Shown: positions 1 to 64,000 of the stretch, one piece after another
How positions within the stretch are numbered: the stretch's first letter is position 1
How the letters are laid out: every line of letters begins with the position of its first letter
Source: Salpingoeca rosetta
Lineage: Eukaryota > Protista > Choanoflagellata
Reading direction: 5' to 3'
Assembly: GCA_033442325.1 (NCBI GenBank)
Contig: JAWQFM010000008.1
Location: 927,194 to 991,193 of the forward strand
Length of the DNA: 64,000 nucleotides
Notes under the pieces: model-generated
The model's input: the letters and a program-made list of their open reading frames with translations, nothing else
Databases searched by the model: none
Told to the model about the DNA's origin: nothing
Position numbers and translations under genes: made by a program

Positions 1-1136
1 TGTCACACCAGCGTGGACTACAGTTTGCCTCGTGGTTCATGCACTTATCACGCGGACGTATACCTTCTTCCCTTCAAGTGCACCCCACTCACTCAACCAA
101 CAACCACGACAAACACCATCACGACCAACACCATCACGACAAACACCATCACGACAAACACCATCACGACAAACATCATCACGGCAAACACCATCCCCCC
201 TTCCTTTGCCCTTCGTGTGCAGTCGATTCTGGCGCGCAATTCGCGTCTGCTTGCGAGCGAGCGGGCGCGAGAGGAAGAACTGACGGCCGCAGGCAGAGAC
301 CCCGCACTGCCAAACGAGGTACACAGTTGTACACAGTCGCATACCGTATGCCTGCGTGTGTCTGTCTGTGTGTGTGTCTGTGTGTGTACGTGTACAAGCT
401 GCTGCACGTGAGCTCACGCTGAGATAACTTGACGATGTTGCCACCGCTAATTTGGCGACAGGATTTCGTCCGGCAGAAGCGCACCACCACGCGTCGCACC
501 ATCAGCGCCAAAGTGAAGGCGGCGCTTTTCAATGACGCCAAACAGGAGGTGGACATGGCCAAGTTCCTCGCCAAATTCTCCGGTACGCAGCTTCTTTGTT
601 GCCTTCCTTCCTCTCTTCCTTCCTTCCTTCCTTCCTTCGCTTCCTTCCATCTTGATCAACCCAACAAACACACACGCTTGCTGGCACATGTAACCTCGCC
701 CACCGCTGACTGTCGTGCGCGTGCACAGGCATTGAACTGGGCAAGATGTCCATGTTCCGTGCAAAGCACAAGCTGCAATTTGCAAAGGAGGACGAAGCGG
801 CGGTGGCGGCGACAAAGACGGTGACAGATGAGGAACTCAAGCAGCAGCGGGAGGACGAATTGTCCGCTTTGCAGGGCGAAGTGGAGGACTTGGAGTCGTC
901 CTTGCAGGCCATGCGCGACAATCTTGCATCACTGCAGTCCACAGCGGAGGCGCTGGCCGAGCAAACAGCACGCATGCAGGAGGAGAACGAGGCACTCACA
1001 AAGGAGCAGAAAGTTCGCAAGAGGGTACGCGCAGAGATGTGCACATGCCCACGCTTGCATGATGAGTTTTGTCCGCGTGTGTGTAGTCCACTGCCTTCTT
1101 CTCCCTGATTCCCTGATGCGCGACCACCACCACGAC

Positions 1137-1228
<92 letters not shown>

Positions 1229-2959
1229 CCGCGGCAGGTGCTTGATCTTCTGCCGAATGCGGAGGAGAACATGCAGCTGCTCAAGGACAAGATTGACGAG
1301 GTGGCAGCCAAGTTGGCGGCGCTGGCGGAGCGATGGGAGGAGCACCGCGTCGCTCTCATCAAGGAGTACAGAGACCTCAAGGTTGTATTTAATGTCGTTT
1401 GGTGTGTTGCTTGATGGTGTTTGGTGTTGTTTCGTTTGCTCATGTACACGTCGTTTGGGGACACTGCTCTCTGTGTGTGCTTTCGCACGAGCGCTGCCCT
1501 GACCTGCTTCCCCCCACACCATGCCAACACACGCTCGCGTGTTCTGCGCGTTTCCGTGCGCCCGAATCGGCCGCCAGGTTGCTGCCGCGAACAAGAACTC
1601 TGAGGCGCGGAAGCAAGCGGAGAGCATCCAGGAGTTGCGCTCGCAGGCCAAACAGATTATTGCCGACGCAAAGCAGAAGGAACAGCTCTTCCAGCAGCTT
1701 GTGCAGGACTACGAACGCATGAACAAGGTTGCTCAGGGGTGAAGCGTGTGTGTGCGTGTGTGTCTGTGTGTGTGTGTGTGCGTGTGTGTCTGTGTGTGTG
1801 TTTGTGTCTGTGTGTCTGTGTGTTTGGGCATATCTGTGTCTTCTTTCATTCGTTGACGACGGTCAATGCTCATGCACATCCCCTTCCCCTTCACTTCCCT
1901 TTCACCACACCATCGGCGCTCACATGCAATCTTCCTCCTCCTCCCATCGTCATCAGGATATTCTTCGCTCCTCGTACACGTCGCGCATCCTCGAGATTGT
2001 CAAGTCCATCGATAAGCAGAAGCGCGAAATCCAAAAGGTGGGAACAGACACGCACGCAACACGCGTTCACCATCAGGGGCGTTGTTCATCCATACCATGT
2101 ACACGTCACACCCCGCTCACAACTCGCTTTCCACCCACCTTGCCTTCCCTTCCCCATCATCATCATCATCACTTGCTGCAGATTTTGGTTGAGACGCGCG
2201 GGCTGCAGAAGGACCTTGGTCTTCTGGAGGGCAAAATCGAGCGCACATTCACCGTCGCAGAGGAAGAGATCTTCAAGGTCGGCTGGCGCTGAGGGAATGT
2301 GGCATGAGAGTGAGAGTGAGAGAGCGAGCGATACGGGGAACGCGAGAGTGCGTACATGTGTGGAAATGCGTGTGCGTGTGCGTGTGCGTGTGCGCGTGTG
2401 CGCGTGTGCGTGTGCGTGTGTGCGTGTGTGCCCTCACACACACTCCCCATCCCACGAAACTGCCTTTTCCTCTTTCAGGAGTCGAAAGCAAACCCTGCAG
2501 CGCGCCTGGCGTACAAGCATCTTGCCAACCTGCACGCGGAGTGCGGGCGGCTGATTGACGTCGTCAAGTCAACCGGCACCGTTGCGCGCGAGATTCGCGA
2601 TCTCGAGGACCAGGTACTGGTGGTGGTGGTGGTGCTGATGGTGGTGCTGATGTCTTTGAGAGGGGGGGGGGGAGGAAAGCAAATGGAACAAAAGGAAAGT
2701 TGAGCGGACAGAGGCCCCAGCATCTCTTCCAGTTGTCGTGCGTGACGACCATCACACCGCCCTTGCATGTCGTGCCTCACCTTCCCCCCCCCCGTGTCTG
2801 CCCACAACAACCACAACCACAACCACAACCACAACACCCCTTTAGATTGAGGTGGAGCAACGGAAGGACACCCAGAAGAACCTCGATCGCATTTCCGCCG
2901 ATCTCAAAGCGCTCAAGACGGAGAACAAGCAGTTGGCCGAGCAACTCCGCAAAAAGTGA
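1..2959 (+). CDS. CCDC22: CCDC22 (CCC/Commander complex coiled-coil subunit), 3' part; gene starts upstream of the window, multi-exon
   Basis: Spliced exons (about 222-317, 462-582, 730-1024, 1238-1381, 1578-1727, 1957-2037, 2182-2277, 2479-2613, 2846-2959) give the C-terminus DILRSSYTSRILEIVKSIDKQKREIQKILVETRGLQKDLGLLEGKIERTFTVAEEEIFKESKANPAARLAYKHLANLHAECGRLIDVVKSTGTVAREIRDLEDQIE. This matches the conserved CCDC22 C-terminal region (R.AYT.RILEIV.NI.KQK.EI.KIL...AYKYLA.LH..C). Stop TGA is at 2957-2959. Confidence 0.9.
103..195 (+). repeat. 15-bp minisatellite (ACGACAAACACCATC)x~6 in a CCDC22 intron
   Basis: The tandem units are directly visible with single substitutions. Confidence 0.85.
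1137..1227 (+). repeat. (CAT)n microsatellite, intronic
   Basis: About 30 CAT units lie just upstream of the acceptor at about 1237. Confidence 0.95.
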
Positions 2960-3423
2960 TGCGCTGTGCTTGTGCGCTAAGGGGCCGTTGCTTTGTTACA
3001 TGATGACACAACGTGTGTGCGTGTGTGTGTCCCTCTGTGTATGTGTGTGTGTGTGCTTCTGTGTGCATGTGTGTCTTCTTTCTGTCTGTCTGTCTGTGTG
3101 TGTGTATGTGTGCTTCGCGGCAGTTCTGTGAGCGGTGTTTGTTTTGGTTGTCCCTCTTCCTGCTTGATTTGCACTCGCTTCTTCATTTGTCCGTGGTGAA
3201 CACATCTTGTTATCGTTAGGAGCACTCACTACTTGGGTTCGAGTAACAAAACCAGCAAAGCTTGGTCCCAGCAATGAAAAATCAGATCAACTACAAGTTA
3301 ACAAGAAAGAAGGAAGGAAAGAAGAAACACACACACACACACTCTCTCTCTCTCTCAATTACACACTCACCCACTCACCCACTCACCCACCCGCTCACTG
3401 CACACTACACACATGCAACATGT

Positions 3424-19193
<15,770 letters not shown>

Positions 19194-20214
19194 CTGTGGC
19201 ACCGTTGTCTTCCTCTGTTCAGTGTGCGTGTGTGCAATTTGTGTGTGTGTGTGCGTGTGTGAGTTTGTGCATGCATGTGTGTGTGCGATTTGTGTGTGTG
19301 TGTGCAATTTGTGTGCGTGCGTGTGTGTGTGTGTATGTGTGTGTGCGTGTGCGTGTGTGTGTTAAGACCAACAGTGTTGAGGCTCGAGAAGGCCAGTCAA
19401 GTGCATTCATATGACTGTGATCGTACCAAGCCGCGAGGAACATGGGAGTCATACAGCTGTGGTGATTCATCTGTTTCAGTGCACGAGTGCGTGAGTGGAA
19501 TACCGGCAGAGCAATAGGCGATGACTCAGTGGATGCTGAATGTGTGTGTGTGTGTGGGAACAACCTTCGGCGTGTCACAGCATCAGTGATCGGAAAGCGG
19601 GAGAGGCAGGATGGCCGCTCAGTCCAAGACAAGCGTGAGCGTATCCACGCATGCTCACACACACAAAACACACACGCATACGCACACATGCACATACACA
19701 CACACAAAACACACACACACACAAAACACACACACACACACAAAACACACACACATACACACACATACACACACGAATGCGCTCACCTCTGTGATGCCTC
19801 CGGCCAGAGGACTTTTGCAGGAAGCTGGGAGGTGGGGCTGCGAGTGCGAACAGATCACAGTAAACAGCAGGTTCAAAGATCGATGGATGATGATGAGCCA
19901 GGTTGCGTGGGTTGTACGATATTTGGAGATTGAGCAGCTGTTGTAGTGCAATGTGACCAGGCACACACAGACACACACGCACACACGCACACACGCACAC
20001 ACGCACACACGCACACACGCACACACGCACACACACGCACATACACGCACACACGCACACATGTGCACCGCACCTGCGCTTGAGAAGCTGAACTTGTTTC
20101 GCGACACCTGGATGCGATCCACTACGCGTGTGGGGATGTGTGGCTCCATCTCTACCGCTGCTGATCGTGCAGCAAAGAGGAGCTACGTGTATGTGTGTGT
20201 ATACGTGTGTGTAT

Positions 20215-20263
<49 letters not shown>

Positions 20264-20947
20264 GGAAGCTGGCAGGTCTCTCACAACATCAATGCTCAAT
20301 GCAACAAGGTCGCTGCTGCTGTCCTGCGTGTCAGCCGTTTTTGGTTGGTTGGTTGGTTTGTTGGCGTTGGAAACGAGGAATTTCAATTTATGGTGTCGCA
20401 ACAAGAAACCGTCCCGAGCCGAGGCGGATATGGTGCAGTCTCTTCTTGCTTGACAACGCAACTGCAAACAACACACACACACACACACACACATTCACTT
20501 GTCTCGTTTCGTGTTGGTGGTGTGTGTGTGTGCTTTATTGACGACGATGGAGCAAGCAAGGGATGCGGAAGACAAAAGGGGTGATGGGTGTAACCGCTAC
20601 AATACATACATACACACAGTTGTAACATAACATGCAAACAAGAACATGCAAACAAAACAACAAAGACTCTGATGCTGTTGTTGTTGTTGTTGTTGTTGTT
20701 GTGTGCCACTACCACAAGCAAGGGAAACTCATGGCAGGGCGATTCATCCAGGCAACATCGCACGACAAAACATACACACAACAAGAAGCGACCAACACCT
20801 ACGAAACGAAATGCCATAAAGGTCGTGTCACACCACAACATTTTCAATGTCATGTGTCACGCACATCACGGCAACTCTACACACACATGCACACATGCAT
20901 ACACACGCATGCGGGTGTACGTGTGCGTGTGTGAGTGAGAGTTTGGC

Positions 20948-23349
20948 TTAAGCCCTGGGGGCGGTCTCGAGGACGTCTGGGGTGACGGCGTCGACGAAGG
21001 GCTTGAAGCCCTCGACGCAGAGGGCAGCCAGCTCGTTGGCCTGCTTCTCGTAGGCGGCGGCGTCGGACCACGTGTTGCGGGGGTCAAGCACGTCCTCGGG
21101 CACACCGGGGCAGGAGGTGGGCATGTTGAGGTTGAACGTCTCGTGCTTCTTCAGGGGCACGTCCTGCAGCTTGTCGTCGAGGGCGGCGGCAAGCATGGAA
21201 CGGGTGTGCTTGATGCTGAAGCGCTCGCCAACGCCGTATGGGCCGCCAGACCAGCCCGTGTTGAGGAGCCACACGCTGACGTTGTGCTTCTCCATCTTCT
21301 CGCGCAGGAGCTTGGCGTAGACGGTCGGGTGCAGCGGCATGAATGGCAGGCCGAAGCAGGCGCTGAAGGTGGCGGTGGGCTTGGTGACGCCGAGCTCCGT
21401 GCCGGCCACCTTGGCGGTGTAGCCGAGGAGGAACCAGTACTCGGCCTGGGCCGGGGTGAGGCGGGAGATGGGCGGGAGCACGCCAAAGGCGTCGCAGGTG
21501 AGCATGATGACGTTGGCCGGGTGGCCGCCGCAGCCAGAGGCCTGGCGGTTGGGCACAAACTGCAGCGGGTAGGCGGCGCGGGTGTTCTCCGTGATGGAGT
21601 TGTCGCTGAGGTCGAGCGTGCGGGTGACCGGGTGCATGATGACGTTCTCCAGGACGGTGCCAAACTGGCGGGTGGTGTGCCAGATGGTGGGCTCGGCCTG
21701 GGCGGAGAGGCGGATGACCTTGGCGTAGCAGCCGCCCTCAATGTTGGCGACGCCCTCATCGGACCAGATGTGCTCGTCGTCGCCAATGAGCTTGCGCGAC
21801 TCGTCTGCGCTGAGCGTGGTCTTGCCCGTGCCGGAGAGGCCAAAGAAGATGGCCGTGCGGTCGTCGTCGCCGACGTTGGCGGCGGCGTGCATGGTCATGA
21901 TGCCCTTGAGCGGGAGGTAGTAGTTCATGACGGTGAAGATGCACTTCTTCATCTCGCCGGCGTAGTGGGTGCCGCCAATCACGGCCAGGCCCTTGCCCAT
22001 GTGCAGGGAGATGAAGGTGGACGACTTGGTGCCGTCGTGGGCCGGGTCGGCCTTGAGGCCGGGGCAGTGGATGACGGTAAACTTGGGCACGTGGGTCTTG
22101 AGGGCCTCGTCCGTGGGGCGCACGAACATGGTGCGGGCAAAGAGGGCGTGCCACGCCGTCTCGGTGACGATGCGCACGGGCATCTGCGTCTTGGGGTCGT
22201 GGCCGGCAAGCACGTCCATGACGTACACGGTGCGGTTCTGCAGGTAGGCGATGCACTTGCGATGCAGCCAGTTGAAGGCCTCCTCGGACATTTCCTGGTT
22301 CACATCGCCCCAGGCAATGTTCTTCTCAGAGGTGGGCTCGCGCACAAAGTACTTGTCGCCAGCAGCACGGCCAGTGTGCTTGCCTGCATGAAACAGGGCA
22401 AGGAAACGGAAGGGACGAGGCGTGAGCGTGTTGAGGTGATGGTGGGAATTGGGTGAATTGGGTGACGATGTGCAAGCATGATGTGCATCAGTGAGGAGCG
22501 CATCAGTGAGAAGCGCGGCTACTTGCCTCAAACACACACACACACACACACACACAATATCACACACACACACACGATCACGATCACAACAATATAACAC
22601 ACACAACAACAGGCAACACGACATGCAAGCATGCATGCATGCATATAACAGGCAACAAAAACGACACACGCACACACCAGTGCGGACGCAGAGGGGCCCA
22701 AGGTGAACAATGTGGCCTTCACCACGGTGGACGGCGTGCTCGTACAGGGCAGCCGTGGGCAGGTTCCAGTGCTCCTGGTGCACGTTGCCGATGCCATGGT
22801 TGTCCAGCGTGTGGTTGGAAGGGTTGACGGAGCAGTCTGTGGTGGTGGTGGTGGTGGTGGTGGTGGTGGTTTGGTAGGGGAAGCGAAGTGTACCGAAGGC
22901 AAGGCCAACCAAAAAACCAAACGGATCGATTGCGCAATCGAAAACCCCGAAAAGTTGGTGCAGTGGCGAAGAAAGACAAGCAAAGTGGGTGAGGCAATGA
23001 TGGTTGACGCCGGATGATGCTGTCTGTTGTGAAGGAGAGTTGGCTTGGCGACAGAGACAGACAGAGAGACGTGGAAGGAGAAGTGCAGGGAGAGGCAGGC
23101 ACGCACATATGCATGCATGGAAAGAAGCAAGGGTAGGCGGAGACAAGAAGATAGATGGGAAACGAGAAAAGAAAGAACCAACAAACCAAGCAAATGAAGA
23201 AAAAAAAGGCCAAGGCAGTAGCAGCAGCCGCAGCTGCTGCTTGCTGTTGTTCACTGACCAGAGACGGCGCTGGTCTCGTACGGGGCGTCCTTCTGGGTAT
23301 CCCTGTAGGCGGCGTGCACAGGGCCAAGGGGCTCGAGAACGGGAGGCAT
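20948..23349 (-). CDS. pckA: Phosphoenolpyruvate carboxykinase (ATP-dependent, PckA/Pck1 type), 3 exons
   Basis: Exons are 23349-23259, 22838-22679 and 22384-20948. Motifs include TGKHTGRAAGDKYFV, GGTHYAGEMKK, MHAAANVG, the P-loop FFGLSGTGKTTLS, LIGDDEH, NIEGGCYAK, ENTRAAYP, LTCDAFGVLPP and WLLNTGWSGG. Confidence 0.97.
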
Positions 23350-24147
23350 CTTGGAGGCGTTGGTGCGCAAAGAGATAGGGGTGGAGGCGAGGTGCGGAAA
23401 TGCACGCGACGAAGAGCAGGAGGCAGAGGGGAGCCCGCGAGCTGCTCTGGCACTGATCCTAAGGGAGCGAACTAGCACAGAAAGCGTCGTCACGGTGCCG
23501 GGTGTGTGCGTGAACAGGTGGTGGTGCACTTGGGGAGATCAAAGCAGACAGAAAGGTGATGCGGCAAGGGCGCGGAGAAAATGGAGGTTGAGTAAGGCAC
23601 ACACGCACACGCAGCCACAGCACGCAAAAAAAACCACAAAGCCAAAGCGCACAAGGAAAAACCCCCACGTCAGCCACAAGCAAGCAAGCAGAAGCAAGAC
23701 ACATGGGTGGGTTGCTTGAGCAATACCTTCTTCTCAGAGCGCGTTTGCTTTTGCTTGTTGTTTCTGCTCGCTTGTTCGTTGTGGGACACGATGCAACGGA
23801 ATGAATGGCTCTGAAGCAATGCACTCTCCGAATATTTGCCATGTTTTTGTACGACTCGCGAAAAAAAGAGAGAAACGCAACGAACGGAAGACTTGGACCT
23901 TTCATGATGTCGCAACTTCAGACTTTAAACGAGTTGAGCGCGTTTACCACAGGGTCTGTGCGACATGCGACAGGCAAACACATGTAATGCGCTCGTGGTG
24001 GGGAAAACAAACAACACAAGCAAGACAAGAAGCAAGCAAGCAACAACAAAGCGGCTGCTTGAGCCAGCGTAAGCACCTCCAACCACACATCCACCGCACC
24101 TCCAACCACACATCGACCACACAGCAACCACACACCAGCAGTACATC

Positions 24148-25194
24148 ATGTCTGCGTTTGAGAGTGAGGAGCAGCGACTTGCGTACGAGCTGCTATCTTC
24201 GCAGGTACATCCGCACAGGGCCATGGACATTGTGGAGCGCCAGTACACGCGCTCCTACCACGCCGTGTACAAAGGCGCCGAGCCCGTCGCCGCAGCCACC
24301 ATCGGCTCCACGCTCTGGTCCATCGTCGGTGGGCAGGTGGTCACCAACACCGTCAAGAAGCTCAAGAAGCGCAAGGAGGACAACCGCCGCGTCATCGTCA
24401 CCGTCTCCCTCGCAGGCCTCAAGGTGAAGGGAGAGAATGTGTGCGCGCGCGCGTGTGTGTGTGTGTGTGGGTGGGTGGGTGGTTGGGTGTGTCCATGTCT
24501 ATGTCTATGTGTGTGTCTGTGTGTCTGTGTGTCTGTGTGTCTGTGTGTCTGTCGATGTCGATGTCTATGTGTGTCCATCTTTGTGTCTGCGTGTCTGCCT
24601 GCGTGTCTGTATTTATGCCTGTATCTGTGCCTGTATATGTGTGTCACAAACCGCGCTTGCAGGTTCATGTCAGGAACAATAATGCAAGCCCACACACCAC
24701 ACACAGCACACACAGCACACACAGCACACACAGCACACACACAACACGTTATCACACACATTTCATTCTCTCCTCGTGCAATACGCCCACTCTCCCTCCA
24801 CACCCCCCCCCCCTCACTTACCCAAAACACCCTTCTTGCACTAGCTGGAAGATGATCAGGAGATCTTGGCGTTTGAGACTCTGAAGACCATCACCCACGT
24901 GTGCCTGGACCCCTCCGATGCGAAGCGCGTTGCATACCTCTCCCACTACCCGCGTCTCGGCCTCTTCTACTGCCACATCATCAAGTTCCGAGACAAGACC
25001 CTCGCCTCGAAATTCCTCAACCACACCACACAGCTGTGCACCCAAGCCAAGCGCCGGTCCTTCTCTGAGCTCGGGTGAGTCGATCGATAGTAATGCTGCT
25101 GCTTGGGGTGGTGATGGTGCTAGTGTAATGTTGCTACTTCAGCTGAGGATGATGATGTTGTGGCTGCTGAGAAGAACGCATTGTTATTCTTGCG

Positions 25195-25229
<35 letters not shown>

Positions 25230-25531
25230 TGTTTTGTTTTTGTTTTAGTTTTTTGCTTGTTTCGCTGCGGGTGTCTGTGCCATGCCAGCAGTGCGTTCGC
25301 TATGACTCTTCTCACATCCATCGCAACAACACGCATGTGCACGTGCATGCAGCTCGTCTTCTGTTGTGGACGACGACGAAGACGACGACATGCGGTCGGT
25401 GGACTTTGGATTTGAGGACGAAGGGGAGGAGGCAACCGGAATTCGCAAGCAGATTGAGTCGCTCTACGGCGCAACCGTCGCCATTGCAGAGCTCGACTAC
25501 ATCTCCTCTGCACCCCTCACGCAGGTTTGCA

Positions 25532-25574
<43 letters not shown>

Positions 25575-25612
25575 TGTGTGTCTGTGTGTCTGTGTGTCTG
25601 TGTGTGTGTGTG

Positions 25613-25655
<43 letters not shown>

Positions 25656-26723
25656 GTCTGTGTGTCTGTGTGTCTGTGTGTGTCTCTGTCCGCCTCTCTC
25701 TGTCTGTCTGACAGTCTCCATGTGGCTGTGTCACAACTCCTTTTCCATGCGCACGTGTGTTTATCTGCATGCTGCCCCCGTTGTCCGCCCACGCATCCTC
25801 CTCCTCCTCCACCTACCGCCTACCGCTCCCCCCCCCCCCACACACACACACACATAGTGCTCAAGGCATTGCGCAACTCCTCACTAACACCATCTCCTCC
25901 CACTGCTCCCTCTGCTCTCCCCCCTCTTCGCCTCGCACGCGTGCCGCTCTGCTGCTGCCGGCACTGCAGGTTGAGCTGGCGGACGCGTACAAGGACGACT
26001 GCGACCACCTGCAGCTCATCATCGACACACACCTCGGCAAACTCCAGCGGGAGAAGCAGGGCTCTGTCAAGTCGCTCACGCGTCGCAAGTCTTCCATTCG
26101 CCGCATCAAGAACAACGAGGCGCAACACGTCATCCTGATTGCGTCGATGGAGGGTATTCGCGTCGTCGACAGCAAGAGCAAGGAGGAGTTCTTGTTCCAT
26201 TACATCAAGGTCTGCTGCTGCTGCTGCACGTGTACCTTGCTGTTTGTTGATCGTTTGTGGTGTGTTTGTGGTGTTATTGTGTTGGGTTGTGTTTTGTCTG
26301 TCTGTGTGCTGTTTGTGCTTCGTGTTGCGGTGATTGTCGCCTGCAGAGCGCCCCTTCTGGCCCCTTCACCACAGCAACACGCTATTCCACACCCTCCTCG
26401 TTGCCACAACCCCATTCCCCGGGCCATACACTTTCCCTCGCACACACATTCACACATACACACATACACACATACATACACTCACACCATCACACCATCA
26501 CACACACATGCAAACAGGAGGTGAAGCTGTGGGGCCACGTGTGCATGGGCAAGGAGGATCGCGCGTTTGCGTTTGTGTCGTGCGACGCCCACCTCCAGAG
26601 CATCTCCTGCCACATGTTCTTCACCCGAAACGCACAGGACGCCCGCGAGCTCGCGGCAAACGTGAGCGCATGATGCGTGTATCTTTGTGTATGTGTATAT
26701 GTCTGCATCTGTGTCTGTGTCTG

Positions 26724-26754
<31 letters not shown>

Positions 26755-29142
26755 GTGCATGTTTGTCTGTCTGTCTGGCTGGCTGTCTGTCTGGCTGCGT
26801 CTTCACAGCGACGTTGACATGTCGAACATCATGCCTACCCATGTTATGAACCCTCCCCCCCCCCCTCTTTCCAGGTTGGCAAAGCGGTGGAGGCAAGCAA
26901 CAAGATGGACGCGCTTCAGGGCGGTCAGCCGTTCATGCCCGTCGCGCGCACAAAAGGTCCAGTTCTGTCGGTCGTGAGAGCGAGGGCATTGTCATCTGCG
27001 GTGGTGCACGCGTGCCTTGTGCTGCTCGCATCTTCCCGTGTGTCGCATGCTTTGTCCGTGTGACACCGACAATGCCACTTTTGGTCCGCAGGCCACGTAC
27101 CACGGTACCACCGTCGCCACTTTGCGCTCACCCCTCCCATCACACCCACCGCCTCTATTCCATCACCACCACCACCACCCATTACCACCGCGTGACCCGT
27201 TGCATGGTGGCAGGCGAGCTGACCGGTGCGTTGTCGCGACTTGAAGTTGATCGAGACGAAATCCACATGTTGCGGCCCATCGGCGCTGGGCAGGTCGGTC
27301 GTGTGGCTGCTTGGAGGATGGGGGGGGGAGGATTGCGCACACAGGCAATGGATTTGTTTGAGCAAAGTGTGGGCAGAGGGGGATGCACGCGCGAGCTTGT
27401 GTGCACGGTGGCGTGCTGTTACTTGTTCCAACAACCAAGGCTGCTTCCTCTTTTGCATTCACTCGCACACACTCACATTGCGCATACTCACGCATTCACT
27501 CACTCACGCACACAAACACGCCAGTTTGGTGTTGTGTTTGAGGTTGAGCACCAGCTGCCAGGAGTGCCGACGCCGCACATTCGCGCAGTGAAAGCGCTTC
27601 GCCAGGGCGCATCAAAGGTAAGAGGGAAGGTGGTTTGGACACACGTGTGCGTGGTGGCTGTCGTCGCTGTTATTGTCACTGTTCTGCCCTTGATTTCGCT
27701 GCATCCTCATCCAACAATTCTGGTTTGCTCACGCCGTGTGCCGCTGTTGCCTTGTCGCTTTCGTATCTCCCTTTCTCCGCTTCATTCGACGTGCGCGTGA
27801 AGTTGCACATGATTGACTTTGTGCGGGAAGCAGAGATTCTGTCCGAACTGGCGCATCCCAACATCGTCCGGCTCGAGGGCCTGTGTCTGCAGCAGCAGCC
27901 CTGGCTACTCATCGAAGAACTCGTTCCGTAAGTGCTGAACCACAAACACGTTGGTCATCACTATGTCAATACATCACACACACCCTCCCCCCCCCCCTGT
28001 TCACTTTTATCCTGACTCCCTCCACCCATCCTGCCCCCTCCTGCCACACCCCACCCCCTTTCGTCAACACCACCACCAGCTACGGCGATCTTGATTACGT
28101 TCTCCGGGTTGGCCTCGAGCGACGCGTCAACATCAAACTCCCAGAAGTCTTCCACTATTCCCTCCAGGTGTGTGTGTGTGTGTGTCTGTGTGGGTGTGCG
28201 TGTGTGTGTGTGTGTGTGTATGTGTGTGCGTGTGTGCGTGTGTGTGCGTGTGTGTGTGTGCGTGCGTGTGTGTGTGTGTGTGTGCGTGTGTGTTGGGTAT
28301 CCTCTGTCCCGCTTCCCTTCTCACCTTCGTCCCTCCTCCCCTCTCATTCCTCGCCCCTCCCAGATCCTTGCCGGCCTGTCGTATCTGCTTGAGAAGCGGC
28401 TGCTACACCTCGACATTGCTGCCCGCAACATGCTCCTTGGCGCCCGAAATGAGGTCAAGATTGCCGACTTTGGCATGTGCCGCCGCCTTCCAGAGGGCAA
28501 AACCTCCATTGTCGTCAAAGAGCTGCCAAAGGTTCGGAAAGGGTGGATGCTTTGTGCTTCGTGTTTTGCATGCTTTGTGTGTCTGTGTGTCTGTGTGTCT
28601 GTGTGTCTGTGTCTGTCTGTCTGTCTGTCCGGGTAGCTGGTCGCTTGCCTCTCTGCCTGTCCTCTCCGCTGAACCACATGCATGCTTTCCGCTCCTGCAT
28701 CACCCCCCCCCCCCACTTCCATATGCAGGTTGCGACGCGGTGGCTTGCTGTTGAGGCGTTTGACGAGCACCGCCTGTCCGAGAAGAGCGACACGTGGGCG
28801 TTTGCTGTCACCGTGTGGGAGATCTGCACACAGGGCGGCAAGCCGTACAGCGACGTGCACTTCCTCCAGGTTGCGCGCGAAGTGAGGGAGGGGCGACGAC
28901 TTGAGCAGCCGCGTGTGTGCTCAGAGCCGCTGTGGGATGTGCTGATGCGCTGCTGGCACAAGAAGGCGGAGCGCCGGCCCACGTTCAAGGAGGTCACACA
29001 GCTGCTGCTGGATGCAAAGAAGAGGACGGAGACGCCTGACGCTGATCGCGATCTTGGACGCGTTGTCTTCTCGCGCACCATGGGAAAATCCTTCAAGCAC
29101 CAACAGCAGCTGCACCAACAGCAGCGCCCACCCTCTCCCTGA
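24148..29142 (+). CDS. Cytoplasmic tyrosine kinase with two N-terminal PTB-like domains (choanoflagellate HMTK-like), about 12 exons
   Basis: PTB1 reads [11 protein letters not shown]...[11 protein letters not shown]...[22 protein letters not shown]2 reads LDYISSAPL...[15 protein letters not shown]...[18 protein letters not shown]. The kinase domain has [72 protein letters not shown] and [12 protein letters not shown]. The AARN loop and RWLA.E motif mark the tyrosine kinase class. Confidence 0.9.
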
Positions 29143-29383
29143 CGTCACACAAGCGTGTGTGTGTGTGTCTGTCTGTCTGTCTGTCTGTCTGTCATTTCTT
29201 TGCGTGTGAAACTTCCTGCCCCTGAGTGGTTTTGATCCTTGTGCTTCTTGCGCCGCATTGCTTGTCACTAATTATCACTTTGTTTCATTGTTCATACAAC
29301 GTTGCCACCTGGGTGACACGACCGACCCCGGTTGAAGTGAGCCCTCATAAACATTGAGTTGCATCATAAATACACCCGCAGTC

Positions 29384-29466
<83 letters not shown>

Positions 29467-29467
29467 C

Positions 29468-31907
29468 TCATGAAGGTGGTGGAGGGTTGAGAGCGTGGGA
29501 GACGTAACGAAGCAGGAGTTGCGCTGCGGGCTGCGGCACACGCGGTCCACGCGGTGATGGCATATCCTCCATTGTTGCCTCGCCCTGTTGTGCCCCCTGT
29601 TGGTGTGCTTCTTCTTGCTGTTCTTCTGGGTCTGATAGAGATGATGATGACGACGACCATGATGGTGAGGGTGGTGACTGGTGCGTGTGCGCTGGCCAGC
29701 GCTGTTGCTGTTGTGTATGCCCCTGCTGCTGTTTCCGCTGCCTTGGGCGTGAGTGTTGGGGGTGTTGTGTGGAATGACTCCTTGGCGCAGGAGCGTGTGA
29801 GGGTGCGGTGCTCATTGGTGTGCGGCGACGGTGCGACCGCTGCTGCCATGGCGACGGCAAGGGCGTTGTCGACAATATGGAGTTGTCGGACGCAGACGAG
29901 GACGTGGACCAGGCGAGTGGCGACGTTGGCTGCACCGGCGTCCACGACGACATCAGGTGCGCCGGCGACAGGGAGGGCGACTGCGGTGATGGTGAACATG
30001 GGGGCGATGCGCGTCGCTGTTGTTGAGAGTATTCTTGTTCCTGCGTGCCCTCGCGAAACACGGGCCGTGTGCCTGATCTGCGTGGGAGTTGCCCCCGTGC
30101 TGGTTCTTGTACTGGAGCCTGCTTATGCGGGGAGAATGAAGATGCAGAGGGGCCTGGCCCGAGGGAGGCCGTCTGCCTCGGGGTTCGAATCATTTCTGGC
30201 CAAGAAGCAAATTGGACACTGCGTTGCCGAGCTTGCTCCTGTGGTCCCGGCGACGTGGCGTGCGGCTGGGAGCCTCCGTCATCCAACGTCGCAGGAAAGG
30301 AGAGCTTGTCCACAGTGGCCTTGAGCTGCTCAAAGAGATCTGCCAGGAGCAGGTTGTTGCTTCTCCTGTGGCTGTAGGACTGCGTGTGCAGAGGGACGCG
30401 CGGGCGGCGTCGCAGGGGCGCGGTCCCCTTGTGCGATTCCACATACACGAGGAGGCGAAGCACAAACAGCGTCAGAAAATGATGGGCTGCCTGATGTGCG
30501 ATGCGGCCCTTCATGTGGAAGCTCATGCCGTCCACGTGTGGACGCTCGCACACTTCATCCTGCGCCCACAGCAACAACTCATGCACACGCCGCCTTGCCG
30601 TTCTGCTCGCAGTGTGCGTGTGTGTGCGTGTTGGTGGAAAACGAAGGAGGTGTGGAAAAGGTGGGCGTGTAAGCAAGCGACTGGTGTCCAAAATATGACA
30701 CGACATGTACCACAAATACACACATACACACACAAACACCAGCGGCAGTTGCAGTGTGGGCTTTGCAGACGCTTGCAACCAACAAAAAGCAGAAACAAGA
30801 ACGTAGCAAAGCACCACAAGCACAGCAAACACAGCACAACACAACAAACACAACAAACACACCTGCGAACACCACTACCAACGTCTGCAGTGGACTGTGT
30901 AAAGGCGGGAATGTCATGCAGCAACGTGACGCGAAAATACGATGACACTGGCCGTCTTGCCAAGGCTGCTAGTTCGTGGTGGACGTCCTGCAGGGCCAGA
31001 GCACGCAACAGCACCGTGCCTGCCAAGTCCAGATCCACCAAGTCCTCGTCCCCACTGCACTGCCAAGATGAACCGTTCATCGTGTGTGCTTGTTGGCTGT
31101 GTGTTTTCGAAATAACGGCGGAAATGGTGGCGACTGACTTCAGTTTTCCCCAAGACGGCACGAACCGCTTGTTTGCTTGCACGAACAAACGGCGAGGAGC
31201 GGGGATGAACACCCTGCCTTTGACATGCACGCGCAGGTAGCTGTGTGTGTGCATGTGTGCGTGCATGTGTGCGTGCATGTGTGCGTGCATGTGTGTGTGT
31301 GTGTATTTGGCACGCACAACTACAAGCACTGCTTCATCGGCCTGAAAGAAGGAGCAGCAACAGCACGACAAGTGCAGTGCAGTTACATGATCATGGCGAG
31401 CATGCTCATGATGAGGGTGATGGTGATGGCGTGGCGTGTCTGTAAGGACAGGAATAGGTGAGGCATTGTGAGGCACCACGACGTGCGCATGATGTGCGTG
31501 GCGTGCACGCACCGGGCTATTCTTTGATGCGACGCACACCTGCCACCCCTGCACGCACCGCTGCATCGCTGCGGCATCGCAGTATCGCAGCACACATCCC
31601 CTCCACGTACTGCGCCGCAACGCAGCACCCAGCGCAGCACCCAGCGCAGCACGGCTCCCATGAACACGCACATACGTGCAGAGGCACACACAATACACAC
31701 GCATGCGTGCATGTTCGTGCTGGCGTGAACATGCACACGAACATGCAAGGGATGGAGTGCACGCACCCTTGTCCCTCCCGCCTCCCAGATCACCGAGCTT
31801 GCAGGCATAACTGCTTGCCGTTGCACGGGGGTTTGAGCGAGCCGGCTGCAGCGCAGCGCTCTCGCCCTATTTGTGAAGGTCGAGGTGATGGCGAGTTCAT
31901 TTTTCAT
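29468..31907 (-). CDS. Hypothetical protein with a globular N-terminal half and a long S/P/Q-rich disordered C-terminus
   Basis: Exon-like segments bounded by GT/AG lie at about 31907-31767, 31650-31540, 31342-31305, 31240-30863 and 30605-29468, separated by microsatellite introns. I recognise no family with confidence, and the start and exon phases are uncertain. Confidence 0.5.
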
Positions 31908-32094
31908 CTGCACCCAGCATTGCGACTCACCACCAGACCTCAAGAGGAAACGCCAAGCACCTCCAAGCCCAGGACCAGGCCCACACACTGTGCGTGACCT
32001 TCACCGCAACTGACCACCTCCTCGTCTTTGAGCGAGCGTTCCTCGGTTCCCCGCGCACGCCTCTTCGCACACCTCTTCGCGCACGACCGACAAG

Positions 32095-33213
32095 ATGCGG
32101 CTGCACGCGTTTGCGGTCGCCGCCGCGTGCCTGATGCTCTTGCACGCAGCGGCTGCAATGCAAGCAGGAAAGGACATACCTGCATACAACCCGTACACGA
32201 CGACGGAGAAGGCCTACACCACAACCACTGAGGCACCTGCGTACACCGCAACCAAGGCTTACACCACAACCACTGAGGCACCCGCTTACACGACAACCAA
32301 GGCCTACACCACCACGACGGAGGCACCTGCGTACACAACCACAAAGGCCTACACCACTACGACTGAAGCGCCGGCTTACACAACCACAAAGGCGTACACC
32401 ACCACGACAGAGGCACCGGCTTACACCACGGAGAAGAACCCATATGCTCCCAAGACCACAACCGAGGCCCCGTCCTACACCACAACCAAGGCCTACACAA
32501 CAACCAAGGCGTACACCACCACCACGAAGGCATACACCACCAAGCCTCCCGCCTACACCACGGAAGCGCCCGCTTACACCACACAGCCTCCACAGTACAC
32601 CACACAGCCTCCACAGTACACCACGCAGCCCCCTGCATACACCACCAAGCCTCCCGCTTACACCACACAACCACCGCAGTACACAACTGAGGCGCCGGCC
32701 TACACGACTCAACCACCACAGTACACGACGCAGCCACCAGCTTACACCACGCGGCCCGCCTACCCCAGGTACACCACCCAGCCACCCCAGTACACCACCC
32801 AGCCACCACAGTACACGACGCAGCCACAGTACACCACCCAGCCCCCCGTCTACACGACGCAACCACCCAAGTACACGACAAAGCCACCTGTCTACACCAC
32901 GCAGCCCCCAGTCTACACGACCCAGCCGCCCAAGTACACGACCCAGCCACCTGCCTACACGACGACCACCAAGTGCAACAACGCCTACGGCGGCTGCGAT
33001 GACGTGGCGCAGGGCGATCCCAGCGGCAACACGGACTCGTCCGCCTCTGGCGCCAACGGGTCTGGCCTCTCCGCCGGTGCCATTGCAGGCATCGTTGTTG
33101 GCGCGCTGCTGCTTGTCGGCGTTGTTGTTGGCGGCGCCTTCTACGCAACGAAGAAGCGCCAGCAAACCGTCCTCCCGACGAACAACACGCCAGCCGAGGC
33201 GGACCACGCCTAA
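32095..33213 (+). CDS. Intronless mucin-like type I membrane glycoprotein with Tyr-Thr-Thr repeats
   Basis: The 372-aa ORF has a signal peptide (MRLHAFAVAAACLMLLHAAAA), about 260 aa of T/Y/P repeats and a small Cys pair (KCNNAYGGC). These are followed by a Ser/Gly-rich linker, a TM helix (GLSAGAIAGIVVGALLLVGVVVGGAFY), a KKR stop-transfer and a short cytoplasmic tail. Confidence 0.85.
   Translation: MRLHAFAVAAACLMLLHAAAAMQAGKDIPAYNPYTTTEKAYTTTTEAPAYTATKAYTTTTEAPAYTTTKAYTTTTEAPAYTTTKAYTTTTEAPAYTTTKAYTTTTEAPAYTTEKNPYAPKTTTEAPSYTTTKAYTTTKAYTTTTKAYTTKPPAYTTEAPAYTTQPPQYTTQPPQYTTQPPAYTTKPPAYTTQPPQYTTEAPAYTTQPPQYTTQPPAYTTRPAYPRYTTQPPQYTTQPPQYTTQPQYTTQPPVYTTQPPKYTTKPPVYTTQPPVYTTQPPKYTTQPPAYTTTTKCNNAYGGCDDVAQGDPSGNTDSSASGANGSGLSAGAIAGIVVGALLLVGVVVGGAFYATKKRQQTVLPTNNTPAEADHA
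32192..32970 (+). repeat. Coding tandem repeats: 15-aa (YTTTTEAPAYTTTKA)-type block, then 7-aa YTT[Q/K]PP[A/Q/V/K] block
   Basis: The repeats are visible directly in the translation. Third codon positions vary between units while the amino acids are kept. Confidence 0.9.
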
Positions 33214-33683
33214 AGGCATCTGAATGTTTCGTGAATGTTTGTGAGTGTTTGTGTGTGTTTGTGTGCGAGAGTGCACGCAGTGGTTTGTACCTACTCCCGC
33301 GTTGTTGTTGATGTCCCATTCCTATGCTGGTGTTGAGGCACGTTGTCCCCCTGCCTCTCTTGTTGCCCTTTGTGCTATGTGCGTGCTTGCATGCCTTCTT
33401 CCCTCTTAAATCTTGCAAGATCAGCGGTTTGTGTTGCTGTGGGCTGTGATGTTTGTTCATTGGAGGAGTGGTTGGCGGCTTTGTTTCGCTTCTCGGCTTG
33501 CGTGTCAAGCGACCCAGTGATGGTGGTGGTTGTCGATGCGCGCGCCGTTTTGATGAAACTTGACTGGCTCATGTTTCCCATACAAAACGACATACAGAAA
33601 ACGAAGTGCTGAAGTGTGCGTGCAGTCAGTGTCAGTGAGCTAGTGAGACTAGACGACTCATGATGTGATGTGACAGCACACAG

Positions 33684-33732
33684 TTGGCGTGTAGTTGGCG
33701 TGTAGTTGGCGTGTAGTTGGCGCGTAGCTGGC
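33684..33732 (+). repeat. 11-bp tandem repeat (GTTGGCGTGTA)x~4, intergenic upstream of the lysozyme
   Basis: The repeat is directly visible. Confidence 0.8.
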
Positions 33733-33839
33733 GTGTTCGTGCGTGTGAAGGAGAGAGGGAGAGAACGGGAATGCTGAAGCGGGGGAGCAACGAGACATGT
33801 TGTGTCTCAGCAGACGCAGAAAGAACAGCAACGCGCGCC

Positions 33840-33870
<31 letters not shown>

Positions 33871-34015
33871 GCAGCAACGCGTTCAAATTGTGCGCGGCTG
33901 GACGATCGACTGAATTCAGGGTTGTGCTGTTTTGTGAGGCAAAAGTTCCCACACAGCAACACAAACAACGCAGTTTCCCTTCTCCAAACAACACTGACTT
34001 GCTTGCTTGCCAAAG

Positions 34016-34196
34016 ATGAAGGTGTTTGCGTTTGCTGCAGTGGTGTGCGCTGCTCTTGTCGCCGTGGCGCTGTGCCCGATGGGCGCTGAGGCCACCTATG
34101 GCGTGGACGTCTCCCAACAGACCTACGAGAACGCCTGGAGCGTGAGTGCACGTGTGTGTATGTGTGTGTGTTGTGCGTGTGTGTGTGTGTGTAGGT

Positions 34197-34273
<77 letters not shown>

Positions 34274-34432
34274 GTTGTGTGTGTGTGGTTCGCTTCATGC
34301 GTGATCTACCACCAGACCACCTGTATTCACTCGTGCTGCCCTCAATTCCCCACACGTACACACGTACACTCTCACGACCCACTGCACACACGCTGGACAT
34401 TCCCTCTCCCATCTCTCACCCCCACCCCCTCC

Positions 34433-34505
<73 letters not shown>

Positions 34506-36006
34506 ACAGAAGCCTGAAATACAACAGGGACAGCTTTGGTGTCATTCGCTGCTTTATGTTGACGGGCCACCCGGACCCCAACTGCCCGCACACCATCTAC
34601 AATGCTTGGGATGGGGGCATGGAAACGTGGACATCTACTTCTTCCCTTGCCCCACATGCGGCAACCCGGCCGGCCAGATCGACGCCATGGTCGCCAACCT
34701 CCCCAAATACAAAATCAAGCCCGGCAACGCCAATCCGGGCACCTACGGCATGCTGTGGCTCGAAATTGAGGGCCCGGAGTACTGGACAAGGAATCGGCGC
34801 CAAACGCAACTTCTTTATCGGCCTCGTCTCCAGGCAAGGCCGCGGGAACCACCGCGGGGTTTACACCAAGCAAAGCAATGCAGGGGGTGGGTGTCTGTGA
34901 ATGTGTTTTTGTGTGTGAAAGCACAGAATGTAGGTTAGAAACGGCGGAGCTCAGGAGCGGATTGGGGTTCTTATTTGAAACAAGCGCGCAAATGAAAAAC
35001 AAGTGTCTCACGCAACCCTCTCTTGTTATTCCCATCCCAACACACACATACACGGCTGTGCGAGCTATCCCTATAGGCGAGAAATTATTACTCCAGACTC
35101 TATCTNNNNNNNNNNNNNNNNNNNNNNNNNNNNNNNNNNNNNNNNNNNNNNNNNNNNNNNNNNNNNNNNNNNNNNNNNNNNNNNNNNNNNNNNNNNNNNN
35201 NNNNNNNNNNNNNNNNNNNNNNNNNNNNNNNNNNNNNNNNNNNNNNNNNNNNNNNNNNNNNNNNNNNNNNNNNNNNNNNNNNNNNNNNNNNNNNNNNNNN
35301 NNNNNNNNNNNNNNNNNNNNNNNNNNNNNNNNNNNNNNNNNNNNNNNNNNNNNNNNNNNNNNNNNNNNNNNNNNNNNNNNNNNNNNNNNNNNNNNNNNNN
35401 NNNNNNNNNNNNNNNNNNNNNNNNNNNNNNNNNNNNNNNNNNNNNNNNNNNNNNNNNNNNNNNNNNNNNNNNNNNNNNNNNNNNNNNNNNNNNNNNNNNN
35501 NNNNNNNNNNNNNNNNNNNNNNNNNNNNNNNNNNNNNNNNNNNNNNCACACACGTACACACACACACAGCGAGTCCCAGTGGTCGCCAATCATGGGCGAC
35601 TGGAGCGGCGGTTCCGCGTTCCCGCTGTGGTATGCCCACTACGGTAAGTCCATGGCTTGAGCAACACGGGGGGCCGCATGGCAGCCACAGCTGTGGCCAC
35701 TTGATTTCACAACACCTGTGCACTCATTTCTTGCGATCGCGTCGTGCCACTTCTTGCAACACCATCACCATGCTACGCACTTGCACTTGCACTTGCACAA
35801 GATACGACCCGCCTTATTCTCACTCACCTACTTCCTTTCAACACTTCCCTACAACCCCCCCCCCCTTGTTTTGCCCACACACAGACGGCTCTGCGTCCTT
35901 CTCTGACTTCCGCGCGTTTGGCGGCTGGAGCAAGCCCTCCATCAAGCAGTTTGCCGGTGACGTGTCCATGTGCGGCGCCGGTGTGGACAAGAACTGGTAC
36001 CCGTGA
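34016..36006 (+). CDS. GH25-family (protist/nematode-type) lysozyme, secreted; interrupted by an assembly gap and probable sequencing errors
   Basis: The signal peptide MKVFAFAAVVCAALVAVALCPMGAEA is followed by YGVDVSQ, F.VIRCF..TGHPDPNCPHTIYNAW, VDIYFFPC, YGMLWLEIEG, WSPIMG, PLWYAHYDG..SFSDF..FGGWSKPSIKQFAGD...CG.GVDKNWYP*. This is the typical layout of amoebozoan/Caenorhabditis-type GH25 lysozymes. Confidence 0.88.
35106..35546. other. Assembly gap (N run) within the lysozyme gene
   Basis: Run of N. Confidence 1.
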
Positions 36007-36549
36007 GCACGCCTTTATTCACATGATGTGAGCAGCGCGTGTTGGCGTGACCGCCTGCTCGCCCGCTCGCCTCAGCAACAGCAACGACTTCTTGCCATTC
36101 ACATGCGCGTGTGCGAAATCATGGTCTTCCCCCTTCTCTCTTCTGTTTTCTTTGCATGCTTGCCTGCCCGCCCTGTCTGCTTGTTGCTTTGCCTTTTGTT
36201 AGTCCACCTCTCCTGTATGTTTCACCACTGTCACCCTTGCCTTGCCAAAGCCGTGTGTTTGATCATCCCCCCTCTGCTTCAACCGCTGTCTGCTTCTTGC
36301 CAACAAACAGCCCGTGCATCTCAGCTTACGCTTTGTGCTGCTGGGCTGCTATGTGGCTGGCTGTTGGCACACATGAAGCATGCGTGGTGATGTGATGGGT
36401 CCCGTGTTGCTGTCTGTTGCAATGCCTGTGATGATCCTGTCATACACGTGCACTTTCCTTGCTTCAGCGAAACTACCGTCACAGCATTTGATTGCGCTCT
36501 TCATTGAGGCGTGCTTTGCCACTCTACCACACAACCACAGAACAAAACA

Positions 36550-36594
<45 letters not shown>

Positions 36595-36938
36595 AACAAA
36601 CAAACAAACAAACACGCACACACAATCACGCTCGAAAACAGCTGAGCAACCAAGCAAACTAATCGCTTGATGAACGGCGCCTCTTGGCGGTGGTGCTGCC
36701 TGTGTTGTTCGCATCAACGGACGTGTCAGCCTCGCCAATGTCTTCCAACCTGTTGCGCAGCAGGTGCAATGCACGCCCAAGTCATCAGCACTGTATGCAA
36801 GGGGCAGGGGGACTTCTCGGACGAAGAAGCATGGGGAGATACACACAGCCTGACCAAACAAGAAGACAACGCCCCAAATTGGGATGCCCTTTTTTCACGT
36901 TCTCAAACGAACGCACACGCACGCACGCACGCGCGCAC

Positions 36939-39453
36939 CTACCTTTCGACTTTGGCCTTGCAGAAGAAGCAATCGCTGTTGCTCTGAAGATGGCGGGAGA
37001 TGCACAGGCGGCAGCTCGTGTGCTGGGCATGGGATGCAAGCAACAGTAGGAGGAGAAGAAAACCAGTGGGGAAGAGAGAGGAGGGAGAGGCAGGTGGGCA
37101 TTGACTGCACGTGAATCCTCCTGGTGCACCACCGCACAGCGCAGCAAAGCACACATATGCTGCGTTTATCCTCACACAACCACACACAACCACACATGCG
37201 CACACACACGCACACACGCACACGCACACGCACACGCACACACACACACGCACACACGCACACGCACACGCACACGCACACGCACACAGGGCTCCACAGA
37301 CTACGCGACACGCACCTCGCAGGGGATGAACTTGACTTCAATGGTGTGTGCGTAGCAGATGGGGCAGAGGTCGCCGTCGTCCGAGGACGTGCTGTCCGTC
37401 AACTGGCGTCGTGCTTTCTTCTTCGCCTGCTCCGCTGCAAGCGACCGCAGCCGCTCAACAACACCAAGCACCTCTGCACGGTCCTCCGCACTGACGCGCT
37501 GCAAGGGGCTGTTGCTTGCATGCAACCGGTCGTCAAGGGACGTGAGCACCGCCTCCGTCAGCAGCGAGTTCTCCGAAACGCGCTCCATATTCTTGTCGGA
37601 CATGGTTGCCAGCGCAGTGACGATGCTGAGGCTGCACAGGACCAGGCCGGGCACGCTGCACTCCGCAAGCCCAACGCACGACGCAACAATGTCGGCGAAC
37701 GTGTCTGTGAGGAACAGGCGATCAATAATGTGCAGGGCAATCTCAGCAACCTGCACCGTGCGCAGCGCGTTGTCCGGGTGCGGCAGGCTCTCGTCAAAGA
37801 TGGACGGGCACGTGCGTGCGAGAAACTCAAACAGCTGGAGGACGCTGCCGAGTGCAGAGTAGAGGAGGCGGCTGCGCTGCACGTCTGCCACCAGGCGCGG
37901 CCCGGCAAACTGCTTGGCCAGCTCCTCCTTGATGGCGCTCAGCCGCTGCCACAGCTCCGACGATGCCCAGTTGGGCTGCTCCAGCGCCGCCGCAACAAAC
38001 TTGCCCACCAGCTCCCGCTCGGCCTTGCATGTGGCCTGCCACGCCTCGGCCAGCGGCGGCGGTGGCAGGCCCGCTTCATCCCGAACCAGCCCGTCGCGCA
38101 CGCGCACAACCGCTTCGCCGCCCAGCCCGTGCGCACCCAGCATGCTGCTGAGGATGACGATGACGCGCCCCAACGGCTGGACCTCCTCCGTCACAGAGAG
38201 CATCAGGTTGCGCAAGAACAGGAGCAAGAGGTCCCGCTCCGAGCACAGCAGCTCGCACATGTCGTGGGTGTGGGTGACGGTGGCGCAGGACCAGTCGCAA
38301 GAGCGCATGCTTGGGTTGACCACCTGATCGCTCACCAGCCACGAGGAGAACACCTGCAGCATCCGCGTCGCCACGCGCCGTCCGTGCTCGTCCCGCAGGA
38401 ACAGCAGGCAGTGGCGCGACGTCGCAGAGAGGTGCATCTCTGCCGTCGCCAGCCCCATCATGAACATCATGTGCTGCACCGCAAATCCAAAGCTCAGAGA
38501 CACCAACCCGAGCGCCTTGCCTTCCTCCAGCCCTTGTAGCATATTCAGCAGCTGCTCGGTAAACACCAGCAGCTTGTGCTGCCGCTGTGTGCCGAGTCGC
38601 AGTGCGCGGCGGCACATGAGCATCTTGACGTCGCGTCCCCAGCGCTCCGGCTGTGTCAAGAGGTCTGCCTCTTCCCGGTCGTCCTTCGACCACGGATCAA
38701 ACACAGCCGGTGCCCAGTCGTCACGCTCCTCGCTTTGTGGCTGCTCCTGCTCTTGCTGCTGCTGCTGCTGCTCTTCGCTGGCTGGCTGCGGTGGCGTCGT
38801 CTCATCACCATCACCAGCACCATCACCACCGTCACCCTGGTGCTGCTGTGGGCGCATGGCAGCCTCAAACTTGAACGCGGCGTCGGCAATGAGGCGTGCC
38901 CACCGCGCGTCCTCCAGCACCCCGCGCAGGTCTTTCATCATCGCTGACAACACCATCGTCAGCATCAGCATCAAAAACACCTTGCGCGACACACCGGCGC
39001 TGTCGCTTCGCTCTGGCAGCGGCGGCAGCTCCCCTGCATCAGAGCGCTTCTTGTACTCTGCGCGGACAAAGTCCAGCGAACCGCCCAGCCGCTCGCCGCC
39101 GAGGGACGGCCCGCGCACCGCCGCAAAGAAGTTGCGCGCCTCTGCAAGGTCCATCCACGCCACGTCGCCGCTGGCAAACAGATCGTCCTGCATCAGGTGT
39201 GACACGAGGCCGAAGAATACGCCCATCATCACGGGCGCTGGGAGCGACAGCGACTGTACAAACAGGCTTGGCTCGCTCGCCTTCTGAAGGAGCTCCCACA
39301 GCATGGGCAACACGGTGTTCTGCTTCCAGTCGTCCACGGTTGCGTCGGGCCCAAGCTTGTCCAGCCCAAGGCCGATGAGCGCGCCCCGCTCCCGGTCCAC
39401 CTCATCCGCCGCCTCCGCATACCGCTTCGGCAGCGACATGTCAACCCCTTCGC

Positions 39454-39533
<80 letters not shown>

Positions 39534-42500
39534 TTGCATCCAGCAAGGAAATCGAACACAAGTTGGTGAGTGGATGAATGCGGTAGCTTGACGGCACGAG
39601 CAAACTCGAGAGTATGCGCCGCGAAAGCAATGTGGCGGATGAGTACATGCAATCACCACGTGATTGTCAGCATGCAAGTTAGCAACTGCCCAACCTCGGC
39701 GAGGTGGTGGAGGGCGTTGTAGTGCGGGAACATGCGGTGGGCATCGTCGCTGGAGACGTGACGGTCCAGAAACAGCGCCAGTACCATGCAGCAGTACGCC
39801 ATGTCCCCGTTGAACTGCTGCACATGTATCTTGTACAGCGTTGGGTTCCTGGCAGCGCGTGTATGCGGAGACAGTCGTGTGTGTGAATGTGTGTGTGTGT
39901 GTGTGAATGTGTGTGAATGTGTGTGTGAGTGTACAAAGGATGGAAGGGAGCAGATGTATACGAACACCGAGCACAAGTAATGCTTCGGGACGAAAGCGGT
40001 GTGGATAGTTGAGGAGATGTGGCAGTGCAATGCAGCCACGTCAACACGCGACGTACTCGAGAACAATCCGCGCCAGCTTGATGTACTGCACAGCTCCTGT
40101 TGTCATTCACACACACGCACATGCGCACACACACAGGCATGAACACACACACACACAGGCATGAACACACACACACACATGAACACACACACACGCATGA
40201 ACAAGCGAGATGACATTATCAGGAGCAGGAACTGGTTGGGGTGCAAGAGAGGAGCGCTGATCCCAAAACAGGCCAGAACAGCACGAAACGCGAGCCGCCA
40301 AATCGACAACAAGCCTGGTTGACGTGAAAATACAGAAGAAAAGGACAGACAGGCACCCGCAAGCACACGTGTCCGTACATCCTGCACACGCAAGACTTAA
40401 CATGACCACAGGTGCATGGCGTTGCCACACGCACCTTCTGTGACGGAGGTCTTGAGCGTGGTGACGGATAGGCGGAGGAGGAGCGTGATGAGAAACTCCT
40501 CCGCGTGTCGGTCCTGCGCCAGCAGACAATGGCATGGGTGGTTGACAGTGGGGTGGTTCCAGGTGGTGAACAACAGCGCAGGGCGCAGGTGGCAGGGCAT
40601 GGTCACGATTGACGCGACTTGGGTGTGAGGCGGCACTCAGGGGCACACGCCCATCGACCCAACGCAATGCACACATTGCGGCATGGGCGGTGGTGGACCG
40701 GTCTTACCCCGAGAACTTGCACGATGGACTCGAGCACAGTTGCAATGCGCTCCTCTGTTTGATGAAAGTGTGGAAAGGCGTCAAAAAGAAGGTCACCGCT
40801 GTACAACAAGCACCTTCCCATAAACAGTGCAGCACAAACACACATACACATACACGCACAAGTACACGCACATACACATACACATACACATTCACATACA
40901 CATACACATGCACGCACACGCACAAGTACACGCACATACACGTACACACGCACGTGCACATACACAAGTACACGCACGTACACACATACACATGCAATTA
41001 CACGCGGGTGCATCCCTGACCTTGGTCGGCGGCGAGCCACTTGAAGAACGTGTCAATCACGACCGTCTGGACAACGTGTTCGTCCGAGAGAAGCGGCCCG
41101 AGCGCATCAACAAGGGCGGCAGTGGCCATGATGGCGTCCATCTCGGCATCGGCGCCCATCGCATCCGCAAACCGCCGTGGCGCCTCCTCAACCTTCAGCA
41201 GCATATCTGGTGGTGATGATCGCAGTGGTGATGGATGGGTGGTGGCGATCGTCGGGGTAGTGGTGGTGGTGATGATGACAATCGGGGTAGTGGTGAATGG
41301 TGATGACAGCTGCAGTTGCAGCGAAGCGTGCACATGATTGACACGCATGAATGCAAACAAGGCACGGCAAAACAAGCCAGCAAGCCACCAGCCAACCAGT
41401 GCCATGTCAGCACGACCACATATGAACACCCTGCTCGTGCTAACACACACACACTCATGCACACACGCACACGCACTCACTCACACATGCACATCAATAC
41501 CACGATGTGCAATGCCGCAACACGATACGCAGTGCTAGAACACTCCACATACAAGGACGCTCACCGAAGATGGTGCGAGCACGGTGAATGGCCGATGTGG
41601 GCGGGGCCTGGAGCGGGCTGTGGCCGGCAACCGGGTAGTGAAACGGCGCCTGCCCGACGTTGACAAACACCATCCCGCCATGCGCCACAGAGACGCCCGC
41701 GCAGTAGGCCAGGCGGTGGCCCACGCGCACCTTGTCAAAGGCAACGCCAAGGTCCCGGCCGTTCCTGCAGCGACCATGATGATTGAGATGAAGGTGCTGA
41801 GGTGCACTGAAGCACCGTGTCGACACGCATGCACGCACACACGCACACACACACGCACACACACACACACACGCACACAGCATACAAGGGTTTCACACCT
41901 GTAGTAGCTGATGGTTCCCTGATCAAGGTCGATGCAGCAGCCAATGACGTCGCCCTGGACCCAGTGCTCGCCATACTTGCGGCTGCCCACGTTCCACTTT
42001 CGCCGCCGCATCCCGTCATATGCATACGAGTCTGGAGGGACAAGGAAAAACAAATATACACACACATACACACACATACATACACACACATATACACATA
42101 CACACATACACACATATATACACATACACACGCACACACAAACACACGCACAAACACACACAGGCAGAGTGAGTCCTGTGAGTGGTAGGAGTTGCAGCAG
42201 CCATGGCAACAGCGTGTCGATGGAAAGAAAAAAACGTCGTTCACGAAACAATGCTGTTTGTTGCGCGTACCTCGCGAGTCCCCAACACCGTCCGATGCTG
42301 TAAAGCGGCAGGCTGGAGAACACCAGCCGAGTTGCTACACGCGAGAGTGAATATGGTGTGTAAATGAGGTCTGCTTCTCAACACGCCACAGTGACGCACA
42401 CGGTGACAAACATACATACGCACACATACACACGCATACACACGCGTACACACATACGCACACACATACGCACACACATACGCACACACATACACACATA

Positions 42501-43535
42501 CACACACACATACACACATACCCGCGCGCATCCAAACCCACATACAAACACAAACACACAGACGGGCTTACGATGGTTTCTGGGGTCGTGACGATGACGA
42601 CCTCGAACATCCATTTGCCGGCGCACACGGCGACATCGGACCGAATGGAAGGAAACGCCCGCACGGCCTCGACACAGGTGAACTGGCGCGTGCGCGGCGT
42701 GTATGCGCCCAAGCTGAACACGGTGAATCCAACACCCGCTGGTCCAAGCCGCTCCTTTGTCTGCGACCCATGTGGGTGAGTGAACAAGATCGAGGCGAAA
42801 GAGAGATCGACACGTGTCAACAAACATGAGGATATCGACACATGCAAGCAACATGGCGAGGAAAAACGTGAGGGCAGCGGTCAACAACGACAAGAACTGC
42901 ACGAACACAAAAAGGCCCCCCTAACGGCTGTCGACACACCATTTCTTCGTGGGCTGGGGCCTCAGGCACTCGCGGGATCTTTGCCTGCACAATCCTCTCC
43001 GTCTACAGCACACGCATATGTGATGATGCAAATTGGCGCCAACAACCATGGTCATAAGCGTACGCGTTGCGTGCGTGTGCGTACGTGTGTGTATGTGTAT
43101 GTGTGCGCGCGTGTGTGTGTGCGTGTGTGCGTGCGTTCACACGAGCACTCAAACACAAAGATGCACACGCATACACAGCAGGCACAGGCTGTGTTGTCGA
43201 GAAGGGACAGGCGTGCGGGCCCAAGTGACAACACACCACGCACATACACACATGCACGCTCATCACCGACCGTGGCGAAGCTTGGCGTCGACGTGTCATA
43301 CGGCGACACATCGCCGAAGCAATACTCCTGAATCAAAGGGAAGCAAACCAACAACACACCGCAGGAAACACAGCATCGACGCACGGTATGCTATTAGACA
43401 CTTGCTGCTTTTGAGACAGACAGGGGTGGCTTCCCTGGTCGACACAAAGCACAAGCACCCAACAGCAGCAACAACAGCAACCAACCAACAACAAACGTGT
43501 CATCATCGACTCTCACCAGCACAGCACTGTCCATG
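36939..43535 (-). CDS. RNF123: E3 ubiquitin ligase RNF123/KPC1 (N-terminal SPRY, C-terminal RING)
   Basis: SPRY segments are [70 protein letters not shown] and [12 protein letters not shown]. The C-terminus [18 protein letters not shown]|[27 protein letters not shown] matches the RNF123 RING ([11 protein letters not shown]...CGH.SC..CI..HL.N.KDCFFCK). The 5' start is approximate. Confidence 0.9.
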
Positions 43536-43951
43536 TTGTTGGGGAAGAGAAAAACCGCCACAGCAGCGCGGCGTCCTGTCTTTCCTCGCAACAGCACAAA
43601 ATGCATTTTCAAAACGTGGTTGCTTCCTTTCCTTTCTTTTTTTGTGTGTGGCTGACTCACAACTCACGCCACCGACCAATCAACGCTATCTTCTCCATCA
43701 CCGTCCCTCAACACAATAACAACCAAAGTTGCTGTTGGTGTTGATTCTTTGGTGTTCAGATCAGCATCGACCACCACCTGTGCTGCTGGTTTGTTGCACG
43801 CACATGCACACAGAGCGTCAGCCCAACCACCGTGTCACTGTGTCACACCACACCACACGATCAGCACCAGAACCGAAACCACAACAACACCCACACCAAC
43901 AACAATATCAACAAACAACAACCACAACCGGACATCCGATCACAGCTCATC

Positions 43952-46511
43952 ATGAAGGGGCGAGGGAGTGGCCAAGGCAGTGGCCACCCCGTGGTCGTCG
44001 CCGTTTTGTTGGCCCTCGCGTGCCTTCTCGTGTCCGCACGTCCCACACTGGCTCGCAAGGACCGAGACTTCAAGCCACACTCCCAAACCAGCCTTCCGTA
44101 CGTCGTTGCCTCTTGTGTGTGTGTGTGTGTCATGTGTGTGTGTGCGTCATGTGTGTGCGTGTGTGTGTCATGTGTGTGTGCGCGCGTGTGTGTGCCATGT
44201 GTGTGTGTCATGTGTGTGTGTGTGTTCGGGTACCGTGTACATTGCGCACTTCAGGTTTCGATGACATCTCACACAAACACACAAACACACACGCCCTCGC
44301 ACTCACTCTTCTCAACCCGCACGCAACCACAAACCCACGCATGTGCACGCAACGCACACAGGCTCAATGCTGGGCCGGGGGTGACGATGGACGAGCTGAA
44401 CAACGTGCGCCAGAGGCTGGACGTGCTGCCCGACCACCTGTTCGCCATGACCCACAACAACCTCATGCTGCGGTTTCAGCTGGGCGGCGTCGTGTGCGGC
44501 CGAATTCCAGACACCGCGTTTTGCCTGCAGAGCCTGCCCACCACGCGTTGGATTGGCAGCATCGTCACACACTACCCACTTGGCGTGGGTAACCTCACTG
44601 TCACGGACGTCTCCGCCTCTGGGTTCCGCCTCACGTCCACGTACACCCTGGACGTGTCGCGACCAAACGAGACCATCAGCACGGGCGCCATATCCATGTT
44701 CAGCCAGTTTCTCCCGCCAACACAGAAGGACATTATGACGCGCGGCGAAATCGAGTTCACCTGCGCGCGAAACATCACGGTGCCGACATTCCCCCACCTG
44801 AGCCTGGGCATCGACCGTATCATGGAGGATGGCATGGTCGTGCACCGCTACCGCCTCGTGGCCGCCCACCACTGCGTCTGCTCAACACCAGACCCATCCT
44901 CCCCCTCATCATCGTCAGCAAACGGCGACGGTGCCTCCACCTCATCCTCCTCTGCAACCACACCTCTGCCGCTGGCGTCGTCCACAACCGCCGGTTCACC
45001 ATCCTCCTCCTCGTCAACATCAGAGCATTTGCTTGCACACCCGTCTTGCGAGTACTTCAACACCACGTACAGCTACGCCTCTGCGATGGACGAGTGGGAG
45101 CGCAAGTCGCCAGACCACAGCTACCAGGCGCACAAGTGCTTCACCCGCGTCTCGGGCCGCCTCTCAATCTGGGCCGGCATCGGCACGCTCCTGATTGCGC
45201 TCATCTGGGGGATGGACGTCTGGCTCGGCGTGCCCCTCATCGCGTGCGAGTCGTGCACGGGCGCAGACAGACATGTGGACGAAACGTCCACCTGCCGCGG
45301 CCGCTGTCTGACGTCATCGGCACCGCGGCACCGCCTCCACCCCATCGGCACTGCACGCTACATCTGGACCTTTGGCTTCCTGGACGTGCTCACACCGCCC
45401 GTAAACATGCTTGAGCGGCGTGACTCCGCGTGGGCAACCGCTGCCGGGTTTGGCATGATGAGCCTGACCATCCCCTTCGTCTTCAACGGCGCGCTGGAGC
45501 TGACACAGATCCTTGAGCTGCTGCTCTTCTTCACGCCCATCCTCCTGTGCCGGCATGCGCGCGTGCCGTCCATCGGCTTGTGCCTGGGCTGCTTCTTCTC
45601 CATCATCGCCCTGGGCGAGATTGGCACGCTCATGGGCTGTCTTGGCCGCACGTCCTCCTTTGTGAACCTCATGGCGACCCTCCCCTCCCTGCTCTGCGCC
45701 ATGCTTGTTGTCAGCTGGTACGTGCTTGAAACCAAGCGCCGCTTCGTGGCCCTGTGGCTCTGGTTCAACGACCGTGGGCCCAGGCCCGTCTCCTGGCGCG
45801 AGCGCGCCCTGCTTGCCCTTGACCGCAGCGGGTATGTTGCCAGCCTGCTTGCCGACAAGATCAAGGTCAGCCTTGGCGAGTCGCTCACCTGGAGCGCGTT
45901 CCGCGCCACCATCCTCGGCCAGGACAACTACAGCGTGCCCACGCGGCTGCTGACGGCTGTGATCCTGGCCATCAGCTGCCTGGTGAGCCTGCTGCCGCTC
46001 ACCATGTCCTATGCGAGCCTGGCCGGCGCTGCGGTGGAGTGGATCATGTCCATGGGACACTGCTGCTCAGGTGTGCAGTGCGACCCGACACCGGGGTCCA
46101 GCCTGTGGATCAGAGACGCGTTTGACCTCGGTTACGGCATCCAAGTTGGGCGCGGGCACTCGTGCTCGCGCGACCAGATTGTTGTGCGCCGTGCCGTGAG
46201 CTACGGCATGACTGTCAGCACCTCTGTCACCGCTGTGGCTGTCACCTTCTCGCTGCTGCATGTGCTTGTTGTCTACCGCAAGCGCATGTTTCTTCTCTTC
46301 CGTGGACGCCCCGATTTCATCACAAAGCATGTCCCCATGGACAAGAGTATCGGCAGCACCCTCAAGTTTGGCGGCACGCAGGTGTGTATCTGTGCGCGTC
46401 TGTGTGTTTGTTTGTGTGTGTGTGTGTGTGCGTCTGTGTGTGTCCGTGTCTGTCTGTCTGTCTGTTCGTGCATGTGTCTGTGTGTGTGTGTGTGTGTGTG
46501 TGCGTGCGTGT

Positions 46512-46550
<39 letters not shown>

Positions 46551-46667
46551 TGAGAGTTAGTAACTGCATACGTACTTGTGCTTTCCTTTGTTCTTCTTCC
46601 TCCATCTCCATCCTTTCTCACCCCTCACCCAACATACTCACACACACACACACACACACTCACTCAC

Positions 46668-46743
<76 letters not shown>

Positions 46744-48624
46744 TCACACTCACACCACATGTGGCAGGTTGCGAGTGCCATTGGCGGATGGGTGCTGGGC
46801 ACATGTGTGCTGACGCTGCTGATTGGCTTCATTGCCATCTCCACCGTGCTGCCGTTCATGAACATCTACGGCGACTGGTTCTGGCCCTGGTGGTTCCAGT
46901 TTGTCATCTACAACCACGAGACCGGCGCCCTCGGGTTCCCCGTCATCCTGCTCATCAACTACTGGCTGCTGCTGTTCTGCGTGCGGTTTGTGTTTGAGAT
47001 CTCCAAGAAGGACCACGGCCTGCAGCGGCGCGGGTTCTTCCACCTGATGGACCTGATCCAGTTTATCTTCTACATCCTCAACGCGCTGCTTGGCCTCATC
47101 AAGCGTGCCGTCACCTCCATGGTGCTGCAGGCCGTGTTTGTCAGCCGCATGGACAAGAGCCTCATGCCCCGCAAGTACGAGCTCACGGACAAGTCGTACG
47201 TCGCCTACTTGGGGTTCATGCAGCTGGACTACTACTACTCCCACCCAGTGCTGCTCACCGCCGTCTACTTCTTCCTCGCGGGCACCCCGCGCGACCGTCG
47301 CACAGCACGTCGGCTCGGCATCCGCCTGTGGCGCTCCCGTAACCGCGGCGACCGCGTATCGCTCTCGCGTGTCACGTCCAGCCCGCGCAGCCCTGACAGC
47401 GGCGGCGGCGGTATTGAGCTCACCAGCAGCATGGAGTCGCCTGGCTTGCAGCTCGGCGGAAGCGCCTCGTATCAAGACAGCATCAACGGCAACGGCGCGT
47501 GTGTGCCCGAGTACACGTGGCGGGTGCGCAACCGGTTCTGGCTGGCCATCACGCTGCACAACAACCCGCAGCTGAAGGAACAGCGCAGCCACTACCTGCG
47601 GGCCAAGGCCGAGGAGCAACGGCTGAAGGAGCTGAGGGAGGCCGCCAAGGTCATGCGCAGCCGCCGCATGTCGCTGCACGAGATGGCACATCGCGTCACG
47701 CGCGCGTCCGCACACGTCGCACACACGCTCGCGGGCCTGCGCTACCACGCCATGGACAACCAGCCCGCAAGCACGGCGGAGAGCGGGCGTGACTCGCCAA
47801 AGGCCCTGCTTGCCGACAGCGCTGATGGCACCAACGGCACGAATGGCACAAAGGCGGTGGCGAGCGGCAACGGCTACCATGGCGGTGGTATTGGGTTTGG
47901 GCGGAGTGGGAAGAACAAGTACCTGCGCCACTATCGCCAGGACAGCACAGATGATCACGATGACGATGATGATGACGATGAAGGCGAAAACGCCTACGAT
48001 TACGGCGATGGTGGTGGTGGTGGTGGTGGTGATGGCGCGAAGAGCAGCAGCGACGATGTGCATGTGCAGCACCGCCAATATGATGTGGCAGACAGCGATG
48101 GCGAGGCGCTCGACTACACGTGCCCGCCCAACACGCTGCTTGACCTGAGCCAGGTGCACCTGCAGGAGGTGCAGCGCAAGCAGCAGCGGGCCATGGAGGA
48201 CGAGGACGGCCTGTACGAGGAGCTCGCAGCCTTCAGCGCCAACCTGGCCGTCGACTCTCGCAGTGGCAGTCGTGGTGGTGCTGATAGTGGTGATAGTGAT
48301 GACGACGCAGGTGGTGATGTGGCGCGTGCACGGCGGGGTGTTGGGTCGTTTTCGCCAACAGCGGGAGTAACTACAGCGACGTCGGCGCCGTTATCAGCAG
48401 CAACGAGCTGGAACCCAACACGACGGGCTGGCGGTGTTGGTGATATAGACGGTGGTGGTGGTGGTGGTGGTGGTGATGAGAGGGGGCGTGCGCAGTCGGC
48501 GCGGTTGCGTTCACGGGTGGTGCGGGATGATGGTCGGAATGGCGGTGGGAACGGTGCTGGTGAGAGGCAGCGCTCCATCACGTTTGCAGACCGCCTCAGC
48601 CAGTCCACAAGCTCCCAGCTTTGA
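43952..48624 (+). CDS. STRA6-family (RBP-receptor/STRA6-like) polytopic membrane protein with signal peptide and extra N-terminal extracellular domain, 3 exons
   Basis: Exons are 43952-44097, 44362-46381 and 46768-48624. Several TM segments are followed by [76 protein letters not shown] and [22 protein letters not shown]. These correspond to the STRA6 hallmarks (MDLSLLP...DPGY.TY..FL......HP and R.RW.LAYTL..NP.L...R). PVNML near the first TMs is also STRA6-like. Confidence 0.85.
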
Positions 48625-49331
48625 AAGAAAGGTGCGTCTGTGTGTGTGTGTGTGTGTGGGTGTGGGTGTGGGTGTGGGTGCGTGGGGGGTGTGGGAGTGG
48701 GTGTCTGTCTGTCTGTCTGTCTACCTGTCTATGTCTGTGTTGTGTGCACGTGGACAGCCGGTTGCCTACATCCCTCGCTCGCGCCACCTTTTCCGTGCTG
48801 TTTCTTCCCCGCGTCACCTCACCAAGTGCACTGTTGCACGCCATTGCTGTTGCTTGTAGAGCCCCCCACCCCACGCACGACACCTCACGATACCGGTTTT
48901 GTTTGCCGTGTGTAGCAGAGACGGAATCAGTTGTGGATGCTTGCGTTGATTTGATGTATCTAATCGAAGTTGATGGTTGACCTTTGTTTGTGTGTAACAA
49001 CTTCTTGTTTGAATAATTTCTGTTCCCCCCCCCCCAACCTGCCCTTTCTTCGCCCGCTTGCGTTTGCGTGGCTGTGTTTCGTGCGCGTGTGTGTATGGTT
49101 GTTGAGTAAGCGCACAGACGCTGCTCTCTAATAAAGCAAGCAGCTACAGCAGCAACTACAGCAGCAGCTACATGCACGACAGAACAAGAAAGGTCTATCC
49201 TAGTGGAAACAAGAGGAGGAAGGGAAGAGGAGAGGAAGCCTGCAGCACAGAAGACTGCAGTCAAGGGCAAGAGTGTCAACACATTCGCACACACACACAC
49301 ACAAACACATTAACGCGTGCGTGAGCGGCCG

Positions 49332-49965
49332 TCACTTGTCCTTTGCCGATTCCTTGGCCTTGGTTGCTTGACGGTGTTTGGTGTCCTTCTTTCCAGCATT
49401 CGTCTGCTTGGTGTCAGTGCTGCCGCTGTCTTCTTTGCTGCCCTCCTTGCCTTCTGTTTCTTTCTTGGCTTCCTGTTCCCGCGTTGCCTTTTGCAACTCC
49501 TTGACAAACCTGACAGTGAGGATGTGCAAACACGCGAGTCGCTGATGATGAGATGGTTGGTGGTTGATTGTTGGTTGTTGGTTGTTGGTTGGTGGTTGGT
49601 GGTGGGAAGAGTGGAGCAAGGAGGTGCACGTGCACACACACAGACACACAGACACACACACACACAGACGCACACAACACACATGTACACCACACACACG
49701 CACGCACGCAAACACTGCTGCACTGCTTGCCAGAGTGCGCTAACCATGCCATTGCGGCGGCGAGGCCAATGGTGAGGAGGAGAAGCACGATGACGTGTGG
49801 GTTTGGTCCAAAGAAGATGAGCAAGCCCACATTGTTCAGAAACAGTGCAATGAACGTGATGCTGAGGAAGCGGATCACCCCGCTGTTCACGCCGGGCATG
49901 AAGATGGACTTGACCACCCCTTCCAGGCCATCGTCGCTCCAATTCGACACATCAGGCAGCATCAT
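49332..49965 (-). CDS. PKR1: Pkr1-family ER membrane protein (V-ATPase assembly factor), 2 exons
   Basis: The protein reads MMLPDVSNWSDDGLEGVVKSIFMPGVNSGVIRFLSITFIALFLNNVGLLIFFGPNPHVIVLLLLTIGLAAAMAW|FVKELQK plus a charged tail. The pattern SIF.PG...TM1...H....L..GL.....WF..EL is the Pkr1 signature. The GT-AG intron (about 49744-49510) splits the Trp codon cleanly. Confidence 0.72.
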
Positions 49966-50062
49966 GGGGGTTGTCTTCGCTTGTTTGGTTGGATGTGGTG
50001 GTGGTTGCAAATTGCAACGTATGGTGTGCAATTTCGTGCAACCTCCCTGCAGGCAACCCAAG

Positions 50063-50977
50063 ATGACCAAAATGTTTGCTGCGGTGACTCTTGTCCTGGC
50101 GCTTTGTTGGCTGGCTGTGCTGTCCTGTTCACGGCACCAGGTTGCACTTGGAGCTGTGATTGAAGAGGACAAAGATGGAAGGCTAGTCATCAACACCACG
50201 GACCCGGCACAACCCGTGTTGGTGAATGGGGTCGACGTGCAGGCAGTGCACCAAGAACTTCAGGGGCTGCGTGCAGCTCAGATGGCGCAGACAATGATAG
50301 CGAGTCAGGTCTCCACACTATGGAGTGTTGCCACTGGTCAATCACAGGTGTGCGCTATTGGCTTGGAAGTCGCAGCACAGCTGGGAGAGAAATGCGAGAC
50401 GCAACTGGCCGGGGGTGCCACAAAGCCGTGGACGCTCGCTGCGCGGTTCGCGAACGACGGCGTTGACACATGGACTTGGAATCGGTGCGATCTCTGGCAC
50501 AACGCTGCTCTGTTGGGGGAGGCCCAGGGTAGCAGCGATTTCAAGGGCCGTGCTTGGCTGGCTCCAGCTAATGATCTCCTCTTCCTCTCAAATACAGGCG
50601 AGTGGATTGCATACGAGAACGCGCTGGGCAGCCAATCCCTCGCGGCTCTCTTCACGGAATATCCTACCACGTGAGCACGTGTGCTTCTGGGTGCTTTTCT
50701 TTCACGCCTACCCAGAAGAACACCGCACCGAACGACAAGCGCTGCAGCGATGATGTGTTTGTCAACCCAAAGGACTCGGACGTTGGTCCACACCAAAACA
50801 CATGTGGGTTCGCTTGGGGCTTCCGTCACAACAATGGCTGCCCATTTGACGATGTTGGCTCGTTCGGTTCCTTCGGTCCCAACTCAGACAATCCGAGCGT
50901 TGAAGAACCGTCTCTGGGCTTCCTTGGTGGCGAACTTGCTTGCTGAAGGCATGTACATGGAGCTGTACGTGCGCTGA
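50063..50977 (+). CDS. Secreted protein: signal peptide, short beta-rich plus coiled-coil segment, and fibrinogen/intelectin-like C-terminal domain; possibly disrupted
   Basis: After the signal peptide come DGRLVINTTDPAQPVLVNGVDV and a heptad stretch. These are followed by KCETQLAGGATKPWTLAARF...LLGEAQGSSDFKGRAW..PANDLLF, which resembles the YCD..tdGGGWTL and D(Y/F)K motifs of intelectin-like domains. There is an in-frame TGA at 50672-50674, and coding-like sequence continues in other frames (FVNPKDSD...AWG..NNGCPFDD; YMELYVR*). Confidence 0.6.
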
Positions 50978-51299
50978 GGGCATGTTCGACTGCACGCCTC
51001 TCTTCACGCCACGCATGAGTGTTGCTGTAATTTCGCGCATCTCTGCTGCACCTCTCTTCTAACGCTATCCGAAGCTCGTTTGTCTTGTATGCTTGCTTGC
51101 TTGTGTATCCCTCTTCACCTCTAGTCTACTCCTCCGCACACTCTCGTGCTACGGGAGCACGATTCCTTCCTAAGTTCTGAACCGAAAGTTGTACTGGATG
51201 GCAATGCACCAACTACCACCACTTCGAGATCCTGCATTGTCACCATCACCAACACCAACACCAACACCAGCCCCTTGTTCTTTGTATACTGCTTGTGTG

Positions 51300-51333
<34 letters not shown>

Positions 51334-51699
51334 GTGATGTCCTTGTTCCTTTTCTCATGTTCATGCCTCGAGAGGACTTGCTCTCTCTCTCGTTGGCTTC
51401 ATGCCTGCACTGCTGCACTTCGTCCCTTCGCTTTTCCTCCTCGTTCGCTTCCCTCTTCGTTCTTTCAAGAAGTGTCTGAGTCCAGAGTTCCGTCCTCTCA
51501 AACACAACAACAAAACTCGTCAACGCACAGCAATGAGATTCTGAGATCAGACAACAGAACGGAGAGACAGGCAGGGCAGGACAGAGGAGGCTTGCAAGCA
51601 GCAGAAGAGCTCAAGGCACCTTCAACTGCCGATAACTGCCTGAAATCATTCACAAATCCTCTACAATATAAGCAGCAAGGACCACGCTTTCGCATCCAG

Positions 51700-52350
51700 A
51701 TGGCTGGTGTGTTTGGTGTGAGGCTGGCAGAGATGCTGCCTCACCGACGAGGGGACGGGGAAGACTGGCAGATGGTGTCACAGCGCGACGACTGGTCAAA
51801 GGAGCGCCGGGAAGCATTTGCTCGGCTCGTGGACACGCTGGAAGAGGTGTGTGTGTGTGTGCGCTTTCGTTCACGTGTGTGTACAGTTTTCCAATTGCCA
51901 CGTGCGCACGTGGTGGTGTTTGTGTCGTGTGGTTCGTGTTGATGGCTCGAGCTGCGTGGGAAGGCGTGGAGCGGTCAATCTCGTCAAACACGTTGCCTGC
52001 GTGCTTCTAAATGGCGAGAGGGAGACTCGCGGTGAGGCCCTGCTCTGGTTTGCAAGCGCCATTGTGTTCGTTTTCGTGCGCGTGCTCTGACATGGCCGTG
52101 CTTTGCCGCTGTGTTTGGCTTGCAGGCGTCGTTGGCCGACGAGGCGCATGCCCGCTCAGAGCAGAGCGGCGTCTGGACAACACCACCCGCAGACATGCAA
52201 ATCTTTGACATCAAGCGGGCGACTGAGCAGCTGCGATACCTGTTTTACACGGTGAGTAGTTGTGGGAGGCGCGCTGGTGCCAGGAATTCGCGCAACCATG
52301 GCTTAGCGAAGAGACACATTGGATAGTCTGGTTCTCTTCCGTCTGCTGTG

Positions 52351-52391
<41 letters not shown>

Positions 52392-53244
52392 TGGATGACC
52401 GATTGCTGAACACTAGCCGTGCCCTGTGTGGCTTGTGTATGTGGCAGATGGAATGGAACAAGGTTTTTCTGAAGTGGCTCATGGCAACGGCGTTTGAAGT
52501 CCTGCCCAAACGTTTGCTCATCTTTCTTGTCCGCACCCTCAAGTACCTCCACACGAAGGTATTGTGATGACGCCGTGTGCATGTGTGTGTTTGTGTGTGT
52601 GTGTGTGTGTGCGCGTGCATGTCCGTGCGTGCCACACAGACTCTCTCTCTCTCTCTCTGTGCGTGCGTTTGCATGTGTGTTGCTGCTGTTGCTGCTGCTG
52701 CTGCTGTCGTTGCCACGGCCAACGATGTGCACGTTGCGATCGCCACCATTCGTTGCCAGGTGCCGGAGGTGTTTGATGAGAGCGGACTGCTCGACTACCA
52801 CGCACCGGCCCGCCTCTCCATGAGCTCGGCGTTAAAGCGGTGGATCACAACACACTCATCGCCACCACCTCCGCCCCGCGTAAGCTCCGCGCATGTGTTG
52901 ATGTGCATGTACTTTTGCTTTTACATGTACACGTGCACGTGCTTGTGCATGTGTTTGTTGGCCTTGCCGTGCATGTGGGTGCGTGGTTTTGTTGCAGCGA
53001 CACATGGTCGCGGTAACACCAACCGTTTCCCTGTTGCGCTGTACGTGAGCAGACTGGCGACGTGTCACGTGATGTGCTCGTGGTTTTGGCGCCTTGCGAG
53101 TACTCGTGGGACAGCCCGCATCTTCGCCGGTGGAAACAGCTCTTCCAGCACTCATGGTGAGCGCACGCGCGCGTGTATGTGTGGGTGTGGGCGAGAGTGC
53201 GAGAGAGAGAGAGACAGACAGAGAGAGTGTGTGGGGGGGGGGGG

Positions 53245-53299
<55 letters not shown>

Positions 53300-53795
53300 T
53301 CTGTCTGTGTGTCAGTATATGGGTGCCTGACGACTTTTGTGATACACCTTTGCTGTTTGTCCCCCCCCCCCCAAATCTCCCGCTTCTGGTTTATTCCACC
53401 TCTCCTTTGTTGCGTTTTGATACGGTCTCACGACCACCACTGCCACGCCCTTCCTTGGTCCACAGGCTCGTTGAAGCCGTCAACGTCACAATGTCCTCCA
53501 CAGACGACACGGCGCTCAAGAAGGCGTTTCTGGAGAAGGTGCAATTGCTATGTCCTGATGGTGGTCATAATCCTGCTCGTGCTTGTGCTCGTGGTTGTGC
53601 TTGCGCTTGTGCTTGCGCTTGTGCTTGTGCAAGTGTGCAAAGGTTGTAAGTTCTTTGGTCTTGATCCCACCCGTCGCTCATGCTTGTGCTGCGCACTCCC
53701 CCCTCGCCCCAAACCAAAACAACGACAGCTGACCTCGTTACAAAAGCAGTACCCCACGCGGAAGCTCGTGCTTGTTGGCTTTGGCGTTGGCGTCA

Positions 53796-53841
<46 letters not shown>

Positions 53842-54378
53842 CGTGCTCCTGGACGTGTACTCGTTTGTCAGGTGCTGCTGGATACCAACCACGACATACA
53901 TTCACGCACACGCATTCACGCACACAAACACACATTTGCGTGCATTCATATGCATGGCTACACTTTGACAGGTGATTGTGACTGCTGCCCAACATAAGCG
54001 CGTCGGTGGGCTCATCTGCATGGCCATGATCCTGCAGAGCAAATCCCTGGCCATGGAATCGTACGTTGTCTTATCTTGGTCTTGTCCTGCCTTGTTAGTC
54101 TTCACTTCACTCGCCTGCACGCGTCTGTGGCTGTCAACCACATTGCCTCACGCCCCCACCCCCAACCACCACCAACTCCCACACATTTGCAGGAGTATCG
54201 TGCAGAAGGATCTGCAGCAACTTGAGTCGCCTGTCGCGTTTGTTGTCGGTACTGAGGCCCGCAAGTCCTCCGTCAAGGCCCTCGAGGAGGTACGAGGCGA
54301 TGGTGATAGTGGTGGTCGGTGTCACTGTAGTGGGGATGGCACATTCGCTCGTGTTTCGTGCCCAGTGCGTCATTTAAG

Positions 54379-54436
<58 letters not shown>

Positions 54437-54841
54437 CACATCACTCACACACACATCACATCACTCACACACATATCACACCACACCACAGGCGCGGCCG
54501 CAGATGAAGTGTGCGCGGGAAATCATCTCTGTGCCTGGCGGGGACGACACGCTGCGGGTGCACCTGAACAAGAAGAAGGAGCTGCGGATGACACAGGATA
54601 TGATTGACAGAGTGAGTGGGCCCTCACGATTGTGCTTGGCTTGCTGGTTGGATGGTTGTCTGGAAGTTTTGGTCGTGTGGTTGTTGTCTAACGCTGGCTC
54701 CTCGCCAACACACACAATTTCACAATCACACAATCTCACAATCACACAATCTCACAATCTCACAATCTCACACCCACACAATTTCACAATCACACACACA
54801 CACAATTTCACAATCACACACACACACACACAATTTCACAA

Positions 54842-54874
<33 letters not shown>

Positions 54875-55212
54875 ACGCGCGATGCTGCTGCGCTGCAGCA
54901 AAAGATGGGTGTTCTGAATGTGTTTATCAAGCGATACGTGCTGCGCATCCCGGCATCCGTCCCCCAACACACCGTACGTCTCTGATCCATCGCCTGTTCG
55001 CTTTGCCGCCTTTTCTCGCTTCACCCCGTTGCTGCCCCGTTGCTTCCAGGGCAAACACCGCACCCAACTCACCTCTTTCCTCACACAACACCACTCCACA
55101 CCACGCCAAACGACATGTGCAGGCGCAAATGATGCAGTCTGCCAAGCGCCACGCCGCGCTCTTTGACGAACCCGTGAAGCAGGCTAAGGCGGACACAGCA
55201 AGCAGCAAGTGA
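51700..55212 (+). CDS. KANSL3: KANSL3/NSL3 (NSL histone acetyltransferase complex subunit, alpha/beta-hydrolase-like fold)
   Basis: Spliced exons give DWSKERREAFARLVDTL...LADEA, RKLVLVGFGVGVK, VGGLICMAMIL, LESPVAFVVG and EIISVPGGDDTLRVHLNKKKELRMTQDMIDR. The last segment matches KANSL3 ([30 protein letters not shown]). Stop TGA is at 55210-55212. Confidence 0.85.
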
Positions 55213-55645
55213 CCACCTGCGAAGATACACCACGCGCCCTGAGCGCTTCCACTGCTGGTCGGTGGCCATTCGTCGCTTCCTGCTGTTGGTGTTTCTCCTT
55301 CATCATCGTATCGTCTCTGCTTCTCGCTTTCGCATGCTCCCTCTTTGTTTGTTGCCACTTGCAGTGTGCTTTGCTGTTGTTACCCAATCTCTCTGTCCCT
55401 ACTCTGTCCATACACGTTGTAAAAGCGATCATAGCTGTCACTTTACGTCTTCACATCCCTGGTGGTGGTGGTGCTGGTTTTACGAGGGGGTTTGCACAGC
55501 GCTAAGCGGAGAGGTACAACATAGAAGGGGTGGGTAACATCAATTAGCGCTGAAGCAGGACAGTAAGATGAGTCGTGCTGGCTCGTACGGTGAGCGAGCA
55601 AACACGAACACATGCAACAATACACAAAAAGGGGGAGAAACCAAA

Positions 55646-55680
<35 letters not shown>

Positions 55681-56194
55681 CATCACATCATGACAACAGG
55701 CACCGCAACGGACCGGAGAGATACGAAAGGCAGAGAGGCAGGTCAGCTACGACACGGGGGAAGAGAAGAAAGAAAAGAAAGACGCCACCACGGGGAGACA
55801 GTGCACGAGTAAGAACAGGCAAGAACGGGGAAGAAGGAAGGAAGAGCAGGCACGCAGGCCGGGTGCGCGATGCTGGTGAGCACACACCACCGGAACAACC
55901 AGGGTGACGAGCCCAACGGCAGCACGCGCAACTCAGAAACACGCAACCAGCGTGCCATAAACAGGAACAACACAAGTGTACGTCAATTGGACGGGGAAAG
56001 TGGAACACGTAGCAGTGGAATCCCCAACAAGAGGGCAGACGAGAGCATCAACAGCAGCGACGAAAGAACAACAGCAAATGTGTACACGCGCGCGTGCGAA
56101 TCCACAACCATACACAGACACGAGTTAGCTTGAACTCATGTGAATGCAAGAGTGTGAGAGACGGGCGTTTGCCGTTGCGTTGTCATTGCTGCGT

Positions 56195-57194
56195 CTACTC
56201 CAGGGAGGCCTTGTACTCGGCGACGGCCTGGTCGTACTCCTGCTTGAGCTCCTGCGCCTTGAGCTGGAAGGGCCTCTTCTGCTCCTCCGTCATGCCGCGC
56301 CACTCCTCGCCGGTGCGCTTGGCTGTGTCACTCACGCGGTCCTCCGGGTACTGGGCGCGCAGGGCGTCGCGGCGCGTTTCTGCAAACACAAAGTACGCCG
56401 ACTTGGGCTTCTTGGGCGCGTTGGGGTCCTTCTTCTTCTTGCTGTGGGACAGGAAAGCAAGAACTGTTGCGTGAGGGGTGATGTAAAGAGTGGTGGACGC
56501 GGATGATGAAGGCGAAAACAACGGTTTGTGCTTATTGGCTGCAAAATCAGGCTACAAAAAAGGTTCACTACACCCGCGTGCATATTCACCAGGATGCCAT
56601 GGACGACAACTCACCGGCGCCGGCCACCCTCCTCGAAGCCGGGAGTGGGGACGTAGTTCTTCATGGCCTCCTTGTAGCGCTCGCGGTCAGTGCGGGCCAT
56701 GTCGTTGTATGGCTTCTTCTCTGCATGGGCCAAGGAGACAAAAAGACAAGAAGAGACGTGCGTAGTGCGTATGAGCGACGATGAAAAAAGAAGGGCGAAG
56801 GAAACGAGGAAAAAGGCACCGAAAACACAGTTGGCAAGCGCGCAACCAGCCAGTGTCACGAGGTGACAATCACCATCACCAATCTCTCCACGCAGCAGCA
56901 ACAAGAACATGCACGTGAGTGACTCGTTTCTGACTGACGTTCGTCTGTGAGCTGGCGCCACTGGGCACCGATGAGCTTGGCAACCTCTGTGACGCTGGCG
57001 TTTGGATGCTGCTGCATAATGGCGGGGCGAACCTCCTTGTTGAAGCACTGTGGTGGGAAGCGGAGATGCAGTGCAGTTGCAGTGGAGAGGATATGGAGGT
57101 GAGGGGTAGAAGCGGCAGCGCAACACTCAACATGGCACAGGGGCATCGACCCAATGCGTGCGATATCAGCCAACGCTGGGCTGTGATTGTGCCA

Positions 57195-57245
<51 letters not shown>

Positions 57246-57683
57246 ACGTTTGCAGTCTGCCACGCACCATGTATGGCGTGAGGGCGCCACGAGGTTTGTT
57301 GGGGTCCTTCTTGCGGCGGGCACGGCGCTGCTTCTTGACCTTCACACTGCAATGGACAAGCAAGGCAACAAGGCACTCTATGGGTGAGAGGGAGGGGCGG
57401 GCTGGATAAACATGGGGGGGGGGGCTGAAGGCTATCGGTAACACAAGATATCAAGTCAAAAAAGACACGCACACACACACACACACTCTCTCTCTCTCTC
57501 CCGCAAGACTGAAACGAGTGACAGCAGGCGGAACGAGAGAAAGTAATGCAGAAAAAAAAAACACACACACAAGAGGCACAGAGGCACTTACGGCTTCTCC
57601 TCGATCTCAGGCTCCTCCTCATCATGCTCGTCGTCATCGTAGCCGTCGTTGTAGTCGTCGTAGTGCTCGTCGTCGGAAGACAT
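56195..57683 (-). CDS. Two-box HMG (HMGB-like) chromatin protein with acidic N-terminus, 5 coding exons
   Basis: The exons read MSSDDEHYDDYNDGYDDDEHDEEEPEIEEKP | KKDPNKPRGALTPYM | CFNKEVRPAIMQQHPNASVTEVAKLIGAQWRQLTDEQ | KKPYNDMARTDRERYKEAMKNY | KKKKDPNAPKKPKSAYFVFAETRR...GEEWRGMTEEQKRPFQLKAQELKQEY...ASLE*. Confidence 0.92.
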
Positions 57684-58994
57684 GATGGCGGTCTTGGGCT
57701 GTTGCTTGCTGTGTTCCAGTGATCGGAAAAAGGGTGACCTGGAAGAAAGCACAGGCGATGGATGATCACACAAGGCGGGATCGCAAACGCAGGAGGAGAC
57801 ATGGGAGGAGACAAAGAGAAACCAAAGCGCGTGTGAGTGATCGAGATCCAGGTGATGATGGTGTGATATCCAGGTGATGGTGAGATCAAACTGTGTGGTG
57901 TGTGTATGCGGTGTGCGTGCCAGAAGAAGGCGCGCGCGCAAATGTGGATGGCGCCAAATGGCCCATAACGGTCACACGTGGGAACAGCATCGGATATGGG
58001 TGGAAAGGAACAATGGCCGCGATGGTGTGTCAAGACACAAGGCACAGCAAGCAGCCAGCAAGAAGAGGGGGAAAAATGAGGCATGAGCCACCCAGACCAC
58101 ACGGCTTGGTGGTGGAAAGGGCTGGCTAGCCAAGCCAGGTATCAAAGGAGGTGCACAGCGGCAGCCATCCGAGCGAGAACAGGTGAACAAAGGCAGCAGG
58201 CATGGTTAACGGCAGGGCAGATGAAGCCGAAAACGGCCGACACGAACCAAGATGGCTGGCGTGTAACCACAGTTGAGGGATTAGAAAGGAGGGGGGAGTG
58301 CAAGTGGGGGGGATATGGGTGGAGAGGAGGGGGGAGTGGGCCTTGGGGGTGTATGGGGGGAGCCAACCACAGTAGCAGGTGGTTTTCAAGTTTTGGCGGT
58401 TTTTCTCCGCTGCACCGCTGTGCACACACACACACACACACACACACACCAGAGGCAGCACGCAGCGCACACACAAGAGAGAGAGGAGGCGCACCCACAC
58501 ACAGCACACACACAGAGGAGACAGGCGTGGGGGTTTGGCTTACCAGGCAGTTGTGTGTGTTATGTGCACAAGAGGAGAGTGTGTGGGAATCAAGCCGCAG
58601 CCGCGAACGCACACGAAGGCAGAGAAGAAAGCAAGCAAGAAAGAAAGAGGCAAAAAGGCGGGCAACAGCTTTCTGTGTGTGTGTGTGTGTGTGGCAGGGA
58701 AGAGGAGAGAAGGAAGAAGGCAGAAGAAGCGCAGGCAACGTCAAAAAAAAAAAAAGGAGCGCGAAGCACAAGCAACAAAGGGAAAAGGGCGCGAGGGTGC
58801 TTAGTTATTGAAGCGAGAGTCGCTATCCACCACCACAAGAAAACATCGTAACGACTCCAATATACGATTCGCTCAACGGACGCTGTGCGGAATTCATGGA
58901 AAACATCAACGAAAAACGGACAATAACAGTGGACTGCACCATAAAATGTGAAAACCGGACATTTGTCCAATCACAGCGACAGCGACAGGCAGAT

Positions 58995-63446
<4,452 letters not shown>

Positions 63447-63470
63447 CAAGCATGTGTGCCTGTGTGTGTG

Positions 63471-63519
<49 letters not shown>

Positions 63520-63682
63520 CACTTTCAATGCATCCACGTGTACAAACGACCTTTTACTGCTAATGGGTGGATCGGTTATTGCAAGTGTCACCATCAACGT
63601 GTTCGTATCATGCCAGCCAACAGCCAATGATAAACAAACGCCACAATGAATAGCGTCGAGTGCATTTGCCTGACATGAGATA

Positions 63683-64000
63683 TTACACTCTCCTTGACAC
63701 CTCAATCTCAACACTCGTCGCAGGGGACTGAAGGCCACGCCCGCACGTGAGCGAATGGTGAATAAGTGTGTGCGTGCGTGAGTGTGTGCGTGTGTGCGTG
63801 CGTGTGTGTGCGCGAGTGTGTGAGTGTGCGTGTATGTGACAGAACAAGCGTGAGATGTGAGGTTACAATGAGATGTTGGTGCAAGTGGATGGATTGGAGT
63901 ACGACACAGGACAAAACACGCACCTCACGCGGACACACACGCAAACGCATGTGCGTGTGTGTGACAGCGTACCCAAGTGGTGAGAGTGGCGAGACAGGTG
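63683..64000 (-). CDS. Possible 3' end of a gene continuing beyond the window
   Basis: There is an exon-like segment at 64000-63973 with a GT donor, a CA-rich intron 3' end, and a terminal segment that can read SPATSVEIEVSRRV* (TAA at 63683-63685). It is too short to identify. Confidence 0.3.

Follow-up and report, generated by a model that had tools for sequence, protein, structure and literature searches.

A STRA6-family membrane protein with a predicted mannose-6-phosphate-receptor-fold ectodomain in the choanoflagellate Salpingoeca rosetta

What does a relative of STRA6 do in a unicellular organism? STRA6 is usually viewed as a component of vertebrate vitamin A transport, and it has been described as appearing in vertebrates back to zebrafish (PMC12714816). 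A gene located in a 64,000-nucleotide stretch of the S. rosetta contig JAWQFM010000008.1 (the whole of which we refer to as the window) gives a different picture. The original prediction, made from the letters alone, had proposed that this gene encodes a multi-pass protein of the STRA6 family, and that its ligand or function would differ from that of the vertebrate receptors, with lipids, sterols or carotenoids of prey bacteria as examples. We show here that the gene is expressed and encodes a true STRA6 relative, describe the domains that surround the family core, and weigh the roles that this protein may have.

Gene structure and membership in the STRA6 family

The coding gene (43952-48624, + strand, as are all features below) starts with an ATG at 43952 and ends with a TGA at 48622-48624. 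The longest transcript contig begins at 43651 and thereby defines a 5' UTR (43651-43951), in which an in-frame stop is found at 43829-43831, with no in-frame ATG between this stop and position 43952. Coding exon 1 (43952-44097) contributes the start codon and an N-terminus that resembles a signal peptide, with a hydrophobic stretch at residues ~14-30, exon 2 (44362-46381) encodes the ectodomain, the linker and helices TM1-TM7 of the STRA6 core, and exon 3 (46768-48624) adds the remaining helices TM8-TM9 and the intramembrane helix, together with the conserved C-terminal motifs, the tail and the stop codon. All introns are of the GT..AG type. Intron 1 (44098-44361, 264 nt) consists of a 5' half with (TG)n and a 3' half rich in CA, intron 2 (46382-46767, 386 nt) runs from (TG)n through (GGCT)n to (CA)n/(CT)n, and a 3' UTR intron (48632-48859, 228 nt) begins 7 nt past the stop codon. 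When spliced, the three coding exons form a CDS of 4023 nt, which encodes 1340 aa and has no stop before the terminal one.

Both coding introns are supported by transcript contigs and by stranded RNA-seq. The joints 44097>44362 and 46377>46764 are present in transcript contigs from two runs, the second joint being the predicted splice of intron 2 shifted within a 4-nt ambiguity, and homologous transcripts from three other choanoflagellates are continuous over the exon 2/exon 3 junction (...KFGGTQ/VAS...). The stranded raw reads cover the exons and leave the introns uncovered, and the gene is thus expressed in culture. Intron 1 is stop-free and in frame, yet the RNA is spliced, so that this intron is real despite its open frame, and both a pseudogene and a read-through ORF are ruled out. 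Further introns within the coding exons are ruled out as well, as one contig (43651-48441) is unbroken except for the two introns. The two C-terminal motifs quoted in the original prediction are found in the + strand ORF at 46576-48624.

The STRA6-family core (45038-47271, residues ~275-890, split by intron 2) consists of nine hydrophobic helices plus an intramembrane/juxtamembrane helix, and the hydropathy of the protein displays a signal peptide followed by the helices expected for a STRA6-type protein. The core carries a motif block of 25 letters that continues to ...HPV. Both large exons match the Pfam family RBP_receptor (PF14752) above its cut-off of 25 bits, with 31 bits for exon 2 (E 1.4e-7) and 64 bits for exon 3 (E 1.4e-17), and together they span positions 50-262 and 430-605 of the 605 profile positions. 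Zebrafish STRA6 (5sy1) is the sole sequence match to the protein in the PDB (phmmer E 1.9e-6); a profile search against the same entry reached E 2e-9, with a separate match at residues 599-629, and the ESM Atlas returned 19 RBP_receptor clusters scoring at least 0.9. For the fold of the whole core, the comparison was made with an AF2 monomer model of the nearest orthologue, from Microstomoeca roanoka, not with the spliced sequence from the window (pLDDT 79, pTM 0.75; its core is 84% identical to that of the window protein in 510 aligned columns). This model superimposes on 5sy1_A with a VIA Z of 24.8 and an rmsd of 4.0 Å over 493/582 residues, and Foldseek gives E 3e-10 for the same pair, which points to a shared predicted fold. 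The Pfam and 5sy1 sequence matches are far beyond chance, and the window gene encodes a true STRA6 relative: a multi-pass member of the family in a choanoflagellate, as had been proposed, is borne out by the Pfam search, the profile match to 5SY1 and the fold match of the orthologue. Word-index protein searches, run with exon 2 or with a three-sequence alignment, retrieved only five choanoflagellate-type relatives and no animal protein; they gave no 100% match, the gene's own annotated protein being absent in the 445-1533 aa range.

The relationship to the animal proteins was addressed with an unrooted IQ-TREE tree of 60 sequences, 34 of them from animals. All 34 form one separate clade (SH-aLRT 99%), and the group of the window protein is made of choanoflagellates only (M. 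roanoka, S. infusionum, M. brevicollis and C. flexa). By this tree, the gene is orthologous to neither STRA6 nor STRA6L. It falls into one of at least four deep groups of paralogues that are restricted to choanoflagellates, over which they are spread irrespective of colony habit. The occurrence of the family outside animals is not new, since UniRef already applies the name "Receptor for retinol uptake STRA6" to members from Monosiga and Capsaspora; with its family assignment already in public databases, the window gene alone reveals no new kind of system. In the open literature searched, we found no paper linking STRA6 with choanoflagellates.

Domains surrounding the core

Ahead of the STRA6 core lies an ectodomain of 175 residues (44363-44887, residues ~50-224) that is predicted to have the fold of mannose-6-phosphate receptors (MRH, or P-type lectin, fold). 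The model built from the window's own sequence (pLDDT ~90 for residues 1-175) superimposes on the cation-dependent receptor CD-MPR (3k41_A) with a VIA Z of 11.1 and an rmsd of 3.0 Å over 136/145 residues. The top 46 rows of the VIA listing are all MPR or MRH proteins, after which Z falls to 2.7, and the 21 Foldseek matches at E <=1e-3 are all mannose-6-phosphate receptors (CD-MPR or CI-MPR/IGF2R). The model of the M. roanoka orthologue agrees on the MRH fold, and a shape search of the ESM Atlas returns the same families. This assignment is purely structural, because the domain escapes detection by Pfam and by PDB sequence profiles: a Pfam search of the window ectodomain gave nothing at E up to 1, and a profile of 19 ectodomains run against the PDB retrieved no MPR and only chance matches (pyridoxal kinase, ribosomal protein S0). 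The one Pfam match among these 19 ectodomains is a sub-threshold one to ATG27, in a S. urceolata paralogue (E 3e-4 to 4e-4). The ectodomain has three N-glycosylation sequons, and its Cys183, His218, Cys220 and Cys222 are invariant among the aligned choanoflagellate sequences; of the residue types in the Gln/Arg/Glu/Tyr sugar-binding set of MRH domains, a Gln that follows the second Cys (FCLQS) and a Tyr (HRYRL) are conserved in orthologues and not across paralogues. A Ser/Thr/Pro-rich, mucin-like linker (44882-45025, residues 223-270; 21 Ser out of 48 residues), predicted to be disordered, connects to the core.

A second addition is a Cys-rich insert, ~35 residues long, in the extracellular loop that joins TM6 and TM7 (46052-46165; a stretch of 14 letters continuing to ...SC), which is kept in the orthologue group and missing from every animal or Capsaspora row shown in the alignment. 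In vertebrate STRA6, this loop is reported to bind RBP. Its replacement by the Cys-rich insert makes docking of an RBP4-type carrier unlikely, in line with the original prediction, which had pointed to the lack of a serum RBP circuit. Since the animal proteins have a different loop at this place, the mechanism may deviate considerably on its extracellular side.

On the cytosolic side, an amphipathic helix resembling BP2 (47515-47610, residues ~972-1003, with a motif of 22 letters) is a candidate calmodulin-binding site. Residues 974-998 of the window protein align with residues 605-629 of zebrafish STRA6, 11/25 being identical, and the zebrafish BP2 has been placed at residues 600-626 (PMC12714816). 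The motif W..L..TL.NNP.L...R also occurs in the Capsaspora, Trichoplax and sponge sequences, and the calmodulin-binding BP2 helix motif is conserved. When only the 41 residues of the BP2-like region were searched against the PDB, neither STRA6 nor the BP2 peptide came up, the query being too short. The helix is followed by a low-complexity tail of ~335 residues (47614-48621) with a high content of Gly, Asp, Ala, Ser and Arg. A single acidic Tyr motif, EDGLYEEL (Y1205; 48214-48225), is conserved within it: the pattern [DE]-G-x-Y-[EM]-E-[LVI], of the YxxPhi type after acidic residues, is kept in the tails of four orthologues as YEEL, YMEV or YMEI, the rest of the tail is non-conserved, and the motif is restricted to the orthologue group.

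Proposed mechanism and candidate roles

We thus propose a protein consisting of a signal peptide, an MRH-fold domain, a mucin-like linker, a complete STRA6 core, a BP2-like helix and a disordered tail, in this order, and give a probability of about 70% to this architecture together with the following mechanism. On the model of its zebrafish homologue STRA6, the core would form a dimer with a cavity that opens sideways to the bilayer, and a small hydrophobic molecule would pass from the membrane to a binding site on the extracellular or lumenal side, or the other way round. Ca2+/calmodulin would control this passage via the BP2 helix. In place of the RBP4 docking surface of vertebrate STRA6, the protein would have its tethered MRH domain and the Cys-rich loop between TM6 and TM7.

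The location of such a protein and the nature of its ligand allow for several readings. It may act inside the cell, in the membrane of the food vacuole, endosome or lysosome, with the MRH domain facing the lumen, the Tyr motif serving for sorting and the core exporting lipophilic products of digestion. Choanoflagellates feed by phagocytosis, and YxxPhi motifs are sorting signals, as in the mannose-6-phosphate receptors and ATG27. The ectodomain is predicted to share the fold of precisely these proteins, one paralogue giving the sub-threshold ATG27 match mentioned above (E 4e-4), and the acidic YxxPhi-type motif is the one kept in four orthologues' tails. Yet this motif is equally compatible with a phosphotyrosine docking site, and vertebrate STRA6 is a plasma-membrane protein. 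We regard an intracellular role as possible, if on the unlikely side.

Handling of retinoids could also be ancestral to the family, the protein taking up or releasing retinal, retinol or a carotenoid product from prey and supplying the chromophore of the choanoflagellate rhodopsin-phosphodiesterases (RhoPDEs). The only characterised members of the family, STRA6 and RBPR2, move retinol (PMC11050646). Choanoeca flexa is without a key enzyme of retinal biosynthesis, and prey bacteria supply the retinal for its rhodopsin-phosphodiesterases; its light response is lost without bacterial carotenoids and is restored by 125-500 nM retinal, and in vitro work on an S. rosetta RhoPDE is cited in the same study (bioRxiv 10.1101/661009). 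The C. flexa member P0010 and the window gene fall together in one paralogue group. However, free retinal in the medium acts without a carrier, and the C. flexa experiment therefore does not require a receptor; moreover, the loop reported as RBP-binding is not conserved, and the existence of several paralogues suggests several ligands. We regard this role as unlikely, though worth keeping in view because C. flexa needs prey-derived retinal. The original prediction had reasoned from the lack of a serum RBP to a non-retinoid ligand: its first half stands, RBP4 docking being unlikely, whereas the exclusion of a retinoid was too quick in view of C. flexa. Speculatively, and with a good deal of doubt, choanoflagellates, which on this view use retinal-based rhodopsin-phosphodiesterases while being unable to produce retinal, might extract prey retinal or carotenoid products by means of MRH-STRA6 proteins such as this one, with the MRH domain in the carrier-docking role that soluble RBP4 assumed in vertebrates, in which case the link of the family to retinoids would be older than animals.

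That the protein is a surface receptor or importer of bacterial lipids (the sulfonolipid rosette-inducing factors) or of sterols, and controls multicellular development, is improbable. The points in its favor are general ones, namely the lipophilic nature of the ligand on which the family acts and the expression of the gene in culture. Against it, no link of the gene to rosette induction was found, a search of the open literature turned up no paper on STRA6 in choanoflagellates, and the paralogue groups (at least four deep ones) occur across choanoflagellates regardless of colony habit. Nothing in our analysis ties the protein to rosette-inducing lipids or to sterols, and this part of the original prediction finds no support.

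Least probable is a signaling receptor in which, by analogy with the reported STRA6-JAK2-STAT signaling, a ligand of the ectodomain would trigger phosphorylation of YEEL and SH2 recruitment, transport being secondary: the motif (YEEL/YMEV/YMEI) is conserved amid a non-conserved tail and the tail of vertebrate STRA6 has a phosphotyrosine signaling motif (PMC12953553), but the Tyr motif does not sit where the vertebrate one does and occurs only in the orthologue group.

Comparison with known systems

The protein can first be compared with zebrafish STRA6, the receptor for retinol-binding protein, in its calmodulin-bound structure (5SY1). Both belong to the same Pfam family, and they agree in the overall fold of the membrane core (as predicted for the orthologue), in the SR(L/M)D...E..D..Y.Y...HPV block and in the motif of the BP2 helix. 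The sequence identity is only ~16%, however, the window protein is not an orthologue, and it has no RBP4 system to dock. It adds a signal peptide, the predicted MRH-fold ectodomain and the mucin-like linker, as well as the Cys-rich TM6-TM7 insert and the 335-residue disordered tail. Among animal sequences, the best profile scores go to STRA6-like/RBPR2 proteins (P0052, P0113, P0087, P0124, P0093 and P0059, coming from a sponge, Trichoplax, a cnidarian, a hemichordate, a mollusc and a fish), which share with it the motifs YRK...RG..FLP, Y.G.Q.A, SRLD...GYE..D.GY.AY.GF and RNRW..A.TL.NNP.L. Yet none of the 34 animal proteins is extended far enough at its N-terminus to accommodate an MRH domain (median extension -49 residues, maximum +75), and the fusion of a STRA6 core to a lectin-fold ectodomain seen in choanoflagellates is not found in animals.

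With CD-MPR, the window protein would share the fold of the ectodomain, a Cys-stabilized beta domain on the lumenal/extracellular side of a membrane anchor. The set of MRH domains compared comprises the CI-MPR repeats, OS-9, Yos9, XTP3-B, GNPTG, ELAPOR1 and ATG27; the window protein has its domain fused to a multi-pass, transporter-like core, unlike any of the MPR/MRH structures among the matches listed.

Among unicellular relatives of animals, CAOG_08692 of Capsaspora owczarzaki differs by the lack of an ectodomain, its core beginning at about residue 33, and the MRH domain carries no annotation in the database entries from Monosiga or Capsaspora. The family core and with it the calmodulin-binding helix motif were already present in unicellular relatives of animals, where several paralogue groups exist, and S. 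rosetta offers a genetically tractable organism for studying STRA6-type function without RBP4 and the question of an ancestral link to retinoids. The counterpart in Monosiga brevicollis, MONBRDRAFT_27531, is an orthologue with 37% identity over 999 residues, and it matches the window protein in its predicted ectodomain and its core as well as in the BP2 helix and the Tyr motif.

A transcribed gene of three coding exons

Two long open reading frames are found on the forward strand (43832-46813 and 46576-48624), the second of which holds both STRA6 motifs quoted in the original prediction. Reading of the junctions resolves three coding exons on this strand, at 43952-44097, 44362-46381 and 46768-48624, separated by intron 1 (44098-44361, GTACGT...CAG, 264 nt) and intron 2 (46382-46767, GTGTGT...CAG). 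In silico splicing gives a coding sequence of 4023 nt, or 1340 codons with a single stop at the end. Because intron 1 keeps the frame and has no stop codon, the raw reading frame runs through it, and ORF-based gene calling would therefore wrongly do so as well. Both introns are (TG)n-rich in their 5' halves and CA/CT-rich in their 3' halves, with an additional (GGCT)n run in intron 2. No product-identical protein was found among the candidates of 445-1533 aa in a 5.8-billion-cluster database, in which the divergent S. rosetta paralogue PTSG_04386 is present; the public annotation may lack a model for this locus, or hold a split or fused one.

We checked the model against RNA over 43500-49000. 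Transcript contigs from two independent studies show exactly its joints; one contig (43651-44097 / 44362-46377 / 46764-48441) is otherwise free of differences, its joint 46377/46764 being the same as 46381/46768 when a 4-nt ambiguity is allowed. In two stranded raw-read RNA-seq runs, the exons are covered at ~5-35x, on a single strand only, and depth goes down to ~0-2 in the introns, while homologous transcripts of other choanoflagellates are continuous over the exon 2/3 boundary (...KFGGTQ|VASA...). These data establish a genuine, expressed gene, for which the predicted span of 43952-48624 proved exact. The 3' UTR holds a further forward-strand intron (48632-48859, GT..AG, 228 nt) that begins 7 nt past the stop codon, as seen from a joint in the transcript contigs of two runs and a gap in raw RNA-seq coverage.

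Several other features of the locus were observed. Over 48836-49000, RNA coverage reaches about twice the level seen in the coding region. On the opposite strand, the transcript of a neighbouring gene ends or is spliced at 43516-43595, and the STRA6-like transcript begins by 43651, so that the divergent genes are only ~55 nt apart. At 47950-47981, where a GAT/GAC repeat encodes a poly-Asp run, many RNA reads are loose-ended or double back; their probable source is similar repeats at other places in the genome, and no true variant was established there from the RNA reads. Two metagenomic gene fragments, P0001 (ENA contig, 2251 nt, 71% identity to exon 2) and P0004 (JGI contig, 2006 nt, 36% identity to exon 2), both stop at ...GGTQV, exactly the position of intron 2, and this intron site thus seems to be conserved in uncultured relatives.

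A STRA6-family core and its relatives

The Pfam RBP_receptor profile (PF14752, cut-off 25 bits) matches both large exons, exon 2 with 31 bits (E 1.4e-7, profile 50-262) and exon 3 with 64 bits (E 1.4e-17, profile 430-605). The sole sequence match in the PDB is zebrafish STRA6 (5sy1, E 1.9e-6), which a choanoflagellate core profile retrieves at E 2e-9, with a second small match at residues 599-629; by ESM Atlas features the core falls among 19 RBP_receptor clusters at ≥0.9. The core was folded on the M. roanoka orthologue (P0002:1-1010) in place of the spliced window protein, with which it shares 59% identity along the full length and 84% in 510 core columns, using an alignment of 116 sequences that included the window's exons. 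The resulting monomer model (pLDDT 79, pTM 0.75) matches 5sy1_A with Foldseek (E 3e-10) and VIA-align (Z 24.8, rmsd 4.0 Å, 493/582 residues), the next unrelated helical matches having Z ≤11. Hydropathy of the window protein indicates a signal-peptide-like segment at the N-terminus and helices at ~317-343, 421-445, 452-475, 481-505, 572-600, 665-688, 722-755, 775-800 and 811-847, and the family-wide blocks YRK...RG..F, GGTQ and SRMD...YE..D.SY.AY.GF...HPV are present. Assignment to the STRA6 family, as originally proposed, is thus secure from Pfam, sequence and fold alike.

An exhaustive HMMER search with the core profile returned 464 representatives at E ≤1e-3, of which 30 could be named. The named unicellular members are from Microstomoeca, Salpingoeca infusionum, S. 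urceolata, S. helianthica, Monosiga (two genes), Choanoeca flexa, Diaphanoeca, Didymoeca, Codosiga and the filasterean Capsaspora, along with PTSG_04386; the animal members ('STRA6-like') are from a sponge, a placozoan, cnidarians, a hemichordate, a mollusc and fish. An unrooted IQ-TREE phylogeny of 60 sequences (LG+C20) places the 34 animal sequences in a single clade (99% SH-aLRT). The window protein groups with M. roanoka (99%) and next with S. infusionum, M. brevicollis 27531 and C. flexa (95%). The choanoflagellate sequences make up at least four deep groups, of which this is one; the deep branching order of the tree is weakly supported.

A predicted MRH-fold ectodomain

Ahead of TM1, and entirely within exon 2, lies an ectodomain (residues ~50-224) without a match in Pfam and with only weak leads in ESM features (ATG27/CIMR/Man-6-P_recep at 0.75-0.80). 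Structure prediction for the window's own ectodomain sequence, with 21 choanoflagellate N-termini in the alignment, gave a model of pLDDT 78 overall and ~90 over residues 1-175. All 21 Foldseek matches at E ≤1e-3 are cation-dependent or cation-independent mannose-6-phosphate receptors (MPR), and VIA-align superimposes the model on CD-MPR with Z 11.1 (rmsd 3.0 Å, 136/145 residues). Its first 46 rows hold MPR/MRH proteins only, including CI-MPR, IGF2R domain 11, ELAPOR1, OS-9, XTP3-B, GNPTG, Yos9 and glucosidase II beta, after which Z falls to 2.7. The orthologue model independently gave the same result, as did an ESM Atlas shape search. These clean matches point to a mannose-6-phosphate-receptor (MRH) fold for the modelled ectodomain. 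Cys183, His218, Cys220 and Cys222 (H.CAC motif) are invariant in 19 aligned choanoflagellate ectodomains, and Cys278 in a longer N-terminal alignment; a linker of 48 residues, 21 of them Ser, follows the domain.

Of the 20 unicellular rows, 16 have an N-terminal extension of 123-321 residues, which is absent in Capsaspora and in all 34 animal rows. Within this sample, the MRH-STRA6 fusion thus belongs to choanoflagellates only.

Function and comparison with characterised STRA6

By homology, the window protein would share the mechanism of STRA6. The original prediction had argued from the lack of a serum RBP circuit to another ligand or function. The study by Brunet et al. (bioRxiv 10.1101/661009) bears on function: in Choanoeca flexa, an enzyme key to making retinal is missing, and the light response, which fails when bacterial carotenoids are withheld, is regained with 125-500 nM retinal. 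Its text also cites in vitro work on an S. rosetta rhodopsin-phosphodiesterase (RhoPDE); on this evidence, a missing RBP4 alone is insufficient ground against a retinoid-related role, and that step is premature.

The main calmodulin-binding helix of zebrafish STRA6, BP2, comprises residues 600-626 (PMC12714816), and in the HMMER alignment of window protein residues 974-998 to zebrafish 605-629, 11 of 25 positions are identical. The motif is also present in Capsaspora, Trichoplax, sponge and mollusc sequences. Unlike animal family members, the window protein carries a Cys-rich insert of ~35 residues (46052-46165) in the extracellular TM6-TM7 loop, which is nearly invariant across the orthologue group and corresponds to a gap in every animal and Capsaspora row shown. 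In vertebrate STRA6, this loop is the reported site of RBP binding. Apart from a conserved acidic Tyr motif (Y1205; 48214-48225), the 335-residue tail is unconserved and of low complexity. The motif reads EDGLYEEL in the window protein, with YEEL, YMEV and YMEI as its counterparts in three orthologues, and may serve either as a sorting signal of the YxxPhi type or as a phosphotyrosine site of the SH2 type.

In the open literature searched, we found nothing linking STRA6 with choanoflagellates, Capsaspora or premetazoan evolution; in published surveys of the retinoid machinery, amphioxus has Stra6-like genes only and an annelid lacks stra6 (PMC3184775, PMC5821490). That the family occurs in unicellular holozoans is already on record in databases, UniRef giving its members in Monosiga and Capsaspora the name 'Receptor for retinol uptake STRA6'. 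With its MRH-fold ectodomain, Cys-rich loop and tail motif, the architecture is new with respect to the characterised family, and so is the picture of a STRA6 family diversified before animals.

Follow-up and report, generated by a model that had tools for sequence, protein, structure and literature searches.

A Salpingoeca rosetta gene encodes a STRA6-family transporter that carries an additional domain ahead of its membrane-spanning core. STRA6 is the vertebrate receptor for retinol-binding protein. The gene lies on the plus strand at positions 43952–48624 of the window, the 64,000-nucleotide stretch of DNA that was analyzed. Its mRNA encodes, in this order, a signal peptide, a disulfide-containing domain of ~175 amino acids, a variable Ser/Thr stalk, a multi-pass STRA6 core, and a cytoplasmic tail. 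The best explanation of the segment studied here is an ectodomain belonging to a form of the STRA6 family that is specific to choanoflagellates. Structure prediction makes it probable that this ectodomain adopts a divergent MRH (P-type lectin; the name stands for homology to the mannose-6-phosphate receptor) fold, in which an N-terminal helix and a flattened β-barrel are accompanied by an extra loop or helix of ~25 residues at domain positions 98–122. The MRH-like/STRA6 fusion is a new domain architecture made of two known families. For the whole chain of reasoning, from the identity of the ectodomain through to a function in capture, our confidence falls just short of even. The features of the gene are as follows.

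43952–44097, plus strand: exon 1, with the start codon, the putative signal peptide (~residues 1–34), and a short linker ending PHSQTSLP
44098–44361, plus strand: intron 1 (264 nt), GT at 44098 and AG at 44360–44361, RNA depth zero
44362–44890, plus strand: predicted MRH-like ectodomain, protein residues 50–225 (domain residues 1–176, counted from 44363)
44528–44530, 44741–44743, 44825–44827, and 44849–44851, plus strand: candidate sugar-site residues Gln56, Arg127, Glu155, and Tyr163, respectively, as placed on the predicted model
44891–45031, plus strand: Ser/Thr/Pro-rich stalk, residues 226–272 (47 residues), delimited from composition
45032–46381, plus strand: rest of exon 2, with a Cys-containing pre-membrane segment (residues 273–312) followed by the STRA6 core's N-terminal half; TM1 from ~residue 315
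46382–46767, plus strand: intron 2 (GT..AG, 386 nt), microsatellite-rich, RNA depth zero
46768–48624, plus strand: exon 3, which encodes the remaining, C-terminal half of the STRA6 core and the long cytoplasmic tail of low complexity and ends with the stop codon (48622–48624)

Gene structure and expression

The three exons (43952–44097, 44362–46381, and 46768–48624) are spliced at canonical GT..AG sites into a single open frame of 1340 codons, giving a whole protein of 1340 amino acids. Position 43952 is the first in-frame ATG. The encoded N-terminus looks like a standard cleavable signal peptide, with its basic n-region, hydrophobic residues 11–29 (hydropathy peak 2.3), and T-L-A preceding Arg35. 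Position 44362 is the last base of a split codon. In transcript contigs from two independent studies (X4 record 1 and X6 record 7), 44097 is joined directly to 44362, and the latter contig, which starts upstream of 43800, crosses all three exons as far as 48441. Two further runs of stranded RNA-seq (X21 and X22) gave raw reads with a depth of 0 in both introns and with exon coverage on one strand only. The RNA joints and the zero intron depth indicate that a single transcript carries the ectodomain together with the signal-peptide exon and the transporter. Transcripts starting inside exon 2 did not form a sizeable class in the RNA data, in which short reads leave room for a minor internal start.

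The 44097/44362 splice had been proposed in a first-pass annotation of this DNA and is borne out by the transcript contigs and the stranded reads. That annotation had also placed a signal peptide and an extracellular domain of ~170 amino acids ahead of the STRA6 module. Both were recovered, with a domain length of ~175 amino acids, and every sequence motif that it quoted is present in the plus-strand frame from 44363, followed by a Ser/Thr-rich run. At intron 2, the contigs join 46377|46764, which amounts to 46381|46768, as GCAG is repeated on either side. The position of this intron is the same in three related sequences (P0001, P0003, and P0007, described below), where "FGGTQ" is followed by read-through of the intron.

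Several further observations concern the noncoding and low-complexity parts of the gene. The length of intron 1 is a multiple of three without an in-frame stop, so that ORF 43832–46813 spans it unbroken. Its 5′ half is rich in (TG)n and its 3′ half in (CA)n, and a retained copy would add 88 Cys/Val-rich residues; no retention was seen in the RNA. In the region of the cytoplasmic tail, a coding triplet repeat of the GAT/GGT type at 47950–47981 encodes a poly-Asp/Gly tract. RNA reads with joints that go back at this repeat carry more repeat units than the window sequence, which suggests a length polymorphism or a repeat collapsed in the assembly. The transcript contigs also break at a G-rich tract (48441–48489). 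Within 4–8 nt after the stop codon, there is a splice-donor-like AAAG|GTGCGT with a (TG)n run (48622–48640), and the matches of two transcript contigs (X4 record 6 and X6 record 12) end at 48628, with their continuation elsewhere. There seems to be a 3′ UTR intron right behind the stop codon. The C-terminus (48610–48621) is S-Q-L, and that of the Microstomoeca orthologue (P0002) is S-Q-I; this conserved S-x-hydrophobic ending looks like a class I PDZ-binding motif.

STRA6 core and relatives of the ectodomain

Both large exons matched the Pfam family RBP_receptor (PF14752; cut-off 25), with 29.9 bits (E 3.2e-07) for exon 2 and 64.6 bits (E 9.9e-18) for exon 3, the latter covering profile positions 431–605. 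The closest full-length relative, P0002, matched PF14752 at 100.8 bits and also matched the solved zebrafish STRA6 structure 5SY1 (residues 360–575, E 2e-4). The alignment of its C-terminal helix with residues 601–633 of 5SY1 was weak and, alone, not significant. Judged by hydropathy only, residues 312–847 contain approximately nine to ten hydrophobic segments. A multi-pass topology with the N-terminus outside would fit the predicted signal peptide and the glycosylation sequons that precede TM1. The protein resembles vertebrate STRA6 in its homologous multi-pass core and, by this predicted topology, in having the N-terminus outside and the C-terminal region in the cytoplasm. Vertebrate STRA6, however, has ~670 amino acids and lacks a signal peptide, ectodomain, or stalk, whereas the choanoflagellate protein has ~270 residues ahead of its pre-membrane segment, and its core is followed by a long tail of low complexity. 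STRA6-family clusters in the ESM Atlas are 700–830 amino acids long with PF14752 as the sole annotated domain; therefore, the ~270 residues ahead of the core are regarded as an addition.

A profile search for the ectodomain among 1.84 billion cluster representatives returned genuine relatives in three clusters only (P0001, P0002, and P0003), all of which are STRA6 proteins with the domain at the N-terminus. One further relative (P0007) was obtained by a word search. The sources of these sequences are as follows.

P0001: TARA Oceans scaffolds
P0002: complete transcript ORF of Microstomoeca roanoka (EukProt), with its own signal peptide
P0003: JGI metagenome
P0007: Logan assembly

The ectodomain occupies the same N-terminal place in all four relatives and was found only in choanoflagellate-type STRA6 proteins. 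Counted from these sequences, it is present in at least five lineages, in the STRA6 context only. Fusions of this type in further choanoflagellates, for which the first-pass annotation had suggested looking, therefore do exist, Microstomoeca roanoka being one example. Signal-peptide exons or segments equivalent to exon 1 were found in P0002 and, as an exon upstream, in two genomic homologues (L002 and L003). In a TARA homologue (L001), the end of exon 1 (PHSQ.SLP) and the acceptor context of intron 1 (ACAG|GCT) are conserved.

Three other candidates from the profile search, P0004–P0006 (E 5e-8 to 6.5e-4), were rejected as relatives, as their scores summed over many near-identical stretches. 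P0004 consists of tandem FN3 repeats, and its best single pairwise alignment had 28 bits and ran into the next repeat unit. P0005 is a tandem peptide-repeat protein, and P0006 is made of cadherin-like β-sandwich repeats. A scan of JGI metagenome contigs with two conserved motifs gave 149 pattern matches with no relative among them. Residues 1–34 of P0003 were left out of the alignment; they are 85–88% identical to unrelated proteins (P0008 and P0009), and the contig or gene call appears to be chimeric at its start.

Identity of the window protein to P0001, P0002, P0003, and P0007 is 61, 51, 34, and 36% in the domain and 80, 78, 43, and 42% in the membrane core, respectively. It is 31–36% in the stalk where this can be aligned (P0001 and P0002), and residues 723–900 are 95% identical to the M. 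roanoka transcript. Such closeness to M. roanoka is in keeping with a craspedid choanoflagellate. The dN/dS values against the TARA orthologue are 0.31 for the domain and 0.22 for the core. The alignment of five sequences has 29 invariant columns, which include the five cysteines of the domain (positions 45, 54, 134, 171, and 173), Gln56, Trp63, His70, Arg127, Glu129, Tyr163, and His169. Judged by this pattern of conservation, the ectodomain is a folded domain under purifying selection and not a linker. It also contains three N-x-S/T sequons. The stalk, which is probably O-glycosylated and extended given its composition, varies in length among the orthologues and is nearly absent in P0003 and P0007. 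A Cys-containing segment of 40 residues lies between it and the first membrane helix (~residue 315).

Predicted fold of the ectodomain

AlphaFold was run with the five-sequence alignment and gave a model (m3ba50453590e) with a pLDDT of 58.4 and a pTM of 0.60. All statements on the fold refer to this one prediction from a shallow alignment of five sequences. The model contains a helix (residues 9–20) and approximately eleven strands, with an insertion at 98–122 that is poorly defined; the pLDDT is below 50 at residues 31–76 and 103–116. With only two aligned sequences, the prediction reached a pLDDT of 41 and was not usable; Foldseek returned noise for it, in which the MRH rows were scattered and nonsignificant.

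In a Foldseek search of the PDB with the five-sequence model, MRH-domain structures made up approximately 45 of the best 50 rows. The best match was to domains 1–3 of CI-MPR (E 4.6e-4, probability 0.98), and CD-MPR reached a TM-score of up to 0.47 by target. When the structure matches were looked at a second time, MRH domains took the best 47 rows; IGF2R domain 11 and Elapor1 were among the matches. An exhaustive VIA-align search of 48,161 representative chains placed MRH domains in all of the best 20 positions, with a clear gap before the next fold, and these matches extend over entire MRH domains, in CD-MPR also over the N-terminal helix. The better modeled C-terminal sheet alone still matched CI-MPR with an rmsd of 2.9 Å. 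Within the structural alignments to MRH domains, the identity was 9–14%. The flattened β-barrel of approximately nine strands by which MRH domains are recognized (PMC9388126) is present in the predicted model.

At the sequence level, no such relationship was detected. The Pfam MRH families (CIMR, Man-6-P_recep, PRKCSH, and ATG27) gave no match at E up to 10 when four members and the whole of P0002 were scanned. PDB sequence-profile searches with the ectodomain returned no MRH chain at E up to 10, only chance matches (E ≥ 0.3). ESM Atlas feature searches with the ectodomain gave nothing usable, with one weak ATG27 row among the Atlas searches, and the rows from the Atlas shape search were mixed and low in TM-score. 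The claim of an MRH ectodomain in the first-pass annotation is therefore upheld in part: Foldseek and VIA-align matches are dominated by MRH domains, but no MRH family is recognized from the sequence, and there are five cysteines instead of the canonical six.

Compared with the MRH domains and P-type lectins (CD-MPR, the CI-MPR repeats, OS-9/Yos9, glucosidase II β, and GNPTG), to which its sequence similarity is undetectable, the ectodomain differs in three further respects. It has five cysteines with an extra hairpin pair (C45–C54), whereas known MRH domains have six to eight; it carries the insertion of ~25 residues; and it is fused to a multi-pass transporter. The MRH proteins known to us are soluble or single-pass. 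No paper combining STRA6 with MRH domains was found in the literature searched, and the only co-mention of STRA6 and choanoflagellates was in work on sponge gametogenesis. These blank searches for STRA6 with MRH fit the earlier impression that the architecture had not been described.

Candidate sugar site and proposed capture function

MRH domains are described as flattened barrels of nine strands that hold three disulfides and have their mannose site at one end (PMC9388126), and in a recent survey a QREY tetrad with at least six cysteines served as the criterion for likely M6P binding (bioRxiv 10.64898/2026.10.22.760878). The ectodomain has five invariant cysteines, as against at least six conserved cysteines in three disulfides. 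In the model, C134 closes the third-last strand, and C171 and C173 come after the last one. C134 with C173 (or C171) would be, by position, the sole pair that matches a canonical disulfide, the C-terminal one. C45 and C54 are opposed across a predicted hairpin, and the leftover cysteine may bond to the pre-membrane segment. A cysteine cluster in a loop of the STRA6 core (GHCC.G.QCDPTPG, ~46060–46110, residues ~616–630) is kept in all five choanoflagellate-type sequences and could supply bonding partners for the odd cysteine of the ectodomain.

All five sequences share Gln56, Arg127, and Tyr163, at identities as low as 33–35%. Glu155 is kept in three, the window protein and its two nearest relatives (P0001 and P0002), and is lost in P0003 and P0007. 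Arg127, Glu155, and Tyr163 each lie on one of the last three strands of the model, an order that is the same as that of the canonical Arg, Glu, and Tyr. Gln56 is placed after Cys54 in an invariant FCLQS motif. Three structural alignments end at model residue 174, which is paired with CD-MPR residue 154, glucosidase II β residue 450, and OS-9 residue 229. The canonical tyrosines of CD-MPR and OS-9, which we take to be Tyr143 and Tyr218, are each 11 residues before these ends. That of glucosidase II β is Tyr-439 (PMC9266668), also 11 residues before the end at 450. The tyrosine is thus at the same distance from the end in all three proteins, and this position corresponds to Tyr163 here. The four residues were placed by strand order and alignment end-points, and the assignment is partly post hoc, so the model allows a Q-R-E-Y tetrad in the window protein as a possibility. 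A check for these four residues had been suggested in the first-pass annotation; three of them are invariant, but the glutamate is missing in two of the five sequences, and the placement is that by strand order and end-points.

Here, we outline how such an ectodomain could serve the transporter. STRA6 is dimeric, its N-terminus is extracellular, and its outer lipophilic cleft has a lateral opening to the membrane. In a dimer of the choanoflagellate protein, two MRH-like domains would be held on flexible stalks above the outer cleft. They may form a capture module for a glycosylated partner, which could be a glycoconjugate or a carrier protein bearing a mannose-type glycan. With the captured partner held near, lipophilic cargo would enter the cleft. 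Such capture in cis would be the counterpart of the docking of soluble RBP4 to STRA6 in vertebrates; to our knowledge, RBP4 is not expected in choanoflagellates. The first-pass annotation had likewise suggested that a domain capturing glycans or glycolipids could stand in for the RBP carrier, which is a conjecture. As the stalk is near-absent in the clade of P0003 and P0007, its reach would not be essential. We put this capture mechanism forward tentatively, with functional Gln/Arg/Glu/Tyr candidates and a mannose-type glycan or glycoconjugate as the partner, and hold it to be somewhat less than evenly probable. A functioning lectin domain that brings a glycosylated lipid carrier or a glycoconjugate to dock on the STRA6 cleft is, on the present evidence, an unlikely reading.

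The fold evidence would equally suit an ectodomain that retained the MRH fold and lost the lectin role, acting as a protein-binding, dimer-stabilizing, or capping domain over the STRA6 cleft. IGF2R domain 11, which binds IGF2, provides a model for such a role, and we know of no established sugar binding for ATG27 and Elapor1, which are membrane proteins with MRH-like domains. IGF2R domain 11 and Elapor1 both appeared among the structure matches. The retention of one canonical disulfide position (C134–C173) among only five cysteines, the loss of Glu155 in P0003 and P0007, and the blank Pfam scans for the lectin MRH families point the same way. However, Gln56, Arg127, and Tyr163 have stayed invariant despite low identity, at the sites expected from strand order and end-points, and the window protein and its two closest relatives carry all four candidates. 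We consider the loss of the lectin role a serious but minority possibility. The likeness to MRH domains might instead be an artifact of a poorly constrained AlphaFold model, in which case the ectodomain would be a lineage-specific, β-rich domain of another or new fold. A random β-rich model is not expected to single out one family, whereas the best 20 of 48,161 chains all belong to one superfamily, with whole MRH domains covered and a clear gap to the next fold, and the C-terminal sheet alone finds CI-MPR. We regard this explanation as improbable.

A role inside the cell has also to be weighed, in which the domain would be a sorting or quality-control lectin that steers the transporter or glycosylated partners to the endo-lysosomal or food-vacuole membrane. 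Vertebrate STRA6 is a plasma-membrane protein, which speaks against such a role. The topology leaves the domain either luminal or extracellular, and most known MRH proteins work in the ER, Golgi, or endosomes (PMC9388126; bioRxiv 10.64898/2026.10.22.760878). We find the intracellular role very improbable.

With its predicted MRH-like ectodomain, the protein adds a multi-pass transporter to the few settings known for MRH domains. For the role of STRA6 outside vertebrates, where RBP4 is absent, a conserved and expressed lectin-fold ectodomain fused in cis in choanoflagellates suggests, in testable form, how the ancestral protein may have come by its ligand. Salpingoeca rosetta is genetically tractable, and the ectodomain is small and secreted; therefore, binding assays and knock-outs are practical. 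If the domain does work as a lectin that docks such a partner, the STRA6 family would have started out as a lipid importer coupled to a lectin in unicellular relatives of animals, and the RBP4–STRA6 system of vertebrates would be a later swap of the built-in capture domain for a soluble carrier.
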